Part shown: positions 1-64,000 of the stretch, piece by piece | Layout of the letters: every line of letters starts with the position of its first letter | Position numbering within the stretch: the first letter of the stretch is position 1 | Assembly (NCBI GenBank): GCA_964625885.1 | Contig: CAZVBM010000002.1 | Coordinates: forward strand, 7,537-71,536 | DNA length: 64,000 bases | DNA from: an uncultured Candidatus Saccharibacteria bacterium | GTDB taxonomy: Bacteria; Patescibacteriota; Saccharimonadia; Saccharimonadales; Saccharimonadaceae | Reading direction: 5' to 3' | Notes under the pieces: generated by a model | What the model saw: only the letters and a program-made list of their open reading frames with translations | Told to the model about the DNA's origin: nothing | Databases searched by the model: none | Position numbers and translations under genes: made by a program

Positions 1-302
1 GTGGCTGAAATAATTTCGTTTGCCCGTCAATTTCCAGACTGTACCAAACTTCTTTATCGGTAGCTAGGCTGCCTGACAGCACCTGGTAATCCTGTTCTAA
101 AAGTCGCCTTAAACCAACTACATCAATCCGTTCAGTGCGCGACCAGTCATAAATAAACGGCGTATCGTCGAATCGTAAATCCAACCAGCGCCGACCAGTT
201 TCATCCGCTAAAGTTTCGAGCGATTTTGTCAAATGTAAAGTGACAATCTCAACTGATTGCCCCACCAAATAGAGTATTGGTTTTCCCGCCCCTTTTACCA
301 TA
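1..302 (-). CDS. Hypothetical protein, N-terminal part. The ORF runs off the window start.
   Basis: I translated the minus strand by hand from the ATG at 302..300: MVKGAGKPILYLVGQSVEIVTLHLTKSLETLADETGRRWLDLRFDD... It stays open to position 1. I recognise no family. Confidence 0.4.
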
Positions 303-349
303 AGCTTGATTATACTGGATTTAACCAGCCGTCGCAAATCAAATCACAA

Positions 350-3166
350 TTACTTCTTAAAGTATTGTTTCAAATATTGCCCAGTGTATGACTCGCCAAC
401 CCGACTAACATGTTCAGGCGTGCCGGTCGCAACGATTTCGCCGCCACCTTCACCACCTTCTGGGCCAAGATCAATAATCCAATCGGCTGATTTAATTACT
501 TCCAAGTTGTGCTCAATTACCACCACCGTGTTGCCTTCGTCAACTAATTTTTGAATAATATCAAGCAATCGCGCCACGTCGTCAATATGAAGTCCCGTGG
601 TTGGCTCATCAAGGATATAAAGTGTTTTACCAGTAGAGCGACGCGACAGTTCGGTGGCTAACTTAACTCGCTGCGCTTCACCGCCAGAAAGTGTCGTGGC
701 CGATTGACCGAGACCAATATAGCCTAGGCCGACTTCAACCATGGTGTCTAGCTTGCGTTTTAGATTTGGCAGGTTCTTAAAGAATTCAGCCGCTTCTTCA
801 ATCGTCATATCAAGCACATCGCTAATCGACTTACCTTTGTATTTAATCTCTAGAACTTCTTTGTTATAACGCCGACCATGACACTCGTCACAAGTCACGT
901 AAACATCTGGCAAAAAGTGCATCTCGATCTTTTTGACACCGTCGCCCTGACAAGCCTCACAGCGACCGCCTTTGACATTAAAACTAAAACGACCAGCTTT
1001 ATAACCACGTAAGTTGGCTTCGGGTAGCGACGCGAACAGATCGCGAATTTGCGTAAATAAGCCCGTATAAGTTGCTGGATTAGAACGCGGCGTACGCCCA
1101 ATCGCCGACTGATCAATCACGATGACTTTATCAATCTTTTCTAAGCCCTCAACACCATTGTGCTTGCCAGCGATTTCTTTGGCTCGATAAAACCGCGCCA
1201 TCAATTCACGCGCTAATATTTGATTAACCAGGGTAGATTTACCAGAGCCCGACACGCCAGTCACGCAAGTCAAAACGCCAATTGGGAAGCTAACATCAAT
1301 CTTTTTTAGATTGTGCTCACTAGCGCCTAAGACTGTGATCGCCTGATCTTTCTTAACCGCGCGGCGCTTCGCCGGCAAAGCGATTTTCTTTTTGCCACCC
1401 ATGTATTGCCCAGTGATGCTAGCTGGATTTTGCATCACCTCTTCGGGCGTACCAGCCGCGACGATTTCACCACCATGTTTACCAGCACCTGGACCAACAT
1501 CAATCAGATAATCGGCCTGACGAATCGTATCTTCGTCGTGCTCCACGACCAAAACTGTATTACCTAAGTCACGTAAATGTCTAAGCGTATCAAGTAGACG
1601 ATTATTATCACGCTGATGCAAACCGATTGATGGTTCGTCTAAAACATAAAGCACACCTTGTAAGCCAGAGCCAATTTGTGTTGCCAGACGGATGCGCTGT
1701 GATTCACCACCAGAGAGCGTATTAGCCGCTCGCCCAAGCGCCAAATAATTCAAACCAACATCGTGCAAGAAATCCAAGCGCGCCATAATTTCTTTGATAA
1801 TTGGCCGAGCGATTAGCATTTTTTCGTCCGACAATTTGATATGGGCAAAATACTCCACCGCTCGATCCACTGGTAAATCACTGACGTCCATAATACTTTT
1901 ATCAGCCACCGTGACCGCCAAAACTTCTGGCTTGAGTCGGCGACCTTTGCAAGCGTGGCAAGGAATTTCGCGCATAAAACGCTCGATATCTTTGCGAATA
2001 AATTCGGAGTCAGTTTCACGATGACGTCGCTCCAAGTTAGGGATCACCCCTTCGAAAATCGTGTCAAACGACCGGCCATTGCCAGCCTCCACGCTATAAG
2101 TATGGTCGCCAGTGCCATATAAAATTAACTGAACTTGATCTTTGGATAGTTTCTTAATCGGCACGCGCAAACTAAAGCCGTTCGCCTCAGCCACCACACT
2201 CAGGCGTTTGAGATACCAACTCTCATAACCAAGGCGATTATATGGCCGGATGCCACCCTCAGCAATAGTTAGGTTTGGATTTAAAACTAAACTTGAATCA
2301 ATCTCCTGACGAATACCCAGTCCAGTACAAACTGGACAAGCACCTAATGGCGCATTGAAACTAAACAAACGCGGTTCGAGTTCAGGAATGTTAACTTCTG
2401 GATGGACTGGACAGGCGTAGCGCAAGGAATAGTCAACGATTTCTTCCGTGTCAGCATCCAGAATTTCCACCACTTCGTTGCCGTGCTGTAAGGCTTGCTC
2501 AACCGAGTTGGTCAAACGCGCGCTCAAATCTGGACTCACTACCAAACGATCAACCACCAGCTCGATAGTATGTTTGTAGCTCTTTTGTAATTCAGGAAAT
2601 TCGTCCAAGTCATAAATCACACCATTAACCCGCACCCGGGCGTAGCCTTGCTTGGCATACTCGGCCGGAACATGCGCAAACTCACCCTTTTTTGCCTTAA
2701 CCAGTGGCGCCAAAATAATAATTCGCTTGCCCATAAAAGTCGCAGTGATTTCATCGATAATTGATTGCTCAGTTTGGCGCGAGACCTCACGGCCACAAAT
2801 CGGACAGTGCGGTACACCAACGCGAGCAAACAAGAGGCGCATATAGTCATAAATCTCGGTCACGGTTGCTACGGTTGAACGCGGATTGCGCGAAGCGGTT
2901 TTTTGATCAATTGAAATCGCTGGCGACAGGCCGGTAATCATATCAACGTCGGGTTTGTCCATGATGCCTAAGAATTGCCGCGCATAGCTAGACAAGCTCT
3001 CAACATAACGACGCTGGCCCTCGGCGTAAATCGTATCAAACGCCAAGGTTGATTTACCCGAACCAGACAAGCCAGTAATCACCACCAGCTTATCACGCGG
3101 AATCTTTAGATCGATATTTTTCAAATTGTGCTGACGCGCACCTTTTATCTCAATATAATCTTGCAT
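350..3166 (-). CDS. uvrA: Excinuclease ABC subunit A (UvrA)
   Basis: 938 aa with two ABC ATPase modules ([20 protein letters not shown]; LSGGE signatures) and CxxC zinc-finger pairs. The length and N-terminus [18 protein letters not shown] are typical of UvrA. Confidence 0.97.
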
Positions 3167-3228
3167 AAAGCCGCTAGATTATAACATAGATAGGCGGTTT
3201 TTACCAGATGTGCACACAACTCGTGCTA

Positions 3229-3257
3229 TCTTGACAAAAGCAAGCATTAGTGCTATA
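3229..3257 (+). promoter_or_regulatory. Sigma70-like promoter (TTGACA, 17-nt spacer, TATAAT) for the 3326 ORF
   Basis: ttgaca at 3229-3234 and tataat at 3252-3257. An AGGAGG Shine-Dalgarno lies about 10 nt before the ATG at 3326. Confidence 0.6.
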
Positions 3258-3325
3258 ATAGAAAGACGCTAGGTCTTACCTAGTAGTACGGTCGCTAAGC
3301 GACTAAAAATTAGGAGGCTTTAAAA

Positions 3326-3766
3326 ATGGCAAAGGAACTAGTGATAACGCGTCGCGTTACCAAGGACGGGGACTTATCTTATAGGTTCCCAAAGGAGTCC
3401 CCGCACGGACTGCCTGAAGCGCTATTTTTAATGACAGGAAGAGGTGTTGTTGGCTTAAAGAAACAACGACAACATCTCAATCTGAAGTTTGCCAATCAGT
3501 CTCAGATGAACTTCATTGGCAACCTGTTCAGTTCTGGTGTGGTCTTTATGCTTACGATCACAAAAGACGAAGTGGTCGCAACTGTTAACCCCGACCTGAG
3601 TAATGGCGACATGGACAAAATAATGTCCACGCAATTTGAGTTACTCACGGGAGACGACTGTCAGATCAAGCCATCTGGGGAGTGGGCAAGATCGATTGCC
3701 AATGTAATCGAAGGCCTAAACGGCCTAAAAGTTGTGAGACTGTGCGAAATTCCTGTTCTCGCCTAA
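3326..3766 (+). CDS. Hypothetical protein (146 aa)
   Basis: An ORF with a consensus promoter, a strong SD and a downstream hairpin terminator. No recognisable motif. It is a plus-strand singleton among minus-strand genes. Confidence 0.6.
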   Translation: MAKELVITRRVTKDGDLSYRFPKESPHGLPEALFLMTGRGVVGLKKQRQHLNLKFANQSQMNFIGNLFSSGVVFMLTITKDEVVATVNPDLSNGDMDKIMSTQFELLTGDDCQIKPSGEWARSIANVIEGLNGLKVVRLCEIPVLA

Positions 3767-3771
3767 CCCTC

Positions 3772-3803
3772 AGAGCCAACCTAACAAGGTTGGCTCTTTT
3801 CTT
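3772..3803. terminator. Bidirectional intrinsic terminator hairpin between convergent genes
   Basis: agagccaacc-taacaa-ggttggctct followed by a T-run, located between the stop of the 3326 ORF and the stop of sbcB. Confidence 0.6.
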
Positions 3804-3807
3804 TGGC

Positions 3808-5274
3808 TTAAAAACTATCAGCTGGCGCCAGACTCTCCAGCCACAATTTTAATTCGCTGACATAAAACTCAGCTGATTCATTTTGCGCCAGAGATTCTAG
3901 CTCTTGCATAAAACTTGGCAACTGACACTGTAGACGTGCCGTGCGCCACTTTTCCCACCTTAGAGCTTCAGCTTCACTTAAACTGCGTGGGAAAGACCGA
4001 GCTTTGTAACCTAAGAACAGTTCTGGCAGGCGCTCATCACTAAACTCAGCTCGATATTCGCGTAGTTCATCGCTCGACAATCGACTAATCTCCTGCGTTC
4101 TTCGCCTATCTGAGTCATCTAAAAACGCATCGTATAATCGCTCTTCAGCAGGAGCTGGCGACTCATCAGTGAATTTCTGTTCGATTTGACGTTCTTTTAA
4201 GTCAGCTAATATATTAATGTTTTGAATCAGCTTTGGATTATCTTGCAAAGTTTTTACACGCTGTTTGATTGTTTCTGGATCAAGTTTCAGACGAGCATAA
4301 TCTTCTTTGCGCAGCACCGACATGGGCGCGACGGCCGGGCAGCGATTGTAGCGCAAAGTTTTAAAATAAACTCGCCTTTCGTTCACTTCTGCGTCATCAT
4401 TTTCGTCATCAGATTTGACATCTTTAAATTTTGAGTATTTAGCAAGAAAAGTGGCAAGTTCGGCAGGGGACTTGTCCAGCAAATCCGCCGGATCATAGCG
4501 CAAATTATAAACCATAATGTTGTTATTTTTACAATCAAAAATAGGGTAGGCGAGGGTAGTTTTTTCAAATTCTGATTCTAGTCGCCCACTGCTATACACA
4601 AACGGCGCTGGATGATCTAAATTAACTAGCTGCTGTACCGACTTTTTGTCGCGCATTTTTAGTAGATACCCCCACATTTTCGGGTCGGACTCTTTAATTA
4701 ACCGCCCCACCCCAATCAACGCCTCGACATCACTCAGAGCGTCATGCGCATGAGTATGCTCAAGATTGTTCAGCTTACTTAACAATTCCAGGCGGTTAGT
4801 TGCTTTGCCCTCGTCGTCAACCGGCCAGTTGATTTTGCCTGGCCGCACGGCGCGCGTAAAACGCACTACGTCGAGTAAGTCCCAACGACTACGACCGTCT
4901 TTATAGGCCCACTCATACGGATCACGAAAATTACGCCAAAATAGATGGCGAATGAACTCATCGTCAAAACGGACGTTATTATAGCCAACCACGATGGTGT
5001 TTGGCGTCAACATCTCGTTTAAAATTAGATCGCAAGCCTCAGCTTCGGTATAGCCTTCTTCAATGGTTTTTTGGGGCGTAATGCCCGTGACGCTGATCGC
5101 CATCGGACTAGGCAAAGTGTCTTCGCTCAGTTTAATTAAAAAATTATACGGCGCGCCAATTGGGTTTAAATCAAGATCGGTGCGCTGAGCGGCAAATTGC
5201 ATGATTCGATCAGAGCGTGGATTAAGTCCACTAGTTTCTAAATCGTAAAAAACAAAGCTTGGCTCAGGCATCAA
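3808..5274 (-). CDS. sbcB: Exodeoxyribonuclease I (SbcB)
   Basis: 488 aa. The N-terminal DEDDh exonuclease motif FVFYDLETSGLNP and the HDALSD motif match Exo I in length and architecture. Confidence 0.85.
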   Translation of the reverse strand: MMPEPSFVFYDLETSGLNPRSDRIMQFAAQRTDLDLNPIGAPYNFLIKLSEDTLPSPMAISVTGITPQKTIEEGYTEAEACDLILNEMLTPNTIVVGYNNVRFDDEFIRHLFWRNFRDPYEWAYKDGRSRWDLLDVVRFTRAVRPGKINWPVDDEGKATNRLELLSKLNNLEHTHAHDALSDVEALIGVGRLIKESDPKMWGYLLKMRDKKSVQQLVNLDHPAPFVYSSGRLESEFEKTTLAYPIFDCKNNNIMVYNLRYDPADLLDKSPAELATFLAKYSKFKDVKSDDENDDAEVNERRVYFKTLRYNRCPAVAPMSVLRKEDYARLKLDPETIKQRVKTLQDNPKLIQNINILADLKERQIEQKFTDESPAPAEERLYDAFLDDSDRRRTQEISRLSSDELREYRAEFSDERLPELFLGYKARSFPRSLSEAEALRWEKWRTARLQCQLPSFMQELESLAQNESAEFYVSELKLWLESLAPADSF

Positions 5275-6572
5275 TCAATTTCCTCGAGAGTGAATTCTGG
5301 ATCTTCGCCAATTTGCACCAGGCTCTCACCAATCGCGTCCTGCTTGATTAATTCACGCGTAATACCAGTTTTTCGCATAATATCACGCAAGCGATTGAGC
5401 GCTTCCCAACTTGAATAATCAGTGCGACGGCTAAAACGCTCGATTTTCTTACCAGTGACATGAAAAACGTCGCCAGTTTTTTCGACTTGCCATTTATCAG
5501 CTAATGCATCGGCGTCAAGTGAGATAACTGGTATCTCGTCGGCATCGTCTACCGGTGGCTCTTGCTCCAACTCAATCTGGCGCTGGCGTTCAGTCTTAAC
5601 TTGCTCGACCAGAACTCTTAGTAGATCTTTAATGCCCGATTTAGCAATCGAGGAGATAGCGTAGATGGGGGTGTCAGCTGGCACAACTGTGCGCAACCGC
5701 TCAATCTGATGTTTAATGATCTCATCATCTAGTCCATCAGCCTTGGTTAGGGCGACAACCTCTGGCCGTTCGCTCAAAATCACATCATGGGCAATTAATT
5801 CTTGACGAATTGTTGTGTAGTCTTTCGCTACATCATCATGCCAGGCATCAATTAGGTGTAGAAAAACTGCCGTGCGTTCAACATGGCGCAAAAACTCCGC
5901 GCCCAAACCTTTACCCTGACTAGCACCTTCTATTAAGCCTGGAATATCGGCAATCAAGAGGCTTGTGTCGTCAATCTTGGCCACACCCAAATTAGGCACC
6001 AAGGTCGTAAACTCATAATCAGCAATTTCTGGCTTGGCATTTGACACTATTGATAAAAACGTTGACTTACCAACATTGGGTAAGCCAATCAAACCAACAT
6101 CGGCCAACATCTTGAGCTCTAATTCAGCCGTAAATGCCTCGCCAGCCTCACCCCTCTCAGCAATCGTTGGCGCCTGACGCACCGACGATTTAAAATGCCA
6201 ATTACCGAAACCGCCTTCACCACCCCTAGCTATTACTTCTTTTTGACCATCTTCAATTAGGTCGGCAATCACCGCACCGTCACGCTTAACTATAGTGCCA
6301 ATCGGCACGCGAACCACCAAATCAGCGCCGTTTTTGCCGTGTCGCTTAGCTTTGCCACCATTACCGCCATTCTCGGCCGCCAACTCGGGCTGGAAACGCA
6401 AATTAATTAAGGTATCAATATCATGTACGGCTTCGAAAACCACATCACCGCCCTTGCCACCATCGCCACCGTCTGGGCCACCCTTGTCGACAAATTTTTC
6501 CCGACGAAAAGACCGCGCGCCATCACCGCCCTTACCTGCCATCAAGTTAACCGTTACAACATCTACAAACAT
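5271..6572 (-). CDS. obgE: GTPase Obg/CgtA
   Basis: Glycine-rich Obg fold (GKGGDGARSF, GGDGGKGGDV), G-domain GLPNVGKST and DIPGLIEGA, and a C-terminal OCT-like extension. Confidence 0.95.
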   Translation of the reverse strand: MFVDVVTVNLMAGKGGDGARSFRREKFVDKGGPDGGDGGKGGDVVFEAVHDIDTLINLRFQPELAAENGGNGGKAKRHGKNGADLVVRVPIGTIVKRDGAVIADLIEDGQKEVIARGGEGGFGNWHFKSSVRQAPTIAERGEAGEAFTAELELKMLADVGLIGLPNVGKSTFLSIVSNAKPEIADYEFTTLVPNLGVAKIDDTSLLIADIPGLIEGASQGKGLGAEFLRHVERTAVFLHLIDAWHDDVAKDYTTIRQELIAHDVILSERPEVVALTKADGLDDEIIKHQIERLRTVVPADTPIYAISSIAKSGIKDLLRVLVEQVKTERQRQIELEQEPPVDDADEIPVISLDADALADKWQVEKTGDVFHVTGKKIERFSRRTDYSSWEALNRLRDIMRKTGITRELIKQDAIGESLVQIGEDPEFTLEEID

Positions 6573-6596
6573 AATTACCTATTAGTATACGACAAA

Positions 6597-7799
6597 TTAA
6601 CGAATATAGGTGTATTTACCGTAAGTTTCGGCTGTCCACGTCTTGTAGCCGACACACCACAAGCAGTGATTAATGCCGTTCATATCCGACACATTAATCG
6701 AAGCGATTGAGCCGTCTTCATTGTAGTTAACCTTCTCCACCACACCAACATGCCCAGCCCAGCCATCCTTAGTCTGAAAAACCGCGCCAGCCATTGGCAC
6801 ACCCCTAGTAACCGTATAGGCACCCGAGGCAATAGCCGCCGTGTCCCAAGTGCGGGCATTACCCCAGTTACTACCAACCGTCCGTCCACCATTAAGCTCG
6901 GCAAAACGATTATAAGCATACCAGGTACACCAACCGGGAGCATATTTATTACCAGCATAAACGGTTTGCTTGAAAACCGGACGCTTGACTGGTGGTTTAT
7001 AGCCCGGACGCTCGGTCTCTGGCAGGATGCCGTCTGGTATGACAATTTTTGCGCCCACTGACAGGCCACTCAATTCCAGATTATTTATGGCTACAATCTG
7101 ACCGGCTGTTGAGCCATAGCGCTCAATTATAGATTCGTAAGTATCACCAACCTTGACAGTGTAATAGACACCATCAACCGGCAAGAGCCTCAACTCCTGT
7201 CCAATACTTAGACTATCGCCAGTTAAATTATTAGCCCACTTAATGGTCTGAACCGAGATACCATTAGCTGCCGCTATATGCTCAATTGTCTCATCTGGCT
7301 GTACTACGTGCAGCTTTATACCTTGTCGACCACCACCTAAGCTGGCAATCTCTGGTTTAATTAGTACCGGCTCAGCTTTTTGCACAGCGCTGGCTTGAAT
7401 CTCCGCTGACGTTGCTGTATTAGCAGCATAAATTGCCACCGGTAAGTTGGCCTGCTCGGCCACGCTAGCGACGATACCGGCCTCGACCACAGAATCTACC
7501 TTAGAGACGGTTGGTAGCTTTATCTGTTCACTTGGCCTGGTCACGACCGACTCAGTCGACATAACCGCCTTAGATTGCGACGGCAAATAATTTATAGCAA
7601 CAACACTAAACAATAGAATAAATGGTATCATCACCAAGAACTTCCAAAAACGTCGCGACATCGACCTAGGGCCAGCATTCTTAGCAATTTGTTTAGCAAT
7701 CTGCTTCTGGCTACGCCTGTCAGCTCGACGCTTACGCGCCGCACTGAGTTTTAGTTTAACAAAATTTTTTATAAATCTTCTCCGGCTAATTGTTGCCAA
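6597..7799 (-). CDS. Secreted or membrane-anchored peptidoglycan hydrolase with two LysM domains and a C-terminal CHAP domain
   Basis: N-terminal TM segment. Two LysM-like repeats (HVVQPDETIEHIAAANGISVQTIKWANNL; YTVKVGDTYESIIERYGSTAGQIVAINNL). CHAP-like CTWYAYNRF...GHVGVVE. Confidence 0.8.
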   Translation of the reverse strand: MATISRRRFIKNFVKLKLSAARKRRADRRSQKQIAKQIAKNAGPRSMSRRFWKFLVMIPFILLFSVVAINYLPSQSKAVMSTESVVTRPSEQIKLPTVSKVDSVVEAGIVASVAEQANLPVAIYAANTATSAEIQASAVQKAEPVLIKPEIASLGGGRQGIKLHVVQPDETIEHIAAANGISVQTIKWANNLTGDSLSIGQELRLLPVDGVYYTVKVGDTYESIIERYGSTAGQIVAINNLELSGLSVGAKIVIPDGILPETERPGYKPPVKRPVFKQTVYAGNKYAPGWCTWYAYNRFAELNGGRTVGSNWGNARTWDTAAIASGAYTVTRGVPMAGAVFQTKDGWAGHVGVVEKVNYNEDGSIASINVSDMNGINHCLWCVGYKTWTAETYGKYTYIR

Positions 7800-7961
7800 T
7801 TAGCATTAGCAATTTACATTAGCGGGCGCTCGACCATTTGATTAGCTTATTTCCCGTGCTAAATTGCTAAGCATACCTCTGTTTCTAAAGGCATTTCCAC
7901 CCCTTTAAAATACACAAATATACCATATAATTCTAACAAATTAGAGCTTTTAGTCAAATGA

Positions 7962-9077
7962 CTACTGAACTGAGCAGCCGATTTTACAGTGGTCGCGGAT
8001 ATTGCGCTCATGCTCAGCGTTGGTGCGCGCAAAATAGGTCTTGCCGTCGTCACCAGTCAGAAAGTAGCTATAGTCGCCTTCGGCCGGGTTAGCCACAGCC
8101 AAGAGTGAACTATTGGATGGAGACGAAATCGGCGTTGGTGGCCAACCAGCATAGCGCCTAGTATTATAAGGTGAGTCTATGTACAAGTTATTCTTTGTGC
8201 CCGCCAGGCGCGAAGCGTAGTGATAAGTCACATCTGAACCAAATTTATCACCAGAACGAGCTCGTCTTAGAAAGATTTGTGCCGCCTGAGCTCGATCGGC
8301 CTTGATGGTTAGCTCTTTTTCAATCATTGAAGCCATGATTATCCCCTGATAGAGAGTCAACCCCCGAGCCTCATATTTCTTCACCAAATCATTATCGACA
8401 ATGAATTTGTAGTAGTGATCAAAGTCATATTTGAGAACATCTTCGAGCGAGGCGTTGATATCAAAATGAAGCGTCTCGGGATAAATTAACCCCTCTAGGC
8501 TTGTTACTTCAGGCAAAAGTTTAAAAAGCGGGTGATCGCGCTGAACTTTGGCGAAAGCGACATCAATTTGTTCGTCGCTGAAGCCAACTTTGCGAAGCGC
8601 TTCACGATGAGTGGTAGTAGTGTCGTTTTCGTAAAACTTAAAATTAAGCGTTGCTCCTGGAAAGAACGTTACTATCATTTGCTGTTTTTGCCCGCCAGAA
8701 GTTAGAGCCTTAACAATCTCGGCAACCGACATTGACGATTTTAAATGATACACCCCTTCTTGCAGTAAACCACCGGTTTTGTTAAGCCGATTATAAAGTT
8801 CAAAGGCACGCTGATCACGAATCAAGCTATGCTCTTTGAGTTTCTTGGCAATTAAGGCCGAATTATCACCTTTTTTCACAACAAATTCGACTACGTCCTC
8901 AGACTGGTTGTTTACCGATTTGATACTGTCTTGATACCACTTATAGGCTAAACCAAATGCGCCAGCCGCCAATATCACAATCGCGCCAACAACCATTAGC
9001 AACCGTTTCAACCAAGCTCGACGAGGTTTAACAGCAACATTGTCGCTATTCAAAGCTAACTTCTTTTTACCAATCAT
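7962..9077 (-). CDS. mltG: Endolytic murein transglycosylase MltG (YceG family)
   Basis: N-terminal TM helix followed by a YceG-like domain (...YFLTGDDGKTYFARTNAEH). Size 371 aa. Confidence 0.8.
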   Translation of the reverse strand: MIGKKKLALNSDNVAVKPRRAWLKRLLMVVGAIVILAAGAFGLAYKWYQDSIKSVNNQSEDVVEFVVKKGDNSALIAKKLKEHSLIRDQRAFELYNRLNKTGGLLQEGVYHLKSSMSVAEIVKALTSGGQKQQMIVTFFPGATLNFKFYENDTTTTHREALRKVGFSDEQIDVAFAKVQRDHPLFKLLPEVTSLEGLIYPETLHFDINASLEDVLKYDFDHYYKFIVDNDLVKKYEARGLTLYQGIIMASMIEKELTIKADRAQAAQIFLRRARSGDKFGSDVTYHYASRLAGTKNNLYIDSPYNTRRYAGWPPTPISSPSNSSLLAVANPAEGDYSYFLTGDDGKTYFARTNAEHERNIRDHCKIGCSVQ

Positions 9078-9475
9078 AAACTCTCCAAAAAATCTTCTAG
9101 TATCATCACCGCCGCCATCGCATCAATGTCAGCTTTGCTATAAGGCTTACCGTAGCTTTTTAGACGCTCCTCTGCCAGCACGCTAGTCACCGACTCATCC
9201 TGAAAGACTACTCTAGAAAATACTTGGCGCAACTTTTGAGCGAAAGCTTCCACCTCAGCGGTTTGCTTAGTTGGCTCGCCCGATTGATTGCGTGGATAGC
9301 CGACGATAATCTTATCAATGCTTTCCAGTTCAGCTAGCCTAACAATTTCGTCAATAGCCCGGTCATCATTGGTGATAGTTTCTTGCGGAATGGCAATTTT
9401 TATTTGACTGTCACCTAATGCTACACCAATCCGGCTTGCACCGTAATCTAGTGAAAGATAGTTCTTAACCGACAT
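9074..9475 (-). CDS. ruvX: Putative pre-16S rRNA nuclease / Holliday junction resolvase-like RuvX (YqgF)
   Basis: 133 aa. LSLDYGASRIGVALGD N-terminus and GYPRNQSGEPT motif typical of YqgF. The start overlaps the mltG stop. Confidence 0.85.
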   Translation of the reverse strand: MSVKNYLSLDYGASRIGVALGDSQIKIAIPQETITNDDRAIDEIVRLAELESIDKIIVGYPRNQSGEPTKQTAEVEAFAQKLRQVFSRVVFQDESVTSVLAEERLKSYGKPYSKADIDAMAAVMILEDFLESL

Positions 9476-9476
9476 A

Positions 9477-11081
9477 TTACTGCAAATCTACACTAACAGT
9501 TATGCGATCAATATTGTTTGGCACACGGCGCACCCACATTGGTCGAAAATCAACCGTAACCGTCTCAATACCATCGATTGCCTCGTAGCGATCCTGGATC
9601 TCGCCATGACTCTTCCCTTTGGCGAATTCTTTGATTTCGTCGATGCTGACATCTGGTCCAATGCGCACCTGAGTAATAACCTTTACCGAGACAGCACCAT
9701 CTTTGGAAGTGAAGTCATCAAATTGCAACTGGTCGTCGCCCGACTGATAAACTTTTTGCTTAACTCGAGTCTCCTGCTCCTGTTTTAGCACTAGTTGGTC
9801 GATATACTCTACTAGACGACCGCGAACAACCGCCGTCAACGAGTATTTAACCGTTTGCTCAAGCGTCGCTTTGTTCTCGGGAGCCTCTTTACCAACTTCA
9901 ATCGAACTCTTGGCTTCGCCAGCTTCAATCTTAAGGCTTTCATTTATAACCACCGCCGAAGCATCAAATTTGTTTTTCAACTCACTCAGCGCCTCTTCCT
10001 TGCCAAGTTCGGCGATCTTTTCTTTGGCGGCATTGACGTCAGCTTCTGTTATAACCTTAACCACTCGATCAGTTCCGCCAGTCATATCCGAGCCATAGCC
10101 AGTAACGTAACCAATGGATGATTTATGGTCGCCTTCTTTAATGTTACAAGTCGCGCCCGGAGCGGTTGCAACAACCGCCACGGTTTTACGATCTGGCTTG
10201 GGGTCGAAAATTGAGCCGGTTGGACGCGCCAACGACACCGCCTCCTGCGTCACAAAAGTACAGCCGTCTTTACTAAAACTCGCTCCCGCTGGTACGGTAA
10301 CGGCCACCATGGCCGTGTTAGTAATAGTCATCTTACCCTGCGCCTTTTCGCCCACGTTTTTATCGCCAGTTGCCGCGAATTCCAGCTTGCGACTTTTTTC
10401 TAAAACCTGTGATTGGGCGTGAACAATATGATTGTCGTGATTTGTTTTAGATGAGTCTTCAGTCAATTGGACCACCTGACTGACGTTGACTAACTTAGTT
10501 TTGGTCTTCAAAACAATTGAAGCTTCGGGCGCAAAGACCAAAGCCCAAACTAGGCCGGCCGCTAGTAGCAACAAGAATACTGCCGACCAGATTAACTTCT
10601 TGCGAGCACCACTGAGCTTAGCCAAGAAACCTGACTTAACAGGCTTATCTATCGGCGGCTGGGGTGTAGGATCAGTCGGGTCATCAATAACGTCGGCCGT
10701 AGAAACTTTGGCGTTATTTTTTAGCGACGGACTGGCCGCCACCAATTCACCAACTGGCATGGTCTCACCATCAATTAAGTCGTCTTCCGGTTTGTCAATC
10801 GGCAGCTTAGCCAACACTGGCTTAGACTGTAAGGTCTTAGCCACTGGTATCTTCGCCATGGCAGCTAGTTTTGACAACGAATCTTTCGTTGTAATAATTA
10901 CAATATATTTCTTGGCTTCTTTGGCTGCCCGTGCCAATAAGTGTAAATTAACCGCACTTTGCAACAGGCCAATCTGCTTAGGCGGCACCAGGGCAACGAT
11001 TTTTTCCTTAGAATGCTTAATCTTCTCGATCACACTAGTGATATCATCGTTTATATCAATATAGACTACTTCTTTACTCAT
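9477..11081 (-). CDS. Hypothetical bitopic membrane protein (534 aa) immediately downstream of ftsA
   Basis: Long ORF with a central TM helix (LIWSAVFLLLLAAGLVWALVFAP). Its start overlaps the ftsA stop by 1 nt. I recognise no family. Confidence 0.7.
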   Translation of the reverse strand: MSKEVVYIDINDDITSVIEKIKHSKEKIVALVPPKQIGLLQSAVNLHLLARAAKEAKKYIVIITTKDSLSKLAAMAKIPVAKTLQSKPVLAKLPIDKPEDDLIDGETMPVGELVAASPSLKNNAKVSTADVIDDPTDPTPQPPIDKPVKSGFLAKLSGARKKLIWSAVFLLLLAAGLVWALVFAPEASIVLKTKTKLVNVSQVVQLTEDSSKTNHDNHIVHAQSQVLEKSRKLEFAATGDKNVGEKAQGKMTITNTAMVAVTVPAGASFSKDGCTFVTQEAVSLARPTGSIFDPKPDRKTVAVVATAPGATCNIKEGDHKSSIGYVTGYGSDMTGGTDRVVKVITEADVNAAKEKIAELGKEEALSELKNKFDASAVVINESLKIEAGEAKSSIEVGKEAPENKATLEQTVKYSLTAVVRGRLVEYIDQLVLKQEQETRVKQKVYQSGDDQLQFDDFTSKDGAVSVKVITQVRIGPDVSIDEIKEFAKGKSHGEIQDRYEAIDGIETVTVDFRPMWVRRVPNNIDRITVSVDLQ

Positions 11082-12349
11082 CAGATTCTCAATATTTTAT
11101 TTAGTTTCTCTTTAAAGTTTAAATCATCCGAATCATCGACCTGCGTAGTGTCCTGTCCAACTCGTAAGAGCCCCATGGCAGTAATGAAAGTGTGGTCGCT
11201 AATTGTATCAGTGGCATCCTTGATGTCAATTACATCACTCGGCAAGATTCGCTTCACTACCGGCCGCTTGCTAAACGGAATATCCTCTGGCCAGTCGTGC
11301 TCAGCTAGCGCATTCACTAGCATTTCTAAGCTAGCGCCGCCGCCGCACAGCCAAATCTGATTGGGCATCTGATCAACATCAACAAACTCACTTAGCGCTA
11401 ACTCAACCCCGGCTAGCCAAACATTAAGCGTCTTATTAAGTGCCGTCATGGCATCTTTGCGAATATCAGCATTTAGTTTTGGATTATCAATAATCAGTTT
11501 AATATTCTCTGCTTCTTCTAGCGAAACATTAGCCTCTTGCGAAATCGTTCGGGTGAAGCTGCGACCACCAATACTAAACATCTTGGTACCCTCAACGCCA
11601 CCGTCATTAACCACAGCCACGTCAGTCGTACCACCACCGATATCAGCCAAGATTGCCGTAAAGCTACTACTGGCATCGGTGCCGATCACTGCTCGCGACA
11701 CCGCAAACGGCTCGGCCGCTACGGCAATCAGCTCTAGCGCTAACTCGTCAGAGACACGCTCCAGGGCGCCAATATGCACCATAGGGGCAAAAGCTGTATA
11801 AATCTGCACCGCCACGTCGCGCCCTTGAAAGCCAATCGGATTTGAAACCTTGTAACCATCAATATGGAGTGAGACTAGGGCCGAATTGACTAATTTGACT
11901 TCAACATTTTCGTTGCCAGTTTCTAAACCGATTTGCCGCTGCGCCTTAACCAGAGCGTGATCCTGAACCTTGTTAATAATATAGTTCATCTCGTCTTCGT
12001 CTAGCTCTTTGTCGGGCTGAGGTCGACGATAACGAATGGTGTGAGTCACACCCTTGACTAATTCACCAGAAATGCCAATCACCACCCGCTTAGCTTGAAA
12101 GCCGGCCTGCTCTTCGGCTTGGTGTAGGGCCTGCTCACAGTTTTGCACCACACCAGAAATATCAGCAATCGCCCCAGCATGCATATCGCTTTGTTTCTGT
12201 CTGGCTCGGCCGACACCAACAATTTTTAAGTTATCACCATCAACTAGGGCTATTAGAGCCTTGATATATTCGGTACCAATATCCAAACCGACAATAGCGT
12301 TATCGGCGTCTTTATTCTCTTTGCGTTTGGCGCGCAATTTATCAAACAT
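11081..12349 (-). CDS. ftsA: Actin-like cell division protein FtsA
   Basis: ASKHA motifs (VGLDIGTEYIK; DIGGGTTDVAVV; LCGGGASL) and a C-terminal amphipathic tail (FKEKLNKILRI). A PilM-type alternative is not excluded. Confidence 0.7.
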   Translation of the reverse strand: MFDKLRAKRKENKDADNAIVGLDIGTEYIKALIALVDGDNLKIVGVGRARQKQSDMHAGAIADISGVVQNCEQALHQAEEQAGFQAKRVVIGISGELVKGVTHTIRYRRPQPDKELDEDEMNYIINKVQDHALVKAQRQIGLETGNENVEVKLVNSALVSLHIDGYKVSNPIGFQGRDVAVQIYTAFAPMVHIGALERVSDELALELIAVAAEPFAVSRAVIGTDASSSFTAILADIGGGTTDVAVVNDGGVEGTKMFSIGGRSFTRTISQEANVSLEEAENIKLIIDNPKLNADIRKDAMTALNKTLNVWLAGVELALSEFVDVDQMPNQIWLCGGGASLEMLVNALAEHDWPEDIPFSKRPVVKRILPSDVIDIKDATDTISDHTFITAMGLLRVGQDTTQVDDSDDLNFKEKLNKILRI

Positions 12350-12395
12350 ATATGTTCTATTATACCACTACGTAAGCGGTTTAGAAAGAATGTAG

Positions 12396-14273
12396 CTACT
12401 GCAAAACTGCTTTGACGCGGCGGACACCCGCTGAAGATGACTCTTCTTTGGTAATCTTAAATCTTTCGCCATTTGGCGCAATGTCGCCAGTGTTGGTAAC
12501 ATGTGGACCACCACAAATTTCATAGCTAAAACGTTTATCGCTTTCGCCAACCGCATAAACCTTCACCTTGTCGCCGTAGCGATCCATAAAATCGCCATGG
12601 GCGCCGCGCTTTTTGGCCTCGCTGAGCAGCATTTCTTCAAAACTAACTGGTAATTTATCGGCAATCGCTTGATTGACTAGTTTTTCAATTTCGTCTAGCT
12701 TATCGCGACTGACTTTTTCTGGGTAGTTAAAATCAAACCTAAGTCGCTCGTCAGTGATGTTTGAACCTTTTTGATTAACATCCTCGCCTAAAACTCGTTT
12801 CATCGCTGCTAGCATCAAATGAGCTGCGGTGTGTAGGCGAACTTGCTTGTCAGTCTGTCCTTCTAGGCCGCCCTTAAACATACCCTTAGAAGCTGTCTGA
12901 CTGCGCTCGCGTTGCTCTTGTAAAGCCCCGTCGTAATCAGCCTGCCAATCGCCCACTAATTTAATTTGTTGGCGCTTGGCCTCCTCTAGCGACAATTCGA
13001 GCGGAAAGCCATAGGTGTCGTAAAGCTTAAACAGCTCCACGCCAGTTAGTCCTGATGCTTTTAGGCGATCAAGCTGGCGCAAGCCATTGCGCAAGGTGCG
13101 GCGAAAAGTCGCTTCTTCGTTAACTAAAATCTGCAGAACCTCAGCTTTTTTGGCAGCAAATTCTGGATAGCCATTCTCGTAAGCCTCAATAATAACTGGC
13201 ACAACCTGCTCGAAGAAGCTACTCTCAATACCGAGTGCAAAGGATTTTACCATGGCGCGACGAACAAAACGACGCATTACATAGCCATGCTCTTTGTTGC
13301 TCGGCACACAGCCATCAACCGCTAACCAAACCGCGCTACGCAAATGGTCAGTTATGATTCGCATCGCTTGGGTGTTGTCAGTATAAGTTTGACCACTAAC
13401 TTCTTCTAATTTTTTAATAATCGGCTGGAACAGACTACCCTGGAAAACATCTGGCGTATCGAGCTTAGCCGCTACAATACGCTCGAGCCCAGCACCAAAA
13501 TCGATATTCTTCTGCTTTAATGGCTCAAAACTACCATCTTCTAGTCGCCGATACTCCATAAAGACTTGATTGCCAATTTCCATAAACCTGCCGCCGTCGC
13601 TAGCTGGATGCGATTTACCAAAACTTGGATCCTGGTTCTCCTCACCAAAATCATAAAAGACTTCGCTGTCTGGCCCACACGGATCGCTAATCGGCGTCTT
13701 TTCAATGCCGCCACCACGACTCCACCAGTTTTCTTTATCGTCATAGAGGAAGATCCGGCCGCCTTGCAAACCGAGCTCATCACCAATCTTAGCGTCGCCA
13801 ACCTCAACCACCTTGGCGTCAATGCCGACCTCTTTAAACAACTCCTGCCAAATCTCTACCGCCTCGGTATCAGCCGGAATACCATATTTTTTATTACCAA
13901 TGAAACAGGTGGCGTAGATCTTGTTTGGATCAAGGCCGACGACCTGCGTCAAGAACTCGAAAAACCATCTGATTTGCTCTTTTTTACCATAATCACCCAA
14001 GCTCCAGTTGCCGAGCATCTCAAACACTGTTGTGTGGCGGTTATCACCAACGTCGTCGATGTCCTGAGAACGCAAAGATGGCTGACTGTCGGTTAAGCGT
14101 CGGCCCTGCGGGTGGTCCTTGCCCAATAAATAAGGCATCAGTGGCTGCATACCCGAGCCAGTAAACAAGGTCGTCGGATCGTCTTTCAAAACCAGCGGCG
14201 CCCGTGCGATTAACTTGTGCCCATGTTTAATAAAAAAATCTAAATAAGCTTGGCGAATTTCATTTGTTGTCAT
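12396..14273 (-). CDS. alaS: Alanine-tRNA ligase, short form (about 625 aa)
   Basis: N-terminus IRQAYLDFFIKHGH, class II core, editing-domain HTAAHLM and CGGPHV motifs. The start is probably the second Met (MTTNEIR); the track ORF extends to 14285. It ends soon after the editing domain. Confidence 0.92.
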   Translation of the reverse strand: MTTNEIRQAYLDFFIKHGHKLIARAPLVLKDDPTTLFTGSGMQPLMPYLLGKDHPQGRRLTDSQPSLRSQDIDDVGDNRHTTVFEMLGNWSLGDYGKKEQIRWFFEFLTQVVGLDPNKIYATCFIGNKKYGIPADTEAVEIWQELFKEVGIDAKVVEVGDAKIGDELGLQGGRIFLYDDKENWWSRGGGIEKTPISDPCGPDSEVFYDFGEENQDPSFGKSHPASDGGRFMEIGNQVFMEYRRLEDGSFEPLKQKNIDFGAGLERIVAAKLDTPDVFQGSLFQPIIKKLEEVSGQTYTDNTQAMRIITDHLRSAVWLAVDGCVPSNKEHGYVMRRFVRRAMVKSFALGIESSFFEQVVPVIIEAYENGYPEFAAKKAEVLQILVNEEATFRRTLRNGLRQLDRLKASGLTGVELFKLYDTYGFPLELSLEEAKRQQIKLVGDWQADYDGALQEQRERSQTASKGMFKGGLEGQTDKQVRLHTAAHLMLAAMKRVLGEDVNQKGSNITDERLRFDFNYPEKVSRDKLDEIEKLVNQAIADKLPVSFEEMLLSEAKKRGAHGDFMDRYGDKVKVYAVGESDKRFSYEICGGPHVTNTGDIAPNGERFKITKEESSSAGVRRVKAVLQ

Positions 14274-14327
14274 AATTAAACACATTCTAGCACATCAGAG
14301 ATAGGCCAACAAACTAGACTGATTAGT

Positions 14328-16088
14328 TTATTTAAGTTTTTGAGTAGTTAGGCCACCCCACTCCACTACTGTAAAACCACGACGTGGCGTACTAACGAGT
14401 TCTTGTGACTGAATTGAGATTGGTCGTTCTAAGCCGGACATATCCAGAAAAACTCGGATTAACGTGTCGGGCTTTGGCGTAATCTTTAGTGGCGCTAAAC
14501 GATTAAGCTCATCAGTATTAAACCAAGTTAATCTAATATAAGGCGAGTCTGGTATTTTATCACCCCAGAAATCCATAAAATCACTAATTTCTTTAGTGTT
14601 TAGACCAAGCTTAACCAATTGATTTTGTATAGTAGCTAACGCATCGGATTGTTTGACTACTGTTCCTGACGTAATTGCAGGATAGCGACCATGCCCATTA
14701 CCCTCCCAAAACAATGAATCATATTTTGCGCCCTGGTAAACCAAGCTGCCGTTTGGATACGCTAACACATCACGCCAACCGTTAACTGGATAGAGCGGGT
14801 CAGAAATGGTCACATCAGCTCCAACTACTACGCTAACCTTTGTTTTAACCTCAGGATATAGATAAATGACTGGCTTAGCACAACCGTATGTTGGAGCGTA
14901 GCTACCTCTAACATAAACTAGTTTTTCACCTTGCTTATTCTTTATAATCATTAAACCGTGATTATTGATGTATTCATCAAATGCTATAACAGCGCTACTA
15001 TCGTATGAATCCTTGTATTCTTTATAAGCTTTTTGGTACAAATCAGCTTGTCGATTAATTAATTCATAAACAGCATTACCCTGGCCGGTTTGACCGATTT
15101 GTCGCAATTGATCATCGGATAAATTATCAACTCTGGTAGCAGAGGCTATTACCGTGCCACAACCCTGCGCAACAGGCAAAAGAGAATCGTAGCCACCCAC
15201 GCCAGAGCCATTATTACTTTTCATGGAAACATTGTCGTTAAATGAGTAGCCGTCCAATGACAACTCATTCGGTTCGTATCGCATCGTAATTCGAGTTTTA
15301 ATTGGTGTTTCTAAAAAATAAGCTATATTAGTTAATCCGGTATCTGCATATGTCGTCTCTGATTTAATAAGTGAACTCTGGCCAAACTTATCTACCACCG
15401 TCTCTTTAACTCCATTGACAGAATCTTTTGAATCAAATTTCTCTCCCAGGTAGAAGATTGGCGGTCGATAAACCGACTCGCCCGACTCAGAAAAAACTAA
15501 ATTTGGTGGCACACTAAGAGAATCAAAACGAGTTTCAGTATCAAAAACTGTCACCTTGTCTGTAGCCAGACCTTTTATAATGTCAATTACATTAACGCCA
15601 CCATCTTGAGGTTGACCAATAGCCACAACCTTATCATCACGCTTTTCAAATAAGAATAGGTTGGAAGCGCCTTGGCCAACACCAGGATCAAAGACCAACA
15701 CGATAGTGTTGCCATTACGCTTGCCAACCTCTTTGTAGGTCGGCATATTATCCTTTAATTGTTGCGCAACACTATAGTATTCATCATCATTATAATAAGA
15801 CCCAAACTCAGTTTTTAGCCAACCAGCTGGCACTATAGTCTTTGGGCTACTAAACCAAACCTCACCAGTAGTAGAATTAAAAATCTTAGATACTTCTGGA
15901 TTATCTGAAGACTGTAGGGAATTATTTGACGACTTGGATTTAATTATAATTATTATTAATAAGACAATAATCACCAAGACCGCTACAACTATCGAAACAA
16001 TCCGAATTCGCCGCTTTTTATCAACACTACCACTATTAACCGGAACATCCGAGATATTTGTTCCCCCACCAAGCTCGTCGTTATTCAT
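14328..16088 (-). CDS. Hypothetical membrane-anchored extracytoplasmic protein (586 aa)
   Basis: Long ORF with an N-terminal TM helix (IVSIVVAVLVIIVLLIIIII). No recognisable catalytic motif. Confidence 0.7.
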   Translation of the reverse strand: MNNDELGGGTNISDVPVNSGSVDKKRRIRIVSIVVAVLVIIVLLIIIIIKSKSSNNSLQSSDNPEVSKIFNSTTGEVWFSSPKTIVPAGWLKTEFGSYYNDDEYYSVAQQLKDNMPTYKEVGKRNGNTIVLVFDPGVGQGASNLFLFEKRDDKVVAIGQPQDGGVNVIDIIKGLATDKVTVFDTETRFDSLSVPPNLVFSESGESVYRPPIFYLGEKFDSKDSVNGVKETVVDKFGQSSLIKSETTYADTGLTNIAYFLETPIKTRITMRYEPNELSLDGYSFNDNVSMKSNNGSGVGGYDSLLPVAQGCGTVIASATRVDNLSDDQLRQIGQTGQGNAVYELINRQADLYQKAYKEYKDSYDSSAVIAFDEYINNHGLMIIKNKQGEKLVYVRGSYAPTYGCAKPVIYLYPEVKTKVSVVVGADVTISDPLYPVNGWRDVLAYPNGSLVYQGAKYDSLFWEGNGHGRYPAITSGTVVKQSDALATIQNQLVKLGLNTKEISDFMDFWGDKIPDSPYIRLTWFNTDELNRLAPLKITPKPDTLIRVFLDMSGLERPISIQSQELVSTPRRGFTVVEWGGLTTQKLK

Positions 16089-16143
16089 ACCACTTCCTTA
16101 TTAACTACTTAAAAGTATAAGCTTTTTGTGATTAAAAGCCAAG

Positions 16144-17175
16144 TTAGCCAGCCACAACACCGCCACCAAGGCAGACTTCATCATCGTAAACCACGACGGA
16201 CTGGCCACTCGTAATCGCCCGCTGGGGCGATTTTAATTGCACAACCGAGTCGTTAATCTGAGCTTCAACCAGTGGCGCTTGGTGGCGTGTCCGAACTTGA
16301 CAGATCTTGTTGGACACTGGCGCATCGTTAATCCAGTGAAGATCTTTTAACTTAATCTGCTCAACCCACAAATCTAACTGATTTAGGTCGCGCGATACGT
16401 AGACTTCATTTTTCTCGATATCTTTACCAACCACGTAATACGGTAAACCACCGCCCAAATCCAAGCCATGACGCTGACCGGTGGTGTAAAAAATCGCACC
16501 CTTGTGCCAGCCCAAGTCTTTTGTCGTTTCCTTTTCGATAATTTTTCCGGGCTTAACGTCAACATACTGGCTCAAAAATTCTTCAATTCCAACCTGACCG
16601 ACAAAACAAATTCCAACCGAATCTTTTTTGTTAGCCGTCACCAAGCCGCGCTCACGCGCCAACTCACGCACTTCACTTTTTAGCAGCCCACCAATAGGGA
16701 AAAGCGTCTTTTCAAGTGCTTCTTTGGTAACTCGATAAAGAAAATAGGTCTGATCTTTTTTAGCATCTTTAGCTCGAAGAAGTTGACCGCTATCAACTCG
16801 CGCATAATGCCCAGTGGCAATCATATCCGCCCCGTCCTCTAGCGCCGTCTCGAGAAATAATTTAAATTTAACCTCTTGATTACACATAATATCAGGGTTG
16901 GGCGTACGGCCCGCTTGATATTCGGCTAGCATATAGTCGACAACTTTTTGCTTATACTCGGTCTCAAAATCATAAACTTTTAAATCAATCCCTAACTTAA
17001 CCGCCACTCGCTTGGCGTCAGCCAAGTCTTCCGCCCACGGACAGCGCGCTCCGGGCAAATCGCGCGACCAATTCTTCATATAAACTCCGGTCACGTCATA
17101 ACCGGCCTCAATCAAAAGCGCCGCGGTGACGCTACTATCAACCCCACCGCTCATGCCAACATAGACTTTAGTCAT
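16144..17175 (-). CDS. mnmA: tRNA-specific 2-thiouridylase MnmA
   Basis: PP-loop VGMSGGVDSSV, conserved Cys residues, 343 aa. Confidence 0.95.
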   Translation of the reverse strand: MTKVYVGMSGGVDSSVTAALLIEAGYDVTGVYMKNWSRDLPGARCPWAEDLADAKRVAVKLGIDLKVYDFETEYKQKVVDYMLAEYQAGRTPNPDIMCNQEVKFKLFLETALEDGADMIATGHYARVDSGQLLRAKDAKKDQTYFLYRVTKEALEKTLFPIGGLLKSEVRELARERGLVTANKKDSVGICFVGQVGIEEFLSQYVDVKPGKIIEKETTKDLGWHKGAIFYTTGQRHGLDLGGGLPYYVVGKDIEKNEVYVSRDLNQLDLWVEQIKLKDLHWINDAPVSNKICQVRTRHQAPLVEAQINDSVVQLKSPQRAITSGQSVVVYDDEVCLGGGVVAG

Positions 17176-17181
17176 GAGAAA

Positions 17182-17820
17182 TTAACAATCCCAGCCAGAC
17201 AATTGACGCAAAAAGCCAAAGAATTCTTTTGAGGCTAGCACCCAGCTATTAGGGTTTGTGTACCAAGCCGATGGCCAGTCTTTATCCTGCGCGAGTGGCG
17301 CGTTAAATATCTCGTATTCGTGATCAAAGCTCTTCTTGAATTCAGCCAGGGCACGACGCTGATGGTAAGCCGAAGTTACTAGTGTGATTCTTCGCAGCTT
17401 ATTTTGTTCAATGATGCTTTTAGCTTTTTTAGCATTTTCACAAGTGTTGCGCGAAGCCTCTTCAACCAAGACCGCCTCCATCGGTACGCCAGAAGTGTAT
17501 GCCAAGTCGGCCATCACCGAAGCATTGCTTGGCGAGCCGTCTTCGGCTGCTGCCCCAACAAATAGAATCTTATTGGCAATACCAAATCGGTACAGCGTTA
17601 TGCCATATTCAGCCCGCGCCTTCGTGTCACCACCAGACAGCACCACAATCACGTCAGTTTTCTGACAACCGACATTTTTACCCTCACACTCCACTGTTGG
17701 CTGCAGGCACTCCAGTGTGCAACCACGATAATCATTTGGTATAAAGGCTGTGTTTAAAACGACTACTAAAATTACATAAACTACCAACAAAGAAATTAAT
17801 GTTTTAATCAACTTAATCAT
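17182..17820 (-). CDS. DUF218/YdcF (ElyC/SanA-like) family protein
   Basis: N-terminal TM segment, then VVLSGGDT...RAEYGITLYR...ILFVG and TSAYHQRRA motifs characteristic of DUF218. Confidence 0.7.
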   Translation of the reverse strand: MIKLIKTLISLLVVYVILVVVLNTAFIPNDYRGCTLECLQPTVECEGKNVGCQKTDVIVVLSGGDTKARAEYGITLYRFGIANKILFVGAAAEDGSPSNASVMADLAYTSGVPMEAVLVEEASRNTCENAKKAKSIIEQNKLRRITLVTSAYHQRRALAEFKKSFDHEYEIFNAPLAQDKDWPSAWYTNPNSWVLASKEFFGFLRQLSGWDC

Positions 17821-18950
17821 AATCTCACCCTTTCTTGCTCTAATTTTACCTCATCAACGATAATTTGTCCCGCATATTCAACATCACCCATTGACGTCCC
17901 GACGCCAATCGTCAAACGCAGGCTGCCAAGCTGCTCCGACTCACTTAGATTGATTGATCTTAAAGCGAGAGAACCGACACCACGATTGGCTGAGCAGGCA
18001 GCACCAGTTGAAACGTAGATTCCGCGCGCCTCTAATCGATAAATTAAACGTTCGGCCTCAAGGCCGGGAAAGCTTATCACACAATAATTTGGCAAGCGTT
18101 TCTTAGTGTGGTTGAGCAATTTTGCACCAGGAATTGCCAACAGAATACCCCCTAGCCGATCACGCACTTTTGCAACCTCATAGTAACCACCGTGAGTCAA
18201 TTGTTTGACCGCGGCCGCAAAACCAACTACGCCAGCCACATTCTCAGTACCGCTTCTGATACCCATCTCTTGACCGCCACCTCTTATTAGCGGTTTCAAC
18301 TTCACACCCGACCGCACCCACAAGGCGCCAACTTGCTTAGGGCCACCAATCTTGGCAGCGCTAATTGTCAATAAATCCACCCCCAGTCGCGATGGATTGA
18401 CTTCCAGATAACCCAAGGCCTGGGAGGCGTCGCAATGAAATAAAATCGGCTCTCGACCTGCTAGTTTTCTCTGTAGGTTAGCCTCAGCAAGCTGTCGACT
18501 AACTTCCGCAATTGGTTGAATTGTGCCCAAGTCACTACTAGCCAAGCTGACACTTACGAAATCGATCTGGTCGGTGATTAAATCACTAAGTTTGTCAACA
18601 TCAAGAACACCTACGGAACTGACTGGAATAACACGGTGACTAGTCCGCGCCAAGGCCGCTTGATACACTGCTGGATGCTCTACACCAGAAATCAAAACAT
18701 GATTTGCCAAGCTAAAAGCTAGGTTTATCGACTCGGTAGCTCCGGCTGTCATTATTAACTGACTAGCTTTAGCGCCAAGCGCCTCAGCAATTACACTTTT
18801 GGCTTGTTCATAATCATGACGCACCTCAACCGCCGGCAGGTATGGTGCCGAAGGATTGTAAAATAAGTCCGTCAAATACGGCATCATCGCCGTCAATACC
18901 TTATGGTTAAGTGGAGTGGCGGCGGCGTGATCAAGATAGACTGTACGCAT
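17817..18950 (-). CDS. Cysteine desulfurase (class V aminotransferase, NifS/IscS-like)
   Basis: VYLDHAATTP-like N-terminus (VYLDHAAATPL), a PLP-lysine region (SAAKIGGPKQVGAL) and a catalytic Cys loop (GAACSAN). Confidence 0.88.
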   Translation of the reverse strand: MRTVYLDHAAATPLNHKVLTAMMPYLTDLFYNPSAPYLPAVEVRHDYEQAKSVIAEALGAKASQLIMTAGATESINLAFSLANHVLISGVEHPAVYQAALARTSHRVIPVSSVGVLDVDKLSDLITDQIDFVSVSLASSDLGTIQPIAEVSRQLAEANLQRKLAGREPILFHCDASQALGYLEVNPSRLGVDLLTISAAKIGGPKQVGALWVRSGVKLKPLIRGGGQEMGIRSGTENVAGVVGFAAAVKQLTHGGYYEVAKVRDRLGGILLAIPGAKLLNHTKKRLPNYCVISFPGLEAERLIYRLEARGIYVSTGAACSANRGVGSLALRSINLSESEQLGSLRLTIGVGTSMGDVEYAGQIIVDEVKLEQERVRL

Positions 18951-18952
18951 AG

Positions 18953-19444
18953 CTACTGATATAACTGCTGTTCAACCAAGATGCTGTACACCTTTACAGC
19001 ATTATAAAAATTCTCCAGTTCTTGCCCCTCTAGCATCTGATAGCGCACCACTTGGCTAGATTTAGCGACGCCACCTTCAGAGACTTCATAGCGCATCGTC
19101 TGAGAAACCGGCTGATGCGTATTAGGGTCGGCCCAAGTCTCATACCACATCCAGGTGTGGCGATCGAAACAAAAGAAACTACGCTGTTCATCAGGCTTAA
19201 CCAGACCAAAGACCCGAGCTCCAATCTCGCTCTCTTTTTGTAGCAACATTCGCTGCGTGTCGGTCGCCTTTTCTGGGCCGCCTATAGTTAAGGCGCGTGA
19301 TTCACGCCACTGCATAATTCGATCTGACATTGCCATAATATCTTGAAGAACCGCACCACGTCCCGTCACATCAATTGGTGCATGCACCTGATCTTTAAAA
19401 AGATTGGCATATTTATCTTGTATATCTTGAATTGGCTCGTCCAT
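18953..19444 (-). CDS. Hypothetical protein (163 aa)
   Basis: ORF tightly packed in an operon between tatD and the desulfurase gene. No recognised motif. Confidence 0.6.
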   Translation of the reverse strand: MDEPIQDIQDKYANLFKDQVHAPIDVTGRGAVLQDIMAMSDRIMQWRESRALTIGGPEKATDTQRMLLQKESEIGARVFGLVKPDEQRSFFCFDRHTWMWYETWADPNTHQPVSQTMRYEVSEGGVAKSSQVVRYQMLEGQELENFYNAVKVYSILVEQQLYQ

Positions 19445-19463
19445 TTAATATTATTTTAACAGA

Positions 19464-20216
19464 TTAGATAGAAAATAACAGCTCGGCGTTACGACTAGTT
19501 TGTTCAGCCAGTTCGGTAACTGGTAAACCACGCTGTGCAGCCAAAAATTCCACTACGCGCTTAACATAAGCCGGTTGATTAACTTGGCCACGTAACGGCG
19601 ACGGTGCTAAGAATGGAGCGTCTGTTTCTAGGACAATACTATTTAGTGGCATGTTCCTGTAAATCGCTAATTGCTTATGGTCTTTGGTGAAGGTGACGAT
19701 ACCATTTAACCCCACCATCCACTCCTTAGCTAAAATTCGTTCCAGATTAGCCTGGTTATCTGAAAAACAGTGCACGACTGCTCGCCTAATATCATAACCA
19801 TCAACAACCTGCCAAAAATCATCATAAGCCTCGCGCACATGAAAAATAATTGGTAAGTCGTGCGCCAAAGCTAGCTCAATCTGCTGACGCAGCACCTTGA
19901 CCTGAACATCGCGCGGCGAGAAGTCATAATGATAATCGAGTCCTGTTTCGCCAACTGCCACCAGTTTAGAATGTGAGAAATCAATCTGATGCATGAAATT
20001 CATACCATCTTTGGCATGATGTGGGTGGACACCAACGCTAGCCCAAACATTGACATGGTTCTCAGCGAACGCCAAGGCGCGTCGCGATTCATCTTCATCA
20101 GCACTGGCTAAAATAATCTTTTCAACACCAGCCAGTCTGGCCTCAGCTAGACAATCAATTGGATCGAGCGGAAATTCGGCGTCCGCCAAATGACAGTGAG
20201 TGTCAATTAGTCGCAT
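19464..20216 (-). CDS. tatD: TatD-family metal-dependent hydrolase/DNase
   Basis: IDTHCHL N-terminal motif and conserved His/Asp/Glu pattern. 250 aa. Overlaps the metG stop. Confidence 0.9.
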   Translation of the reverse strand: MRLIDTHCHLADAEFPLDPIDCLAEARLAGVEKIILASADEDESRRALAFAENHVNVWASVGVHPHHAKDGMNFMHQIDFSHSKLVAVGETGLDYHYDFSPRDVQVKVLRQQIELALAHDLPIIFHVREAYDDFWQVVDGYDIRRAVVHCFSDNQANLERILAKEWMVGLNGIVTFTKDHKQLAIYRNMPLNSIVLETDAPFLAPSPLRGQVNQPAYVKRVVEFLAAQRGLPVTELAEQTSRNAELLFSI

Positions 20217-21705
20217 TAACTGTACCAGCTGGTTGACGAGGATCGGCTGTGTGAATATAAATCTTCGGGAAAAGTGGTAAGTGAGAAGCGTCGATCACGC
20301 CATTGCCAAATATTTGGCGAATCTTTTGGGCGGTTTCTGGCATAAACGGCTCTAGAAGTGACGACATTTGTAGCAGACCACTAGCAGCATAGTTCAGGAC
20401 ATCCTCGAGATGATGTTTGGATTCCGGATCGGTCTCAGCTTTCTTGGCAATCTCCCACGGCTTAACTGAATCAATATATTTATTCAGACTATGTACAAAA
20501 GACCAGGTTTCATCCATAGCGCGATCAAAACGCAAATCGCGTATCGCCTCAAAGTAGGAGTTCTCGTCATGATTAGTGGTATCCACTCCCGCCACCACAC
20601 CAGCTTGATATTTCTCAATCATTTTAGCGACGCGCTGCACCAAGTTGCCTAAATCATTACCCATCTCTGAGTTATAAGCCGTTTCAAATTTCTGCCAAGT
20701 AAAATCGCCATCATCTTGAGTTGGTATATGTCGCGAAAAATAATACCGAAAAGCATCGCGGCCATAGTTATCAATAAGCTCAACTGGGTCAACCACGTTA
20801 CCAACCGATTTGCTCATCTTGGCACCATCAACATTAATATGACCATGCACTAATAGGATTTTTGGTAAAGGCAGCTCCAATGCTAGTAAGATGGCTGGCC
20901 ACAAACCGGCATGAAAACGCAAGATATCTTTACCAATCACTTGCACATCAGCTGGCCAAACCTCATCCCAACCCAACTGATCTGGATAGCCAATACCCGT
21001 TATGTAGCTCGACAGAGCATCAAACCAAACATACATTACCTGATCTGGGTCGTTTGGAACGGAGATACCCCACCCCAAGCTTTTGCGTGGACGCGAGACT
21101 GAGACGTCAGCCAGACCATCTTTAATTAGGTTAAGAAACTCATTGCGACGCATCTCTGGCACAATCTGCATCTGGCCAGATTCAATAGCTGAACGAATTT
21201 GGTCACCGAAGGCACCAGCCTTGAAATAATAATTTTCTTCCTCAATATGCTCGAGAGCTTTTTGATGATCAGGACAGATACCCTCGCAAGCCGCCGCCTC
21301 AGCATCTGTAAAAAAGCGCTCACAACCGGTGCAGTACCAGCCATTGTAGCCAGATTTGTAGATATAGGGCTGGAGCTTTGTCCAGATATACTGCACGGCG
21401 CCAACATGATGGCCGTCTGTTGTCCGCACCGCATCGGTGTAACTAGCGCCGACTTTTTCAACCAAATTACGAAAGTTAAGATGATTTTCATCGACATAAG
21501 CTTGCGGTTCAAGGCCCAATTCTTGAGCTTTTTGGGCGATTTTGTTGCCATGCTCATCTGTACCGATCATAAAACGCACATCTTTGCCATGCCTCTTGTG
21601 ATGTCGTGCCCAAATATCAGCGTAAAGATAATCTAGCGCATTGCCAATGTGCGGCTTAGCGTTAACATACGGAATTGCCGTCGTGATATACAGAGAGTTC
21701 TTCAT
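20203..21705 (-). CDS. metG: Methionine-tRNA ligase
   Basis: HIGH-type motif (PHIGN), KMSKS motif and a CxxC zinc knuckle (CTGCERF...CPDH). Confidence 0.95.
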   Translation of the reverse strand: MKNSLYITTAIPYVNAKPHIGNALDYLYADIWARHHKRHGKDVRFMIGTDEHGNKIAQKAQELGLEPQAYVDENHLNFRNLVEKVGASYTDAVRTTDGHHVGAVQYIWTKLQPYIYKSGYNGWYCTGCERFFTDAEAAACEGICPDHQKALEHIEEENYYFKAGAFGDQIRSAIESGQMQIVPEMRRNEFLNLIKDGLADVSVSRPRKSLGWGISVPNDPDQVMYVWFDALSSYITGIGYPDQLGWDEVWPADVQVIGKDILRFHAGLWPAILLALELPLPKILLVHGHINVDGAKMSKSVGNVVDPVELIDNYGRDAFRYYFSRHIPTQDDGDFTWQKFETAYNSEMGNDLGNLVQRVAKMIEKYQAGVVAGVDTTNHDENSYFEAIRDLRFDRAMDETWSFVHSLNKYIDSVKPWEIAKKAETDPESKHHLEDVLNYAASGLLQMSSLLEPFMPETAQKIRQIFGNGVIDASHLPLFPKIYIHTADPRQPAGTVNATN

Positions 21706-21715
21706 ACCTACTATT

Positions 21716-22477
21716 TTATATCAGCTGAGCAATTTTCACAAAATCAGCCAAAGATAGCTCCTGGGCGCGCTTATCTGGATCAATTCCGGCCCGCTCCAAC
21801 AACGCCACGGCGTCATCTTTACTAATCGCCAGACCGCCTGCCAAAGACGAGCGTAGCTTCTTGCGCCTAGCGCCAAACCCCGCCTTGACTACGCGCATAA
21901 AAGTCCTTTCATCAGGGGCTAGTGGCTGAGAGCGTAGATCTAGTCTTACCACTTGTGAATCCACCTTTGGCGGGGGTGTAAATAGCTCAGCCGGGACAAT
22001 TTGACCAAGTTCTGTTTCGGCCCAATTCTCTACTGCCAAGCCCAGGACACTAGAGCCGTCAATCTGAGCTATTCGCTCTGCCACCTCTTTTTGAACTAAA
22101 ACTGTAATTGAGCTTGGACGATTCGGAGCCGTAAGCAAAAAGCGAATAATTTTTGAGGTGATGTAATATGGTAAATTTGCCACCACTTTATAGTTTTGAG
22201 GCAGATTGGTTAGGTCAAGTTGCAATATATCTGCCTGAATAACTTCTAGACTCTTACCAGGAAACTGCGCTGGTAGGTTGGCTGCCAAATGTTCGTCTAG
22301 CTCCACCGCAATAACTCTTTTAGCTCGCCGCAGCAGAGCGCTAGTTAGCGTCCCCAGCCCCGGTCCAATTTCTAAAACCGTATCACTCTCGTCTACACCG
22401 GCAAAATTAACAATTGAATCTAGCACCGATCGATCCTTTAGCCAGTGCTGCCCGAGCGATTTGTTTGGCGCTGTCAT
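21716..22477 (-). CDS. rsmA: 16S rRNA (adenine1518/1519-N6)-dimethyltransferase RsmA/KsgA
   Basis: LGQHWL N-terminus, SAM motif LEIGPGLGTLT, NLPYYIT motif. Confidence 0.93.
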   Translation of the reverse strand: MTAPNKSLGQHWLKDRSVLDSIVNFAGVDESDTVLEIGPGLGTLTSALLRRAKRVIAVELDEHLAANLPAQFPGKSLEVIQADILQLDLTNLPQNYKVVANLPYYITSKIIRFLLTAPNRPSSITVLVQKEVAERIAQIDGSSVLGLAVENWAETELGQIVPAELFTPPPKVDSQVVRLDLRSQPLAPDERTFMRVVKAGFGARRKKLRSSLAGGLAISKDDAVALLERAGIDPDKRAQELSLADFVKIAQLI

Positions 22478-22479
22478 AC

Positions 22480-23724
22480 TTAAATACCGTCTGGCTTGGT
22501 CCAGTCCGTTGCAATGTCAAAACCGTGTGGATGTCGAGCCGTAAAAGCACCGGTGTCGTACACCTTGCCTAAGCCAAGGCTAGTCTCCACTACTGAACAA
22601 CGCGGATAGTTATCTAAATGAGCCGCCACAATAATATAGCCATCGCGATCAACCTTGACGCCGTCACCTCGAACAGTATAGTAACCACCCTGGTTGCAAT
22701 TACGCATAACAATACTCATCGGCAAATCATAATAGGTCTCACGATGCACCACACCGCTGCTATCAACAAACTGATAAACACCTTTTGATTTAGTAAGCCC
22801 ACCAGAAGGCTTGGCCCCTACAACCTCAACCTGCTCAACTGGCTCGGTGATTATAACACTACTTAATTCGCGTCGCGCCACCTCCTCACCATTTTTTATT
22901 TCCACTTCGTAGGTCACTAGGCGCCGGCCAGAAACCCCAGCTTGCTCAATATGACGATAGTTCTGCGCACGATTAAAGTCATAGACTTTGCGTACCGAAA
23001 AGCTAACCTCTTCTTCCTGAGCAACTTCTTGTTTTCCCTCTCGCCAAAGCTCCAAAGTCATACCATCAACAACTGGCGCATCTAGTGCTAGGCTTAAACG
23101 ATCATCAGCCCCCAGCTTGATCCTCTTAACAGACAGCAGTTCGGCCACATTTTTACCCTGAGTGCGAACCTCTATCGCCTTGCCATAATAAAGAAAGTTG
23201 ACTAGCTTAGCTCGAGTAACCACATAGCTCAAGCCAGTCTCTCCGCCAGTCGCCATAAAATCAAATTTAGGTGTCACTATATCCTCTGGATAAAGCGTTA
23301 CCCCAGCTACGCGCGCGATCAAATCAGGTGTTTCGTATGGTGTCACCACCCTCAGGCGAGTCGTCCCGTCAACTAGCAACACTGAGTGAGCACGAAATAT
23401 ATTGATATTAAATTTATCGGAAATTAGTTCGGTGTCCAAGCTTGGCTCAACCACATCTCCCGGAGAAACTTTAATTTTTGCTTGCTCTAAAACCACCGCC
23501 ACGGTAGTCTGATTTGTCAGGACAACCTGTTTTTGGTCGCGATCGAAAATCGTCACTAAGCGCTGTTTAGCGCCATCATTATTCTCACTAGTCGCAAACG
23601 CCCTTGGTAGTAAAACAAATGCCCCAATTGACAAAAACGCGACCGTTGCCGCTAAAATAATTGACGTCTTAACAGATAGTCTAACCTGCCTAATTCTTCT
23701 AAGCATTTGGTTATATTGTACCAC
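22480..23724 (-). CDS. Membrane-anchored DUF348/G5/3D-domain protein (YabE/Rpf-associated type)
   Basis: N-terminal TM segment, repeated DUF348-like segments, a G5-like region (VTYEVEIKNGEEV) and a C-terminal 3D-like domain (GKVYDTGAF...FDIATDW). Confidence 0.7.
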   Translation of the reverse strand: MVQYNQMLRRIRQVRLSVKTSIILAATVAFLSIGAFVLLPRAFATSENNDGAKQRLVTIFDRDQKQVVLTNQTTVAVVLEQAKIKVSPGDVVEPSLDTELISDKFNINIFRAHSVLLVDGTTRLRVVTPYETPDLIARVAGVTLYPEDIVTPKFDFMATGGETGLSYVVTRAKLVNFLYYGKAIEVRTQGKNVAELLSVKRIKLGADDRLSLALDAPVVDGMTLELWREGKQEVAQEEEVSFSVRKVYDFNRAQNYRHIEQAGVSGRRLVTYEVEIKNGEEVARRELSSVIITEPVEQVEVVGAKPSGGLTKSKGVYQFVDSSGVVHRETYYDLPMSIVMRNCNQGGYYTVRGDGVKVDRDGYIIVAAHLDNYPRCSVVETSLGLGKVYDTGAFTARHPHGFDIATDWTKPDGI

Positions 23725-23725
23725 A

Positions 23726-25816
23726 CTATCTCTTGCTTAAATTAGCGTATTGGGTGTTGAGCTTACGAGTTTTACCATCGTTAAAACGCACTGACACTGC
23801 TAGACCATCAACGTCAATCACTTCGCCCCGACCAAACTGTGGCGATTCCACAAAATCTCCCACCTCAAAAGCGTTAATAAAGTCGATTTCTTCATAAAAC
23901 GGCTCTAATCCATAGCGCGATGATGATATGTCGGGGCGAATGCAGTCCAAAAATTGCGAAGGTAATAGATATTGACGCTGTCCAAACACAAACCGCGAGC
24001 CAGCGTAGGTTAAATAGAGCTCCTCTTTGGCGCGCGTCATTGCCACGTAACAAAGGCGCCTCTCCTCTTCTAATTCACCCGGTTCATCATAAACTCGCGA
24101 ATGCGGAAAAGTCCCCTCCTCCATGCCGACGATAATCACCACTGGAAATTCCAGCCCTTTTGAAGCATGCATTGTCATTAGACTAACTTGATTGTCGTCA
24201 GCCACCTGATCAGTACTTGACATCAGAGCTGCATCTTCTAGAAAAGACTCGATATCGCTATAAAGCGCGGCCTCGCTAACTAAAACACCTAAGTTAGCCA
24301 ACCGGTCCTCACCCTCAATCGAACCGTCGCTCAAATAATCTTTATACCCCGATAGAACTATGGCCTTATCGATAATTTCACCTGGCGCCAAACCAACCTT
24401 AAATAATTGATCAATTTGGCTGATTATCTTAGCAAACTTTTCCAACTTGGTTCGAGCTACCGTCTTTAGCGGACTTTCCTCGAGATGATACAGCGCCTCA
24501 ACCAAGTTATAATTAGTGCTTTGTTGCCAGTTAATAAAGTTTTCAACCGTCACACTACCGATGCCACGCGCCGGTGTATTAATCGCCCGCGCTAAGCTCG
24601 CCACATCAGACGGCTGATAAACCAGCTTTATATAAGCCAAAATATCCTTAATTTCTTTGCGATCAAAAAAGCGCACACCACCAATCACCTTGTGTGGGAT
24701 CTGGTAGCGCATGAAGGCCTGCTCAACCTGGTAAGATTGAGCATTAGCGCGGTAAAGCACCGCGATGTCTGCCAAGTTATGTCCATCCAACACCGCCGAT
24801 TTAACGATTTCCGCCACGCGATTAGCTTCATCAACCTCATCACGCGTTTCAATTATGTCAATTGGCTTGCCGTCACCCGCCTCAGTCCAGATTTTCTTAT
24901 CAGTTCGCTGCTGATTTTGCTCAATCAATCGCTGAGCCGCTTGCAAGATATTATTAGTCGAACGATAATTTTGCTCTAACTTAACTTCTTTTGCCTCGGG
25001 CCAATCGCGTTTAAAATTCAAGATATTAGTAAAATCTGCTCCGCGCCACGAGTAAATTGACTGCCAATCATCACCAACCACGCAGATATTTTGTTGATCG
25101 CTAACCAACATTTTAACGATTTGATACTGGGCGTGGTTAGTATCTTGGTATTCATCAACCAGGATATGCAAGAAACGCTCTTGCCATAAAGCCCGAGTTT
25201 TTGGTTTGGTACGCAACAGGCGCACCACTTCCAGCAACAAATCATCAAAATCCAAAGCATTAGCCGACCGGCGAAGCGATTCATAGCGCTCATAGACCGC
25301 GGCCAACATCTTTTGTTTCTGGCCACGCGCCTGATCAAGCGCCTCAGCCAGATCAACCATTTTATTTTTATTCGATGAGATCACCGCTACCGCTAATTGC
25401 GGTTTTAGCTCTCGGTCGGAAATATTCAGATCTTTTAATGCTCGTTTCACCAAACCTAGCCGATCTGATTCGTCGTAAATAACGAACTTCTCGTCAATTT
25501 GGATTTCGACGCCACTTTCTCGCAAGATTTTGACACAAATACCGTGAAATGTGCCCATAAAAGGCATAAAATACCAGCTGTCTTCGCGCCCCAACAGATG
25601 AGCAAGACGCGAACGCATCTCTTTAGCCGCCTTATTTGTAAAGGTCACCGCCAAAATCTCATCTGGCTTCACGCCACAATTAGCAATCAAGTGCGCGATT
25701 CGATGTGTCAAAGTTTTGGTTTTACCGCTGCCGGGGCCAGCCAAAATCAAAAGCGGACCATCGGTTATCTTGACCGCCTCGCTTTGAGCGGCATTTAAGC
25801 CCCTAAAAACATCCAT
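23726..25816 (-). CDS. pcrA: ATP-dependent DNA helicase PcrA/UvrD (SF1)
   Basis: Motifs AGPGSGKT, DEYQDTN, VGDDWQSIYSWRGA, NYRS, MTMHASKGLEF and YVAMTRAK. Confidence 0.95.
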   Translation of the reverse strand: MDVFRGLNAAQSEAVKITDGPLLILAGPGSGKTKTLTHRIAHLIANCGVKPDEILAVTFTNKAAKEMRSRLAHLLGREDSWYFMPFMGTFHGICVKILRESGVEIQIDEKFVIYDESDRLGLVKRALKDLNISDRELKPQLAVAVISSNKNKMVDLAEALDQARGQKQKMLAAVYERYESLRRSANALDFDDLLLEVVRLLRTKPKTRALWQERFLHILVDEYQDTNHAQYQIVKMLVSDQQNICVVGDDWQSIYSWRGADFTNILNFKRDWPEAKEVKLEQNYRSTNNILQAAQRLIEQNQQRTDKKIWTEAGDGKPIDIIETRDEVDEANRVAEIVKSAVLDGHNLADIAVLYRANAQSYQVEQAFMRYQIPHKVIGGVRFFDRKEIKDILAYIKLVYQPSDVASLARAINTPARGIGSVTVENFINWQQSTNYNLVEALYHLEESPLKTVARTKLEKFAKIISQIDQLFKVGLAPGEIIDKAIVLSGYKDYLSDGSIEGEDRLANLGVLVSEAALYSDIESFLEDAALMSSTDQVADDNQVSLMTMHASKGLEFPVVIIVGMEEGTFPHSRVYDEPGELEEERRLCYVAMTRAKEELYLTYAGSRFVFGQRQYLLPSQFLDCIRPDISSSRYGLEPFYEEIDFINAFEVGDFVESPQFGRGEVIDVDGLAVSVRFNDGKTRKLNTQYANLSKR

Positions 25817-25825
25817 GGAGCTATT

Positions 25826-27223
25826 TTAGCGTAAAAGCGCTTCGACGTCACCCCAGAAGAAGTAGACCAAACCAGCGACAATTAGAATTATCAGAATAAG
25901 TAATATCGTCCAACCAATTGAGCTTTTCTTATCCTCCTCGGCTACTGGACGTAGTTCCGCCCGATAAAGCGCGGTTTGTTCACCAGCGTCGTAAGTTGAA
26001 ATTCGATCTGGCACATGCATTGTAACCGAAGGAGACTGAATTAATGGCTCAGGTTGTCCAAGCGGACGCTTTTTAACCTTAGTCTCTGGTATAAATGGGC
26101 TCGACTTGGGTTGCTTCGGCTCAGCTGGAGTTAGTTGTACGTCGTCATCGTCATTAGACTCGATCAACTCCTTGGGTTGAAGCGGCGCAGCCTTCAAGGC
26201 CCTTCTGGCAACCGAAAGCTTAGCATCAATATCAGACTTCCGATCTAACCCCGGCTCAGTCTTTAGCTCGGCCCTTGGCTCCGATTTAGGCTCGGGCCGA
26301 GTGACCATCTCCACCGCTTGTTCTTTGATGGTAACTACTTCGCCATCAGGCTTGATTACAGTGGTCCTCCCCGTTTGGACGCTGCCTTTAACGGTCTTGG
26401 CTGGCTGGCCATCTTTTGCGGGAAGTTTCATTTCAAAACCAACCGAGCGCTTGGTGACAGCTGGCTTAGGCGCAACATCGGTAATCTTATCGGCTTTTTG
26501 ACGAATTTGAGCGTTAATCCTGGCCGCCCTGGCTCGACGTTCATCAGGAGACAGGCGCTTTGGGGCCACGATTGGTGTAGTAGTAGAAGTCATAAAATCA
26601 ATATATTTACCGCGGCGATGTGGGATATGAGTCTTTTGGGGAATCGAAGCGGTCGCAACGGAGGGGATAACTTTTGGTTCAGGAAGTAGCTCAGGCTCAG
26701 ACTTGGAATCAGCCAACCTAGGCACCTCTTTGACTGGAGCTAGCTCAACTTTTGACTCGGCCGCCTTTAACTTAGGCAGGGGGTCAACCTTAGCCTCAAA
26801 GGACTCCTCCTTGGCTGGCCCAATTGACACAGTCTTACCTAACAGGTCTTTTGGTATTGGTACTTTTATTGGTCGAGGCGAAGCGCTTGATGATTCTGAA
26901 GGAGACTTGGCGGCCTCAAAGCCAACTGGCACTCGCTGCTTAACCTCAACGGTGGCGTCACTCGTATCAGGAACAAATTTGTCCTTAACCTCCTGATCAA
27001 TATCGCTGACCTCTACGTCAGTAATAGCCCCAGTCTTTGCCAGATTGACAATATCGTTATCTTCTTCTAATTTAGCCACCAAATCAGCAGCAATCTCATC
27101 TAGGTTGCCACCGCCAACATCTTCGGACAACTCATTAATCACGTCCTCTTCTGCAGCCTGCTTTTCCATCAAGGCGCCGATTGCGCGGTCTAGTTCTTCA
27201 AAGTCAATGTCTTTATCTGCCAC
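25826..27223 (-). CDS. Hypothetical low-complexity (K/E/P-rich) protein with a C-terminal TM anchor
   Basis: 465 aa ORF. Acidic N-terminus, long P/K/E-rich region and a C-terminal TM helix (IGWTILLILIILIVAGLVYFFW). Confidence 0.65.
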   Translation of the reverse strand: MADKDIDFEELDRAIGALMEKQAAEEDVINELSEDVGGGNLDEIAADLVAKLEEDNDIVNLAKTGAITDVEVSDIDQEVKDKFVPDTSDATVEVKQRVPVGFEAAKSPSESSSASPRPIKVPIPKDLLGKTVSIGPAKEESFEAKVDPLPKLKAAESKVELAPVKEVPRLADSKSEPELLPEPKVIPSVATASIPQKTHIPHRRGKYIDFMTSTTTPIVAPKRLSPDERRARAARINAQIRQKADKITDVAPKPAVTKRSVGFEMKLPAKDGQPAKTVKGSVQTGRTTVIKPDGEVVTIKEQAVEMVTRPEPKSEPRAELKTEPGLDRKSDIDAKLSVARRALKAAPLQPKELIESNDDDDVQLTPAEPKQPKSSPFIPETKVKKRPLGQPEPLIQSPSVTMHVPDRISTYDAGEQTALYRAELRPVAEEDKKSSIGWTILLILIILIVAGLVYFFWGDVEALLR

Positions 27224-27232
27224 TAGCGCCTC

Positions 27233-28012
27233 CTATTGACTTTCCTTGAATGTTTCATAAGCTTTTTCGACAACTGCCGCAAAATCCGCTGGATTAATAC
27301 TGAGAGCACCAACCACTAGGCCGTCAATGCCCGGAACGCGTAAGTAGTCATCAGCACTGTTAACCGTGACACTGCCTCCGTAAAGAACGCGTACCGCCTC
27401 GGCTGCCTTGGCGCCATAAAGCTCCTTGATCTGATAACGAATAATCTTAACCGCCTCAGCAATATCATCTGGCATAGCAGACTCGCCCGTGCCAGTAGCC
27501 CAAACTGGCTCGTAAGCCACTACTACATCGGCAATTTCTTCACTAGTGACATTAGCCAGACCGCCAATTAATTGATCATTAATCGCATCACGGGTTTCGC
27601 CATTGGTTTTTTCGCTGATAGTCTCGCCAACGCACAAAATCGGCTTAACTCCTGAGCGAATTGCTGCTTGAACCTTAGCACGAACATCGCGATCGCTCTC
27701 ATTGAATAAATAGCGTCGATCAGAGTGACCGACCAAAGCATAGTCAACAATTCCCCGTAGTTGCGCAATCGACACCTCGCCAGTAAACGAGCCCATATCA
27801 CGCCAGTAGAAATTCTGAGCCGCCAGCTTAAACTGACGTCGATTGATCTGTAACGACAAAGATTGCAAGGCAAACATCGATGGCGCTAAAACAATATCCA
27901 TGCCTTGGCGAATTTTTACCTCTTTGGATAATTTCTCGAGCAATAAACTGGATTCTTGCATGTTAAAATTCATCTTCCAGTTACCCACGATTAGCGGTCG
28001 ATTTTTTGTCAT
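27233..28012 (-). CDS. tpiA: Triose-phosphate isomerase
   Basis: VGNWKMN, VGHSDRR and AYEPVWATGTG motifs. Confidence 0.95.
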   Translation of the reverse strand: MTKNRPLIVGNWKMNFNMQESSLLLEKLSKEVKIRQGMDIVLAPSMFALQSLSLQINRRQFKLAAQNFYWRDMGSFTGEVSIAQLRGIVDYALVGHSDRRYLFNESDRDVRAKVQAAIRSGVKPILCVGETISEKTNGETRDAINDQLIGGLANVTSEEIADVVVAYEPVWATGTGESAMPDDIAEAVKIIRYQIKELYGAKAAEAVRVLYGGSVTVNSADDYLRVPGIDGLVVGALSINPADFAAVVEKAYETFKESQ

Positions 28013-28052
28013 GTAAAGTCCTTGTGCTTATTTACTTTGATTGTAACGCACT

Positions 28053-29228
28053 TTAAGCGTCAAGTAAACAATCTACCCCAACCAGTCGGCCAGAACCAAT
28101 CAGCTCGAGCATCGCTCCACCGCCCGTTGATAAAATCAATCCATCGTAATTCAAATTCGGCTGTTCACGCTTTACAAAAGCTAAGGTGTCACCACCTCCG
28201 ATTAGAGCTGGCTTTTCTGACGCCGATAGTGAACGCACGATTACTTCTGAGCCAGCCTCAAAAGTTGGATTCTCAGTATAGCCCAGAGGACCATTCCAAA
28301 TGATTGAGCCAGCGTTGGCGACTAATTGACCTAAAACCATAGCCGAAGCGTCACCAATGTCAAGGATTTTATCTTGGCCTAACACTGCTTCAACTCGCTT
28401 ATTCTCCGATGCGCCGGCTAATTCATCTGACGCCACCTTGACATCAGTCGGCAGAAATAGCGCCTTGCGCTCAGACGCCACCAACTGATTAATCTCTTTA
28501 ATTACCGTCTCTTGATCATACTCTACTAGGCTTGATCCGACCGGCTTGCCACTGGCTCGTAAAAAGGTATTTCCCAAAGCCCCACCAACAAACACCTGGT
28601 CGGCCAGCTCCACCATACGCTTAACAAAACCGATTTTATCACTAATTTTAGCGCCACCCAGGATAGTCACTAACGGACGCGGTGCATTCTCAATAAATTG
28701 ATCAATCGATTTATATTCTTTGATTAGGCCAGCGCTCGCATAACTTGGAAGTAGACGGGTAACTGCCTCTGTCGTCGCCGTAGTGCGATGGCAAACTGAA
28801 AAACCGTCCTGAACGAACAAATCTGCACCAGTAGCGGTAATAAGATTTTGAGCAAAACCTGAGTCGTTTTTCTCTTCACCCGGCCAAAACCGTAAATTTT
28901 CACACAAAACGACTTGGTCCCGGCAAGAAAATGCCTCCGTGGGCTCATCAAAGCCCACCGGAAGGCCGAGAAGACCCTCCAGGCGCTCTCGTACCGGTTT
29001 GAGCGAAAAGGCCTCCTCGCGGCCCTCAGGACGCCCCAGGTGGCTTAGTATTACAATTTGCTTCGCTTCACGGCCGATTAGGTCACGAATCGTCGGTAAA
29101 CTAGCCACAATTCGACTGTCATCAGCAATAACACCACTTGAAATCGGCACATTAAAGTCCACTCTCAATAAAACCACCTTACCGGCAACATCTATGTTGT
29201 CGATGCTGGCTTTTTGATATTTGATCAT
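28053..29228 (-). CDS. pgk: Phosphoglycerate kinase
   Basis: RVDFNVP N-terminal motif and a C-terminal GGGDT-type motif (IGGGDTLAF). 391 aa. Confidence 0.95.
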   Translation of the reverse strand: MIKYQKASIDNIDVAGKVVLLRVDFNVPISSGVIADDSRIVASLPTIRDLIGREAKQIVILSHLGRPEGREEAFSLKPVRERLEGLLGLPVGFDEPTEAFSCRDQVVLCENLRFWPGEEKNDSGFAQNLITATGADLFVQDGFSVCHRTTATTEAVTRLLPSYASAGLIKEYKSIDQFIENAPRPLVTILGGAKISDKIGFVKRMVELADQVFVGGALGNTFLRASGKPVGSSLVEYDQETVIKEINQLVASERKALFLPTDVKVASDELAGASENKRVEAVLGQDKILDIGDASAMVLGQLVANAGSIIWNGPLGYTENPTFEAGSEVIVRSLSASEKPALIGGGDTLAFVKREQPNLNYDGLILSTGGGAMLELIGSGRLVGVDCLLDA

Positions 29229-29259
29229 TTGTCCCCCTTTTTAAGATTTATAGTTCAAA

Positions 29260-30690
29260 TTAACGAATCTCGCACACACTAATCGTGTCAGTGCCACCGG
29301 CTCTACCCATCTGAGAGCCAGAAGTAACGACGACTTTAACACCTTCTACGTCGCCAAAGCGTCCAGCGTCTTTTAGCTCTTTGACTAGCTTTAAGCACAT
29401 ATCAGGCTCTTCTGGTCGAACATAGCTCTGATTAGCAAAAGACAGGGCGAGCTGCTGAGCCACCCGCTTATTGTTAGTCACGCTCAAAATTACTCGATTT
29501 GGCCTCTGGGCCGACACTCGCGTTGCTGTTAAGCCGCTACGAGTCTCGACAGCGATAGCTGGCACATCTAGTACCTCCGCAATCTTCATTACCGAAGCAC
29601 TTAAAACGTCAATTTGCTGAGTGGCTTCTTCTATTTCTAGTTCTGGGCAGCGAACAGTTGAATGAGCTTGGCTATAAAGAATTACCTTTTTCATCGCCTC
29701 AACCGCCTCAATTGGATACTTACCATTAGCTGACTCGTCTGATAGCATGACCGCATCAGCGCCCTGCATAACAGCGTGAGCAACATCGGACACCTCAGAG
29801 CGAGTTGGCTCAGGGTTGTCAACCATACTAATCATCATCTGAGTGGCAATAATCACTAATTTACCGTGCTTGCGACAAAGATCAACTAACTGCTGCTGCA
29901 CCACCGGCACTACCTCGGCGCCAACTTCAACTGCTAAGTCGCCACGCGCCACCATAATGCCATCGCTAGCTTTGACGATTTCTTCAAGTGTTTCTGGTTC
30001 AATCGCGTGCTTAGTCTCAATTTTAGCAATCACCTGAGCGTCAGAATTATGCGACAACAAAATCTGGCGCAAATTATGAATATCATCGGCTGACTGCACA
30101 AATGACAGAGCTACATAATCAATATCTTGAGTTGCGCCAAATTCTAGGTCGTTTAAGTCCTTTTCAGTTAATATATCACCACCCATGTCAGTATCTGGCA
30201 GGTTTAGACCTTTTTTCTGACGAATAATACCATCATTGAGAATCTTGATGCGCACCGCCTTATCGCTGACGATTTCCACCACCTCTGACTTAACCTTGCC
30301 GTCAAAGATGTAAACCGGCTCACCAACCTCAACTTTTTCAGCCAAATTGTACTGCACTGGAATGATAGTCTTGCCATCAAACTCGCCCTCATATTCCAAA
30401 ACCAACTCATCTCCAGTTTTAACCGGAAACGGCTGATCGTCGTTAAATTCGCCAAGGCGAATCTTTGGTCCTTGTAAATCTTGTAAAATCGCCACCGGTT
30501 TACCAATCTCTTCCGAAGCCTGACGAATCCAGGCAATCTGCTCACGACGTTCATCATAATCACCGTGGCTAAAGTTTAAGCGGCAACCATTGGCGCCAAT
30601 TTCTAGCAACTGCTTTATTTTTTCGAAACTATTAGTCGCGGGACCAATCGTTGCTAAGATCTTGGTCCGCTTAAATACTGGTAAAATCAT
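29260..30690 (-). CDS. pyk: Pyruvate kinase
   Basis: TKILATIGPAT, IAKIETKHA and MVARGDLAVE motifs. 476 aa. Confidence 0.95.
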   Translation of the reverse strand: MILPVFKRTKILATIGPATNSFEKIKQLLEIGANGCRLNFSHGDYDERREQIAWIRQASEEIGKPVAILQDLQGPKIRLGEFNDDQPFPVKTGDELVLEYEGEFDGKTIIPVQYNLAEKVEVGEPVYIFDGKVKSEVVEIVSDKAVRIKILNDGIIRQKKGLNLPDTDMGGDILTEKDLNDLEFGATQDIDYVALSFVQSADDIHNLRQILLSHNSDAQVIAKIETKHAIEPETLEEIVKASDGIMVARGDLAVEVGAEVVPVVQQQLVDLCRKHGKLVIIATQMMISMVDNPEPTRSEVSDVAHAVMQGADAVMLSDESANGKYPIEAVEAMKKVILYSQAHSTVRCPELEIEEATQQIDVLSASVMKIAEVLDVPAIAVETRSGLTATRVSAQRPNRVILSVTNNKRVAQQLALSFANQSYVRPEEPDMCLKLVKELKDAGRFGDVEGVKVVVTSGSQMGRAGGTDTISVCEIR

Positions 30691-30794
30691 TTGTCTTATT
30701 ATAACAGATAACGGAACCTCAGGCTACTGCTTTAATTTTTGACATATTCTTGTTAGACTCGATTTAGTCAAACATAACTATTTTAAGGAGTTTT

Positions 30795-31619
30795 ATGCAA
30801 CCAGAAGTCAAAAATAAGAAATGGCCCATGATCATTTTGTGTGCCCTGTGTCTGGTGTTTGCCGGAGCTGGGACTTATTTCTTTATTGAGAACAACAAGT
30901 GTAGTGGCAAATTCAGCCAGCTAGATAATATCTCAACCGGCTGTATTGATGAGCTGCGTGAATCTGGCATCACCGGACTAACGATCAGCGGCACCAAAAC
31001 ACCAGTGAATAAAAATGTGCCGGCACTAGATGTCGAATTCTGCGCCGAAGATTCCCAGCTTTGCATGAAGCGCCCCGGCAACTGGATGGTCTCGGCCGGT
31101 CAATTTGAATACGTCGATGGTCAAAACAAATGGAACCAAGACATTGCCTTTTACAACCAATTTGGCACCAAAATCATGACCGTTCACAATAAAGTTTCTG
31201 GTATTGGATTTGGCCCCTGCGAAGGCAACCCAGATGACATCAAGCTAACCGTATTAGAGACCCACAAGCTCGGCTTCAAGAACAGCAATAATGAAGACTT
31301 CTATGTTTCTAAGGCCTACTATCAAGAGAAAAACGACAGCTTTTTCATCCCAATCGTAGTTATAACCGATATCAAAGCACTTCAATCTGTCAAAAAAGCC
31401 ACCAATCATAACTTCTGCGACATTGAAGCCTGGGGGCTATTTGCCACCGCGACCGCCAAAGATAACTCAACGGCCTTTTGGATAAAGCCTGAGCTTGGCA
31501 GCCCAGCCGAAGGCAAAGGCTTTTTCTTCCGCGAAGAGAGCGCTGTTAAAGATTGGCTAGAAAACAGCGACGGCGCTATTGTGTACGAGATGCTTAAAAC
31601 TGCTTATATCAAGAAATAG
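30795..31619 (+). CDS. Hypothetical membrane-anchored or secreted protein (274 aa)
   Basis: AAGGAG SD 7 nt before the ATG. N-terminal hydrophobic helix (WPMIILCALCLVFAGAGTYFFI). Followed by a clean terminator. Confidence 0.65.
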   Translation: MQPEVKNKKWPMIILCALCLVFAGAGTYFFIENNKCSGKFSQLDNISTGCIDELRESGITGLTISGTKTPVNKNVPALDVEFCAEDSQLCMKRPGNWMVSAGQFEYVDGQNKWNQDIAFYNQFGTKIMTVHNKVSGIGFGPCEGNPDDIKLTVLETHKLGFKNSNNEDFYVSKAYYQEKNDSFFIPIVVITDIKALQSVKKATNHNFCDIEAWGLFATATAKDNSTAFWIKPELGSPAEGKGFFFREESAVKDWLENSDGAIVYEMLKTAYIKK

Positions 31620-31644
31620 CTTGATTTAAGCGTTAAACGCCAAC

Positions 31645-31672
31645 AAAAACCCGCAAAAAGCGGGTTTTTGTT
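31645..31672 (+). terminator. Intrinsic terminator
   Basis: aaaaacccgc-aaaaa-gcgggttttt hairpin with a T-run. Confidence 0.75.
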
Positions 31673-31797
31673 TAGCGATACGAAGAAACATTAACTCATT
31701 TTGTCCACGGATGCTTCACCTGAATATTAGTTCAAATTCGTCGTTTTATATCCATGATTACATAATGAATAATTTACCAAGGTTATATAATGGTTCT

Positions 31798-32262
31798 ATG
31801 AACATCCACCAAGTTGAAAAATTCTTCAAAGATAAGAACGACGCGCCTTGCCCATTAACCAAGCGACTTATTAAGGCTGGTTATCAACAGACCAGTGGCG
31901 GATACATAGCCCTGGCAAAGAAGCGCGGTTTGATCGTAGATTACACAAAAGCCAAGCCTACACAATATTGGCACCTTATAGAGGGGTATTGCCCTTCCGT
32001 AGACAAGAATAAGACTTTTAGCAGAAGCATCGTTTGTGGCGAACTAATATTCTGGATGGCCGAGGTGTCGAAAGCCGTATCAAACGACGACTTAGAAGAA
32101 TTGCTTGAGCGAATAATTGCAAGTAGGGATACTGGCACCACTCCGCCAAAACATGATCGCATCAAATGGAATAAAGAGATTCAGAACCTTTGTTTTTGCG
32201 CAATAGAAGCGAAGGTAAAGAACACCGAGAATGTCGCTAACGCGACTTCCGTTCGCTCATGA
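31798..32262 (+). CDS. Hypothetical protein (154 aa from MNIHQ). Possibly leaderless.
   Basis: ORF 31711..32262 in the track. TATAAT at 31786-31791 lies 6 nt before the in-frame ATG at 31798 and there is no SD, so I prefer that start. No recognised family. Confidence 0.5.
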   Translation: MNIHQVEKFFKDKNDAPCPLTKRLIKAGYQQTSGGYIALAKKRGLIVDYTKAKPTQYWHLIEGYCPSVDKNKTFSRSIVCGELIFWMAEVSKAVSNDDLEELLERIIASRDTGTTPPKHDRIKWNKEIQNLCFCAIEAKVKNTENVANATSVRS

Positions 32263-32265
32263 AAA

Positions 32266-32410
32266 ATCCCACCGGGAAGGTTCGTTCGCTTTGCTTCCGA
32301 ACGCTCCGCCCGAACGCCAGATTAGTTTTGCTAACGCAAAACATCTGGGTTCGGTCCTGATGCGAAGCATCAAAAAAGAATACCCCAGCCGTTGGCTGAG
32401 GTATTCTTTT
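32266..32410 (-). repeat. tRNA-Glu-matched trailer unit: terminator-like hairpin, T-arm-derived palindrome and a 13-nt copy of the tRNA 3' part
   Basis: atcccaccgggaa at 32266-32278 repeats 32416-32428 inside the tRNA. ccgaacgccagat (32310-32322) and atctgggttcgg (32343-32354) form a hairpin made of tRNA-Glu T-arm sequence around gttttgctaacgcaaaac. Confidence 0.7.
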
Positions 32411-32485
32411 TGGTGATCCCACCGGGAATCGAACCCAGATTGCCAGGATGAAAACCTGGTGTCCTAACCGTTAGACGATGGGACC
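32411..32485 (-). tRNA. tRNA-Glu (anticodon UUC), CCA encoded
   Basis: Hand-folded cloverleaf: GGTCCCA/TGGGATC acceptor, anticodon loop TTTTCAT, T-arm CTGGG-TTCGATT-CCCGG. Confidence 0.9.
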
Positions 32486-32719
32486 AAAATGGTTAAAACG
32501 TGGCTAATTATAACCGATTAATTCTCAAAACACAAGCGTGGCTAAAACACAAGAATTCTTTCCGTAATCAGCCCATCATTCCGCAAGGTATCTGAGTTGG
32601 GCTTACAACCAACCAGCCGATTTTAGTAGTTGTTACACTGTAATACCAAGATCAGCTTCGTATAACAGTGGTCAAATTGCTTAGCTTATTGTTATTTTGC
32701 ACTTTTTGTTGTAAAACTA

Positions 32720-32748
32720 TTGACTTTTTAAGCCGTTTGTGCTAATAT
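32720..32748 (+). promoter_or_regulatory. Sigma70-like promoter (TTGACT, 17-nt spacer, TAATAT) followed by a leader of about 150 nt
   Basis: ttgact at 32720-32725 and taatat at 32743-32748. The leader contains three hairpins before the GGAGGG SD of the 32904 ORF. Confidence 0.55.
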
Positions 32749-32903
32749 TAAAGTATCTTTGATCCGCCCTAGGGTGGGCGACAAATCAAGGTGAAACTTA
32801 ATAGTTAGGTAATTTTAGTCTAAGAAGTTAGACTAATCAAGTTGGATTTCTTTTTTACCACTCTTGGCCGAGTGGTAGACAACAAACAGGAGGGAAAGAG
32901 ACC

Positions 32904-33746
32904 ATGGCGACAAATATAAGCCTAAAAGACGCGCGTCTCTTTGTTGAGAACGCGCTTAAAGCAGCTGGTAGCTCGGTTGACGTTTCCAAAAAGCGTCGGC
33001 CTGGACTGAGGGAGGCCTTGGTAAAAGCCAAGGTTGACTTCAAGGTTCTGCAGGAGTTTGATAGACTCTTCCCAGAACCCGCAACGGCCCAAGAACCCCC
33101 CGCCAAAAGCGGGGACGACACAAAACCCGAAGGCAACAAGCCAGAGGGTGAGAAGCCCGAGGACAAGAAGTCTGAGGGCGATGAGAAAAAACCGAAAAAA
33201 CCCTGGTATAAGAGAGTTTGGGTATGGATATTCTTTATCCTCCCCGCCCTCTTTGCAACCGGAGTGTGGTTCTTTTCTCTACCCGAAGTGGATAAGTGGG
33301 GAATTGGAGCTCAATTATTCATCGTAATAGTAAGCTCTCTGGGAATCTTCGGCCTCTGGAAGTGCCAAGAAAGGTTCCCAGTCGCCAAAGTGTTTGGGTC
33401 GGCTGCAATCATCGCAGCCTTCCTGGGCGGTATTCAGTCCGTTCATCGGGCTGATGGCGACCCCAACACCTACTTCCGATTCAGCGGCGGAGTCGCTAAT
33501 TGGACCATGGTGATAGCTGGGGTTGTCCTGGTAGCCGTAGTCACGCTTATCGCGTGGATTGTAGCTACTAAGACACCTAAGCTGTTCAAGGCGATTACGT
33601 TGTCCGCTCTGTTACTGCTCGGGATTGCCTATACATACTTTGTCACTTTTGAGGTACATCTAAGTGAGGCGAACATGATAGCGCAAACCCAAAAAGACCT
33701 AGATGGCGGCACAAATCCGGCGCCAATGGCGCCAGCAAACGATTAA
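32904..33746 (+). CDS. Hypothetical polytopic membrane protein with a charged K/E/P-rich linker
   Basis: 280 aa. Soluble N-terminus, then a PEGNKPEGEKPEDKKSEGDEKKPKK linker, then about 5 predicted TM helices. SD GGAGGG upstream. Confidence 0.7.
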   Translation: MATNISLKDARLFVENALKAAGSSVDVSKKRRPGLREALVKAKVDFKVLQEFDRLFPEPATAQEPPAKSGDDTKPEGNKPEGEKPEDKKSEGDEKKPKKPWYKRVWVWIFFILPALFATGVWFFSLPEVDKWGIGAQLFIVIVSSLGIFGLWKCQERFPVAKVFGSAAIIAAFLGGIQSVHRADGDPNTYFRFSGGVANWTMVIAGVVLVAVVTLIAWIVATKTPKLFKAITLSALLLLGIAYTYFVTFEVHLSEANMIAQTQKDLDGGTNPAPMAPAND

Positions 33747-33763
33747 AAAGGAGGGGTTCTTCC

Positions 33764-35164
33764 ATGACGAAGAATAGAAAATGGCTTTGGGCCATCTTGG
33801 CAGTCGTATTGATTGCCGCAGTCGCGTTCGGCGCATGGTACGCCGCAACAAACATTCCTGAGGTTCGCAAGCTCTTTGGTTTCGGTAAGAAGCCAGGAGC
33901 AGGCGACAACCTACCGACCCAACCGACGCAGGTACCTCTGGTGACAGAGGCGCCAGCAGCGGAACTCGTTTCCGAGGCGGTGCCCAGCGTCAAGCTGTGG
34001 CTCGCCAACGACGAGACCCTTACTGGTCGTCCGAAGAGCGAGGAACAACTCGCTTTTGAAGCCGCTCTCGGTCGCGAGTTAACAACTGGCGACGTAGTCG
34101 GTTTCTCCGGTCACGGTGACCGGATCGGCACCCGCTACGCTAATAGGCTGTTCTTCGTTGATTACGATGAAACAGTCTTCCGCGGCCTCTCTGGCGATTT
34201 TAATACCGCCAATGAGGCTTGGCTGACTATCCAGAGCGACGTCGATAACTACGACGTCATTATGAGGGCAGCCAAAATAATGCTGAATGCCAATCCTGAG
34301 GACATCAGGTTAGCAGCTCAGCAAGAAGCCGAAACCGGGCTTTGGCAGCGACTGGTGTGGAACCACGCCAACGCTTGTCTGAGCGCGAAAAAGCGCACAG
34401 CCAAGCTCGAGTATCGCGAGATGCTCGATAAGTTGGTGAACAAAGAGTATCAGAGCTTACGCACTGATACTTTTAGGACTCACTGGGTATTCCGGATCAC
34501 TCGGGTAACCAAGGAAGAGTATGAGGCGGCAACGCCCGACTTCCAGGGATGGCACCTCGGTGCAGCACCTGGAGTTTATCGCTCCAAGTCCTATGCTGAC
34601 GAGGCGAAAAACCTGTTCATCGTAGGGGAAATCTTCTACGATGAGAGTGAGTGGGCTACCCCAGTGATCCACATCCCGTTAGGTGATGTGTTCACCCAGG
34701 GCGGATTTAGGATCAACGATCTTTGCATCGTTGTCCCCTACGACCCCTGCACCGGAAACCCGTCGGTAAATCCGACCGAGGTACCGGTTCAGCCGACGGC
34801 GACACCGGCACCGACTCCTACCAAGGAACCGAAGCCTTCGGACGAAGGAGAGTATATGTATACAAACCCTGAGAAACCGAATGAATCGGCCCCGGTAGAG
34901 GCACCGAATGCCGAGCCGACAAACGTGCCGACGCCAAAGCCAACCAAAAAGTCGGCGGCACCGGCACAGCAACCGGCACCACAGCCGGCACCGGCATCAC
35001 AACCGGAACCGGCACCGGCACCGCAACCGGAACCCGCGCCAGCTCAGGTACAAGTTGTTGTCATCAACAACCCGCCTGATAACTCAGCGCCCTACCCCAG
35101 TACCACTGAACCACCCCAGGTGAACGAAACAAGCACCGAGGCGGTGGACCTCAGTGGTATCTGA
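33764..35164 (+). CDS. Hypothetical membrane-anchored protein with a C-terminal proline-rich (PAPQPEPAP) region
   Basis: 466 aa. SD AGGAGGGG. N-terminal TM (WLWAILAVVLIAAVAFGAWYAA). The proline-rich tail is encoded by markedly GC-rich DNA. Confidence 0.7.
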   Translation: MTKNRKWLWAILAVVLIAAVAFGAWYAATNIPEVRKLFGFGKKPGAGDNLPTQPTQVPLVTEAPAAELVSEAVPSVKLWLANDETLTGRPKSEEQLAFEAALGRELTTGDVVGFSGHGDRIGTRYANRLFFVDYDETVFRGLSGDFNTANEAWLTIQSDVDNYDVIMRAAKIMLNANPEDIRLAAQQEAETGLWQRLVWNHANACLSAKKRTAKLEYREMLDKLVNKEYQSLRTDTFRTHWVFRITRVTKEEYEAATPDFQGWHLGAAPGVYRSKSYADEAKNLFIVGEIFYDESEWATPVIHIPLGDVFTQGGFRINDLCIVVPYDPCTGNPSVNPTEVPVQPTATPAPTPTKEPKPSDEGEYMYTNPEKPNESAPVEAPNAEPTNVPTPKPTKKSAAPAQQPAPQPAPASQPEPAPAPQPEPAPAQVQVVVINNPPDNSAPYPSTTEPPQVNETSTEAVDLSGI

Positions 35165-35249
35165 CCCAACTTGACGGCTGTTGCTGCTGACAACCGAAAG
35201 AGCCTTGTCTGGGGCCAAACAGACAAAGCTCATCAGCGCAGTACCTTTC

Positions 35250-35273
35250 GGGCCACCACTTCGGTGGTGGCCC
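35250..35273 (+). terminator. GC-rich hairpin after the 33764 ORF (weak terminator, no clear T-run)
   Basis: gggccaccac-ttcg-gtggtggccc. Confidence 0.4.
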
Positions 35274-35323
35274 AATTCCTAGATTAAAACTACCTAACTA
35301 TTAAAGAAAATAACGCTAATGCC

Positions 35324-35352
35324 TTTACAAAACCAAAGTTTTGTGATATAAT
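35324..35352 (+). promoter_or_regulatory. Sigma70-like promoter (TTTACA, 17-nt spacer, TATAAT) followed by a structured leader of about 130 nt
   Basis: tttaca at 35324-35329 and tataat at 35347-35352. The leader has cgtgag...ctcacg and gccattac...gtaatggc stems. Confidence 0.55.
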
Positions 35353-35488
35353 GGTATTATTCACGTGAGAGATTGGTCGAAATAGCTCACGGGAGGAGCG
35401 CCATTACAATCAATATTAGCTCGTAATGGCATAAATAATTAATAAGGTCATCGGTGTTTGAGACACTAGATGGCAAAGGGAGAAAACT

Positions 35489-36934
35489 ATGAAAAAGATT
35501 TGGAGCGCTATCAAGCGTAACCCAAAGAAGGCGATTTTAGCTAGCGTACTAGCTATCGTTGGTTTGCTACCTATTGTGTCAAACGCATGGGGACCAAGCC
35601 GACCAACCTTCACGATTGAGGATCCAGCCGACTACGTCGTGTTTAACTCAATCACCAACAACCCAGCTCACGGTGACGAGCGAAGCTTCGTACAAATCAA
35701 GGAGAAAACTGCTTCTGATAGTACCTACGCTAATAAGCTTAACATCGCAACTGGTAAAACCTACACGGTTTTCGTGTATTACCACAACAACGCAGCTGCT
35801 AACTATAACCTAGTAGCGACTAACACTCGCATGAACACGCAGTTGCCAGGTACTGTCAAGGCTAACACCGAGACAGCTATCTCAGCCAAAATCATGGCTG
35901 ACAACGCCAACCCAAAAACTGTTTGGGATGAGGTCAAGGTCACCTCAACTGAGGACGTAGTGCTAAAATATGTTTCAAACAGCGCTACCATCCACAGCAA
36001 GGGTGCTGTCAATGGCAAGAAGCTTAACTCAAATGAGTTTCTAACCAGTGGCGCCCTCATCGGCTACAACGCTCTGGACGGACGAGTCCAAGGTTGTCAT
36101 CAATTCGCCGGCTATGTCACTTATGACTTCGTCGTCGAATCAGCCAACCAGCCTAACTTCACCATCGTGAAAACTGTTTCGCTGACTGGCAAGAAACAAT
36201 ACGGCGAGGAAGTCAACACAACTGATAACCAGATCGTTGACTTCAAAATCGTCTACACCAATACTGGTAAGACTACCCAGACTGGCGTACACATCAAGGA
36301 CGTTCTGCCAACTGGCATGACTTATGTCAAGGGCAGTACTATACTAGTTAACGCCGCAACTGGCGGTAAGCCTAAGGTAATCGCCGATACTATCACCACC
36401 AACGGTGTTAATATCGGAGACTATGCCCCAGGCGCCAATGCTGGTATCGTGTTCAGCGCTAAGATCAATGATTTTGACTGCAATAAGCGAGTTGAAATCA
36501 CCAACTACGCGCAAGCCATCACTAAAGATGGTACAAAATCTGACTCAGCCAAGGTAATCGTTACGACCGAAGCCTGCCCAATCAAAGACATCAAAGTCTG
36601 CCGATTGAGCGACAAGAAGGTTGTTACTATCAAGGAAAACGAGTTTGACGCTAATAAGCACTCAAAGAACTTGAAGGACTGCGACGAAGTTCCAGCTAAG
36701 CATATAGAAGTTTGCCGCCTAAGCGACAAAAAGATGGTATCAATTCTGGAAAGTCAGTTCGACGCCAGCAAGTACTCGAAAAATGCCAAAGACTGTGAAA
36801 CTACCCCAGTCGTGCCAACTCCTCCAGAGTTGCCAACTACTGGTCCAGCTGAAACTCTCAGCCAGGTAATCGGTCTTGGTGCCCTAGTCACCAGCGCGGG
36901 ATACTACATCTCGAGCCGAAAACTAGTCAAATAA
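35489..36934 (+). CDS. LPXTG-anchored cell-surface protein with a DUF11-like fold and two tandem Cys-containing 38-aa repeats
   Basis: Signal peptide (ILASVLAIVGLLPIVSNAWG). A DUF11-like segment (VDFKIVYTNTGKTTQTGVHIKDVLPTGMTYVKGST). C-terminal LPTTG, then a hydrophobic stretch, then SRKLVK. Confidence 0.85.
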   Translation: MKKIWSAIKRNPKKAILASVLAIVGLLPIVSNAWGPSRPTFTIEDPADYVVFNSITNNPAHGDERSFVQIKEKTASDSTYANKLNIATGKTYTVFVYYHNNAAANYNLVATNTRMNTQLPGTVKANTETAISAKIMADNANPKTVWDEVKVTSTEDVVLKYVSNSATIHSKGAVNGKKLNSNEFLTSGALIGYNALDGRVQGCHQFAGYVTYDFVVESANQPNFTIVKTVSLTGKKQYGEEVNTTDNQIVDFKIVYTNTGKTTQTGVHIKDVLPTGMTYVKGSTILVNAATGGKPKVIADTITTNGVNIGDYAPGANAGIVFSAKINDFDCNKRVEITNYAQAITKDGTKSDSAKVIVTTEACPIKDIKVCRLSDKKVVTIKENEFDANKHSKNLKDCDEVPAKHIEVCRLSDKKMVSILESQFDASKYSKNAKDCETTPVVPTPPELPTTGPAETLSQVIGLGALVTSAGYYISSRKLVK

Positions 36935-36975
36935 GCCTGACCGCTCCAAGATAATTCTTATAGCCTAAGGGCACT

Positions 36976-37003
36976 AAAACCTCCCCGAACTGGGGAGATT
37001 TTA
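36976..37003. terminator. Bidirectional terminator hairpin between convergent genes
   Basis: ctcccc-gaact-ggggag flanked by an A-run and a T-run. Confidence 0.55.
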
Positions 37004-38407
37004 GTTTTGCTTTTCAATATGAATACCAGGGTTGAGGCTACGATCAATTGGCAAGCGAAAACCAAAAACACTACCACCACTGTCAATTGGTTGATAATAG
37101 GCCTCGCCGTTATGACGCTCAACGATTTCTCGCACCAAATACAGCCCAATACCAGTACCATCTGGACGACGCTTGCGCCCATTACTTGCCCGAAAGAACT
37201 TATCAAACAACTCGGCTCGCTCCTTGGGCGGCACGCCAATGCCCTGATCACGCACCGCCACCTCAATCGCCCCACTCACCTGCTTCACCCCCACCTCAAT
37301 CACACTGCGCCTATTGGAGTAGTAAATAGCGTTGTCTAATAGATTGCCTATTACTTGGCGAATCTTGTCACGATCAAGGTTAAACACTGCTGGCAAGTTA
37401 TCTTGACAGGTTAACTCAATTTTCAAGTCGTACATCTGGGCAACCTCGCGCATTGACTCTACTTCCGACACGACTAAATCAACTAGATTATGTGGGGACT
37501 TGAGTAAACGAAAACGCCCTGCCTGTAGTCGCGACAAACTAACAAAATCGTTAATCATATGCGACATCGTGGCGCTAGCCCGAAAAGCCTCGCCCAATGC
37601 TCGCTGCTGCTCAGGTGTAATTTGGCCAACATCACCCTCTAAGACCAGACTTAAATAGCCCTTGATGGTCGTCAGTGGAGTGCGAAGTTGGTGCGATACC
37701 ATGGCCACAAATTCGTCTTTAATCTTGTCAAACTTACGTAACTGTTCATTAGAGCGCTCAATTTCCTTGGTAGCGTCCTGTACTCGTTGCTCTAATGTCC
37801 TGTTTAGCTCAACTAGGCTGTCGCGCGACCAAGACACGCTTAACGCTACCGCCACACCGTTTAGTGCCGCCTCAACTTCCGCTATTTTATACCTGTCAAT
37901 TTCGCCGTCGCTAGCCGTCAAACCAAGAAAACCAATCGCCTGTCCGCCAGCGCGCAATAACATCAAGTAGCTAAGCCCATAGCCCGACAGAAGTTTGTTG
38001 ATCGTAGCTTCAGTTGATGAGAGCTTTGCTCTCTCTATTACTGGCGACCGACGCGACTCGAAAAACTTTACCAGAGTCGAGAAATCAGCTTCGGCAAAGC
38101 CAGACTGGCTGTGTGTCAAACGACCGGATAAAAGCGTCGACATGGTAGTCTGCTCGCCGCCCCTGGGACGGACAATCAAACAAACTTGATCTACCTCGGC
38201 CCAACGCGCCGTCACGCGCAACAAGCGACCAATGGTTGCCTGAAATCCTATGTCAAGCGAGGCAATCTGGTAAATCTGATCCTCAAATTCATCATCGGCC
38301 TTTGCCCGAATGGCCACCAACCTACTCTGCCGCCACAATAGATAGAAACTAGTAACTAAAATTACCAGTAGAACTATGACAGTTGCCCACGTAGAAATAT
38401 CGTCCAT
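37001..38407 (-). CDS. Sensor histidine kinase (TM, GAF-like, HisKA and HATPase_c regions)
   Basis: H-box MVSHQLRTPLTTIKGYL, N-box LLDNAIYYS, and G-boxes DQGIGVP and GTGIGLYLV. N-terminal TM helix. Confidence 0.9.
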   Translation of the reverse strand: MDDISTWATVIVLLVILVTSFYLLWRQSRLVAIRAKADDEFEDQIYQIASLDIGFQATIGRLLRVTARWAEVDQVCLIVRPRGGEQTTMSTLLSGRLTHSQSGFAEADFSTLVKFFESRRSPVIERAKLSSTEATINKLLSGYGLSYLMLLRAGGQAIGFLGLTASDGEIDRYKIAEVEAALNGVAVALSVSWSRDSLVELNRTLEQRVQDATKEIERSNEQLRKFDKIKDEFVAMVSHQLRTPLTTIKGYLSLVLEGDVGQITPEQQRALGEAFRASATMSHMINDFVSLSRLQAGRFRLLKSPHNLVDLVVSEVESMREVAQMYDLKIELTCQDNLPAVFNLDRDKIRQVIGNLLDNAIYYSNRRSVIEVGVKQVSGAIEVAVRDQGIGVPPKERAELFDKFFRASNGRKRRPDGTGIGLYLVREIVERHNGEAYYQPIDSGGSVFGFRLPIDRSLNPGIHIEKQN

Positions 38408-38467
38408 TGCCCTAATTTTACCATAAACAATTTGTTTTAGACGACTCTTGGTGTTAAAATTGAGTTA

Positions 38468-38839
38468 ATGCATAAAATTGTAATCATTGAAGATGACCGC
38501 GCCATCAACCAGATGTACCGCATGAAATTTGAAACCAACGACTTTGACGTGCGAATTGCTTATGACGGCCAGTCTGGCATTGATCTAGTCAAGGCTTTTG
38601 CGCCCGAGGTGGTTCTGCTTGATCTGCAAATGCCAGAAATGACTGGCGATGAAGTATTAAAAGCTATACGAAAAGACGACAAGCTAGCCGACACTAAGGT
38701 AATCATCCTAACCAACACCAGTGCCGAAGAGGCACCAGCCAGTCTAAGCAAGTTTAAGCCAGATGACTATATCGTCAAAGCCGAATTAACCCCATCGCAA
38801 GTTGTCGAGCGCACTAAAGAAGTGCTCGGCGCAAAATAA
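38468..38839 (+). CDS. Single-domain response regulator (CheY-like receiver only)
   Basis: 123 aa. IEDD acidic pocket, phospho-acceptor context VLLDLQMPEMTG, conserved T and K positions. No output domain. Extended -10 (TGTTAAAAT) ends 7 nt before the ATG and there is no SD. Confidence 0.88.
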   Translation: MHKIVIIEDDRAINQMYRMKFETNDFDVRIAYDGQSGIDLVKAFAPEVVLLDLQMPEMTGDEVLKAIRKDDKLADTKVIILTNTSAEEAPASLSKFKPDDYIVKAELTPSQVVERTKEVLGAK

Positions 38840-38880
38840 CTTTTGGCTTTTGCGCTAAAAAGTGGTAAAATAACTCTAAT

Positions 38881-38957
38881 GCACCCGTAGCTCAGCGGAT
38901 TAGAGTACTTGGCTTCGAACCAAGGGGCCGCAGGTTCGAGTCCTGCCGGGTGCACCA
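38881..38957 (+). tRNA. tRNA-Arg (anticodon UCG), CCA encoded
   Basis: Hand-folded: acceptor GCACCCG/CGGGTGC, anticodon loop CTTCGAA, T-arm GCAGG-TTCGAGT-CCTGC. Confidence 0.9.
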
Positions 38958-39335
38958 TCCTCCGTCGCTATCCGTTGGATAGCTATGGAGGATTTTTTGT
39001 ACATCTAGGTAGGGCGAGAACCTGACTCGCCAGTTGGCGGGAGGTTCGGCGTAGCGCAGCGAAGCGAAAAAGTGTTTACATTTTTTCGCAAGCAAGCGAA
39101 GGAGCGAGCAAAGCGAGCGATGTCCTGCCGGGTGCACCATTAAAAAATAGCTACATTGTGGCCATTTTTTAATGGTCTATACCCAGACAGATTTGATTCT
39201 GCGGCGCGGCAGATTTAGCTGACGCAAGCCGCAGGTTCGGCGGAGGCGAAATGAGAAAAGAAAGCACTGTAGGTATTTTCTTTTCGAATGAGCCAGAGGA
39301 GGCAAAGCCGATGTCCTGCCACGCACCCATCACCC
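38958..39335 (+). repeat. Two tandem tRNA-Arg-matched units, each ending in a copy of the tRNA 3' part
   Basis: gtcctgccgggtgcacca (38940-38957) is repeated exactly at 39122-39139 and degenerately at 39313-39329. T-stem 5' copies lie at 39038-39049 (diverged) and 39228-39240 (12/13). Confidence 0.85.
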
Positions 39336-39385
39336 CTTGAATAAAACCCCAAAAAAGTGTAGAATAATCAGGCAAGAGAAGCTTA

Positions 39386-39974
<589 letters not shown>

Positions 39975-40053
39975 ATTACAATATTATCATAAACACAATA
40001 AAACCACCCGGTTTGTGACCGAGTGGTTTTAGTTCTGTCAAAAGCTTTGCTTA

Positions 40054-40524
40054 TTATAGTGTGGATGGGGTGTAGTCGCCACAACCACTGCCAGAGTCGA
40101 TATTGGCGCTCTGCTTCTTGTCGTAGTCCCAGTATTCTACACGGATACCAGTGTCGCTGCCATCAGTTGTACAAACTCGATAGTAGATGTTCTTTCGAGT
40201 TTCTTTGGTGTAAGTTGAGGCGGCGCCATTAGTGGCGGTCGATAGGTTAAGGACTCCAGTTACCTCACCGCTCAATTTGACGGTTGAATCAGCACCATCG
40301 GCTGAGAAAACGGCCACATCGGTTGGATAACCAGTCTCGAGTGAGTTGTAGGCTTCGGCCTTAGCAATCACTTCCTTGGCGTTTGATTGGTTTTTAGTAG
40401 TATTGGCCTTGTCTTGAACACCCTGGTAAGTCACGATAACGATAGTTGCCAAAATACCCATGACAACAATCACAATCAAGAGCTCAACGATGGTAAAGCC
40501 TTTTGCAGTTGTTTTTTTAGACAT
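40054..40524 (-). CDS. Type IV pilin, a candidate major pilin
   Basis: MSKKTTAKG|FTIVELLIVIVVMGILATIV. 156 aa. Strong SD (AAGGAGA). Confidence 0.85.
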   Translation of the reverse strand: MSKKTTAKGFTIVELLIVIVVMGILATIVIVTYQGVQDKANTTKNQSNAKEVIAKAEAYNSLETGYPTDVAVFSADGADSTVKLSGEVTGVLNLSTATNGAASTYTKETRKNIYYRVCTTDGSDTGIRVEYWDYDKKQSANIDSGSGCGDYTPSTL

Positions 40525-40601
40525 TGATTCCTGTCTCCTTTTTTAGTTTATAATCCGATTGTAAAGTATTTATGCTTATAATGCAAGTGTCTTTTGGTAA
40601 T

Positions 40602-41459
40602 TTACGGTATCCGATTAGCACGCAATTGGCCAGATATTACTGTTGGCCGATCACCCTCAATTGCCGCTACCTTACTTCTAAGTGTGATATGAACTGTGAC
40701 TGCCTTGTCTAGCGCATTTTGCCTTTCACCATCGTTAAGAGCAGATGAAAATACCTCAGTTAATGGCGTATCAGGCGCTGCTGGATCGAAGAACTCAATA
40801 TCTATTTCGGCATCTTCTAGCAGCTTGGAGTCGGGGTAAAAATTAGTAACTCCAGAACTATCATAAGCGCAAGTCGGTCTTTGCCATGGTATTTCACAAT
40901 TAGCTTTAAGTCCCACCAAGCCAGCCACCTCTGGATAGTCTACGTTATCTGGAAAGGCCACGCGACGATAGAGTACCCCATCTTTAATATAATAAATCGT
41001 ATTAGAAAACAGTGGTGGATTTAAGCTACAGTCGTCATGTGGGTTGTAAGACATATGTACCATATTTTTAGTTGTGTCTTCGGTCAACGGATTGTCGGTT
41101 GTCATTAGGGTCTGTAGAATCAAAGCTTTGCTATCTTGCCCAACCAGCTTAAAAGGCTCATAGTGTGAACCAATCACGCTATATTTTCTATCATAATAAT
41201 CACAAGATTGATTAGAGTTGTGCCCACTCTTGAAGCCAACCGACAAATAAGCGTTGCTTAAACTAATATCTTGCTCAATCCGATCTAGCGCTATCTGGAT
41301 ATCAGCCATGCGTTTGGTCAAAATGTTTTGCGCCGAAGAATCATTCACTAAACGAATACTCGTCGCTAATAACGCCAAAACCACAAAAATCGCAATTGGT
41401 AAAACAACTGCTAGCTCCACTACGGTAAAGCCACTTTTGACTAGCTTATTTTTGGACAT
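40602..41459 (-). CDS. Type IV minor pilin-like protein
   Basis: MSKNKLVKSG|FTVVELAVVLPIAIFVV. I prefer Met14 of the track ORF (40602..41498) because it gives a normal 10-aa leader. Confidence 0.75.
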   Translation of the reverse strand: MSKNKLVKSGFTVVELAVVLPIAIFVVLALLATSIRLVNDSSAQNILTKRMADIQIALDRIEQDISLSNAYLSVGFKSGHNSNQSCDYYDRKYSVIGSHYEPFKLVGQDSKALILQTLMTTDNPLTEDTTKNMVHMSYNPHDDCSLNPPLFSNTIYYIKDGVLYRRVAFPDNVDYPEVAGLVGLKANCEIPWQRPTCAYDSSGVTNFYPDSKLLEDAEIDIEFFDPAAPDTPLTEVFSSALNDGERQNALDKAVTVHITLRSKVAAIEGDRPTVISGQLRANRIP

Positions 41460-41832
41460 AGATTGTCTGCTTTTCACGCCTATCCGACCCATTAACATTA
41501 TAATCTACCGTTACATCAATCCGAATCAGCTTAGCTATGCAGGTATACGGAGCTGTGATTGCCGAAGTGATTTTTAATCCAGGCAAGCTCTCCTCGGCAA
41601 AAGGTGTTTGGGCCGCAATCAGCTCACCATCAGGACAATCAGCCATACTAAAGATATTACCAATATGACGCAGATGATTGTAAGCAATATTAGTCGCCTT
41701 GGACCGCGACCGCGCCTCCAGGGTACCACTTAAAACCACACTATAAAGCTGAAAACCAGCGATGATAAAGAGCGTCACCGCTATTAACGAGAACAAAACT
41801 TCAACCGTAGTTAAACCGCTCTTGACTCTCAT
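41446..41832 (-). CDS. Type IV minor pilin-like protein
   Basis: MRVKSG|LTTVEVLFSLIAVTLFIIAG. Confidence 0.7.
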   Translation of the reverse strand: MRVKSGLTTVEVLFSLIAVTLFIIAGFQLYSVVLSGTLEARSRSKATNIAYNHLRHIGNIFSMADCPDGELIAAQTPFAEESLPGLKITSAITAPYTCIAKLIRIDVTVDYNVNGSDRREKQTIYVQK

Positions 41833-41833
41833 C

Positions 41834-43015
41834 TTAGTACTTGCCGGTTATTGCCTTGCTTAATCTAATCTTACCGCCAGACTTTTCTAGATAATAAATG
41901 TAGTAGCCGCGACAATCAGTAGCGTCAACCACAGACGGTTGATAGCTTGTTAGGGTGATATTTGGCCTTGTACGTACTGAGTAATCAGCTAGCTCAACAT
42001 TATTACGTGAATTAATATTTTGACCAAATAGATTTTCGCCATCTACACGAGTATGAGGTAAGAGTGGCAAGCTAGACTTTTTAGGGTATGAACCTGGATC
42101 GTTCGGATTAGCCGCTGGTCCATACGTATAACCAGGGGCGACGCAGCCACCACCGCAGTATTGGTGCCCGGGATTATCAGAGTCATACCACAACTCCAGC
42201 CCATCAGAATAGCCATCGCCATCAGTGTCGCTAATAAGTGGGTTTGTTGGATCGCCCCTACCATCGCCATCGTTATCATATGGGTTGTGACTATCGTCAT
42301 TAACCTCTTGACCATCAGTCAGGCCATCGCCATCAGTGTCTATATTATTTGGGTTGGTACCAATAGCCGCTTCTTGGCTGTCAGTTAAGCCATCGCCATC
42401 AGTGTCAACACTAGGTCCTTCTGGTTTTTCAAAGCTCTCGCCCAAGCATTGCCAGGCCATATTGCTTGTATCAGCATAATCTGGTTTAGTCTTAATATTA
42501 GTAATTGGTTGATAAACAATCATACCTATATTCTTTTTATCATTGGCGTCTAGTTCTTCCATAGACGGTTCGCAAGCAACTATCTTTGCTGTTGGAATGC
42601 CAGAGACACAACCACTAGTAATCTCGCCGTCTGACGAAACCTCGCAACCCGTCATATCCTTTGAAAAGGATTCCGGAGTGGTTGACGACAGAAACGCAAC
42701 CTTGACATCATCATCAACACCCTTTTGCTGCTTGATGATCTGCTTCATGATCGCGCCATCTTTTATACAGGCGTCGTGAACCGACGGATATACACCCTTG
42801 TTGCCTTGCGTACCGTCAGTGGTCTGACCAGCCATATATAGCTCATCTAGGGCCGAAGCAATCCCTTCAGCATTAGTACGCGCTTTTTCGTGAGTTTGAT
42901 GATCTTTGAGTTTGCTATAACCGAACGAACTCAGTAGAGCAAAAGTTGATAAAATAACTATCACCACTAGCAATTCAACTATGGTGAAACCTGATTTAAT
43001 TTTGCGCTTATTCAT
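41834..43015 (-). CDS. Large type IV pilin-like protein carrying thrombospondin type-3-like Ca-binding repeats
   Basis: MNKRKIKSG|[13 protein letters not shown] prepilin signal. Four DxDxDG repeats ([49 protein letters not shown]). Confidence 0.8.
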
Positions 43016-43051
43016 ATCCTAAGCATAAGGTTTTTGGCGTAAAAACGCAAG

Positions 43052-44098
43052 CTAATCAATTGTAATTGGCTCTAATTCTAACTCAATCGCGAATTTATCT
43101 TTGACGGCATCAACAATAGCCCGCTTGGCTAATTCTAAATCTTGATAAGTCCGCGCTGATTCGTTTACCAATATCATCGGATTGTGCGCCGTGACATTCA
43201 TACCGTGAATGGTTTGTCCTGCTAAGCCCGCCTTATCAATCAGCCAACCAGTTGGGACTTTGACTAGGCCACTGGGCTGGGGATCGCCATAAGGCAAATC
43301 TGGATAATCACGTTTTAGTTCTTCAAATTTCGCTGGCGGAATCTCGGCATTTTCAAAAAACGATCCAGCACTAGGATACTCTTTGTGATCAGGTATTCTC
43401 TTGGCACGAATTGCCAAGACATATTCACGAATTTTAGCTGGCGAATAATCGGATAGACCGTTTTCTTCAACGTATTTTTCTAGCGACCAGTAAAACGGTC
43501 GCTTCAGTTCACCTGGCGCTAAATCAAAAGTCACGCTAGTGATAATGTAGCGGTTAGTGTTGCGTCTTTTTAGTGTACTAGTACGATAAGCGAACTCAAG
43601 CTCAGAAGTCTTAACCGTCACAAAACGATTATCGATTAAATCATAGGCCTCAAACTCTACCATCGTATCGGCTACTTCTTGACCGTAAGCGCCGGCATTT
43701 TGAATCGGCGCAGCGCCGACAGAGCCCGGAATACCGCTGGTTAGCTCTACCCCAGTCATACCATCAGCGACAGTTCGCGCCACAAAATTATCCCAAACTT
43801 CACCAGACGAGACGACGTAGCGTCGCTTACTCTCCTCTGTTGTGAAATTTACAATACCCATTAATTCATTTTTAATAATAATCCCATCAAACATTTCATC
43901 GGTCGCTAATGAATTGGTGCCCGCACCCAAAACGCGGATTTTTAGACCATTTTCTACTGCAAATAGGTGTATTTTAGGTACGTCCTGCTTGTCGGTCAAA
44001 GTGTAAAAATACCTAGCACGCGACATGCCCAGTTTCATAGTCGTGAGCTCACCCAAAGCGACATTTTGTTGAAATTTTAGTGGTTGATCCATAACCAT
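43052..44098 (-). CDS. murB: UDP-N-acetylenolpyruvoylglucosamine reductase MurB
   Basis: FAD-binding region (VLGAGTNSL), GIPGSVGAAPIQNAGAYG motif and a C-terminal MurB domain. Confidence 0.88.
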   Translation of the reverse strand: MVMDQPLKFQQNVALGELTTMKLGMSRARYFYTLTDKQDVPKIHLFAVENGLKIRVLGAGTNSLATDEMFDGIIIKNELMGIVNFTTEESKRRYVVSSGEVWDNFVARTVADGMTGVELTSGIPGSVGAAPIQNAGAYGQEVADTMVEFEAYDLIDNRFVTVKTSELEFAYRTSTLKRRNTNRYIITSVTFDLAPGELKRPFYWSLEKYVEENGLSDYSPAKIREYVLAIRAKRIPDHKEYPSAGSFFENAEIPPAKFEELKRDYPDLPYGDPQPSGLVKVPTGWLIDKAGLAGQTIHGMNVTAHNPMILVNESARTYQDLELAKRAIVDAVKDKFAIELELEPITID

Positions 44099-44184
44099 AT
44101 TCTAACACAATCTGATTAATCGAAGTGCTTATATAAAAATTAAAAGACCCAAGCTCATCGCTTGGATCTTCATTTTTTGCTACC

Positions 44185-45192
44185 TTAGACAGCAACCGGC
44201 GCTCTTACAGTATCATGTGATTGATAGCCGACCAATTCGATATCATCCCAGGTGAAGTCGGTAATGCTTTCAGGCACCCTCTTGATGCGGATTGACGGAG
44301 ACGGGAACGGTTCGCGACTCAGTATTGTTTCTACCGCCCCTTGATGATTCAGATAGATGTGAGCATCACCGAAAGAGTGGTTAAACTTGTCTGGCTCACG
44401 ACCAGTTATCACTGACATCAAAATCAAGAACAAAGCATCTTGCGCATCGTTGTAGGGCACACCCAGGAACGTGTCACAACTCCTTTGGTACATATTCAGA
44501 GACAGCTTGCCAGGTTGGTTGGCAAAGAATTGATAGAAGCACGGACACGGTGGCAGCAGTGTTGCATACTCAGAGTGCGGATCCCAAAGGCTTATGATGA
44601 TCCGCCGATCACTGGGCTTATTCTCGATCTTGTCAATCGCCCTCGCCAGTTGATCAACACCAGCTCTGATTATCTGACCATCTTCCGACCGAACTTCACC
44701 AAAGTTGCGGAAATGACGACCATAAGTTGGCCCAAGCTCGCCAAAACGGCTTTCAATCGAGCCATCAAGAAGTCCTTGTTCGAACTCCTCAATTCGCCTT
44801 TTCCACTCTGGACTGTAGTCACTCTTTTTGTCATCAACATACCACCCAAAGTTGTTTATCTGACCAGTATGCTCGAGCCATTTTTTAAATGGCCACTCCG
44901 TCCAGATGTGAACATTCTTTTCAAGTAACGGAATAATGTTCGTTTTACCTCTCAGCTTCCACATCAACTCTTCGAATATACCCCGAAGGTGCATCTTTTT
45001 GATGGTTTGCAGAGGAAAGCCGTGAAACAGCAGTTTGTCATTTGGGTCAGGACGTATTTCAATTGAGTAATAATGCCCCGGCACACTCAATGTTCCGACC
45101 CCAGTACGGTCACTCACCTCCTTGTTGGCATCCAGAATCTTTCGCTCCATCGCCTGATAGGCTCGGTCATACGGATTCACGCATGTGCTCAT
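44185..45192 (-). CDS. thyA: Thymidylate synthase ThyA, long form with an insertion
   Basis: DRTGVGTLS, RRIIISLWDP, LPPCPCFYQF (catalytic Cys), YQRSCDTFLGVPYN and GDAHIYLNH motifs. An insert of about 50 aa follows the WTEWP region. Confidence 0.85.
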   Translation of the reverse strand: MSTCVNPYDRAYQAMERKILDANKEVSDRTGVGTLSVPGHYYSIEIRPDPNDKLLFHGFPLQTIKKMHLRGIFEELMWKLRGKTNIIPLLEKNVHIWTEWPFKKWLEHTGQINNFGWYVDDKKSDYSPEWKRRIEEFEQGLLDGSIESRFGELGPTYGRHFRNFGEVRSEDGQIIRAGVDQLARAIDKIENKPSDRRIIISLWDPHSEYATLLPPCPCFYQFFANQPGKLSLNMYQRSCDTFLGVPYNDAQDALFLILMSVITGREPDKFNHSFGDAHIYLNHQGAVETILSREPFPSPSIRIKRVPESITDFTWDDIELVGYQSHDTVRAPVAV

Positions 45193-45383
45193 AATAATTC
45201 CCTCCTTTTATTTTTGGTTGAGCAAAATAAAAAAGGTAGCTTGTAAACGAGCCACCCACCAAATTTATCGTAACACGTCGACACAAGCCCAGTCAATAAA
45301 ACCCGCTCGCCCGGCGGGCTTTTTCTTTTCTCAGTTTTATTGTAAAATATATTCGGTGGCGTACTTTATAAGGAGGTGATCAT

Positions 45384-45959
45384 ATGAAAAGAGCCACGAC
45401 TCCAGTTTATATCATAGCTGCTGTTGGCCAAGATCTAGAATTAGGTATTGGCGATAACCTACTGGGAAATTTCCCAACTGACATGAAGCATTTTACCGAA
45501 ACGACCGAAAACAGCGTAGTAATTATGGGTCGAAAAACTTTTGATTCGCTGCGCAAAAAACCGTTGCCTGGTCGCACTAACATCGTTTTGTCGCGCGATC
45601 CAAACTTCAAATTTGAAGGCGCTCATGTAGCCAAAGATCATCTGGAAGCTCTAGAGCTAGCTCAGGAGTTGGCAGACGGTCGCAATATCTTTGTGATTGG
45701 CGGCGAATCAGTTTACCGACGGTATCTTGACGACAACCTGATCGACCAAATTTATCTGACTGAGATCCAAGCTGATTTTCCTGAGGCTGACAAATTCTTT
45801 CCATTTCATCCGTTACAAACACGGTATTCAAACTGGCATCTGGTTCAGCAAGAAATTGTTGAAGCCGATGACGTCACTATGCACTTTTCTATCTATGAAA
45901 GGTCTGGCAAAAGTCGAATTGAGGAGATTGAAGAAAGAACGAAAGAATGGCCAGACTGA
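45384..45959 (+). CDS. folA: Dihydrofolate reductase, with a C-terminal extension of about 25 aa
   Basis: IAAVGQDLELG, MGRKTFDSL, GRTNIVLSRD and VIGGESVY motifs. SD AAGGAGG. Confidence 0.88.
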   Translation: MKRATTPVYIIAAVGQDLELGIGDNLLGNFPTDMKHFTETTENSVVIMGRKTFDSLRKKPLPGRTNIVLSRDPNFKFEGAHVAKDHLEALELAQELADGRNIFVIGGESVYRRYLDDNLIDQIYLTEIQADFPEADKFFPFHPLQTRYSNWHLVQQEIVEADDVTMHFSIYERSGKSRIEEIEERTKEWPD

Positions 45960-46019
45960 AAAAAGCAATTCCCCGGCTATAATCCCAACCCCGTAAAATA
46001 AGCAAAAAACACTTCCACC

Positions 46020-46339
46020 CAGAAACACCTCGTGTAAACGAGGTGTTAATTTTAGTGAGACATCGCTCACCGCGTTCGCTCCTCCGCTCCGAAAGGGTCG
46101 AAAGCAAGCTTTCGCGTTTCTTTCGTCGCTACGCCGAACTCACGACTTGTTTTGCTAGTGAGACATCGCTCATCCGCCAATTGGCGGATTCACTCCTCCG
46201 CTTGCTTGCGAAAAAATGTAAACACTTTTTCGCTTCACTGCGCTACGCCGAACTCATTTTTGCTACGCAAAAATCTGAGTTCTCGTCTCAGCCAAAATCA
46301 AAATCCTCCATAGCAATTCAAAAGGATTGCGACGGAGGA
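46020..46339 (-). repeat. Two tandem tRNA-Lys-matched units downstream of tRNA-Lys
   Basis: tagtgagacatcgctca occurs twice (46053-46069 and 46156-46172). cgaactcacgac at 46135-46146 equals 46359-46370 inside the tRNA. The 61-nt block at 46193-46253 is the reverse complement of 39044-39104 (59/61). Confidence 0.85.
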
Positions 46340-46416
46340 TGGTGGATCTGGTGAGACTCGAACTCACGACACCCTGCTTAAGAGGCAGGTGCTCTAACCG
46401 GCTGAGCTACAGATCC
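46340..46416 (-). tRNA. tRNA-Lys (anticodon CUU), CCA encoded
   Basis: Hand-folded from the reverse complement: GGATCTG acceptor, anticodon loop CTCTTAA, T-arm GTGAG-TTCGAGT-CTCAC. Confidence 0.9.
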
Positions 46417-46497
46417 GAACGTCATTATTTTACACTTTTTTACAGATTTTACAAGAGAATAAGAAAAATCCCTGCCTGTACGGCAGAGATTTTGTTA

Positions 46498-47154
46498 CTA
46501 GGTGGCGAACCAATCGTCAACAATTGGCCGGATGATTTGATAGATATCAGCCGCCACCTTTTCCTCGGACTGACTGGCGTCAACCAAATGACGACCATTT
46601 TGTTGACTAAGCTCGATATAACCCTGCCTGACTCGCTCGTGGAAATCAGCACCTTTTGACTCAAAGGTGTCAGCTTGGGCTGCAGCCAAGTCGCGCGACC
46701 GCATACGCTCCTGGATTGTTGGCACATCGACCATCAAGATTATTTCAGCGCCTGGCTTGGTGTAGTCTTTTGGCAACCACATTTTCGTCGAAGCAATGAT
46801 GTCATCAAGATCAACGCCTTCGCCATAGCCCTGATAAGCCAATGTCGACAAATAGCTCCGCGATGAAATAACCCAAATGCCCTCTTGCAATTTTGGGCCA
46901 TAAACCGTGTTCCACGCATCAGCCCTGGCGGCCAAGAACAACAAAGCGTTCGTCTTGGGATGACGATCGATCTCTTTGTTCTTTAAAATACCCTTTAAAG
47001 TATCCGCCATAACCGTTCCGCCTGGCTCCTCAATCTCAATGCATTTAATGCCATAACTACGTAACCGTGCCAGCAAGCGCTGCACTTGAGTTGATTTGCC
47101 AGAACCATCACCACCGTCTAATACAATGTACCTACCTCTTTTCACAAAATTCAC
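46498..47154 (-). CDS. tmk: Thymidylate kinase
   Basis: P-loop LDGGDGSGKSTQ and DRY-like region. 218 aa. Confidence 0.9.
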   Translation of the reverse strand: MNFVKRGRYIVLDGGDGSGKSTQVQRLLARLRSYGIKCIEIEEPGGTVMADTLKGILKNKEIDRHPKTNALLFLAARADAWNTVYGPKLQEGIWVISSRSYLSTLAYQGYGEGVDLDDIIASTKMWLPKDYTKPGAEIILMVDVPTIQERMRSRDLAAAQADTFESKGADFHERVRQGYIELSQQNGRHLVDASQSEEKVAADIYQIIRPIVDDWFAT

Positions 47155-47240
47155 CTCACCTTTTATTTGTTTTTAATAAGATATAGTTCTAATATACACC
47201 ATTGGCCTAAATCGGTCCAATATGGTAAAATAATGAAGCT

Positions 47241-47315
47241 TGCGGGTGTCGTATAATGGCTAATATATCTGCCTTCCAAGCAGAGGCTGCGAGTTCGATT
47301 CTCGCCACCCGCACC
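47241..47315 (+). tRNA. tRNA-Gly (anticodon UCC), CCA encoded
   Basis: Hand-folded: acceptor GCGGGTG/CACCCGC, anticodon loop CTTCCAA, T-arm GCGAG-TTCGATT-CTCGC. Confidence 0.9.
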
Positions 47316-47568
47316 AGACCGCATTTGAGGCTTTAGTCTCAAATAAGGTATGCTCGGCGTAGAAGAGAAGCGAACTCTTCGATAATTTCGCGGTCAGCGA
47401 AATTACATGTTGAGCCCAAGAAAACCAGCAACCTAAAAAATAGTTTTCATGGCGCGAGACTATATTCTCGCCACCCGCACCAAATCGTATTTGAGATTTT
47501 AATCTCAAATGCGAGTTGGCTCAGCATGGAAGAGAAGCGAACTCTTCGTTCTCGCCACCAACATCGTA
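47316..47568 (+). repeat. Two tandem tRNA-Gly-matched units between tRNA-Gly and tRNA-Arg(UCU)
   Basis: attctcgccacccgcacca (47297-47315) is repeated at 47463-47481. A degenerate third copy, ttctcgccacc, lies at 47548-47558. Both units start with an atttgag...ctcaaat hairpin and share gaagagaagcgaactcttcg. Confidence 0.85.
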
Positions 47569-47645
47569 TGCCTCGGTAGCTCAGCTGGATAGAGCAGGAG
47601 ACTTCTAAGCTCAAGGTCATAGGTTCGACTCCTATCCGAGGCGCC
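47569..47645 (+). tRNA. tRNA-Arg (anticodon UCU), CCA encoded
   Basis: Hand-folded: acceptor GCCTCGG/CCGAGGC, anticodon loop CTTCTAA (the anticodon stem has mismatches), T-arm ATAGG-TTCGACT-CCTAT. Terminator tcgcc-acacaa-ggcga with a T-run follows. Confidence 0.85.
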
Positions 47646-47676
47646 AAATTATTCGCCACACAAGGCGATTTTTTGT

Positions 47677-49203
47677 TTAATAAATCGTTTCAATATTTGC
47701 ACCAAGGGAGTTGAGGCGGCGAGCAAAGTCTTCATAACCCCGATTGATTGAGTAGACATTGCGCAAAATCGACTCGCCTTCGGCCGCCAACATCGCTAGC
47801 ATCAACACTACCGCTGGCCTTAGGGCTGGTGGCGTGACAATTTCTGCTGGCTTGAAGTTAGTTGGTCCAGTGATAATAATGCGGTGCGGATCAATTAGTT
47901 GAGTCGAGACATTTAATTTACTCAGCTCAGCCAAGTAAATCGCCCGGTTCTCGTACACCCAGTCATGAATCATCGTTGGCCCCTCCGCCACCGCCGCAAT
48001 CACCGCAAAAAAGGGCAGGTTATCGATGTTTAAGCCCGGATATGGCATCGGGTGAATTTTATCAACTGAGCAGGTCAACTTGCTCGGCTTTATTGTTATA
48101 TCAACCAGCTTAGTACGCTCATTGCGCGAGAAATAAACATCAGAAACTTTTAAGTTCGCCCCCATGCCCCGCAAAGTTTCGATTTCAACTTCGAGAAAAT
48201 CGATTGGCGCACGCTTAACGGTAATCTCCGAATTGGTTACCAGGCCAGCAGCGATGAAGCTCATAGCTTCAATCGGGTCTTCGCTAATTTCATAACTAAC
48301 GTTTTTATTAATATCGGCAAGACCCTGAACTCTTAGAAGCGTCGTACCGATCCCTTCAATGCGCACCCCTAATTTTTCTAGGAAGAAGCAGACGTCTTGC
48401 ACCATATAGTTCGGACTAGCGTTGTGAATTTCAGTCACGCCACTATGCAAGGCTGCCGCCATCAAGACGTTTTCTGTTACGGTATCACCTCGCTCCACCA
48501 AGACAATCTTGACTGGCTTTTTAGGGTCAACCGCTGAAACTTCAGCTTTATAAAACCCGCCAGCAGTATTGACGCTTAGGCCAAATGATTCTAAGGCCTT
48601 AAGATGCGGCTCAACCGTACGTGCCCCAAGATTACAGCCACCAGCGTACGGTAGCTTGAAGCGCTTATTTTTGTGAAGCAAGACCCCCATTAGCATAATC
48701 ACGCTACGGGTCATACGAGCCGACTCGAGGTTAATTTGGTTAGTATCAAAGCTAACTGGTGGAATTATTTCTAAATCACGATGATTGTTAAGCCAACGAA
48801 CTTTGACGCCCAAACTCTCAATCACTTCAATGATGCGATAAACTTCTTCAATGTTAGCGACGTGCCTGAGCACAGTCTTGCCACGGTTAAGTAACGAAGC
48901 GCAAAGTAGCGCTACAGCCGCGTTTTTTGAGGTATTAATGTTAATTGAGCCGCTTAGTTTCTTGCCACCATTGATACGAAAATGGATCACTCCCTTTTGG
49001 CCAAACGTCAACAGCCCCACTTTTAAAACCTCGCTGATCCTTTCGATCATCTCGAGACTAATGTTTTGTTTACCTTTCTCAATGCGGTTAATCGCACTCT
49101 GGGAAGTACCAACTTTGACCGCCAAATCAGCCTGTGTCATGTTTTTTTGCAAACGCGCGCGCTGAATCAAGTCCCCCACTAAACGTTTATAATTCTTTAC
49201 CAT
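47677..49203 (-). CDS. murA: XRE-type HTH domain fused to UDP-N-acetylglucosamine 1-carboxyvinyltransferase (MurA)
   Basis: The N-terminal 65 aa (LIQRARLQKNMTQADLAVKVGTSQSAINRIEKGKQNISLEMIERISEVL) form a classic HTH_3. The rest is a MurA/EPSP-fold protein (SKNAAVALLCASLL; GGCNLGARTVEPH with the catalytic Cys). Confidence 0.85.
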   Translation of the reverse strand: MVKNYKRLVGDLIQRARLQKNMTQADLAVKVGTSQSAINRIEKGKQNISLEMIERISEVLKVGLLTFGQKGVIHFRINGGKKLSGSININTSKNAAVALLCASLLNRGKTVLRHVANIEEVYRIIEVIESLGVKVRWLNNHRDLEIIPPVSFDTNQINLESARMTRSVIMLMGVLLHKNKRFKLPYAGGCNLGARTVEPHLKALESFGLSVNTAGGFYKAEVSAVDPKKPVKIVLVERGDTVTENVLMAAALHSGVTEIHNASPNYMVQDVCFFLEKLGVRIEGIGTTLLRVQGLADINKNVSYEISEDPIEAMSFIAAGLVTNSEITVKRAPIDFLEVEIETLRGMGANLKVSDVYFSRNERTKLVDITIKPSKLTCSVDKIHPMPYPGLNIDNLPFFAVIAAVAEGPTMIHDWVYENRAIYLAELSKLNVSTQLIDPHRIIITGPTNFKPAEIVTPPALRPAVVLMLAMLAAEGESILRNVYSINRGYEDFARRLNSLGANIETIY

Positions 49204-49246
49204 AGATTAATTATATATCACTAGTGATATATTTCAAGGGCTTGTA

Positions 49247-51682
49247 TTAATTATTAGCAATATAATCAGCTTCTTTTTGCTTTTCGACGATATTTTTTAC
49301 GTCATCAAGCGTAATAGTAATAGTTGAGCCAGATAAATCAGGCCGCGCAATCATTTCCCGTGCCACAATATTCTCAACCGTTGACTGCACCATACGGCGC
49401 ATCGGTCGCGCCCCCAAGCGTGGATCATAGCCAACATCAACCAGATAGCTCATCGCGTCTTCAGCTACTTCTACAGTAACCTTCTGGGCAGACAAGTTCT
49501 TGTTGACTCCCTTGATAATCAATCCCAGAATCTGCATTAGTTCTAGCTTGTTGAGCGGGCGAAAAACCACAATCTCATCAAAACGGTTGAGAAACTCAGG
49601 GCGAAATTGATTAGACGAAATTAGCTCGTCAACAAACTGCTTCTCGAACTTACTGACCTCATAACCCCGCTCTACATACTCACGAATGCGCTGCGCTCCA
49701 GCATTTGAGGTAGCAATAATAATCGCGTCACGGAAACTAACCTCACGATTGTTCTCGTCACGCAGAACGCCTTCATCAAGTAGCTGCAATAGAGTTGATA
49801 GAACAGCCGGATGGGCTTTTTCAATCTCATCTAGCAAGACGACTGAAAACGGTCGCTGCATCACCTGCGCCGTTAAGCTATGCGGATTATTGGCGCCATC
49901 CTCCAATAGGCGCGATACGTCATTGACCGTCACAAACTCGTTCATATCTAGCCGTATGATACTAGCTTCGCCACCAAAATAAACTGCCGCTAGCGACTTA
50001 GCTAGCTCAGTTTTACCAACACCAGTCGGACCCAAAAACAAGAAAGTGCCAATTGGTTTTCCTTGACTGCGCACACCAGCGCGCGCTCGCCTAAGCGCAT
50101 CACTCACCACACTGACTGCTCGATCTTGATTAATCATGCGTTCGTGAATGAGCTGTTCCAAGTTAAGCAACATCTCGCGCTCTTCTTCGTGATTGACAGC
50201 CCCTATTTTAACGTTCATGGTTTTTTCAATCGCTTCTTGCACCGACTCTACGGTCACCAGGCCATCGCGATTGTATCCAGCAGCCGACTCCATTAGACGA
50301 ATGGCCCGCCCTGGCATGGTTAAGTCGTGAATATAACGCTCGCTCAGACGGTAAGCCTCTTTCATCGCTTGATACATATAAATCACCTGAAAGCGCGGCT
50401 CTAAGTCCACCGCCCGATCTTGCATTGCCACAATTGTTTCAAGCTCATCAGTCGGATGAACAACAATTCGGTTTAGTGTATTGACAAGATTTGGATGTTT
50501 TTTATTAATCTGCAGCAGTTTGTGCTCATTGATAGTTAAGATCACTCGCGCATTACCTGACTCAAAGATCGGCAAAAGTACGTTTGATAAATCTATTGCC
50601 CCCACACCTTCTTCAAAAAAGACATGGGCGTTGTCAAAACAAATAATGATATTCTTGGCGTTATAAGCCTCGGCAAAAATCTGAGTAACAAGTTTTTCTA
50701 ACTCTCCCCGACCAGGCGCACCAGCCACAATCGCACTAGCATCCAGCAGTACAATTTGTCTAAACCTTAGGTTGCTGGGTAAGTCATCATCGACCGACAG
50801 CAACTTTTCCGCCAAGGCATAAACCATCGTCGTCTTACCAACGCCATCTAGGCCAACCAACGCCACGTTTTGTCGAGCGCCACCAGAAAAAATATCAATC
50901 ATTTGCTTGATAGCGCCCTGACGAGAGCCAGCCGTCGTCTGCATAAAACGACGGCCGATAATTTCTTGACTGATATTCTGGCCATATTGATCAATCAGTG
51001 GTGTGTAGCCAAACGACCAATCGCGAGCGATACCACCAGTCCGAAGGCGCACGCCAGTCTGGTCCCTAACACCATGAATATAATCATGCCAACGCACACC
51101 AGCGATTAGGTCATCCAGGCTAAGCTGCAACTTGGCCAAAACTTGCTCATAATTAGGGAAATTCTTGATTAGGGCTAGTGCTAAAGCGCCACCCGACAAG
51201 GTAGCTGAGCCAGTTAATTTACGAATCTCTAAAGCTGCTGACCAGATTGCCGGCATATCGGCCGAATTGGTTGATGACAGTTCGGTTAAAAACCTCGGGC
51301 TAATGCCAAAGCGAACTAGCAAGAACGATCCGCTCGAAGTGTGGGTGAGAATCTCTGCCAACTCACGCGGAGTGGGATTTGATGACAGGCGACCCAAAAC
51401 ACTACTCGACAAGATGTTGTCGACTTGATTATCATCACCAGCAATAGTCCCTAGACGATATAGATGCCAGCGCCACCACTGATAAGTTGCCCACATAACA
51501 ATACCCGGAATCGCAATCAGCCAACCAAAGTAATAACCAAAAACCACAGCCGCTAGACCACTAAGCATAAGTAGCCAACTAAACCACTGCAATACAAAAC
51601 GCCAATTTGGAGTGATGCCGACTGTTGCGCGCGCCTCGCTGGCCCGCAAGCTACGATAATTAAACCTCATTACATCAGCCAT
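49247..51682 (-). CDS. Membrane-anchored double-AAA+ Clp/Hsp100-like ATPase
   Basis: Two TM helices near the N-terminus. Walker A motifs GLDGVGKTT (D1) and GPTGVGKTE (D2). ClpB/ClpC-like D2 small domain (GARPMRR). Start at MADVMRF (51682) or MRF (51670, overlapping the upstream stop as TAATG). The track start at 51748 is less likely. Confidence 0.8.
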   Translation of the reverse strand: MADVMRFNYRSLRASEARATVGITPNWRFVLQWFSWLLMLSGLAAVVFGYYFGWLIAIPGIVMWATYQWWRWHLYRLGTIAGDDNQVDNILSSSVLGRLSSNPTPRELAEILTHTSSGSFLLVRFGISPRFLTELSSTNSADMPAIWSAALEIRKLTGSATLSGGALALALIKNFPNYEQVLAKLQLSLDDLIAGVRWHDYIHGVRDQTGVRLRTGGIARDWSFGYTPLIDQYGQNISQEIIGRRFMQTTAGSRQGAIKQMIDIFSGGARQNVALVGLDGVGKTTMVYALAEKLLSVDDDLPSNLRFRQIVLLDASAIVAGAPGRGELEKLVTQIFAEAYNAKNIIICFDNAHVFFEEGVGAIDLSNVLLPIFESGNARVILTINEHKLLQINKKHPNLVNTLNRIVVHPTDELETIVAMQDRAVDLEPRFQVIYMYQAMKEAYRLSERYIHDLTMPGRAIRLMESAAGYNRDGLVTVESVQEAIEKTMNVKIGAVNHEEEREMLLNLEQLIHERMINQDRAVSVVSDALRRARAGVRSQGKPIGTFLFLGPTGVGKTELAKSLAAVYFGGEASIIRLDMNEFVTVNDVSRLLEDGANNPHSLTAQVMQRPFSVVLLDEIEKAHPAVLSTLLQLLDEGVLRDENNREVSFRDAIIIATSNAGAQRIREYVERGYEVSKFEKQFVDELISSNQFRPEFLNRFDEIVVFRPLNKLELMQILGLIIKGVNKNLSAQKVTVEVAEDAMSYLVDVGYDPRLGARPMRRMVQSTVENIVAREMIARPDLSGSTITITLDDVKNIVEKQKEADYIANN

Positions 51683-52059
51683 GACGGCGCCACCTCCAAA
51701 ACGAACAAAATAACGCAAACTGCCGGCAAAAACGGCACAAATAGCCACAGAATCATCGCTACCAGGCTATAAACCAGCCGAGCTAACAAAGCTAACAAGC
51801 CAACTAAAAGCACCCCAAAGCGTATCATCGCGCCAATCAAACGCGAGATTAATCGATCAAACCAGTTGCGCACTTTGTCTTCCAGCGCGCCCTTTTCTAG
51901 TTTTTGCGAATCAATCATGCGAAACGGCTGAAAGAAAGTCTTAATCAATAAATCAATTGAGAAAAAATCCGATGTTTTAATTATCTTATCGGTCAAACGC
52001 TCAAAACGATTTTTTAGGCCGGCTCCATACCACCATTTGAAAAAACTAGCCAAAAGCAT
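51670..52059 (-). CDS. Small hypothetical membrane protein, translationally coupled to the Clp-like gene
   Basis: 129 aa with C-terminal TM helices. Its stop overlaps the downstream start. Confidence 0.6.
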   Translation of the reverse strand: MLLASFFKWWYGAGLKNRFERLTDKIIKTSDFFSIDLLIKTFFQPFRMIDSQKLEKGALEDKVRNWFDRLISRLIGAMIRFGVLLVGLLALLARLVYSLVAMILWLFVPFLPAVCVILFVLEVAPSWLM

Positions 52060-52107
52060 AAGCTAATTATACATCAAACAAGCGTCGCGCTAAAACTAAG
52101 TTTGCGA

Positions 52108-52192
52108 TATAATATGAGCACCTGAGAGAAAAGCGAAACTTGTTTTAGCTTTTCCGAAGGTGAGAAATATTACACGGAGTATAATCAACGTT
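52108..52192 (+). promoter_or_regulatory. Conserved promoter/hairpin module upstream of murT (copy 1 of 2)
   Basis: Order of elements: TATAAT (52108-13), a hairpin cacct...GAAAAGC..GCTTTTC...aggtg (52119-52162), then TATAAT (52180-85), then the ATG 7 nt later. About 85% identical to 55037-55121. Confidence 0.65.
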
Positions 52193-53446
52193 ATGCATTT
52201 TAAACGCTGGCTCTCAATTAAAATCGGCAAGTTCCTGTTACGAGTGGGGCGGATCTACGGTGGCGGCTCAGCTCTGCCCGGTCTGATGATGGAAAAGATT
52301 TATCCAAATTTTGTTCAAGACTCCCTAGGTAACCTACCACTGGGAGTAGCAATCATATCTGGCACCAATGGTAAGACTTCAACCACCAAGGTTGTCAGTC
52401 AAATCTTAACCGAACAAGGGGTGTCAGTTTTTACTAATCCGTCCGGCAGCAATTTCTCACGCGGAGTAGCTTCAGCCTTACTCAAACAGTGCGATAGTCG
52501 TGGTCAAATAAAAGCGCAAATTGCTGTGCTAGAGCTAGATGAAGCTCACGCTGTCCATTTTATTAAGCAAGTTAAGCCAACATATAGCCTACTTCTAAAT
52601 ATCCTGCGCGACCAACTAGACCGCTTCGGCGAGATTGATAAGGTTACAGAGCTATTGAAACAAATTGCCGAGGCCACTACTAAAACCGTGGTAATTAATC
52701 GCGAAGACGCCCGCCTTAGGTCCATCGCTGTTAAACTACCAAACGCCAGCTACTACGGCTATAGCGACAAGGTGGGTGAGCAGCTGCAAAACCTTGACGA
52801 CCCACTAACCGCCGCCGAACTACCGCCAGCTGATGTTGAGCTAGTCTACCATGGCGCCGACAATGCCAATGTTTATCGCATCGGCCACGATAAAATCAGC
52901 ACCAAACCTAAAATGAGCGGACTTTATAATCACTTTAATATTGCTGGTGCCATTGCCCTAGTTCGCGTCATACTGGGCGACAAGCTTGACCTTGACCGGC
53001 TAGTTAATAGCCTAAAGAATCTGGAACCGGCGTTTGGACGAGGCGAAAAATTCCTAATCGGCGGACAAACCACAGAACTAATTTTAGTTAAGAATCCATC
53101 CGGTTTTCAGATGTCAATCAATGCGCTAGCCGACCCCAACGCCGCCATCATGATGGCCGTCAACGATAATTATGCCGACGGTCGTGACACTTCATGGTTA
53201 TGGGATGTTGATTTTACTAACCTGCCACAAAAGACCGTTAATGTCACGTCAGGCAGTCGCTGTTTCGACATGACCAACCGACTAAAATACGATCTAAAAA
53301 AAGTTAAAATTAGTCAGCCAGATTTAAAAATCGCGACCGCTGAACTTTTAACTATTAATCAGCCGCGCCAAATCTTTACTACCTACACCGCCATGATGCA
53401 GATTCGTAAATTTCTACTGGAAGCCGTTAAAGGAGAAAAACCATGA
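52193..53446 (+). CDS. murT: Lipid II isoglutaminyl synthase subunit MurT (Mur-ligase family)
   Basis: ISGTNGKTSTTK P-loop about 55 aa from the MHFKRW start, a Mur ligase middle domain and a DUF1727-like C-terminus. The track ORF starts at 52160. The internal ATG at 52193 gives the expected spacing from the N-terminus to the P-loop (inference). Confidence 0.85.
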   Translation: MHFKRWLSIKIGKFLLRVGRIYGGGSALPGLMMEKIYPNFVQDSLGNLPLGVAIISGTNGKTSTTKVVSQILTEQGVSVFTNPSGSNFSRGVASALLKQCDSRGQIKAQIAVLELDEAHAVHFIKQVKPTYSLLLNILRDQLDRFGEIDKVTELLKQIAEATTKTVVINREDARLRSIAVKLPNASYYGYSDKVGEQLQNLDDPLTAAELPPADVELVYHGADNANVYRIGHDKISTKPKMSGLYNHFNIAGAIALVRVILGDKLDLDRLVNSLKNLEPAFGRGEKFLIGGQTTELILVKNPSGFQMSINALADPNAAIMMAVNDNYADGRDTSWLWDVDFTNLPQKTVNVTSGSRCFDMTNRLKYDLKKVKISQPDLKIATAELLTINQPRQIFTTYTAMMQIRKFLLEAVKGEKP

Positions 53447-54168
53447 GCCAAGAACTGACCATACTACAACTTTATCCAGATGAACTAAACATCTACGGCG
53501 ATGGTGGCAATTTATTGGCCTTAAAGCGCCGACTAGAGTGGCGCGACATCACCGTCAATATCACGCACCACCAAATCGGTGATAATCCCAGCCAATACAA
53601 CCCAGACATTGTTATTGCTGGTGGCGGGCAAGACTCTAACCAAATTAAGATTGCCAGCGATCTAGAGCGGCTACGCGAACAACTGGCTGGCTGGATAGAG
53701 AGCGGCGTGCCATGCCTGATGATCTGCGGAGCTTATCAGATTTTAGGCAAACCTTATCAAAACAACGACGGTGTCACTATACCTGGGTTAAAAATAATTG
53801 ATATTGAAACGAGGGCTGGCAAAGAACGTATCGTCGGTAACCTGGTAATTGATAGCGACGATTTTGGCCGCATTGTTGGTTACGAGAACCACTCCGGACA
53901 AACCTACCTAGGCGCCGAACTCAAACCATTAGGTAGGGCTATAAAAGGCGGCGGTAACAACGGCCAAGACGGTACGGAAGGCTTACAATACAAGAATCTA
54001 ATCGGCACCTATTGCCATGGACCAATCCTGCCGAAAAACCCCAGAGTAGCAGATTTCCTGATTACCCAAGCTTTAAAACGAAAATACGGCGAAAATGTCC
54101 AATTATCGCCACTCGATGATACCGTTGAGCTAGCGGCCCAAAGCCAATCAGCCGATAGGCCACGCTAA
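53443..54168 (+). CDS. gatD: Glutamine amidotransferase GatD (CobB/CobQ-like), partner of MurT
   Basis: Overlaps the murT stop. Nucleophile context MICGAYQILG and the CHGP histidine motif. 241 aa. Confidence 0.85.
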   Translation: MSQELTILQLYPDELNIYGDGGNLLALKRRLEWRDITVNITHHQIGDNPSQYNPDIVIAGGGQDSNQIKIASDLERLREQLAGWIESGVPCLMICGAYQILGKPYQNNDGVTIPGLKIIDIETRAGKERIVGNLVIDSDDFGRIVGYENHSGQTYLGAELKPLGRAIKGGGNNGQDGTEGLQYKNLIGTYCHGPILPKNPRVADFLITQALKRKYGENVQLSPLDDTVELAAQSQSADRPR

Positions 54169-54174
54169 ATAAAA

Positions 54175-54200
54175 CAGACCGCCTATATAGGCGGTCTGTT
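54175..54200. terminator. Bidirectional terminator hairpin
   Basis: cagaccgcc-tatata-ggcggtctg between convergent genes. Confidence 0.65.
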
Positions 54201-54220
54201 CAAATTGTTTAACTTAAAAA

Positions 54221-54646
54221 CTATTTCTTATCTAGCTTATTGCTAATTTCGCCCAAGTAGCGGTAGATCTTGATAATGATCATCGCAAACTGGAAGGTGA
54301 TCCATAGCGCAATATTACCAACAACCAAGGTTAATAGGAACGCTAAGAAGCTAGCACTAATTAACTCGAAAGAGATTAAAGTGGTGAACAAAGCCATGGC
54401 TAGGTAGACTAATTTAAGAATCGCTTCAACCCGTAGACGCTTGAAGTTAACGAAGTCGTGTAACTTGACCGCAAAACCCTTAAACTTGTCACGTGACTGA
54501 CGAGCAAAGAAGAAATAGATTACTAAAGCACCAACAATCGCCAGAACCAGAGCGATAATACCCCAGATCGACAGCGCCGACAACAAGACCGGGCTTGAAG
54601 TGGTGACACGAGTGGTTGGATAATCTAAACCATAACTACTATACAT
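54221..54646 (-). CDS. Hypothetical polytopic membrane protein (141 aa)
   Basis: ORF with 3-4 hydrophobic helices and SD AAGGAAG. Confidence 0.6.
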   Translation of the reverse strand: MYSSYGLDYPTTRVTTSSPVLLSALSIWGIIALVLAIVGALVIYFFFARQSRDKFKGFAVKLHDFVNFKRLRVEAILKLVYLAMALFTTLISFELISASFLAFLLTLVVGNIALWITFQFAMIIIKIYRYLGEISNKLDKK

Positions 54647-54758
54647 ATCTTCCTTTCATTAAATTATTTTAATCATATGTTAATCTAATAATTTTTGCAA
54701 CTGGCAAAGCTCACAGCCTTGATTTTATTAGCAAAATCTACTATACTTTGTACCTAAT

Positions 54759-54835
54759 CGGGGCGTGGCGCAGCTTGGTAGCGCGCGCGGTTTGGGACCG
54801 TGAGGTCGCAAGTTCAAATCTTGTCGCCCCGACCA
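54759..54835 (+). tRNA. tRNA-Pro (anticodon UGG), CCA encoded
   Basis: Hand-folded: acceptor CGGGGCG/CGCCCCG, anticodon loop TTTGGGA, T-arm GCAAG-TTCAAAT-CTTGT. Confidence 0.9.
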
Positions 54836-55030
54836 AATAAAATTAGTCACCTTCATGGTGGCTGATTTTATTTGACCACGGAATGGTGAGTTGAACTTGC
54901 GACGTTTTGCGCCAGCAAAACAAGTCGCAAGTCGTGAAGTGAGTGAAGCGAGTGAAAAGCAGGCCGAAGGCTTGTTTTTCCGAGCGAACGAGCGGAAGAG
55001 CGAGTAATACGAGCGATAATCTTGTCCCAA
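54836..55030 (+). repeat. tRNA-Pro(UGG)-matched trailer unit
   Basis: Elements in order: a terminator-like hairpin at 54836-54876; ttgaacttgcgac (54891-54903), the inverse of the tRNA T-arm 5' side; the inner hairpin gttttgcgccagcaaaac; a direct copy gtcgcaagt (54924-32); a central hairpin GAAAAGC..G.TTTTTC (54954-80); and a 3' copy aatcttgtc (55018-26). Confidence 0.8.
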
Positions 55031-55036
55031 ATATTG

Positions 55037-55121
55037 TATAATTAGAGCATCTGAGCGAAAAGCGAAACCTTGTTTCAGCTTTTCCGAAGATGTGAATAAT
55101 TACACGTAGTATAATCAAGCT
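55037..55121 (+). promoter_or_regulatory. Conserved promoter/hairpin module upstream of the deacetylase gene (copy 2 of 2)
   Basis: Order of elements: TATAAT (55037-42), a hairpin catct...GAAAAGC..GCTTTTC...agatg (55048-55092), then TATAAT (55110-15), then the GTG 6 nt later. Confidence 0.65.
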
Positions 55122-56567
55122 GTGAGAAAGAAATTAGAACTCTTTAAACAAAGATTAGGCAGGCTAGTCAAAAACGACAAGACTCCCTACTTATTTATCC
55201 TTCTCAGTGGCGTGATTTTTCTAGCCCTGGCTTATATCTTTCAAGAAAATGGCATCGGTCTAACTAGTAGACAAGCCTACTTAAAAAACTCCGCCTATAA
55301 CGGCGTCAGCAGCAACTTTGTAACCGAACAAAAATGGCACCTTAAATCACAACGCGAATATCCAATTACTTCAAACAATGATGTCAACCAAAAACTGGCT
55401 CAAAAAATTAATAATTTCCATCAGGAGTATTTGAATCGTCTTAAAAACAAAACTCACAAATTGAGCTACGAAGAAAACACTAGCTTTAGCGTCACCTACA
55501 ATCGCAACCAACTGCTATCAATATCAATTAATTCCGTACAAGATTCAGACAATAAGACCGTCACTATGTTGACTGATTCGGAAACCTTTGACCTAACCAC
55601 CGGAAAGCCAATCGGCCTAGCCGACATATTTATCAACACTGATTGCTTACACTCCAGAGCTCTACCAGATCTACGCCAGCTGGTTGTCAAGGAAATTCAG
55701 CAAGCGAAGCCAGATTTTGATTCTAATAAGTTAAGCCAGACACTAACGGTAGAATTAGCTAATAATTTTCTAGTTCATCAAGATGGTAGTTTTCAATTTG
55801 AGTTTACGCCAGAAAAGCTTGGCGCCGATTTCAATGGCAGAATAGTCGTAAACTTGCCGGCAACCCGCTACTTATCAAGCATAAAACCAGATCTAGCCAA
55901 GAGGTTATTTGACCAAGCGGTCATCGACCTCAACTCACCCGAGAGTCCGCAAAACCGATCGGGATTTTGCAGCAAGAACCCATGCGTCGCCCTGACTTTC
56001 GACGACGGACCGAGCGACCAAACTCCCCAAATTCTAGATATTCTGCAAAAATACAATGTCAAAGCTACTTTCTTTGTTTTGGGTAAAAAAGCTCACGATC
56101 ACCCTGACATTATTAAGCGACAAATTGATGAGGGACATCAAGTAGGCTATCACGGCTGGAACCACACCGCCTTTAACCGATTGAGGCCTGAGCAAATCCA
56201 TGACGAACTCAATCGCACCGACGAGATTTTTCGAGCTAATAATTACATCTCAAGAGTAGCTCGACCACCTTATGGAACATTAAATCAAAAATCCATTGAT
56301 GTTTTACGCGATCGCAATCAAGATATTATCCTATGGTCGGTTGACCCGCGCGACTGGGATGTCAAGGACGCCGAGCAAATCTACAACCGCGTCATAACCG
56401 CCAGCCACAACGGCGCCATTATTTTACTCCACGATATTTACCCCAGCACCGCTGATGCAGTCGAGCCAATTATTAATTATTTTCAAAACAACGGCTTTTA
56501 CTTAGTAACCGCCAATACACTACTTGGCGACGTGCCACCATCTGGCAGTATTTATCGCCGACGCTAG
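55122..56567 (+). CDS. Membrane-anchored polysaccharide/peptidoglycan deacetylase (NodB domain) with an N-terminal DUF3298/RsiV-like region
   Basis: TM helix (YLFILLSGVIFLALAYIF). NodB motifs TFDDGP, HGWNH and LLHD. Only a GTG start is available. Confidence 0.82.
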   Translation: MRKKLELFKQRLGRLVKNDKTPYLFILLSGVIFLALAYIFQENGIGLTSRQAYLKNSAYNGVSSNFVTEQKWHLKSQREYPITSNNDVNQKLAQKINNFHQEYLNRLKNKTHKLSYEENTSFSVTYNRNQLLSISINSVQDSDNKTVTMLTDSETFDLTTGKPIGLADIFINTDCLHSRALPDLRQLVVKEIQQAKPDFDSNKLSQTLTVELANNFLVHQDGSFQFEFTPEKLGADFNGRIVVNLPATRYLSSIKPDLAKRLFDQAVIDLNSPESPQNRSGFCSKNPCVALTFDDGPSDQTPQILDILQKYNVKATFFVLGKKAHDHPDIIKRQIDEGHQVGYHGWNHTAFNRLRPEQIHDELNRTDEIFRANNYISRVARPPYGTLNQKSIDVLRDRNQDIILWSVDPRDWDVKDAEQIYNRVITASHNGAIILLHDIYPSTADAVEPIINYFQNNGFYLVTANTLLGDVPPSGSIYRRR

Positions 56568-56589
56568 TTCTATGATAAAATTAGAAAAT

Positions 56590-56665
56590 CGGGATGTGGC
56601 GCAGTTGGTAGCGCGCACGGCTGGGGGCCGTGAGGTCGCCTGTTCAAGTCAGGTCATCCCGACCA
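56590..56665 (+). tRNA. tRNA-Pro (anticodon GGG), CCA encoded
   Basis: Hand-folded: acceptor CGGGATG/CATCCCG, anticodon loop CTGGGGG, T-arm GCCTG-TTCAAGT-CAGGT. Confidence 0.88.
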
Positions 56666-56747
56666 TCCTCCTTCGCTGTCTTCTGGACAGCTACGGAGGA
56701 TGCAGTCCGTAGCCTTTGGCGAAGGAGTGCATTTTATCAACACGCAT

Positions 56748-56824
56748 CGGGGCGTGGCGCAGCTTGGTAGCGCGCACCGTTCGGGACGGTGAGGTCGCCT
56801 GTTCAAATCAGGTCGCCCCGACCA
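56748..56824 (+). tRNA. tRNA-Pro (anticodon CGG), CCA encoded
   Basis: Hand-folded: acceptor CGGGGCG/CGCCCCG, anticodon loop TTCGGGA, T-arm GCCTG-TTCAAAT-CAGGT. Confidence 0.9.
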
Positions 56825-57282
56825 TAAAAATTGACTCACCTTTTGGTGGGTCAATTTTTATCTGTTGCGCGCAACATGTTTGACTGGCGACCTTTTGCGT
56901 AGCAAAAATTGGTCGCCTGTCGTGGAGTGAACGAAGCGAAGAAAAGCGCGTAGCATTTTTCTGAGCGAGTGAACGGAGGAGCGAAACGAAGTGGAGCGAT
57001 AATCAGGCCTGATACTATCGTAATATTGGTGGCTGATTTTATTTGGCCACGGAGTGGTGAGTTGAACAGGCGTGCCTGTTCGCGAATGAACTCAGCCTAC
57101 ATACGATCATGTGACCGGTTTAATAATTACTTTGAAGGGAATCTCGCAGTTACGACGGAGAGCTTAGCGCAGACGGCCCTGTAACGACAGGCGCCGTCAA
57201 GTGTCCCTGAAAAGTAATTATTAAATATCAGGTCGTATTAGAAATAGACAAGCAGGGTGGACGAAGCCCATAATCAGGCCCT
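56825..57282 (+). repeat. Three tandem tRNA-Pro(CGG)-matched units. The middle one carries the type-2 structured insert.
   Basis: Partial T-loop/T-stem 3' copies lie at 57001-57009 (aatcaggcc), 57225-57235 (atatcaggtcg) and 57270-57281 (ataatcaggccc). T-stem 5' copies are ggtcgcctgt (56911-20) and gcctgttcg (57074-82). Confidence 0.8.
57117..57235 (+). ncRNA. Candidate structured element (type-2 insert), copy 1. Strand and RNA status unproven.
   Basis: A 21-bp closing helix (ttaataattactttgaaggga / tccctgaaaagtaattattaa, with 2 mismatches) encloses a core that is about 85% identical to 61247-61310. Confidence 0.5.
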
Positions 57283-58756
57283 AAAACAACTTCTCACCGT
57301 AAATTTCATTTTCTAACTCATCATGATCATGACACCAAACCTGCGCAATAAACTGACTTTTCTTAGCTAATTTATCATTGTTCCACGGTGGCAAGAAACA
57401 TTCCGGACACCAATGCCCAGTTTTTAAGACTAAATACGGACTGGCCTCAAATTCGTGACCTTCGGAACAAACCCATTTCAATTTAGTTTGCAAATCGCCC
57501 TTTTTCATTTTATTAGACAAACAGTCGCCACCACGAAACTGAGCGGCTCGCTTCATATCAGCCAAATCTAACTGGTCTAACGGTTTTGTTTCATCATAAC
57601 CATGGTCTAATTTTGAATGCGCTTCATCGTGCACTAAACTAAAACCATCCCAGCCACCAGGAATCGCCTGCCATTTTTCAACCGAGCCAAAGAAAGCCTT
57701 AAATTTAGCCACTTCACCATGTTTTAGCCAATAGAGTGGCGCATTGGGCCGGTTGGCACGCGGTAACATAAAGAATCGCTTTACCAAACTAGCTGGGATA
57801 TATTTCAGTAATTTTAATTTGAGCGGTAGATCTCGTTTAATCTCTGCCAAAACATCATCAACCGTTTCGGTTCGAAAGTCTAAATAATTATTTAAATCAT
57901 CGGAATCCAAATACCACATGCCATGAAAATTACGCAGCGCATACCAATTTGGCTGTTCTAATGATTTAAGATCCACCCCTAACATACGATAAAACTTGTC
58001 TAAAAATTCAAAGGCCGTCAAGCGATTGGCCGCGCCACCACCAATATTATAGACTCGGCTCCAGAATCCACTAGGTAGCTCTTTGGTGCAGAGATTGTAT
58101 AGCAGCCGACCAGAATCACGCGCCGTAATCCACTCCAAGCTATTGTTGAGTGGCTGATGATAACTAATACCATCGTCCACCGCAAAAATATCTTTGTGTA
58201 TAATGCCCGTCTGACGGAGCGACACCCACTGCTTTATACCAGATTCAATCACATAACGTTCAGCTGCCACTTTGGAAATGGAATAATAGTCAAAAGCACT
58301 CGGTAGTAGTGGATCGCCGACTCGCCCCCAGTGGACTGGAATTGGCCGATTGCCATACTGACCAATACTACCAATGTAAACAAATTTAGTTGTTTCACCC
58401 TGCCCAAGTTCTATCACCGCATCGACTAAGTTTTTTGTGCCACCAAAATTAATTCGCCAGGCTAGTTTTGGACGCGTATCGGCCATCGGCGAGACCAACG
58501 CCGCAATATGCAAAACAATATCTATCCCAGATACAGCCTTTTTAACATCGTCATAATTGGTTAAATCACCCCAAACAATTTTAATATCTAGATTATCTTG
58601 ATAGGGCGCCAAGACCTTCTTGTCTGACTCACTTGGCAAAGAGAATATTACCAAATCAAATTGGTCAGTCTTTTCAGCCAATTGACGCAAAGCCTCACGC
58701 CCCATATTGCCAGTCGCGCCGGTTAAAAGAACCTTGGTTTTTTTAGCTTGACTCAT
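57281..58756 (-). CDS. NAD-dependent epimerase/dehydratase (extended SDR) with a C-terminal Cys-rich, zinc-ribbon-like domain
   Basis: Rossmann motif LLTGATGNMG and catalytic YSISK (YxxxK). C-terminal WVCSEGHEFE...GHWCPEC. Confidence 0.75.
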   Translation of the reverse strand: MSQAKKTKVLLTGATGNMGREALRQLAEKTDQFDLVIFSLPSESDKKVLAPYQDNLDIKIVWGDLTNYDDVKKAVSGIDIVLHIAALVSPMADTRPKLAWRINFGGTKNLVDAVIELGQGETTKFVYIGSIGQYGNRPIPVHWGRVGDPLLPSAFDYYSISKVAAERYVIESGIKQWVSLRQTGIIHKDIFAVDDGISYHQPLNNSLEWITARDSGRLLYNLCTKELPSGFWSRVYNIGGGAANRLTAFEFLDKFYRMLGVDLKSLEQPNWYALRNFHGMWYLDSDDLNNYLDFRTETVDDVLAEIKRDLPLKLKLLKYIPASLVKRFFMLPRANRPNAPLYWLKHGEVAKFKAFFGSVEKWQAIPGGWDGFSLVHDEAHSKLDHGYDETKPLDQLDLADMKRAAQFRGGDCLSNKMKKGDLQTKLKWVCSEGHEFEASPYLVLKTGHWCPECFLPPWNNDKLAKKSQFIAQVWCHDHDELENEIYGEKLF

Positions 58757-58831
58757 TACACTTAATTGTACATCAAAATTTTAACCCAAAGAAAAATCGG
58801 GCTTAACGCCCGATTTGGAGAAATAATTTGC

Positions 58832-59110
58832 TTAAATGGCAAGTTCTAAATCCGAAATGTACGCACCAATTTCGGCAGACTGCTTTTCAAGACTTTCTAG
58901 CTCACTCTCGACGTTGTCGGTAGAGCGACCATCATTCTGCAACTCGGCAAGCAACTCGCACTGCTTGACGTACCTGTTGTGGACGCACTCCAGTGCCTCA
59001 TTAGCTTCCCTTAGTTTGCGATCCCTAAACTCGACAGCCTCATGGTCCAAGCCACGAGAGAGGTAATCGGCTATCATGGTTAACGCTCTTGTGTCTATAT
59101 CATATTTCAT
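58832..59110 (-). CDS. Small hypothetical helical protein (92 aa)
   Basis: SD GGAGGG, its own TATAAT and its own terminator (58793-58818). Heptad-like charged sequence. Confidence 0.55.
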   Translation of the reverse strand: MKYDIDTRALTMIADYLSRGLDHEAVEFRDRKLREANEALECVHNRYVKQCELLAELQNDGRSTDNVESELESLEKQSAEIGAYISDLELAI

Positions 59111-59205
59111 AACATAGCCCTCCTTTTTGTACTAGCACCCTTACGAGCGCCTCATCCTACAATTATAGCATAAAAATGTATAAATATCAAATAAAAGCCG
59201 GGTTT

Positions 59206-59448
59206 TTACCCGGCATTGAGCATTTCGCCAAAAGTTTCTAGCTCGGCAATAAAATGAGAAATAGTTTCAATTTTAGCCTCAATACTCTTACGATCTTTTG
59301 CTGAAGCGGTTTCATATTGTTCGTCTAGTTTTTTTAACTCAGCTCGACTCTCGCCAAGGACCCGATTCATCAAATCTCGTGCCTTGTCCCGCTCATCCAA
59401 AAGAAACAGTTTGTTTAGTTCGATCCTAACGTCATCACGATACAGCAA
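59206..59448 (-). CDS. Small hypothetical helical protein (80 aa, TTG start). Possible paralogue of the 58832 ORF.
   Basis: SD GGAGGGA before the TTG. It shares the leader motif ggtgctagtaYaa with the neighbouring small gene. Its own terminator (aaagccgggtttttacccggc) overlaps the 3' end. Confidence 0.5.
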   Translation of the reverse strand: MLYRDDVRIELNKLFLLDERDKARDLMNRVLGESRAELKKLDEQYETASAKDRKSIEAKIETISHFIAELETFGEMLNAG

Positions 59449-59533
59449 TCAAACTCCCTCCTTCGCTTATACTAGCACCAAAAAGCGCCACAACCATCAT
59501 ACAGTCATAGCGCTTTTATATCAAGCAGGCTAT

Positions 59534-61045
59534 TTATTTGGCGTATTCTTCGGCGCGAGTTTCGCGCACGACATTAACCTTAATCACACCCGGATATTGC
59601 ATAGTGCTTTCGATTTTTATAGCAATATCGCGCGCCAATTTAATAGCTGACAAATCATCGACTTTTTCCGGTTTAACAATCACACGTAGCTCGCGACCGG
59701 CTGAGATCGCATAAGACTTCTCAACACCAGGAAAGGCGTTGGCAACATTTTCCAAGTCGCGCATGCGCTCCACAAAGTTTTCACTTGAAATGTTGCGTGC
59801 GCCTGGCCGAGCGGCTGAAACCGCATCAACTACACGTACCACCAGAGCTTCTGTTGTAGTAGCTTCGATATCCTCGTGGTGCGCTTCCATGGCGTGCGCT
59901 ATCTCTTTTGACATGCCATATTTACGAGCTAATTCAGCGCCAATTACATGGTGCTTGCCTTCAATCTTATGCGTCACCGCCTTGCCAATATCGTGGAATA
60001 GGGCGGCTGTCTTGGTGATTTTGACATCAGCACCAATTTCCTCAGCAATTTGCCCGGCTAATTGGGCCATTTCAATTGAGTGCTTCAAAACGTTTTGGCC
60101 ATAAGACGTACGATATTTTAATTCACCGAGCAGGTGCAGCATCTCGCGCGGCATGCCAATCAATCCAACCTCACGCGCTGCGTCTTCACCAGCCCTCACA
60201 ATTTCTTTATCAATTTCTTTTTCAGCTTTAACAACTACTTCTTCAATGCGAGAGGGGTTAATGCGCCCATCTTTCATCAAGAGCTCAAGCGCTAGACGAG
60301 CTACTTGGCGACGCACTGGATCAAACGAGCTCAACACTACCATGCCAGGGGTTTCGTCGATTAAAATGTCAACACCGGTGGCGCGTTGCAAGGTCTGGAT
60401 GTTTCGCCCCTCCTTACCAATAATTCGCCCTTTCATTTCATCATCCGGCAACTCTACTGACGTTACTGTGTGTTCAGAAGTGACTTCTGAGCTCATGCGC
60501 TCCATAGCGCCTAATAAAATCATCTGAGCACTCTCTTCGGCCGCCTCAGTCGCTTCGTTCTTTAATTTACTAATCAAACCAGTCAAGTCGTCTTTGACGT
60601 TCTTTTCAGTCATGTCAAGCAGCTTTTGACGTGCCTCGTCCTTAGTCAATTTAGCAATTTTCTCCAATTTTTCTTCTTGCTTTTGGCGAATATCTAAAAC
60701 CGCATTCTTTAGATCTTCCAACTCTTGTGTCTGTTGGCGCAAAGAATCCATCTTTTCATCGGCCTGCTCGTTCTTTTTATCAAGTAGAGCCTCACGCTCA
60801 GTTAGGCGACTTTCGACGCGGTCCAGTTCTTTGCGACGACTAGCCTCATCACGCTTAGCCTGTTCTAAAACCTTATCGGCGTTACTTTGAGCTTCTTTGG
60901 CTAATTTGCGCGCCTTATCTTCGGCTTCTTTTACTAAATCGTCAGCCTTTTGCTGGTGTTTTTTCGCCTTGGTCGTCAAGACACCATAAGCCGCGCCACC
61001 ACCAATAGCTAGGCCAGCTAGCGAGGCAATCACTATTTCTATCAT
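59534..61045 (-). CDS. rny: Ribonuclease Y
   Basis: N-terminal TM, long coiled coil, KH domain (IGKEGRNIQ) and HD domain (LFHDIGKA). Confidence 0.95.
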   Translation of the reverse strand: MIEIVIASLAGLAIGGGAAYGVLTTKAKKHQQKADDLVKEAEDKARKLAKEAQSNADKVLEQAKRDEASRRKELDRVESRLTEREALLDKKNEQADEKMDSLRQQTQELEDLKNAVLDIRQKQEEKLEKIAKLTKDEARQKLLDMTEKNVKDDLTGLISKLKNEATEAAEESAQMILLGAMERMSSEVTSEHTVTSVELPDDEMKGRIIGKEGRNIQTLQRATGVDILIDETPGMVVLSSFDPVRRQVARLALELLMKDGRINPSRIEEVVVKAEKEIDKEIVRAGEDAAREVGLIGMPREMLHLLGELKYRTSYGQNVLKHSIEMAQLAGQIAEEIGADVKITKTAALFHDIGKAVTHKIEGKHHVIGAELARKYGMSKEIAHAMEAHHEDIEATTTEALVVRVVDAVSAARPGARNISSENFVERMRDLENVANAFPGVEKSYAISAGRELRVIVKPEKVDDLSAIKLARDIAIKIESTMQYPGVIKVNVVRETRAEEYAK

Positions 61046-61220
61046 AAAACCCTTTCATCTGGGCGATCGTTTTCATCGCCTGTAAAAATATTCTTAAATC
61101 CGCGTCTTCGTCAAAAAATGGTCACTAAACGCTAATTAGATTGTAGCACAAAGCCATTTAGCGCGCGACTAATTATTAAAACCGACAACTAGTTTGCGTC
61201 ATTGTCCTTTATTCCGTACG

Positions 61221-61335
61221 GCCAGTTCAACAACTCACCAGCAGACAATCTCGCAGTTACGACGAGAGTTTAGCGCGAGCAGCCCTGTGACGACAGGCGC
61301 TGCCGACGCGTGTCTGATGGGGAGTTGTTGAACAT
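61221..61335 (+). ncRNA. Candidate structured element (type-2 insert), copy 2, embedded in an orphan tRNA-Pro-like T-arm. Strand unproven.
   Basis: ggccagttcaa | insert | catcaggcc. The closing helix gttcaacaactcaccagcagac / gtctgatggggagttgttgaac is unrelated in sequence to that of copy 1, while the core is conserved. Confidence 0.5.
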
Positions 61336-61490
61336 CAGGCCGTGGGTTAGCCTGGATTGGGGCTTTCAACCGACCAGCTCTCCAGAGACGTTTGACCACG
61401 CCCGTCGTTACGGGGTGGTCTGCACTTCGCTGTCGGTCGTAACCGCCAGAGCCTCTGTCGAGCTGGTTGGTTTACGCCCACTAGGTGACA

Positions 61491-61865
61491 CTATTTACGT
61501 GGTTGGGTGATTACCGCGTCCTGATAATAAATCGGCGTGATTACTTGTGGTGTTGCCTGCTTTTTCAGCAACTCATCACCATCAGCGCGCCAATTTTCGC
61601 CACCGGAACCAACAATTGGAATTTGCAAGCTATCAGCCAAAGTATTCGCCACCGTAATACCGATGCGAAGTGATGTATAGCTACCAGGCCCACGAAACAC
61701 CACAATACCATCAAGATCTGACCACCCCCTACCCTCGCCCCCTAACGACTGTTGTAAAAATTGCAACATATTTTTAGAAAGCTCACGACCAAACTGTTGC
61801 TCGAATAATTTATCGTCGAGCCACAAGCGACACCAGTCATCGGCGGTTTGTAGATATAATTTCAC
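61491..61865 (-). CDS. tsaB: tRNA t6A biosynthesis protein TsaB, N-terminal-domain-only short form
   Basis: GPGSYTSLRIGITVANTLA motif. 124 aa, versus roughly 230 aa for the usual protein (from memory). Overlaps the tsaE stop. Confidence 0.75.
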   Translation of the reverse strand: MKLYLQTADDWCRLWLDDKLFEQQFGRELSKNMLQFLQQSLGGEGRGWSDLDGIVVFRGPGSYTSLRIGITVANTLADSLQIPIVGSGGENWRADGDELLKKQATPQVITPIYYQDAVITQPRK

Positions 61866-62284
61866 GCTTTTAGTTCCCCTAGCGTTACCTTGCGGCCATC
61901 TACGGTGTAGTCAATCATCAGGCGGTAGCGATTTAAGGGCAAGACCGCGCCGATCGTCTCGCCCCACTCCACTACCACCGAAGTTAGATTATCATTCAAG
62001 TCTTCAGCCAATTCCTGATTCATCACACCGCCCTCATTTAGACGATAAAAGTCAAAATGCGACAACATCTTGCCGTCATCTAGACGATACTGATTATTAA
62101 TCGTAAAACTCGGACTAGTGACTTCGTCGATTGAGCCCAGCCCCTTAGCCAAACCTTTTACAAAAGTTGTCTTACCAGCACCAACATCGCCGACTAGTTC
62201 TAAACAAAATGGCCAAGTTAGTTCCCTAGCCAAGCGCTCACCTAGCGCCACCATCTCCGCATCGCTTTTGACTTCAAATTCCAT
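61862..62284 (-). CDS. tsaE: tRNA t6A biosynthesis ATPase TsaE
   Basis: P-loop GDVGAGKTTFVKG, SPSFT and YHFDFYRL-like (SHFDFYRL) motifs. Confidence 0.9.
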   Translation of the reverse strand: MEFEVKSDAEMVALGERLARELTWPFCLELVGDVGAGKTTFVKGLAKGLGSIDEVTSPSFTINNQYRLDDGKMLSHFDFYRLNEGGVMNQELAEDLNDNLTSVVVEWGETIGAVLPLNRYRLMIDYTVDGRKVTLGELKA

Positions 62285-62306
62285 ATTACCTTAATTATAC
62301 ATGATT

Positions 62307-63761
62307 CTATTCAATCACATTGAACGCCTTGAGCGCCTCCGCTAGCTTGACATCACGCTGATTGCACCACGCCATATAAGCCGTCGCCGCGATAATCACC
62401 GCGTAAGCTAAAATTACTTGCCATAAATTAACCGTCACATCAATCTGCGCCAGTGGCAGGCCAGCAAACCAATTAGTTACGCCGATGACGTAATTTAATA
62501 CCAATTGCAGTGGCCAGACCAAAATCGCACCAACACCCGGTATAGCGCCAAACAACGACACTAACAAACTAAGTAGCATCAGAAGCGACGCCACTGGCAC
62601 GACTAGTAAATTAGTTAGCAAAGCCACCGTTGATAATTTACCAAAAAAGAAAATACTAATAGGTAAAGTAGCGATTTGCGCGGCGATTGATTCGGTCAGG
62701 AGCTGTTTTACAAAACCCAATTTAGTTTTGCCCCAAAAGTATTGACGCATAATCGGCCCAATTATTAATACGCCAGCGAAAGCCCCAAACGATAGATAAA
62801 ACGACGCATTGCCCCAGAGATAGAGTGGGTTCATTAGGACAGTTAGACCCAAAACCAGCAGTAAGATTCGCCCCGCCGAACTACGCCGACCATAATACCA
62901 ACCAACTAGCGAGATTAAACTGACTAGCCCTGCCCGCGTCATGCTTGATGACGCGCCAGTTATCATCGTAAATAGCCCAATCGCCGCCAAACCCAAAGCC
63001 AACGCCCAACGACGCGATCGCTTCTCACCCAACCTTTTGCCAGCTCGCACCACTGTCGTTAGGTGAAAACCGCTTGCCACTACCAGATGAGTCAGGCCAA
63101 CAATTTGCAGATTGAGCGTGAAGTTAGCCGGCAACTCACGTCGTTTGCCCGTTAAAAAAGCGCTGGCTAGGCTAGATTGCAAGGGTGACAAGTGATAATC
63201 CAAGTTATCAGTGAAAAAATTCCGCATTGCTAAACCCCAGCTGGTACTAGCCGCTACCTGCCCTAGTCGAGCATTTTTGAAGGCTACCTGATAGCCCGCC
63301 AGACCCTCAGACACCACTCCCGCAATCTCCAATCGATCACCCCGCTTCGCCACGCTCGACTGGCGTGACATCACTAAAATATCGCCGGGCAATTTCCTAC
63401 CATAGACCTCAATCTGATCCAGTCGATACACATACGCCCCCGACGTAGTTTTAGCGACATCGTCAAACAAAACTCCTGACAGCACCACCTCTTTATTCAC
63501 TAATTGGTCATACGCCTGTAATTGCTGACGAAATGACGTCGCATAACGCCAGCCTAGCAAAAAACCAACCAAAACCAAGATTAAAAGTGGCCAAATGGTT
63601 GTTTTAGTGGTCTTTATTAACACTGCTAACACGACCAGCAAAATTATCAAAACTACCCAAGAAACGTCCAGCCAGATAAAATATGCCGTCGCTACCCCAA
63701 GCGTAGTGCCCATCATCAACATGACTGGCCACCAAGACGGATGAAACTTCCGGCGCTGCAT
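62307..63761 (-). CDS. comEC: ComEC/Rec2-family competence membrane channel (no beta-lactamase domain)
   Basis: 484 aa with about 10 TM helices. N-terminal OB-like region plus the Competence domain pattern (GLTHLVVASGFHL). Confidence 0.8.
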   Translation of the reverse strand: MQRRKFHPSWWPVMLMMGTTLGVATAYFIWLDVSWVVLIILLVVLAVLIKTTKTTIWPLLILVLVGFLLGWRYATSFRQQLQAYDQLVNKEVVLSGVLFDDVAKTTSGAYVYRLDQIEVYGRKLPGDILVMSRQSSVAKRGDRLEIAGVVSEGLAGYQVAFKNARLGQVAASTSWGLAMRNFFTDNLDYHLSPLQSSLASAFLTGKRRELPANFTLNLQIVGLTHLVVASGFHLTTVVRAGKRLGEKRSRRWALALGLAAIGLFTMITGASSSMTRAGLVSLISLVGWYYGRRSSAGRILLLVLGLTVLMNPLYLWGNASFYLSFGAFAGVLIIGPIMRQYFWGKTKLGFVKQLLTESIAAQIATLPISIFFFGKLSTVALLTNLLVVPVASLLMLLSLLVSLFGAIPGVGAILVWPLQLVLNYVIGVTNWFAGLPLAQIDVTVNLWQVILAYAVIIAATAYMAWCNQRDVKLAEALKAFNVIE

Positions 63762-63821
63762 GGGTTTATCATCGCAAATCTGATCTGAATGCGCAAGCCG
63801 GTTGTACTAAGTATCTTAATA

Positions 63822-63850
63822 TTGACTTTTTATCAAGCTTATGCTATAAT
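63822..63850 (+). promoter_or_regulatory. Sigma70-like promoter (TTGACT, 17-nt spacer, TATAAT) driving a structured leader of about 130 nt at the window end
   Basis: ttgact at 63822-27 and tataat at 63845-50. A long hairpin at 63924-63966 overlaps a second hairpin, ggaggtg-a-cacctcc (63964-78). An ATG lies at 63986. Confidence 0.5.
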
Positions 63851-64000
63851 GAAGTCATTGAGTTACAAGATAGCTCAACGCACCTTAAGGTTAGGTTAAG
63901 GACTTGGTTAATCCATCAGTCATCTCCAGATTAGGGTTTGTTCAAAACACAAATCCTAACCTGGAGGTGACACCTCCAAAAAATCATGGCAAGCGCGGCC

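Follow-up and report, generated by a model that had tools for sequence, protein, structure and literature searches.

Tandem tRNA-tail modules with an RtT-like build between tRNA-Gly(UCC) and tRNA-Arg(UCU) in a Saccharibacteria genome

Two tandem modules in the tRNA-Gly(UCC)-tRNA-Arg(UCU) spacer

The locus studied here lies in the window, that is, the whole stretch of 64,000 nucleotides that was analysed, and it holds two tRNA genes on the plus strand: tRNA-Gly(UCC) with an encoded CCA (47242-47316; called by ARAGORN and by Rfam, 64.7 bits) and tRNA-Arg(UCU) (47570-47646; called by ARAGORN and Rfam), separated by a spacer of 253 nt. The surrounding genes are tmk, thyA, a dihydrofolate reductase gene, murB and murA, the last with an N-terminal HTH domain, and the best relatives place the genome in Saccharibacteria, near a Nanosyncoccaceae MAG. 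The only promoter predicted for the locus is a sigma-70-like sequence 5' of tRNA-Gly (TTGGCC-18-TGgTAAAAT, 47202-47231, plus strand), whose TGnTAAAAT element is kept in the related loci L001, L095 and L104. The only intrinsic terminator given by the terminator scan lies 3' of tRNA-Arg (47653-47678, plus strand) and ends the Gly-spacer-Arg unit, and a search of the locus for an own or internal promoter of tRNA-Arg(UCU) detected none. With one promoter and one terminator predicted in all, the region between the genes would be an internal transcribed spacer, and on the basis of these scans we infer that it belongs to a tRNA-Gly(UCC)-tRNA-Arg(UCU) operon.

The entire spacer folds on the plus strand at -96 kcal/mol, with a z-score of -8.1 against shuffled sequences, and on the minus strand the z-score is -5.2. 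It is made up of two tandem modules, built from a hairpin that follows the CCA, an antisense image of the T-arm and a sense tRNA copy that starts from T-loop position 58. All features described below for this spacer are on the plus strand.

Module 1 (unit A, 47317-47482, 166 nt) folds at -54.7 kcal/mol (z -5.45), and a consensus structure was obtained for it across four loci. Its first hairpin, H1 (ATTTGAGGC/GTCTCAAAT, 47323-47344), lies 6 nt 3' of the CCA. Next comes a three-way junction, closed by stem a/a' (47352-47360 paired with 47407-47415), which is present both in the fold and in the consensus structure, and holding the hairpins H2 (GAAGAG-AAGCGAA-CTCTTC, 47362-47380) and H3 (TAATTTCGC-GGTCA-GCGAAATTA, 47383-47405). 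The junction is followed by H4 (GAAAAC/GTTTTC with a 17-nt loop, 47416-47452), by the pseudo-T-arm H5 (GCGAGA-CTATAT-TCTCGC, 6 bp, 47454-47459 with 47466-47471) and by a single-stranded ACCCGCACCA tail. The module ends with ATTCTCGCCACCCGCACCA, an exact 19-nt copy of tRNA-Gly positions 58-76 (47464-47482; original at 47298-47316). Apart from one mismatch, a G opposite A58, the centre of H2, GAGAAGCGAACTC, is the tRNA-Gly T-arm GAGTTCGATTCTC in reverse complement, and the loop of this antisense T-arm, GAGAAGCGAAC, is invariant, the G opposite A58 included. Scored over the whole arm, module 1 has a 12/17 antisense match at offset 46 (p 0.01 against shuffles).

Module 2 (unit B, 47483-47559, 77 nt) corresponds to module 1 minus a core of 83 nt with three hairpins (47382-47464), which is present in module 1 and absent from module 2. 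It consists of H1' (47485-47497 with 47502-47514), H2' with the second GAAGAG-AAGCGAA-CTCTTC (47529-47547) and, at its end, an 11-nt copy of tRNA-Gly positions 59-69 (47549-47559). The remaining 10 nt form the tRNA-Arg leader AACATCGTAT (47560-47569), which resembles AATCGTAT 3' of the second CCA.

The repeats are far beyond chance, and the two-unit organisation that the first-pass annotation had described is real. TTCTCGCCACC is present three times (47299, 47465 and 47549), where shuffling gives an expectation of 0.04 and none of 100 shuffles reaches three. GAAGAG-AAGCGAA-CTCTTC has exactly two occurrences with 0 expected by chance, and the ATTTGAG-N8-CTCAAAT hairpin opens both units (47323-47344 and 47490-47511) within a direct repeat that reaches 47 nt at 87% identity. 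These two shared hairpins had been pointed out before, as had the duplicated tRNA-Gly 3' end (placed about one base too low), the shorter degenerate copy of 11 nt, and the diverged T-arm in front of the longer copy, GGCGCGAG-ACTATAT-TCTCGCC, which does fold as a 6-bp hairpin. The units themselves thus stand as described; what had been overlooked is the wider family of elements, the nature of GAGAAGCGAACTC as an antisense T-arm image and the recurrence at other tRNAs of the window.

A further proposal was that the second unit forms a T-arm-less, tRNA-like minihelix (47510-47561, 52 nt), closed by an acceptor-like stem. Its parts are there as letters: GCGAG at 47510-47514, CTCGC at 47551-47555, a D-arm-like GGCTCAGCATGG that is 74% identical to the D-arm of tRNA-Arg, the hairpin with the 7-nt loop and the CACCA end; the anticodon-like loop has no U33, as had been conceded from the start. 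The tRNA-like fold is what fails. The segment folds at -14 kcal/mol, as compared to -12.8 +/- 2.9 for shuffles (z -0.42; 62 of 200 shuffles as good), and GCGAG does not pair with CTCGC in the lowest-energy fold of unit B. Neither ARAGORN nor the Rfam tRNA model (RF00005) calls a tRNA in it, even at E<=10, and the second units of two orthologous spacers (variant Z in L001 and module X in L094, see below) have neither the GCGAG 5' strand nor the D-arm-like segment. We reject the mini-tRNA as a conserved fold; the idea is largely refuted, and that the unit works as a T-arm-less mini-tRNA or minihelix is very improbable.

Other contents were considered for the spacer. In the 147-nt interval between tRNA-Gly and the 19-nt copy there is no credible open reading frame, only short and unconserved ones, for which reason a tpr-like small protein, as in E. 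coli, was dropped. Hammerhead or other ribozyme cores had no Rfam support, and an Rfam search at E<=10 of this spacer and of the Arg-His spacer described below gave no meaningful family.

Variation and constraint among relatives

Contigs of the same species differ in the spacer at three positions only. In stem a/a', the G/A change at 47357 turns a G-U pair into A-U and the C/T change at 47520 in module 2 turns C-G into U-G with the pairing with 47414 kept, so that both leave the pair intact; the third (T/C at 47394) lies inside the H3 loop. Stem a/a' also contains three G-U pairs that become C-A mismatches if the stem is read on the minus strand. The substitutions preserve the structure and favour the plus strand. 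A tRNA-like gene on the minus strand, conceivable in that the complement of H2 resembles a T-arm with C58, was rejected because both the G-U pairs and the SNPs speak for the plus strand and ARAGORN calls no such gene.

Among related loci the modules are gained, lost and rearranged. L001 (MurA 92% identical) and L094 have two-unit spacers with the modules in other positions: unit B of the window (Y) makes up the 5' part of unit A in these two loci, and the window's module X is unit B in L094, where X and Y have exchanged positions relative to the window. L001 carries a third variant, Z, with an H1 that differs in sequence and is still a hairpin. In L095 (MurA 87% identical) there is one unit, and the sites are empty in L104 (MurA 87%), with a spacer of 5 nt, and in L107 (79%), with a spacer of 17 nt. 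Because relatives with such 5-17 nt spacers exist, the Gly-Arg element is dispensable. Remoter Saccharibacteria have unrelated spacers, either of a few bases or, when longer, with a terminator and a promoter. The comparison covers loci whose contigs extend across the spacer; those of the Tmk relatives P0002, P0004 and P0005 stop short of it.

The interval on the other side of tRNA-Arg(UCU), towards murA, is 30 nt in the window and appears as a variable hot spot, with unrelated ORF inserts in relatives. L001 has a 575-nt insert (5525-6099), L094 an ORF of 258 aa (1454-2509), L104 two ORFs (3992-5943) and L105 an insert (4172-5228) with genes different from those in L001, L094 and L104. In L106 (3395-5825, MurA 81% identical) we found an array of 14 tRNAs in about 1.3 kb with spacers of 3-94 nt, including one tRNA with a CUA anticodon that ARAGORN calls tRNA-Pyl and that is probably a suppressor-type tRNA. 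MurA of the window (47677-49203, minus strand) has an N-terminal XRE-type HTH domain, which is also found in L026, L036, L037, L050, L054 and others. Full-length homologues of this protein with 61-63% identity occur in Actinomycetota (Humibacillus, Knoellia, Pedococcus and Intrasporangium) and are as close as most other Saccharibacteria, a likeness that hints at gene exchange between Saccharibacteria epibionts and their actinobacterial hosts.

The modules have changed little between loci. Between the window and L001 or L095, murA is 76-79% identical as DNA and 40-42% identical at fourfold sites; the 83-nt core of module 1 is 95% identical to L001 and 84% to L095, and modules X and Y are 94% and 91% identical between loci, respectively. 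The differences in the core between species lie in hairpin loops or are compensatory, as with a C-G to U-A change in H3 of L095, and in H4 every between-species difference sits in the loop. In H1, compared over six modules (few sequences, and partly paralogous), 8 of 12 pairs have changed on both sides, 96% of the cells are paired and none of 500 shuffles matches this. H2 shows no covariation, and its loop sequence is invariant. Judged from these sequence comparisons, the identities suggest that the modules are under selection; they could instead reflect recent lateral exchange of the locus between species. Strong conservation of this kind suggests that the RNA is used.

The same build behind other tRNAs and in E. 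coli

At least four tRNA species, those for Gly, Glu, Arg and His, are followed by the element. Copies of a tRNA's own tail of at least 11 nt within 450 nt downstream were present for 12 of the 141 tRNAs in the loci examined, as compared to two upstream copies and no reverse-complement copies for the same 141 tRNAs. Beyond the window, tail copies occur at tRNA-Gly (L023, L061), tRNA-Glu (L052, L059, L069) and tRNA-His (L014). They mostly lie 129-183 nt downstream, with one at 55 nt, and mostly start at T-loop position 58 or 59; kb-scale copies were seen in none of the loci examined, tandem tRNA genes that share a tail aside.

Two of these elements lie elsewhere in the window. Behind tRNA-Arg(UCG) (38881-38957) there are two units (38958-39327, plus strand), the first ending in an exact 18-nt copy of positions 59-76 (39122-39139) and the second in a degenerate copy (39313-39327). 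The spacer that they occupy, between tRNA-Arg(UCG) and tRNA-His (38958-39403), thus holds two units of about 180 nt, each opening with a terminator-like hairpin. The element behind tRNA-Glu(UUC) (32411-32485) is on the minus strand (32266-32410) and consists of a canonical terminator hairpin, an antisense T-arm and a 13-nt tail copy (32278-32266). It also has a hairpin, GTTTTGCGTTAGCAAAAC, like H3 of the Gly unit in L095, and a AAGCGAAC motif, and the units at tRNA-Glu in L052, L059 and L069 are comparable to it. The Glu and Arg(UCG) units lie beyond canonical terminators and may therefore be transcribed poorly, and several Saccharibacteria units sit between two similar terminator hairpins. 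The family turns over fast and individual modules are conserved; the fast turnover is apparent because the orthologous Arg(UCG)-His spacer lacks the units in L112, where it is 6 nt, and is long but decayed in L111. In a search of metagenomes, the H2 motif ARAGAGAAGCGAACTYTTCGWT turned up only three times, as chance matches within unrelated high-GC coding sequence.

Repeats behind E. coli tyrT and the rtT RNA have been known for decades (1978-1991). The tyrT locus contains 178-bp repeats that carry the tail of tRNA-Tyr, and Bosl and Kersten (1991) reportedly found that processing of the tRNA precursor frees the RtT unit as a small RNA. In NC_000913 we found the ncRNA annotation rttR at the tyrT/tyrV locus and four units of the RtT family RF00391 (133-137 bits). 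All four finish with AATCCTTCCCCCACCACCA, identical to positions 58-76 of tRNA-Tyr, and each holds GAAGGATGAGAAGCTTC, an antisense T-arm with a 14/17 match at offsets 59-62 and a G opposite A58. Across 13 units, those of E. coli among them, a search for the antisense of the cognate T-arm places its best match 44-62 nt into the unit in 12 cases, eight of them with p<=0.01 against shuffles; the unit of L052 has none. The G opposite A58 recurs in eight of the nine best-matched units, and the 5' half of the sense T-stem usually follows, 63-85 nt into the units. The function of rtT is still described as unknown (bioRxiv 10.1101/2024.07.17.603846).

The likeness between the two systems is one of layout. 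In both, units lie directly 3' of a tRNA, on the same strand and in tandem, with a length of 166-182 nt here and about 178 nt in E. coli. At its end the unit has an exact 19-nt cognate copy (58-76), which is complete (19/19) in module 1 and reduced to 11 nt in module 2, and it carries the antisense cognate T-arm about 45-60 nt in, with G opposite A58, and then the 5' half of the sense T-stem. GAGAA and GCGAA(G) motifs are common to both. The differences are also clear. The closing stem in E. coli pairs the antisense segment with the terminal copy over 10 bp, whereas here a local pseudo-T-arm closes the terminal copy. The Gly modules lie between two tRNAs while the E. coli units follow the last tRNA, module 1 has an extra 83-nt core and no tpr-like small ORF is present here. 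Finally, the host is a candidate-phyla-radiation bacterium, with the element behind at least four tRNA species. Searches with RF00391 of 47100-47750 and 38850-39500 gave no match at the gathering score or at E<=10, so we speak of resemblance to RtT and not of membership. In Smith-Waterman comparisons with E. coli RtT, made as a check on homology beyond the tRNA-derived parts, the shuffle z-scores were 1.4 for the Gly unit, 3.8 for tRNA-Arg(UCG) (p 0.003), 2.8 for L061 and 2.3 for L014, and plain sequence similarity is significant only for the tRNA-Arg(UCG) unit. With direct similarity this weak, RtT and these units may or may not share an ancestor, and convergence could account for their common architecture.

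Small RNAs from the transcribed spacers of tRNA and rRNA operons offer a second comparison, such as 3'ETS-leuZ and, between dual terminators, rrA/rrB/rrF (PMC8144298). Like the modules, these are non-tRNA RNAs that arise as by-products of the transcription and processing of stable-RNA operons; unlike the modules, they have neither copies of the neighbouring tRNA 3' end nor an antisense T-arm.

Origin and possible use of the modules

We favour, with moderate confidence, the reading that the Gly-Arg spacer is an RtT-like tRNA trailer that arose by duplication at a T-loop junction, is co-transcribed with the tRNAs and is under selection. The modules would arise by duplication or recombination with the junction inside the T-loop (57|58), and recombination between the repeated tRNA tails could then let them be gained, lost and swapped between neighbouring positions. 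Transcribed from the lone predicted tRNA-Gly promoter, they would form a compact RNA of several hairpins. They may be excised during maturation of the two tRNAs, by RNase P at the 5' end of tRNA-Arg and by 3' trimming to tRNA-like ends; the products, by analogy with E. coli rtT, would be RNAs of about 165 and 85 nt with a tRNA-Gly-like 3' end. The conserved modules suggest a use for such an RNA, most plausibly one in which it imitates the 3' end of the tRNA.

The modules might alternatively be decaying tandem duplicates of a minimal tRNA-Gly unit of about 166 bp (tRNA, hairpin and promoter), generated by unequal crossing-over. They would then be functionless pseudogenes, retained only through their position in the operon, where they must not block the expression of tRNA-Arg. 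The period of 166-182 nt is about the size of a promoter, a tRNA and a terminator taken together, and L023 has a remnant of the 5' acceptor and D-arm (GCGGGCGTGTCG...) just 5' of its 19-nt copy. The diverged T-arm that precedes the copy at 47464, the visible decay of the copies in L061 and L111 and the empty sites, which mark the element as dispensable, would also be expected of dying duplicates. Neutral decay gives no reason, however, to expect a sharp 57|58 boundary that recurs from one tRNA to another and in E. coli, an antisense T-arm at a fixed offset, module identities of 84-95% where fourfold sites have fallen to 40-42%, or substitutions that preserve structure. Moreover, tRNA-Gly positions 1-57 have no detectable homologue in module 1 (positions 44-57 match at 7/14, p 0.97). 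We regard this origin as unlikely.

Island integration, too, classically leaves the 3' part of a tRNA as a direct repeat, made up of a regenerated target and a displaced fragment, as PMC4383910 describes. Applied here, elements with a tyrosine integrase would have entered the 3' part of tRNA-Gly, and the inserts would be deletion remnants of about 150 bp between the att repeats or miniature elements with att sites only, mobilised in trans. Like the tRNA fragments of islands and prophages (Islander), the repeats lie downstream of an intact gene, are in direct orientation and start in the T-loop, and close relatives show filled and empty sites. Each copy is followed by its own hairpin, and different genes have been inserted beside tRNA-Arg(UCU) in L001, L094, L104 and L105. 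Unlike island fragments, the repeats are only 55-183 nt apart, no integrase, cargo or credible ORF lies between them, and the interval is conserved and structured. The scar model accounts for neither the conserved fold nor the antisense T-arm. Random deletion would scatter the insert lengths, but they cluster at 129-183 nt with no kb-scale copies in the loci examined; the 19-mer has no match in 2.9 million viral contigs, and E. coli RtT has the same build with no known integrating element. Integration scars are in our judgement distinctly improbable as the source. A reverse-transcription origin was considered as well, prompted by the mismatch at the m1A58 position and by copies of 18-19 nt like retroviral primer-binding sites; we found no evidence in support of it and dropped it.

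Returning to the RtT-like trailer, the identical 57|58 junction, the antisense T-arm at the same offset and the G opposite A58 recur in a candidate-phyla-radiation lineage. A bolder extension, tentative and somewhat doubtful to us, is that RtT-type trailers form a phylum-spanning class, in which one mechanism acting at 57|58 appends an antisense T-arm and a copy of positions 58-76, some of the products being kept as functional mimics of the tRNA 3' end. If this were true, the Saccharibacteria units would provide comparative material for working out E. coli rtT. The tRNA-tail repeats of the tyrT locus are long known; in the searchable literature this architecture appears to be undescribed for Saccharibacteria, where it follows several tRNAs and is probably under selection. 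Its recurrence, gain and loss, and constraint suggest a general process or function linked to tRNA genes rather than a one-off duplication. In practice, annotation pipelines could flag tRNA-tail copies, which would avoid confusion with island boundaries or pseudo-tRNAs, and the modules define concrete small-RNA candidates for cultured Saccharibacteria.

Copies of tRNA ends were also noticed in other settings. In the window, a 12-nt match to the tail common to tRNA-Pro(UGG) and tRNA-Pro(CGG), TCGCCCCGACCA, lies at 23823-23834 (plus strand) and an inverted 10-nt copy of the Pro tail lies 105 nt away at 23930-23939 (minus strand); both are remote from tRNA genes and may be chance matches in a coding region. 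The 5' flank of tRNA-His holds tandem repeats of about 107 nt in L111 (about 1933-2170) and in L114 (about 1814-1940, minus strand), each opening with the first 19 or so nt of tRNA-His (GGCGGCCGTAGCTCGGTTG) and continuing with a T-loop-like GTTCGAAAC. These repeats mirror the trailer elements, the duplicated end of the tRNA being the 5' one.

Follow-up and report, generated by a model that had tools for sequence, protein, structure and literature searches.

Units behind tRNA genes of Saccharibacteria as the possible trace of a small mobile DNA that targets the T-loop

Known elements at tRNA genes and the layout of the units

Insertion into a tRNA gene is classically recognised by direct repeats of the tRNA 3' end around the insert, and integrase-less remnants are known to accrete in tandem as cis-mobilisable elements. 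Folded single strands are used by the filamentous phage CTXphi, whose attP(+) consists of two inverted dif-like sites, and by integron cassettes, whose attC is a folded single-strand site. Miniature elements of the IS200/IS605 type and REP elements are moved by HUH (Y1) transposases. In Salmonella, tandem inversion duplications form by snap-back at quasi-palindromes. In retroviruses and LTR-retrotransposons the last 18 nt of a tRNA, as far as m1A58, template the primer-binding site, the block at this base setting the 18-nt length. Integration that targets a tRNA gene with crossover in the T-loop has been described for mycobacteriophage Ms6 (PMC1762012).

The window, by which the whole 64-kb stretch of Saccharibacteria DNA analysed here is meant, contains nine tRNA genes, six of which are followed by units of one family. 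A full unit comprises, in the direction of the tRNA, a hairpin (T), an antisense copy of part of the tRNA (Z), a small hairpin (hp), a sense copy of canonical positions 46-57 (X), a GA-rich cassette ending in CGAT (I) and a sense copy of positions 59-76 (Y), and the module measures about 190 bases. When compared with tRNA-targeting integrative elements, the units share the apparent insertion in the 3' part of the tRNA with restoration of the 3' end by the element, the arrays at one tRNA and the T-loop breakpoint, and direct repeats of the tRNA 3' end flank the units while the tRNA stays intact. They differ in that they measure only about 190 bp and carry neither an integrase nor any other recombinase, in that they hold an inverted copy of the tRNA 3' third, in that a cassette interrupts their distal tRNA copy at A58 and in that one unit family serves at least 15 tRNAs.

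The unit behind tRNA-Pro(UGG) and related units

The coordinates of the unit behind tRNA-Pro(UGG) and of the other units in the window are given in Table 1. The inverted 13-nt copy, the direct copies and the inner hairpin described by the first-pass annotation at this locus are all present. The sequence ttgaacttgcgac is the perfect reverse complement of raw positions 47-59 of the tRNA, gtcgcaagt is a direct copy of raw positions 47-55, and aatcttgtc, with gagcgat just before it, is a direct copy of raw positions 59-67. The last of these had been taken for a copy of the 3' part of the T-loop and T-stem; it is best read as a remnant of the original 3' end of the tRNA gene, displaced downstream. 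Hairpin T is terminator-like, was missed by a simple terminator scan and forms the apex of a palindrome that spans the tRNA 3' end to Z; positions 54856-54896 are repeated at 57027-57067 with 95% identity. The spacer lies where fresher units have an antisense copy of tRNA positions 59-76, a likeness lost here, and Z beyond position 58 is no longer recognisable at this locus. The inner hairpin has no tRNA origin and is common to units at other tRNAs, and cassette I, with its central hairpin at 54955-54979, occupies the expected T-loop place of the X/Y copy. The single-strand fold of 54817-55030 (-40.7 kcal/mol, z = -5.4) contained three strong hairpins, corresponding to T, Z-hp-X and the centre of I.

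Table 1. Positions of the tRNA trailer units in the window
Feature	Position	Strand	Parts and basis
tRNA-Pro(UGG)	54759-54835	+	CCA encoded; ARAGORN; Rfam tRNA 61.9 bits
T, A/T-flanked 18-bp hairpin immediately 3' of CCA	54836-54873	+	single-strand fold
Spacer gaccacggaatggtgag	54874-54890	+	comparison with other units; Pro-unit alignment
Z, antisense copy of tRNA canonical 46-58	54891-54903	+	exact 13/13 match
hp, inner hairpin gttttgc-gcca-gcaaaac (gttttgcgccagcaaaac)	54904-54921	+	fold; motif widespread
X, sense copy of tRNA canonical 46-54, pairs with Z	54924-54932	+	sequence match and fold
I, 85-nt GA-rich cassette, cgtgaag ... gagcgat	54933-55017	+	fold; homologues at Pro(CGG) and in L082
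Y, sense copy of tRNA canonical 58/59-66	55018-55026	+	sequence match
tRNA-Pro(CGG) trailer, two units	56825-57091	+	
Pro(CGG) unit 1		+	T 56825-56860, extra hairpin 56863-56876, Z about 56885-56892, hp 56893-56907, X 56911-56920, I 56921-57000, Y 57001-57009
Pro(CGG) unit 2, truncated	57028-57091	+	
tRNA-Arg(UCG) trailer, two units	38958-39329	+	
Arg(UCG) unit 1		+	T 38958-38998, Z-hp-X 39018-39048, I 39049-39121, Y 39122-39139
Arg(UCG) unit 2		+	T 39140-39172, X 39228-39239, I 39240-39312, Y 39313-39329
tRNA-Lys(CUU) trailer, two units	46024-46339	-	
Lys(CUU) unit 1		-	T 46300-46339, Z-hp-X 46249-46284, I 46165-46248
Lys(CUU) unit 2		-	Y, half hp and X 46135-46164, I 46062-46134, Y and hairpin 46024-46061
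tRNA-Glu(UUC) unit	32266-32410	-	T 32372-32410, Z 32343-32353, hp 32325-32342, X 32311-32322, short I 32279-32310, Y 32266-32278
tRNA-Gly(UCC) trailer, two simpler units	47317-47569	+	Y 47464-47482 and 47549-47562

The recurrence of the arrangement at tRNA-Glu, tRNA-Lys(CUU) and tRNA-Pro(CGG), which had been noticed in the first reading, was confirmed, and the same layout was also found at tRNA-Arg(TCG), with a simpler form at tRNA-Gly that is kept in the relative L082. The Y copies can be long and exact: that of Arg(UCG) unit 1 matches its tRNA at 18/18 positions, CCA included, and the first at tRNA-Gly matches at 19/19. The segment 39044-39104, which lies almost entirely inside I of Arg(UCG) unit 1, shares 97% identity over 61 nt with 46253-46193 of the Lys unit. 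The second Pro(CGG) unit, truncated in the window, is complete in L082.

The family is present in named Saccharibacteria MAGs, and a search with the 21-nt core of I added about 75 metagenomic units, which follow tRNAs of at least 15 types. About 40% of the tRNAs in the sampled Saccharibacteria loci have a downstream copy of their own end. The host tRNAs vary between MAGs, so that the presence of a unit is not conserved at any one tRNA. A scan of the genome collection with MurT supplied Saccharibacteria loci for comparison but only distant relatives (about 50% identity, partly Arthrobacter), and the Actinobacteria loci held only two tRNAs and were useless as a control.

Units stack, and their cassettes are exchanged. 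The window and L082, which belong to two species, differ in how many units they carry and in the type of cassette: behind Pro(UGG) there is a single fused unit in the window and a pair of units in L082, and in Lys(CUU) unit 1 the type of I differs between the two while Z-hp-X is kept. At Lys(UUU), L082 contains a perfect 187-nt tandem duplication. The cassette is inverted in L136 and L140, the L140 junction being called on the opposite side of the T-loop centre. Short-read contigs break within the core of I, as expected for a dispersed repeat. Strains of the same species are colinear at 99.3% identity, and no strain-level insertion polymorphism was found, the contigs of several samples being identical or ending inside the repeat. 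Neither a filled and empty site pair nor an excised form was seen among the loci compared.

The breakpoints were mapped in canonical numbering on 52 of the metagenomic units. X runs from 46 to 57 and continues into GCGTAGCG, and Y begins at 59 (or 58) with CGAT before it, covering 59-76 in many units. Z is antisense and reaches 62-76 in most units, beginning with TGG in a few; in fresher units it covers 46-76 including CCA, which gives a direct-inverted-direct layout broken at A58. The inner boundary of Z is always at 46-48 and the cassette is always at position 58. The junctions of I are not clean, A58 being usually lost and an extra T gained. T54 reads G in most units behind TTCAA-type tRNAs. 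CCA is gene-encoded in 52/52 of the tRNAs.

The direct-inverted-direct order, with both junctions at hairpins, is that of the tandem inversion duplications of Salmonella, and a local replication error could produce it with no mobile element taking part. The nascent strand would snap back at T, copy Z and snap forward to give X and Y, and the small cassettes hp and I would have been inserted later at unstable junctions. This agrees with three units that lack hp and leave just 1-2 nt at the centre between Z and X (L082 Pro(UGG) unit 2, Pro(CGG) unit 2 and L128 unit 1), and with L160 and L168, where the hairpin after Y equals or resembles that after the tRNA. However, the hairpin after Y is unrelated to T in most units, and T, hp and I do not come from the tRNA locus but recur at unrelated tRNAs and in distant lineages, whereas a tandem inversion duplication would hold no foreign DNA. 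The units are also tiny, their boundaries are fixed, and recurrence at so many tRNA types argues for a directed process. We consider a replication error unlikely.

Arms matched to the adjacent tRNA

Comparison between loci separated the parts of the unit into two groups: Z, X and Y change with the tRNA that they lie beside, and T, hp and I recur at different loci. The first-pass annotation had proposed that the arms are built from the local tRNA and that the link be tested statistically, and it holds in the window and in the 52 independent metagenomic units. In the window and L082 the trailers match their own tRNA over 9-19 nt in sense and 11-13 nt in antisense, compared with a mean of about 6.3 nt and a maximum of 8-9 for non-cognate tRNAs. 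For the metagenomic units, scored at tRNA-specific positions only, the cognate match exceeded the 95th percentile of the non-cognate matches for Z in 32/52, for X in 30/52 and for Y in 39/52. Homology with 84% column identity joins the four Pro units, taken from the window and from L082, and their Z, X and Y differ mainly at the T-stem positions that separate tRNA-Pro(UGG) from tRNA-Pro(CGG); both Pro(CGG) copies of Z also depart from their tRNA by a substitution and by a 1-nt deletion. Z and X agree with the tRNA at 446 of the 491 positions compared.

Chance, or the self-complementarity of T-arms, is a vanishingly improbable source of these copies. The Z 13-mer occurs twice in the 64 kb, in the tRNA and in the inverted copy, against 0.13 occurrences expected even allowing one mismatch, and the exact match spans positions 46-48 and the T-loop beyond the 5-bp stem. 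The matches are cognate-specific and some 75 further units have the same architecture. T-arms do contain a 5-bp inverted repeat, the one point that speaks for this explanation.

The mismatches of Z are unevenly spread, at 4.4% over 46-56, the arm facing X, versus 23% over 59-72. They peak at 57/58 (31-34%, compared with 13-15% at 59-61), mostly as a change of A58 to G. Such a peak would be produced if a reverse transcriptase had copied a mature tRNA from CCA to give Z, with a snap-back second strand giving X and Y and the break at 58 representing the m1A58 block. R, the last 18 nt of the tRNA, and Y are exactly the 18 nt 3' of A58, as in a retroviral primer-binding site bounded at 59, and the antisense copy runs from the CCA complement: fresher copies of Z start with TGG right after T and extend to 46, in a hairpin layout typical of self-primed second strands. 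Against this, the A58-to-G change also extends the pairing with the first G of I, neither hp nor I derives from the tRNA, and the gene-encoded CCA removes the diagnostic test. The T-loop centre would be equally natural for a recombinase that recognises the symmetric T-arm. No reverse transcriptase, LTR or sign of an RNA intermediate was found in the window or beside units; the exception is one putative RT-like ORF, named from sequence motifs only, in an unrelated-looking island in L201. A retro-copy is in our view quite unlikely.

The first-pass annotation had further pointed out that an RNA transcribed with the tRNA would carry, in Z, a segment complementary to its T-arm. The reading of Z as a T-arm antisense on that transcript is not directly supported: the long hairpin T lies between the tRNA and Z, X nearby offers Z a perfect partner, and in less decayed units Z is the antisense of tRNA 46-76 including CCA. 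There, Z repeats the gene end in inverted orientation and is not an antisense specific to the T-arm.

A functional RNA was also considered in a wider form, in which the trailer is transcribed with or after the tRNA and either Z pairs with the T-arm or X-I-Y forms a tRNA-like small RNA that might control tRNA maturation or act as a decoy. Some features of the cassette agree with this. Its core sequence is conserved across distant lineages and its stems covary. The many G.T wobbles in the hairpins of I are confined to the tRNA-sense strand, as transcribed RNA would also show, and I folds better on that strand in 50/52 units, although its GA-rich composition confounds this strand test. The Z:X arm is conserved as well. 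However, changes in Z and X were almost never compensatory (3 shared versus 42 unshared), which also led us to reject compensatory evolution within Z:X independent of the tRNA, and the Z-hp-X hairpin has no strand asymmetry in its G.U pairs (29 versus 26). A pseudo-tRNA arm, with an expanded T-loop kept as a structure by X:Y, was rejected in the same way, with 14 breaking and 5 pairing changes. No promoter-like site was found inside the unit, the presence of units varies by tRNA and species, they stack and decay, and I is invertible. Rfam 15, including ribozymes, T-box and tmRNA, returned only tRNA at the gathering threshold, and nothing credible at E values up to 10 on two unit regions. A functional RNA is quite unlikely.

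A proposed insertion at the T-loop

The units resemble the trace left by a small, undescribed mobile DNA that targets the T-loop, and not a tRNA regulator. The reading that we favour, tentatively and as somewhat short of probable, is that small non-autonomous DNA modules were inserted at the T-loop, restored the tRNA 3' end and piled up in tandem. It is consistent with the direct repeats of the tRNA 3' end on either side of the insert, which at Arg-UCG and Gly reach 18-19 nt with the CCA, and with the host tRNAs, all of which score as normal tRNAs. Further points in its favour are the fixed breakpoints, the modules common to different tRNAs beside arms that fit the local one, the tandem arrays with their turnover between species, the inverted cassettes, the better conservation of the arm of Z that faces X, the contig breaks in the core of I, the lack of an Rfam match, the covarying stems of I and the abundance of GCGNAGC mini-hairpins in hp and at both ends of I. 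The same positions host gene islands. At tRNA-Asp in L205 there is an island with a large serine recombinase, and L201 has a defence island that exceeds 10 kb.

In this mechanism the trailer would be a DNA-level structure, a geneless module of about 190 bp put into the tRNA gene between canonical positions 58 and 59. The inserted block would consist of R (a fresh tRNA 59-76), T, Z (the antisense 3' third), hp, X (46-57) and I. The tRNA would survive intact as the block supplies R, here the last 18 nt of tRNA-Pro(UGG), together with a new terminator-like hairpin, and the original 3' end would be displaced downstream and persist as Y. Tandem stacks could arise by repeated insertion or by unequal recombination between copies, older units decaying, and I would be an exchangeable cassette at the breakpoint. 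Z would be one arm of the conserved Z:X hairpin, whose single strand would mimic the tRNA-gene duplex beside the insertion point and could serve as a folded target mimic for a recombinase or transposase acting in trans. Since Z reaches 62-76 in antisense, sometimes from TGG, the whole block would fold as a dumbbell copy of its target. The architecture, the breakpoints, the dependence on the cognate tRNA, the occurrence in several lineages, the tandem stacking and the exchange or inversion of cassettes were all observed; from there we infer mobility, a single-stranded intermediate and an enzyme. Insertion leaves unexplained how a moving block gains Z, X and R that fit each new tRNA, and this counts against it, as do the unclean junctions of I, the wobbles of its hairpins on the sense strand alone, the loss of Z beyond position 58 at tRNA-Pro(UGG), the absence of a filled and empty pair or an excised form among the loci compared, and the scarcity of recombinase genes around the units.

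The search for such an enzyme gave no gene for a recombinase, a transposase or a reverse transcriptase, either within or next to the units or among the called genes of the window, and no credible gene of any kind within the units. Few such genes lie near the metagenomic units: a serine recombinase is nearby at only 3 of about 75 unit loci, and the large serine recombinase islands of L205, L118 and L204 could not be linked to the units, as the boundaries of island and unit do not clearly coincide. The core of I had no matches in viral contigs and no blastn match in phage and plasmid collections.

The closest parallels to a folded target mimic are CTXphi attP(+) and attC. As there, two inverted target-like copies on either side of a short spacer can pair into a double strand resembling the chromosomal target, and both copies stay adjacent at one end of the inserted DNA. 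In contrast, the units are directed at the tRNA T-loop and not at dif or attI, where XerCD or IntI catalyses, and their breakpoint is at the foot of the hairpin with a cassette attached. Similarity to integron core sites or dif, and guide loops like those of bridge RNAs, were set aside by inspection because Z and X copy one target side and not two flanks. The cassette taken by itself resembles the IS200/IS605-type and REP elements: it has no terminal inverted repeats, small hairpins by both ends, a fixed left motif (T/G)TCG and right end CGAT, a strong orientation bias and stable GNA mini-hairpins. The mini-hairpin at its 5' end has G.A in 43/50, and the hairpin that precedes CGAT is variable and covaries. 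It differs from them in its junctions, which are not seamless (A58 lost, T gained), no transposase was seen in the window, and Z, X and R are unaccounted for. A classical MITE, a non-autonomous DDE transposon, does not fit, as neither the unit ends (tRNA 59-76 ... CGAT) nor the ends of I (GCGTAG ... GAGCGAT) are inverted repeats and the flanking repeat is 18-19 nt of tRNA.

Somewhat unlikely, in our estimate, is the broader proposal that the units represent a new class of mobile DNA in Saccharibacteria and other candidate-phyla bacteria, with arms rebuilt from the tRNA at each insertion, through either a folded single strand (the dumbbell) or a retro-copy with a stop at m1A58. If true, the target would be known by nucleic-acid mimicry and re-templated at each move, instead of being a fixed site recognised by a protein.

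Short-read assemblies break at the units, a point that matters for the quality of MAGs from these uncultivated bacteria. If they are not mobile, they are still a striking recurrent and patterned rearrangement at tRNA genes in very small genomes. If they are mobile, they would be a family of tiny elements that lands in the T-loop, the most conserved piece of any genome, without killing the tRNA, one set of shared modules serving many tRNAs. The origin of the tRNA-matched arms could then point to a novel mode of integration-site choice, and perhaps to a compact insertion system that can be retargeted.

Organization of the units downstream of tRNA genes

The trailer of tRNA-Pro(UGG) was compared with its own tRNA, and the antisense and sense matches claimed in the first-pass annotation, the hairpin enclosed between them and the terminal gagcgat and aatcttgtc were all present (see the table). 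The antisense 13-mer occurred only in the tRNA and in the inverted copy (0.13 occurrences expected with one mismatch allowed), and the trailer folded as a single strand gave three strong hairpins (z = -5.4). A chance origin of the copies was excluded. The similar arrangements proposed at tRNA-Glu, tRNA-Lys and tRNA-Pro(CGG) proved to be real, and further units were found, two at tRNA-Arg(UCG), a second at tRNA-Lys and two simpler ones at tRNA-Gly.

The window has a G+C content of 46%, nine tRNA genes and a housekeeping gene content that includes UvrA, Obg, AlaRS, MetRS, glycolysis, MurT/GatD, ClpB, RNase Y and others. tRNA-Pro(GGG) and tRNA-Pro(CGG) were called by ARAGORN and were missing from the whole-window Rfam scan, which listed seven of the nine tRNAs at the gathering threshold; this omission is probably a filter effect and not a gene defect. 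The MurT sequence was ~50% identical to that of Arthrobacter and other Micrococcaceae, approximately equal to its identity with other Saccharibacteria MurT (L003-L081), a similarity pattern consistent with gene sharing between Saccharibacteria and Actinobacteria.

Positions of the features described in the text
Feature	Location	Positions
tRNA-Pro(UGG)	window	54759-54835
Antisense 13-mer	window, Pro(UGG) trailer	54891-54903
Inner hairpin	window, Pro(UGG) trailer	54904-54921
Sense 9-mer	window, Pro(UGG) trailer	54924-54932
gagcgat + aatcttgtc	window, Pro(UGG) trailer	55011-55026
tRNA-Pro(GGG)	window	56590-56665
tRNA-Pro(CGG)	window	56748-56824
Shared hairpin	window, Arg-UCG	38958-38998
Shared hairpin	window, Lys-CUU	46300-46339 (-)
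Shared hairpin	window, Pro-GGG	56666-56706
Leader module	window, murT	52116-52188
Leader module	window, deacetylase gene	55045-55118
Epimerase segment	window	57092-59450
Syntenic region lacking the epimerase segment	L082	12060-12490
55-nt repeat	window, Pro(CGG) unit 2	57140-57194
55-nt repeat	window, upstream of RNase Y gene	61247-61300
Region with long-range complementarity	window	61046-61495
Units after tRNA-Lys(UUU)	L082	19405-19780
Recombinase island	L205	121-6700
Resolvase-type gene and zeta toxin	L118	800-4200
Putative defence genes	L201	1-10660

In each unit a hairpin (T) lies directly 3' of CCA and is followed by an antisense tRNA copy (Z), a small hairpin (hp, often TTTTGCG-N-AGCAAAA), a sense tRNA copy (X), a GA-rich cassette of 25-100 nt (I) and a sense copy of the tRNA 3' end (Y). 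The cassette starts with GCGTAGCG or CGTGAAG and contains a central hairpin, a small variable hairpin and a CGAT end. At Arg(UCG) and Gly, an 18-19-nt Y extends as far as CCA, and a further hairpin comes after it.

Breakpoints were mapped in 52 non-redundant metagenomic units using canonical tRNA numbering. The breakpoints are fixed: X mostly spans 46-57, Y mostly starts at 59, or at 58 where the base is ambiguous, and A58 is the breakpoint. The antisense copy had been described as complementary to the T-arm; the exact 13-nt match stands, but Z in other units extends past the T-arm, running with mismatches allowed from 46-48 to 62-76 in most units and reaching the complement of CCA in L145 and L172. 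In three tRNA-Ala units (L155, L175, L183) T is immediately followed by a separate TGGTGGA that is complementary to the tRNA 3' end. Because Z reaches past the T-arm toward CCA, the layout is [tRNA 46-76] T [76-46 inverted] hp [46-57] I [59-76], in which the 3' third of the tRNA is present as a direct, an inverted and a direct copy, a hairpin marks each turn and a cassette sits at A58. At the Pro(UGG) locus the portion of Z past position 58 is decayed.

A retro-copy of the mature tRNA would account for the exact 18-nt segment 3' of A58, for a Z that begins at the complement of CCA and for the peak of mismatches at 57/58, mostly A58 to G. This origin is improbable: no reverse transcriptase was seen, the A58-to-G change also lengthens the pairing with the first G of I, and the CCA is gene-encoded.

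Correspondence with the local tRNA and possible structural constraint

T, hp and I are common to different loci; I, for example, has 97% identity across 61 nt between the Arg(UCG) and Lys(CUU) units. Z, X and Y track the neighbouring tRNA. The proposal that these arms are built from the local tRNA was borne out in the window and L082, a locus syntenic with the window across 21 kb, where own-trailer matches were 9-19 nt long compared to a non-cognate mean of ~6.3 nt. When only tRNA-specific positions (44-53, 61-72) were used, the cognate tRNA exceeded the 95th percentile of the non-cognate tRNAs for Z in 32, for X in 30 and for Y in 39 of the 52 metagenomic units, with ~2.6 expected. Alignment of four Pro units gave a column identity of 84%, with differences in Z, X and Y mainly at the T-stem positions that separate tRNA-Pro(UGG) from tRNA-Pro(CGG); Y likewise has the local tRNA version. 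Given that the arms match the local tRNA, the divergence of these two tRNAs preceded the origin or re-templating of the units. Tandem inversion duplication via snap-back at the hairpins accounts for the order of the copies and for units without hp, but leaves the shared foreign modules and the fixed boundaries unexplained, and is considered unlikely.

Z, X and the tRNA were identical in all three at 446 of 491 compared positions, and by this sequence comparison Z and X are each a faithful tRNA copy. Changes were found in X only (24), in Z only (18) or in both (3). The mismatch of Z was 4.4% at 46-56, the arm facing X, compared to 23% at 59-72, and on account of this better-kept arm the Z:X hairpin seems to be under constraint; its G.U counts were equal by strand (29 vs 26). 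The X:Y pseudo T-stem was not maintained, with 14 pair-breaking against 5 pair-keeping changes. The central hairpin of I showed covariation at two pairs outside the search pattern (C-G 39 / T-A 7; G-C 17 / A-T 25), and the 5' end of I forms a G-Y-[G-N-A]-G-Y mini-hairpin, in which G.A is present in 43 of 50 units and the many G.T wobbles pair exclusively on the tRNA-sense strand. I folded better on this strand in 50 of 52 units, a test confounded by its GA-rich composition. The strand-specific wobbles and the conservation of I would suit a functional RNA, to which variable presence, stacking, decay and inversion are a poor fit and for which compensatory change is lacking, leaving it a slender chance. 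GCGNAGC motifs are abundant in the hp loops and at the ends of I. Mini-hairpins of the d(GCGAAGC) type are unusually stable in single-stranded DNA, and by analogy these motifs may form stable mini-hairpins of this kind, which offers a lead.

Exchange, inversion and turnover of units

The closest named relative of the window species is a Candidatus Nanosyncoccaceae MAG, with a deacetylase 76% identical and the syntenic locus L082, and ENA contig L088 is of the same species as the window (99.3% identity); the organism thus belongs to the Saccharibacteria. No differences were found between strains of the window species. Logan contigs break off within the I core, as is typical for dispersed repeats.

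At Pro(UGG), where L082 has two units, the single unit of the window species consists of the left part of the second and the right part of the first. At Lys(UUU) the window species has one unit (seen in L088, beyond the window) and in L082 a 187-nt unit is perfectly duplicated in tandem and followed by a partial unit. Both 187-nt copies end in the full 18-nt tRNA 3' end, and the third, partial unit has Z-hp-X without I and Y. Unit 1 of Lys(CUU) has the same Z-hp-X in both, with a different I type and T. The same two Gly units are present in both and are therefore old.

I is inverted relative to the tRNA in L136 and L140, and identical I-core flanks occur in L141 and L190. The L140 junctions are X ... 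T54, rc(I), A57 ... compared to X ... G57, I, N59 in the usual orientation, roughly mirrored about the T-loop centre; I thus behaves as a separable cassette. The hairpin type CCA-TCCTCC ... GGAGGATTTT follows three tRNAs, the Arg and Lys copies being paired by self-BLAST (89% identity) and the Pro-GGG copy by eye, and tRNA-Lys(CUU) in L082 has a different hairpin from that of the window, so hairpin modules are also exchanged between loci.

A ~2.3-kb segment of the window, with two small ORFs and a gene for an NAD-dependent epimerase, is missing from the syntenic L082 locus. It begins inside Pro(CGG) unit 2, truncated in the window species and complete in L082, and since it starts there the unit array seems, from this comparison, to be a place where genes are gained or lost. 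Two copies of a 55-nt repeat (87% identical) were seen, one beside the truncated unit and one in the long intergenic stretch that precedes the RNase Y gene. The latter area has long-range complementary segments, cagttcaacaactc ... gagttgttgaac, gave no Rfam match at E up to 1, and may represent a structured RNA that lacks annotation or a further family of repeats. Both murT and the polysaccharide deacetylase gene are preceded by a 74-nt leader module (88% identical) set between TATAAT-like boxes. The core of this module, gagcgaaaagc-hairpin-gcttttccgaag, is similar to the middle of the GA-rich I cassette of the Pro units; the module could be a regulatory or terminator-like element common to the two genes, or what is left of a cassette.

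Spread of the family and a proposed insertion

The same architecture was found in other Saccharibacteria MAG loci at Pro, Arg(UCU), Gly and His, and of 37 tRNAs in the Saccharibacteria loci sampled, 15 are followed by a sense copy 11 nt or longer. The window Arg and Lys units and the distant MAG L079 share an identical I core, CGAAAAAGTGTTTACATTTTTTCG. A degenerate 21-nt form of this core matched at least 120 metagenomic stretches and no viral contigs; ~75 of the metagenomic matches listed were units, the remainder being an unrelated human-gut sequence. Nearly all units lay 100-125 nt downstream of a same-strand tRNA where the contig extended far enough upstream, and among the matches listed these tRNAs were Ser, Phe, Lys, Tyr, Gln, Ala, Asn, Asp, Val, Leu, Met, Arg, Gly and Pro, with several anticodons. 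Other I families occupy the same surrounding architecture (... GGGGTCGCGGAACGTGACC; GCGTAGCGAAATC ... GCCGAT; a 25-nt version). The units gave no match in Rfam 15 or in phage and plasmid collections, and no description of them was found in the full-text literature, the coverage of which was incomplete, so that an earlier description is possible.

Larger inserts were also observed at this position: in L205, L201 and L118, gene-carrying islands separate a unit from a tRNA or from the place where one would be expected. Downstream of tRNA-Asp, L205 encodes a 512-aa large serine recombinase (Resolvase, Recombinase and zinc-ribbon domains) and XRE/IrrE-type regulators, after which come a decayed copy of the 3' end and a complete unit 6.7 kb downstream. 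In L118 a decayed unit is preceded by a resolvase-type gene and a zeta toxin; L204 has a related recombinase downstream of a unit, and L201, an 11.5-kb locus containing no tRNA, has more than 10 kb of putative defence genes preceding a unit; by sequence inspection, three large L201 ORFs resemble type I restriction-modification genes and a fourth is RT-like. These loci show that insertions concentrate at tRNA ends, which act as hot spots. In a motif scan recombinases were almost absent from the surroundings of the other units, and the window has none.

The order tRNA(...46-58), 59-76, T, Z, hp, X, I, 59-76 is most simply accounted for by insertion of a block {59-76, T, Z, hp, X, I} at A58, an explanation held tentatively, at slightly less than an even chance. 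The block would carry a new 3' end and hairpin, so that the tRNA would survive, and the old 3' end would become Y; new insertions or unequal exchange would stack units, and older units would decay. Folded as one strand, the block would form a dumbbell in which 59-76 and 46-57 each pair with their inverted copies, capped by T and hp respectively, with I branching at position 58. Such a dumbbell would mimic the duplex tRNA gene and could be the substrate of an enzyme acting in trans, in analogy with CTXphi and integron cassettes.

This insertion logic matches that of tRNA-targeting elements, which include a T-loop crossover in Ms6 (PMC1762012). The units differ from such elements in that they are tiny and without a gene, have an inverted copy of the tRNA end and a cassette at the breakpoint, and constitute one module family behind many tRNAs. 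The units belong with DNA inserted at the 3' end of tRNA genes, and a mechanism of a new kind is a real, if fairly unlikely, possibility.

Follow-up and report, generated by a model that had tools for sequence, protein, structure and literature searches.

tRNA genes are classic landing sites of mobile DNA, and to our knowledge the elements that land in them are kilobase-sized and carry an integrase of their own. Serial integration at such genes, in which older elements are pushed outward and partial tRNAs are left behind, is an established pattern (10.1101/2020.12.28.424599). The P4-like islands and Prochlorococcus tycheposons (10.1101/2020.12.28.424599) share with the locus described here an intact tRNA with direct partial copies of its 3′ end behind it, a breakpoint in the T-loop, and older units that are pushed outward and persist as decaying remnants. 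The units described here differ from them in being only 150–225 nt long and without integrase or cargo, in having a distal T-arm copy that is split by an insert, and in carrying an inverted copy of the T5′ half in each unit. Among the hallmarks of tRNA islands, a direct repeat of the tRNA 3′ end beside an intact tRNA and presence/absence polymorphism among relatives are both found here, and an integrase inside the element is not, the modules being without an ORF.

A second group of comparable systems comprises REP/BIME sequences, REPINs and MITEs, which are likewise short, non-coding, hairpin-rich mosaics of a few motifs that lie behind genes, resemble terminators and are presumably moved in trans. 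The short, non-coding, multicopy inverted repeats that characterize MITEs and REP/BIME sequences are present here as well; however, one of the insert types described below (type A) lies only behind tRNAs and is accompanied by segments that match the particular tRNA, whereas another (type B) also occurs at a non-tRNA site, and no clear target-site duplication, cognate RAYT or transposase was identified in the roughly 100 kb covered per genome.

Integron attC sites and the integration of CTX-phi at dif also involve tandem accretion at one regenerated chromosomal site, inverted repeats that can fold into a duplex copy of the target, and an AAC...GTT pair at the base of the hairpin. In contrast to these, the target here is a tRNA T-loop, no context of IntI, attI or Xer was seen, RYYYAAC/GTTRRRY, the consensus of attC, is matched only in part (the hairpin bases read GTTGAAC...GTTCG), and a single-stranded intermediate is purely hypothetical; with no intI in the window, the locus is not assigned to the integrons. 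The bridge RNAs of IS110 elements resemble the modules in that constant structured parts alternate with sense and antisense segments matching the target, but there is no adjacent DEDD recombinase gene here and no Rfam match, and the modules duplicate 18–19 nt of their target, which IS110 elements do not. Both the folded sites of attC and CTX-phi and the IS110 bridge RNAs are functional analogies only. Finally, the T-loop tRNA introns of Thermoproteales and rRNA intervening sequences are also inserted at loop positions 56–59 and exchangeable between loci; unlike those introns, the inserts described here sit in T-arms that lack the 5′ two-thirds of a tRNA, in a bacterium, and without a bulge-helix-bulge. 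Searches for further relatives found in Rfam only the tRNAs (best other match Ms_AS-8, 25.8 bits, where the gathering score is 48), no phage or plasmid similarity by blastn in distant mode, and, in two pattern scans of IMG/VR, nothing in one and a chance match in a coding region (L071) in the other. Full-text literature searches returned no description of T-loop-split tRNA-matched repeats, and what we describe looks like a previously undescribed family of tRNA-targeted repeats or mobile elements.

The window, by which we mean the whole 64,000-nt stretch of DNA that was analysed, has a G+C content of 46% and nine tRNA genes with encoded CCA, six of which are followed by modules (Glu, Arg-UCG, Lys-CUU, Gly, Pro-UGG and Pro-CGG). 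The array behind tRNA-Pro(CGG) belongs to a family of small mosaic modules, non-coding, about 150–225 nt long and specific to this lineage, which accrete on the 3′ flank of tRNA genes. At 56825–57282, sense and antisense copies of the T-arm and 3′ end of this tRNA, split at the T-loop by family inserts, are laid out as follows.

56748–56824, + strand: tRNA-Pro(CGG), intact, CCA encoded, the anchor of the array (ARAGORN; Rfam tRNA, 58.5 bits)
56824–56876, + strand: leader of unit 1 (leader 1), a terminator-like hairpin followed by the small palindrome tgttgcgcgcaaca (inverted repeats, palindromes)
56879–56920, + strand: tripartite hairpin of unit 1, composed of an inverted T5′ copy, the palindrome H1 and a direct T5′ copy
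56921–57000, + strand: type-A insert of unit 1, purine-rich, exactly at would-be T-loop position 58
57001–57027, + strand: T3′ copy of unit 1 (aatcaggcc at 57001–57009) and its decayed remainder
57028–57082, + strand: leader of unit 2 (leader 2), with the right arm of terminator 2, ccacggagtggtgag, an inverted copy and a direct copy
57083–57238, + strand: nested segment with a type-B element, a long hairpin at 57107–57238 (folding, covariation, nhmmer)
57249–57280, + strand: ‘unit 3’, consisting of ~23 nt from the 3′ end of a type-A insert (caagcagggtggacgaagcccat) and the T3′ copy aatcaggcc (57272–57280)

The tRNA itself is identical to its counterpart in the related genome L004 at all 77 of 77 positions. 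The terminator hairpin of unit 1 begins at the last base of the CCA (arms at 56824–56840 and 56845–56861), and the leader to which it belongs is also found in L004, behind both tRNA-Pro(UGG) and tRNA-Pro(CGG). The tripartite hairpin opens with an inverted copy of the segment running from the variable loop through the T5′ stem to the 5′ part of the T-loop (tttgactggcgacc, 56879–56892), continues with H1 (ttttgcgtagcaaaa at 56893–56907; 4 matches against 0.31 expected) and closes with the direct copy ggtcgcctgt at 56911–56920. The type-A insert that follows has a central hairpin, AGAAAA..TTTTTCT, between an A-run and a T-run, and the decayed remainder behind its T3′ copy, up to 57027, corresponds to the displaced old 3′ end of the tRNA together with the left arm of terminator 2; the intact counterpart of 57001–57027 in the related genome L082 reads ..caggtcgccccgaccaaataaaattagtcaccttta.

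This region had been read in the first-pass annotation as three successive units of declining preservation, and every string described there is present, no more than 1–2 nt from where it had been placed. The start of unit 2 is indeed nearly identical to the Pro(UGG) locus (91% to 54856–54901), but the unit begins with its leader at 57028 and not at 57011. Within that leader, which is identical to L004 at 56 of 58 positions, ttgaacaggcg at 57062–57072 is the exact reverse complement of the T5′ stem and loop of the tRNA, and the direct copy gcctgttcg occupies 57074–57082. The larger structured insert that had been seen in unit 2 is likewise real, being a hairpin with 22-nt arms (57119–57140 and 57204–57225) and a folding z-score of −6.4; it holds a type-B element with the conserved core aatctcgcagttacgacg..gccctgtaacgacaggcgc and the 3′ flank atcaggtcg at 57227–57235, an apparent T3′ copy that travels with type B. 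The position of this segment is occupied by a type-A insert in L004 and L082, and the best alignment of ‘unit 3’ is to the 3′ ends of the type-A inserts in unit 2 of L004 (21/27, over the final 27 nt of the insert that L004 and L082 have there). The leader of unit 2 is orthologous to that of unit 2 in both genomes. Units 2 and 3 together therefore make up a single old unit; its original type-A insert was disrupted by the segment carrying type B, so that in place of three units there are two units and three arrivals. Nor do the T3′ copies show a simple gradient of preservation, since all three retain only 9–10 nt. The observation that the array ends at the neighbour's stop codon stands, since the TAG of a minus-strand ORF of 491 aa at 57281–57283 abuts ‘unit 3’.

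Because a matrix of short-probe matches was too noisy, the similarity between tRNAs and the DNA behind them was measured as the sum of exact matches of at least 8 nt between the last 34 nt of a tRNA and its downstream region. For tRNA-Pro(CGG) and its own 458-nt downstream region the sum is 54 nt, made up of the sense matches ggtcgcctgt, gcctgttc and atcaggtcg and the antisense matches ggcgacct and ttgaacaggcg; shuffled sequences gave a mean of 2.25 and a maximum of 26, and none of 300 reached the observed value. In a 9 × 9 cross matrix the tRNA tails match their own downstream region only, the exception being the two Pro tRNAs that share a T5′ stem. The shuffle test and the cross matrix rule out chance similarity, and the copies are specific to the tRNA they follow. 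Misassembly, a doubt raised earlier, is also ruled out by the agreement of at least five independent assemblies: an ENA contig spans 51122–60567 without a gap at 99.86% identity, and Logan contigs from at least four further runs span 54937–57166 and 57141–58981 and reproduce the array at no less than 99.9%.

The same architecture recurs at the other module-bearing tRNAs of the window.

54836–55026, + strand: sister module behind tRNA-Pro(UGG), with leader 2 intact, inverted T5′ copy, H1, direct T5′ copy, type-A insert and aatcttgtc
38958–39320, + strand: two modules behind tRNA-Arg(UCG), the first ending in a perfect 18-nt tRNA 3′ end, gtcctgccgggtgcacca
46062–46339, − strand: two modules behind tRNA-Lys(CUU)
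47317–47559, + strand: two modules behind tRNA-Gly(UCC) with differing insert types, the first ending in a perfect 19-nt tRNA 3′ end
32266–32410, − strand: one module behind tRNA-Glu(UUC), reaching to within 3 nt of the stop codon of a convergent ORF

After the CCA comes a terminator-like hairpin, a palindrome that often takes in the CCA itself, and then the inverted copy of the variable-loop/T5′-stem/T-loop-5′ segment, usually the conserved palindrome ttttgcgNNgcaaaa (H1), the direct copy of the same segment ending in ..GTTCG or ..GT, the family insert, and a second partial copy of the tRNA, which starts at T-loop position 58/59 and extends at best through the CCA. These T3′ copies are perfect over 18–19 nt behind Arg(UCG) and Gly and 9–13 nt long at the other tRNAs, and every one that reaches the CCA is followed by a terminator or the remains of one. 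The constant parts recur behind different tRNAs while the matched parts are retargeted; the hairpin of inverted and direct copies keeps its pairing as the sequence follows the tRNA, with changes on both sides in 6 of 11 pairs. At least 25 modules are present across three genomes, all short, non-coding, without an ORF and hairpinned throughout, and each has two hairpins with a flanking A-run and T-run. The Arg module ArgA folds as the expected three-way junction (z-score −3.7), and its insert is near-identical to that of LysA. An unsplit T-arm occurs in Gly unit A alone, with a scrambled loop, so the uninterrupted att core of a classical integrative element is not found here.

The boundaries of the copies are fixed. 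Counted along the tRNA tail, sense T5′ copies end at index 12–15 and T3′ copies start at 15–16, equivalent at all six loci to T-loop positions 57–59, and in tRNA numbering sense T5′ copies end at 55–57, inverted copies end at 57–59 and T3′ copies start at 58–59, which places all breakpoints around A58; the other fixed module boundary is the end of the CCA. Such boundaries bring to mind retro-copying, in which mature tRNA would act as primer, template or both, the reverse transcriptase would halt where A58 is modified, inverted copies would arise by snap-back, and the cDNA would recombine into the locus. The T3′ copies are indeed the 18–19 nt 3′ of position 58 that a reverse transcriptase could copy before reaching m1A58, the modules start exactly after the CCA, and the inverted copies adjoin hairpins. 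However, the CCA is encoded in the genome and is therefore not diagnostic of retro-copying, no reverse transcriptase was seen among the window proteins scanned, we know of no m1A58 in this lineage, and T-loop-directed DNA recombination yields the same boundaries. We regard retro-copying as very improbable.

Module-bearing tRNAs also lie in an imperfect palindrome of 90–100 nt that is centred on the terminator loop, with the T5′ stem at one end and the inverted copy at the other, and no palindrome of this kind is found at module-free tRNAs or at outgroup tRNAs. The inverted copy thus mirrors the 3′ half of the tRNA around the terminator loop in a fold-back-like manner, as might be expected if no dedicated machinery were involved and the arrays arose by template switching at T-arm/terminator palindromes, unequal recombination, gene conversion and tRNA-anchored exchange through transformation. 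A perfect tandem duplication (L074), a mosaic of 96% and 83% identity between L074 and L082, and the presence of ComEC and type IV pilin-like genes in the window would all fit such an origin. Yet H1 and the inserts of types A, B and C are not locally derived and recur behind unrelated tRNAs, the ~6 nt of shared T-loop homology are too little for RecA-driven conversion, the breakpoint is identical in 18 of 18 inserts, and tRNA-His and tRNA-Arg(UCU) have similar terminators but no modules, so that we consider it unlikely that general recombination made the arrays unaided.

The inserts fall into types, three of which concern us here. Type A is 65–85 nt long and purine-rich, with a hairpin between an A-run and a T-run. 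A search with nhmmer brought up 18 copies in three genomes, each with the T5′ half of the resident tRNA on one side and the T3′ half on the other, and no copies at any other kind of site. The left junction always reads ..GTTCG or ..GT and the right one GAT|GTC.. or GAT|AATC.., with at most a CG/CGA microhomology at the junctions, and the orientation of the unit is invariably that of the tRNA. A hammerhead-like core suspected by eye in type A was rejected, the CUGANGA motif being unmatched and the core absent from other copies. Type B forms a hairpin of 130 nt (z-scores −6 to −8) with a conserved core and a covarying outer stem, the covariation being seen between the copy in unit 2 and a second copy in the window.

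61213–61345, + strand: second type-B element, not beside a tRNA, with the T-arm-like flanks ggccaGTTCAA ... ATCAGGCCg

ATCAGGYCGT follows type B both at this site and at 10328–10459 of L004, and the element is 90% conserved at the orthologous non-tRNA site of L004 and absent from the same spacer of the related genome L085. Type C, a third long-hairpin type, is found in L004/L074, where some copies run with the tRNA and others against it.

Among public genomes the nearest to the window is GCA_050950465.1, a MAG of Candidatus Nanosyncoccaceae (Saccharibacteria/TM7) that is syntenic with the window, with a polysaccharide deacetylase 77% identical at the protein level and shared genes 72–82% identical at the DNA level. 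Modules are present in three related Nanosyncoccaceae genomes. Four relatives that are more distant, with deacetylases 64, 53, 43 and 38% identical to that of the window, lack them at the corresponding tRNAs and have plain terminators there. Empty sites are seen in L068, L069, L070 and L073. In L070, for instance, tRNA-Pro(CGG) is followed only by such a terminator and lies 7 nt from tRNA-Pro(GGG), and in L073 tRNA-Gly and tRNA-Arg(UCU) are 17 nt apart. The comparison between strains that the first-pass annotation had proposed is informative on the order of events. The window and L004/L074 have units 1 and 2 at Pro(CGG) in common, and in the window and L004 the 207-nt unit 1 separates the CCA from the right arm of the leader-2 terminator; unit 1 is absent from both L082 and L085. 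In L082 the leader-2 module follows the CCA directly, with both terminator arms intact, and in L085, which is about 80% identical to the others, the tRNA is followed by a native-type terminator, a leader-2-like hairpin and type B up to the stop codon of the epimerase gene. Accretion at the tRNA-proximal end is supported because L082 is without unit 1 and has the unit-2 module directly on the tRNA; the newest unit is the proximal one.

The serial accretion that had been proposed thus holds insofar as the DNA is accreted and the proximal unit is the newest. Arrays also change by internal insertion of units, by perfect tandem duplication and by the swapping of inserts between loci (the type-A allele at Pro(UGG) in one of the window and L004 is the one at Pro(CGG) in the other, and vice versa), and accretion is therefore not purely serial. 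Between L082 and L004, whose flanking genes are 95–97% identical, at least four whole modules have been gained, lost or replaced: in addition to unit 1, L082 lacks a module of 86 nt that in L004 separates Pro(GGG) from Pro(CGG), its Pro(UGG) array is longer by one unit, and at Lys(UUU) the two differ in insert type and copy number. L074 and L082 are mosaic, with blocks of 96% and 83% identity, and recombination between lineages has therefore taken place.

Set against this turnover is the conservation of certain parts. Between L004 and the window the leaders are 97% identical, as compared with 73% for the inserts, 74% for the T3′ remnants and about 75% for ordinary spacers; the block of unit 1 from the CCA to the T5′ copy is identical at 98 of 101 positions, and the body of Gly unit A is 94% identical between genomes whose genes are only 72–82% identical. 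Leaders that outdo genes in this way weigh against an integrative reading, since the cause could be a function kept by purifying selection and not mobility, and more generally their conservation may reflect function, constraints of recognition, or exchange between lineages. It is on such grounds that the modules might be taken for functional RNA or DNA elements under selection, either small RNAs of the 3′ trailer or stacked, bidirectional insulating terminators, multiplied by ordinary duplication. The two hairpins per module with their A-runs and T-runs, the filling of spacers by arrays as far as the stop codons of convergent genes, the constant orientation relative to the tRNA, and the conservation of type B at its orthologous non-tRNA site agree with a function of this kind. 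However, unit number and insert type vary between genomes that are ~96% identical, relatives do without modules, the inserts and T3′ remnants diverge near-neutrally (73–76% identity), there is no Rfam match, and the terminator straight after the CCA should block most transcription into the module. Strand-specific selection on an RNA was considered separately and found unconvincing, as the palindromes hold 27 G.U against 17 A.C mismatches, without a clear strand bias. Overall, we judge selection for function to be a somewhat unlikely explanation of the family.

Beside the array, the window and L085 have a 2.2-kb segment with the epimerase gene, which L004 and L082 lack. Together with the direct partial tRNA 3′ ends behind an intact tRNA, which are a classical signature, this segment might suggest that the arrays are remnants of full-size elements (prophages, integrative conjugative or tycheposon-like elements) that integrated serially at the T-loop and lost their interiors. 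But the same short architecture is repeated some 25 times with identical internal junctions, unlike what independent deletions would leave, integrase fragments are absent, no phage, plasmid or IMG/VR similarity was detected, and no further tRNA fragment, which would have marked the epimerase gene as cargo, was found on its far side, so that this gene was rejected as cargo and a remnant origin seems quite improbable. No additional tRNA lies in the 2.7 kb beyond the window, and a metagenome scan with GatD returned a single short contig, 43% identical and without tRNAs.

The reading that we lean towards, if tentatively and without calling it probable, is that the modules are non-autonomous integrative or mobile elements that are directed to the T-loop and reshuffled by recombination. 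The fixed breakpoint, the intact tRNA, old 3′ ends that each keep their own terminator, constant parts common to unrelated tRNAs with retargeted matched parts, and whole-module polymorphism between near-identical genomes all fit such elements. The anatomy, the tRNA specificity, the fixed breakpoints, the presence/absence polymorphism and the proximal place of the newest unit are observed, and from them we infer site-specific integration, a trans-acting enzyme and a folded recognition site. Each module would consist of constant parts, namely a terminator hairpin of one of a few types, H1 and an insert of type A, B or another type, and of tRNA-matched parts, namely inverted and direct copies of ~13 nt reaching to T-loop position 57 and the last 18–19 nt from position 58/59 to the CCA. 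A module would enter by recombination at a breakpoint fixed in the T-loop or, equivalently, at the CCA end, and would supply the tRNA with a fresh 3′ end and terminator, while the former 3′ end and its terminator would be displaced downstream to decay there. The enzyme would act in trans and be encoded elsewhere than nearby: a Pfam scan of 50 window proteins gave only housekeeping proteins and proteins of unknown function, with no integrase, transposase or reverse transcriptase among them. The inverted copy can pair with the split sense copies to form an image of the T-arm duplex from which the insert branches at the breakpoint, as in the three-way junction of ArgA, and such a structure would be a plausible folded recognition site. 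Arrays would later be reworked by unequal homologous recombination, by conversion between paralogous modules, by exchange with other lineages and by hairpins such as type B inserting within existing units.

A bolder version would make the elements self-addressed, in that the inverted, T5′ and T3′ copies would rebuild the T-arm duplex of the target, interrupted precisely where the crossover takes place, as a folded single-stranded DNA or RNA guide that directs a host or trans-encoded enzyme to any tRNA that the module matches. This would amount to a retargetable insertion into tRNA T-loops that is protein-free in cis, akin to bridge RNAs and to the folded sites of attC and CTX-phi and yet distinct from them, and we think it a long shot.

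What distinguishes the system is that, in the reduced genome of an episymbiont, modules of only 150–225 nt leave the tRNA intact, copy its T-arm both ways, break at T-loop position 58, and show a quicker turnover than the genes around them. If the modules are mobile, they would be a minimal tRNA-targeting element in which the alternation of constant and matched segments hints at programming of the insertion site; if they are functional, the Candidate Phyla Radiation would have in them a new class of structured elements linked to tRNAs. Either way, they explain the recurrent assembly breaks beside tRNAs in these genomes and mark hotspots of gene gain and loss, as exemplified by the 491-aa epimerase.

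Several observations bear on integration more generally. After classical integration by a tyrosine integrase the T-arm at the distal junction is whole, and the insert-split distal T-arm of the modules is unlike that product, which speaks against an integrative reading, as do modules far below the size of known integrative elements that carry no cargo. No circular or excised form of a module was seen. In the Pro(UGG) array of L004 the best-preserved tRNA 3′ end is at rank 2 and not at rank 1, a further point against integration. Two Lys(UUU) arrays end distally at T5′-TTCG followed by unique flank, with no displaced 3′ end, which is unlike what simple T-loop integration predicts and again counts against it. 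The four ORFs near the Lys(UUU) array of L074 gave no Pfam match; that array is a perfect tandem repeat of 186 nt × 2.3, with two identical 186-nt units.

The array of stacked non-coding modules that follows tRNA-Pro(CGG) ends at a 2.2-kb difference in gene content, located exactly at its distal edge, between the window and the related locus L085 on one side and the related loci L004 and L082 on the other. In the window, a 491-aa epimerase-family gene and two small ORFs beside it occupy 57281-59500. The epimerase-family gene is also present in L085, there accompanied by one small ORF, and is absent from L004 and L082, where a 74-aa ORF is all that lies between the array and rny. On the far side of the 2.2-kb epimerase segment, no tRNA fragment was found as a boundary. 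A further difference lies in the spacer that separates the tsaD-like gene from rny: it is 445 nt long and contains three repeat pieces (window 61213-61490; L004 10328-10500), while the corresponding spacer of L085 is only 130 nt long and has none of the three.

Repeat pieces of the tsaD-like gene/rny spacer in the window
61213-61345, full type-B hairpin (the ~130-nt element)
61376-61459, partial type-B-like piece, inverted
Third piece, gggcttTcaaccGaccagc-type repeat, also found at 32570-32623, upstream of tRNA-Glu

Length variation is likewise seen upstream of the array, where the spacer between tRNA-Pro(GGG) and tRNA-Pro(CGG) measures 82 nt in the window (56666-56747), 101 nt in L004, 15 nt in L082 and 7 nt in the module-free outgroup L070. 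In the window it consists of a tcctcc...ggagga terminator and a short piece resembling the purine-rich type-A insert (cgtagc..gcgaaggagtgc); this DNA is a module without T-arm copies, its insertion point lying directly behind the CCA. The two flanking genes, at 56590-56665 and 56748-56824, were missed in the whole-window Rfam run at the gathering threshold, which listed seven tRNAs, and were recovered at 61.8 and 58.5 bits, respectively, when the run was restricted to 54700-57400; they were passed over through an artefact of filtering in so large a search, and the genes themselves are not defective.

Whole modules can also be duplicated in tandem: behind tRNA-Lys(UUU) in L074 (19387-19814), the entire module forms a perfect tandem repeat of 186 nt x 2.3 copies (98% matches), and at the distal end of this array an inverted/direct T5' hairpin extends as far as ..gagttcg, beyond which the flank is unique. 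Different sequencing runs yield Logan contigs with common breakpoints, at window positions 54937, 56639, 57141 and 57166, which fall inside type-A, shared Pro T-arm and type-B sequence, and this suggests that near-identical further copies of these elements exist elsewhere in the genome.

L074 and L082 are ~96% identical across most of the locus, against 83-87% over the tsaD/tsaE/comEC segment and beyond, and this mosaic of identity levels indicates homologous exchange between lineages. On a smaller scale, the T-loop of tRNA-Pro(CGG) in L082 (8080-8156) reads TTCAAGT, as in the adjacent tRNA-Pro(GGG), rather than the TTCAAAT of all other genomes; conversion over a short stretch between these two neighbouring genes may explain it.

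Arrays seem to take up the whole of their spacers and may help to form the ends of genes. In the Glu module (window 32260-32278), 3 nt separate the end of the T3' copy from the stop codon of a convergent 183-aa ORF (31711-32262), whose final codons overlap sequence resembling the type-A 3' half (gagcgaacggaag).

Follow-up and report, generated by a model that had tools for sequence, protein, structure and literature searches.

Rickettsia palindromic elements (RPEs) are dispersed palindromes, about half of which lie in frame within unrelated genes (PMC10969869, summarising Ogata et al., 2000, 2002). REPs are stem-loops of 20-40 bp, which carry a GTAG/CGTC tag directly 5′ of the stem and are mobilised by RAYT Y1 transposases; intragenic REPs have been reported in several bacteria, and some REP families have no known transposase (PMC3733652). 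MITEs have been found in genes as well, namely ERIC, Correia, BOX and Nezha (PMC10969869). This study describes a family of structured repeats of about 110 bases in Saccharibacteria, which is an undescribed one; literature searches on Saccharibacteria and Patescibacteria brought up no account of elements of this type. By our comparison, RPEs are its closest parallel in behaviour, and REPs are its closest mechanistic parallel. Taking the evidence together, we think that the copies at the locus studied here are probably dispersed, non-autonomous, selfish and structure-dependent palindromic elements of about 110-125 nt that resemble RPEs.

Saccharibacteria are ultra-small epibionts, and their genomes are among the most reduced and densely packed of bacteria. 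In the window, the 64,000-nt stretch of DNA analysed here, two covariance models run unfiltered detected three copies only, designated W1, W2 and W3, and the scan with the second model (R2, built from all 58 copies of the family) revealed no further copy and no decayed one. The whole of W1, including its base helix GACCGG/CAGGTC, occupies 57113-57234 on the plus strand as delimited by the covariance model and the fold, and the model match covers 57116-57229 with 103 bits, or 87 bits with model R2. Its outer stem P1 is formed by an inverted repeat of 22 nt with 91% complementarity, whose 5′ arm at 57119-57140 (+) pairs in the predicted fold with the 3′ arm at 57204-57225 (+), and a tandem G.A/A.G internal loop is present in this stem. 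Inside it, the 58-sequence alignment places the conserved P2 loop GCAGTTACGACGG, closed by CTC/GAG, at 57146-57158 (+), and the fold and the alignment place the P3 hairpin, GACGGC-CCTGT-AACG-ACAGG-C(bulge)-GCCGTC, at 57172-57198 (+). W2, with the base helix GGCCAG/CAGGCC, extends from 61220 to 61341 on the plus strand by the covariance model (match 61223-61336, 107.6 bits); its inverted repeat of 23 nt, likewise 91% complementary, provides the P1 arms at 61225-61247 (+) and 61311-61333 (+), while the conserved P2 loop GCAGTTACGACG lies at 61253-61264 (+), as found by the repeat search and the alignment, and the P3 hairpin GCAGC-CCTGT-GACG-ACAGG-C(bulge)-GCTGC lies at 61279-61303 (+) in fold and alignment. 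The diverged third copy, W3, was located at 61361-61476 on the minus strand by covariance model (75 bits, E 3e-22), alignment and fold; its P2 loop reads GCGGTTACGACCGA and its P3 reads GACCAC-CCCGT-AACG-ACGGG-C-GTGGTC, so that the tip CCCGT-AACG-ACGGG displays a compensatory U-A to C-G change, and W3 has further compensatory changes of its own. The predicted folding energies are -47 kcal/mol for W1 (z -6.0) and -67.6 kcal/mol for W3, and both W1 and W2 have z of about -6 against shuffled sequence. Moreover, two words recur within the 64 kb window, the 18-mer AATCTCGCAGTTACGACG and the 19-mer GCCCTGTRACGACAGGCGC, each with exactly two occurrences where 0.03 would be expected.

A sequence-only reading of this DNA had recognised a core shared by two copies and enclosed by helices of completely different sequence. 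The core is real, and its positions and sequences in W1 and W2 were given correctly, but the copies number three. The closing helices also exist, at 22-23 bp and 91% complementarity, but they are not completely different: counted from the sequences, the 5′ arms of W1 and W2 are identical at 11 of 22 positions and the 3′ arms at 13 of 22, and the differences between the arms are mostly paired T-A to C-G transitions. Judged by this pattern, the outer arms of W1 and W2 are homologous and have diverged by compensatory change. The double substitutions that the same reading saw in the inner stem, GACGGC/GCCGTC versus GCAGC/GCTGC, are confirmed by the alignment as G-C to A-T and A-T to G-C replacements.

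All three copies are intergenic, and none lies within a gene. W1 is situated between a tRNA-Pro cluster, with three tRNA-Pro genes predicted upstream by ARAGORN (54759, 56590 and 56748), and the 3′ end of an epimerase-like ORF (57281-58756, minus strand), which lies on the opposite strand 55 nt from the end of W1. W2 is found between a tsaB-like ORF (61491-61865, minus strand) and rny (59534-61045, minus strand) and is antisense to both, and W3, on the minus strand, occupies the same interval at a distance of 18 nt downstream from the stop codon of the tsaB-like ORF. W1 and W2 contain stop codons in all six frames, and a promoter and terminator scan around the window copies yielded nothing beyond shuffled expectation.

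To what extent the family reaches beyond this locus was determined by pattern scans and covariance models. A two-block pattern scan of a genome collection returned 8 loci, all of them in Saccharibacteria (Nanosyncoccus, Nanosyncoccaceae, and genomes from ruminant jejunum and termite gut), and a slightly relaxed pattern returned 35 metagenome loci, of which 34 were confirmed by the covariance model, the exception being L021. The first covariance model had been built from 11 sequences. Altogether, 58 copies were recovered by covariance model in the window and the loci, some of them lacking the search pattern; they are 100-125 nt long, all fold as hairpins, and every named source is a member of the Saccharibacteria. 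One of these loci, L008, is syntenic with 53357-62880 of the window, with about 76-83% identity in genes and 69% in one segment, which makes the source of the window a related member of the Nanosyncoccaceae. No copy was found in viral contigs scanned with the two-block pattern, nor in phage and plasmid collections searched by blastn with W2. The sequence-only reading had proposed an Rfam scan, as well as a covariance model and a metagenome search; covariance models and pattern scans of genomes and metagenomes delivered the 58 copies and heavy covariation among them, and the scan with Rfam 15 over 56500-61700, at the gathering threshold and at E up to 10, identified no family at the element, in agreement with that reading, which could match the core to none of RNase P, SRP, tmRNA, 6S RNA, group I or II intron domains and hammerhead or twister cores. 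Hammerhead, twister and other ribozymes were rejected as candidates, as the junction strands are not conserved and Rfam gives no match.

The copies share a common shape, in which the outer stem P1 leads to a three-way junction with the arms P2 and P3. P1 is long, of 20-30 bp, and in many copies has a tandem G.A/A.G internal loop near the junction; P2 is a helix of 3 bp capped by the near-invariant loop GCAGUUACGACGA; and P3 consists of a covarying lower helix, a bulged C and the tip CCYGU-RACG-ACRGG. The interior is conserved across the whole family, whereas the outer stems are conserved only within subfamilies. In the 58-sequence alignment, which is fitted to the covariance model, standard pairs fill 90.1% of the cells, against 37-53% when the 3′ partners are slid, and changes on both sides occur in 22 of the 25 pairs. 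Compensatory cells number 370, against 107 in column shuffles, and none of 500 shuffles reached the observed value. The P2 loop is near-invariant at columns 33-41 and 57-61 of the same alignment, and in P3 the lower pairs covary while the tip is invariant or changes from C-G to U-A, the invariance of P2 loop and tip being in part a matter of construction, as the pattern scans demanded both motifs; copies that only the model detected nevertheless show a covarying tip (C-G to U-A) and a P2 loop that may diverge. In a DNA palindrome, compensatory change may result from repair of one arm templated by the other as well, so that covariation alone is no proof of an RNA function.

One strand of the element is favoured. 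In the orientation reading GCAGTTACGACG, G.U pairs outnumber A.C pairs by 48 to 27 (p 0.02), and G.A/A.G mismatches are frequent, at places where the complementary strand would show pyrimidine mismatches. For 45 of the 53 distinct copies, the plus strand is predicted to be stabler than the complementary one (mean -52.7 versus -47.0 kcal/mol; p 1e-8); such strand-specific folding, with the excess of G.U over A.C and of stabler plus strands (45/53), is what IS200/IS605-type ssDNA elements would be expected to display. Since this strand folds systematically better, its single-stranded form is under constraint. The constrained form may be RNA or ssDNA. The claim of the sequence-only reading that the core is a functional RNA or ssDNA fold is in part borne out, by the covariation in 58 homologues and by the strand bias; a conventional RNA gene or ribozyme, as that reading implied, is not supported.

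These features could also be those of a structured RNA that benefits the host, be it a cis-acting element or a small RNA, acting as a terminator or 3′-end hairpin, in mRNA stability or as a protein-binding module. Strong covariation, conserved unpaired nucleotides, the strand-specific stability, the tandem G.A loop and the G.U pairs all agree with it, as do the many intergenic copies that adjoin gene 3′ ends and one orthologous pair that closely precedes a start codon and covers the ribosome-binding site with its 3′ arm. Such an RNA is nevertheless unlikely in our judgement, for the window contains no standout promoter or terminator signal, Rfam gives no match, a consistent gene association was not found, and more than half of the copies reside in coding sequence, where 10 of 29 are antisense to the mRNA.

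Like RPEs, copies of the family lie within genes. Of the 53 robust non-redundant copies outside the window, 29 are enclosed in long stop-free ORFs, with at least 40 codons, and often hundreds, on each side of the element, and all 29 of them are in frame and free of stops in either orientation. Pfam domains flank or cross the element, so that the hosts are real housekeeping genes. By Pfam, PheT, TopA (topoisomerase I) and Der/EngA host two copies each, those in Der/EngA being adjacent; further hosts are LeuRS (LeuRS-like), ValRS, TsaD, a pseudouridine synthase, UvrB, a Clp ATPase, RecX, TatD and DnaX, and one copy occurs in an RNase HII-YraN read-through that has the appearance of a fusion. Compared with the solved structure 3zet_B, TsaD has its insert between residues 121 and 124. 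Relative to the host gene, 19 copies are sense and 10 antisense, and at least five reading frames are used. Even at orthologous sites the element can occur in a different frame, as in the pseudouridine synthase (L027 versus L032) and TopA (L012 versus L043), or in the opposite orientation, as in LeuRS (L003 versus L005). As copies occur in either orientation and in no fewer than five frames, it is the nucleotide sequence and the fold that are conserved, and no peptide. The encoded peptides matched no family in Pfam and NCBIfam, and a 47-residue peptide alignment found no match in a protein collection, but only five candidates sharing words with it.

An intervening sequence, such as a small intron, a bypass element like the yeast mitochondrial 'byps' or an insertion in a tRNA T-loop, would agree with the residence in essential genes, with the compact stable hairpin and its conserved core, and with the T-arm-like flanks of the subfamily of the window. 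We regard this explanation as very improbable. The 29 in-gene copies are all open and in frame, which would be needless if the element were removed, and W1 and W2 have stops in six frames; moreover, no gene is split by a copy, the intergenic copies that were checked all having distinct and complete neighbours, no tRNA is predicted at W1-W3, and no ribozyme or intron family matches. As removal or ribosomal skipping would not require frames that are open throughout, the open frames are strong indirect evidence that the in-gene copies are translated, in which case the element would appear in the host protein as an insertion of 35-40 residues.

The sequence-only reading also located both W1 and W2 at the T-loop of a tRNA-Pro-like T-arm. 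The flanks that suggested this are real, but they characterise a subfamily only, and no tRNA is predicted there. The base helix GGCCRG/CAGGYC together with a T-loop-like sequence (flanks GGCCRG...ATCAGGYC) is present in W1, W2, L007 and L008 only, and in none of about 50 other copies. In W2 the T-arm-like reading is GGCCAGTTCAA...ATCAGGCCG, compared with GCCTGTTCAAATCAGGTCG in tRNA-Pro. ARAGORN and the Rfam tRNA model detected no tRNA around W1, W2 or W3, their sole matches being the three upstream tRNA-Pro genes, all intact, and an interrupted tRNA gene was accordingly rejected. Most likely, a T-arm-like hairpin came to enclose the ancestor of this subfamily and has been carried along since. 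Other T-arm fragments are present in the region adjoining the tRNA-Pro genes.

The same reading had dismissed a mobile element, a view that the family does not support: it is dispersed, polymorphic in its sites, multiplied in one genome and found in frame within unrelated genes. In one termite-gut metagenomic genome, five copies look near-identical by eye along all 124 nt of the unit, including the stems, and occupy unrelated intergenic sites. Among related loci, site 1 of TopA is filled in L012 and empty in L043, site 1 of PheT is filled in L009 and retains a short remnant in L037, and an extra copy in L042 corresponds to a remnant at the corresponding place in L004; in the window, W3 is on the right-hand side of W2, whereas its counterpart in L008 is on the left. 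Two chimeric copies were recognised in L007 and L008; they combine different subfamilies and enclose, in the P3 tip loop, a nested foreign piece of about 31 nt. What is observed directly thus comprises the fold with its covariation and strand asymmetry, the dispersal, the in-frame position in genes, the recent multiplication within one genome, and the occurrence of filled, empty and remnant sites.

The machinery and the target of this mobility were searched for in the flanking DNA. No transposase, integrase or reverse transcriptase family is enriched in the 41 loci with about 300 kb of flanking DNA, and when the ORFs of all loci were clustered, only housekeeping families recurred. No target-site duplication was seen at the ends of the near-identical copies, and the filled and empty pairs are too diverged for exact boundaries; a fixed target sequence was not found, with no flank common across subfamilies. 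Complementarity of the flanks, as expected if copies insert into hairpins, gave p values of 0.017 to 0.1 for three of the five young copies and no signal for the other two, so that insertion of young copies into pre-existing hairpins is at best suggestive. Weak hints of hairpin-loop targeting can be listed side by side: the T-arm-like base, the nested 31-nt piece in the P3 tip loop and the complementary flanks of young copies.

Orthologous copies are well conserved. W2 and its ortholog at L008:6455-6568 are 95.6% identical, against 81-83% for rny and tsaB-tsaE; the copies in L011 and L036 are 100% identical, against 92-94% for the flanking genes; and those in L009 and L037 are 81% identical, against 76-79% for the flanks. 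Orthologous copies are thus at least as conserved as their flanks, and several exceed the flanking coding sequence. This high conservation differs from the neutral decay of dead selfish DNA and points to host-level constraint or gene conversion. Orientation is biased too: among intergenic copies within 60 nt of a gene 3′ end, 2 are sense and 11 antisense, a bias opposite to that within genes (19:10 versus 2:11; Fisher p 0.006). Possible reasons for the conservation and the orientation bias are gene conversion among copies, selection against half-decayed palindromes and a co-opted function.

That orthologous copies outdo neighbouring genes in conservation would suit a structured RNA, but the copies near gene 3′ ends are mostly antisense, which puts the well-folding strand usually outside that transcript. 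Alternatively, the host function may be exerted at the DNA level, with the folded single strand serving as a site for a replication, repair or nucleoid protein, be it as a signal for priming or single-strand initiation or in the manner in which REPs and BIMEs have been proposed as gyrase or nucleoid-protein sites. A strand-specific fold irrespective of transcription, conservation in both orientations relative to genes, ortholog conservation above that of flanking genes, and a copy in the rnpA-dnaA spacer that is conserved in two species all agree with it. We still judge a site of this kind to be quite unlikely, because copies are few and unevenly spread (the 64 kb window has three, all of them within 5 kb), close relatives differ by gain and loss of sites, copies of mixed orientation occur within single contigs, and a candidate binding protein was not found.

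The selfish palindromic repeat remains our preferred explanation, as the dispersal, the polymorphic sites, the multiplication and the in-frame insertion resemble RPEs. Compared on the published description of RPEs, both are dispersed repeats of about 100-150 bp with hairpin potential in a reduced genome, and in both about half of the copies lie in frame in unrelated housekeeping genes and are read through, presumably so in Saccharibacteria, as extra peptide; a dedicated transposase is known for neither, and a pseudouridine synthase gene is a host in both (PMC3733652). The differences are that the hosts belong to another phylum, that RPEs are described as encoding a conserved peptide while the Saccharibacteria element uses at least five frames and both orientations, and that the core of the latter is a three-way junction, its loops being invariant and its stems covarying and evolving fast. 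With REPs, REPINs and BIMEs the element shares structure-dependent, strand-specific repeats thought to act as folded ssDNA, a location mostly at gene ends and sometimes inside replication and repair genes, and frequent inverted neighbouring pairs, to which W2/W3 and several locus pairs compare. The Saccharibacteria unit, however, is branched and of about 110-125 nt, and no RAYT-like gene was seen in the loci. A CGTC-tagged REP was rejected, since CGTC, read on the complementary strand, forms part of the loops of P2 and of the P3 tip and has no stem directly 3′ of it.

As to MITEs, these too are small, non-autonomous, dispersed and hairpin-forming, and produce in-frame fusions now and then (PMC10969869). 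Their hallmarks are terminal inverted repeats that are conserved, a duplicated target site and a parent IS, whereas in the Saccharibacteria element the termini vary by subfamily, the interior is conserved, and neither a duplication nor a parent IS was found in the loci. The further traits of IS200/IS605 elements were looked for without success, as no 5′ flank is common across subfamilies and no Y1 transposase gene recurs in the loci. Integron attC sites, of 57-141 nt, are recognised as a folded single strand, and their structure, extrahelical bases included, is conserved over sequence. The Saccharibacteria element is similar in having one particular strand folded, extrahelical bases and comparable size, but attC conserves its base (the R''/R' boxes) and varies in the centre, and the element does the reverse; to our knowledge, attC sites are not found inside genes. 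An attC identity was rejected, as the motif RYYYAAC...GTTRRRY is present only in W2 and L008 (GTTCAAC...GTTGAAC) and no integrase or cassette array was found. A retron ncRNA was rejected as well, with no reverse transcriptase nearby and copies within genes. Found so far only in Saccharibacteria, the repeats are best classed, as a family of their own and a new one, with the structure-dependent palindromes of the RPE/REP kind.

For the way in which such repeats could spread, we propose the following. The family would multiply, or would once have done so, within genomes and land at unrelated sites; intergenic copies would persist as hairpins adjoining gene ends, and copies landing in genes would persist only where the reading frame is kept open. 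The junction core would most likely be the site at which a protein recognises the folded single strand for copying or maintaining the element. Single-stranded DNA at the replication fork, with HUH/Y1-type transposases as a model, is favoured over an RNA intermediate; that the element is selfish, that its substrate is ssDNA and of what kind its enzyme is are what we infer. Several observations sit uneasily with this explanation, namely the lack of a recurring mobilising enzyme in the loci, of a target-site duplication and of a fixed target sequence, the high ortholog conservation, the opposite orientation biases and the outer stems that vary by subfamily. A tentative possibility, in which we place low confidence, is that the three-way-junction core is the substrate of a structure- and strand-specific machinery, serving either a new kind of DNA mobilisation, which might be directed at hairpin loops, or a co-opted host function, the second of which would explain the high ortholog conservation and the opposite orientation biases.

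In conclusion, this family is unusual in that a nucleic-acid fold is kept instead of a peptide; its junction core is invariant, and one strand is preferred. In-gene inserts of this sort inflate and blur core-gene annotation in metagenome-assembled genomes, the apparent RNase HII-YraN fusion being one example. Saccharibacteria are cultivable and now genetically tractable, and a family conserved in its fold offers a tractable route to the protein that recognises it. If Saccharibacteria indeed tolerate such a repeat within aminoacyl-tRNA synthetases, topoisomerase I, TsaD, UvrB, DnaX and further core genes, the element would be a second, independent case of the Rickettsia-type 'protein-coding palindromes', and would suggest a link of this phenomenon to genome reduction.

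The surroundings of W1, the main-element copy at 57116-57229 (+), differ between the window and L008, the locus syntenic with window 53357-62880. Comparison with L008 4113-4604 indicated that L008 lacks a 2.4-kb window segment (57084-59535) holding W1, a 92-aa ORF and an epimerase-like ORF of 491 aa whose C-terminus weakly matches the DUF4379 zinc finger. The corresponding position in L008 is occupied by a B module together with unrelated sequence.

The B module is a second repeat of about 85 nt, in which purine-rich GAGCGAA-like motifs flank a small central hairpin; folding found no stable structure for the module. It occurs in the window at 54916-55030 and 56908-57012, with a remnant at about 57240-57280, and in L008 at 3937-4035 and 4103-4190, and a motif search of the fetched loci found its 3′ motif GAGCGATAATC in L008 only. 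The module is flanked by two T-stem halves that match the T-arm of the adjacent tRNA-Pro, reading GTCGCAAG-TCG...CGAT-AATCTTGTC by tRNA-Pro(UGG) and GTCGCCTG-TCG...CGAT-AATCAGGCC by tRNA-Pro(CGG). The B module looks like an insertion into the T-loop of a duplicated T-arm.

The tRNA-Pro genes are followed on their 3′ sides by antisense matches to their own T-arm and 3′ half (inverted repeats I1, I9 and I17). These antisense stretches lie at 54856-54901 and 57027-57072 (repeat D2, 91%), 54888-54903 and 57058-57072. Each fits the form of the T-stem found in a nearby tRNA, so base pairing between the 3′ region of a tRNA-Pro and its own trailer could occur. The whole-window Rfam search at the gathering threshold reported one of the three tRNA-Pro genes and missed those at 56590-56665 and 56748-56824; both were detected by ARAGORN and by a regional Rfam search, at 58-62 bits. 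The omission stems from the filters applied in so large a search and says nothing about the genes themselves.

Between tRNA-Pro(GGG) and tRNA-Pro(CGG) lies a hairpin module that folds well (56666-56735; fold z of -5.1). A 29-nt piece of this module, GCAGTCCGTAGCCTTTGGCGAAGGAGTGC, recurs inside two main-element copies that are chimeras, at L007:7496-7638 (-) and L008:6283-6428 (-), where it is nested within the tip loop of P3, with 25 of 29 positions identical as counted by hand.

At some other loci, main-element copies lie within coding sequence. In L002, which shares a contig with locus L017, the element forms the linker that joins RNase HII to YraN (UPF0102) in a single uninterrupted ORF (9-881); the two proteins may be truly fused, or the insertion may have created a read-through. 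In the TsaD gene at L006 4771-6261 (residues 204-270), the insertion holds about 67 residues besides the 37 matched by the covariance model; one stretch, 'sgmtdked', resembles SGMTDEER in the translation of the L027 copy, and the extra residues probably stem from a hot spot where tandem insertions have decayed. In the window, the copy W3 (61361-61476, -) begins 18 nt past the stop codon of a tsaB-like ORF (61491-61865, -). This ORF has just 124 aa, as does its L008 counterpart, and its match to the TsaD/TsaB Pfam profile is confined to positions 27-86.

Copies are also positioned near dnaA and near a start codon. The spacer between rnpA and dnaA, a region where the replication origin is expected, has kept a copy in two different genomes (L001 4416-4527 and L014 4369-4480; 87.5%). 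An orthologous pair (L004 6913-7023 and L042 4027-4134) lies in sense orientation directly upstream of the start codon of a gene reading MSKKIFYDDDA..., and the 3′ arm of its outer stem covers the ribosome-binding site (AAAGGGA/AAAGGA), through which these copies could affect translation initiation.
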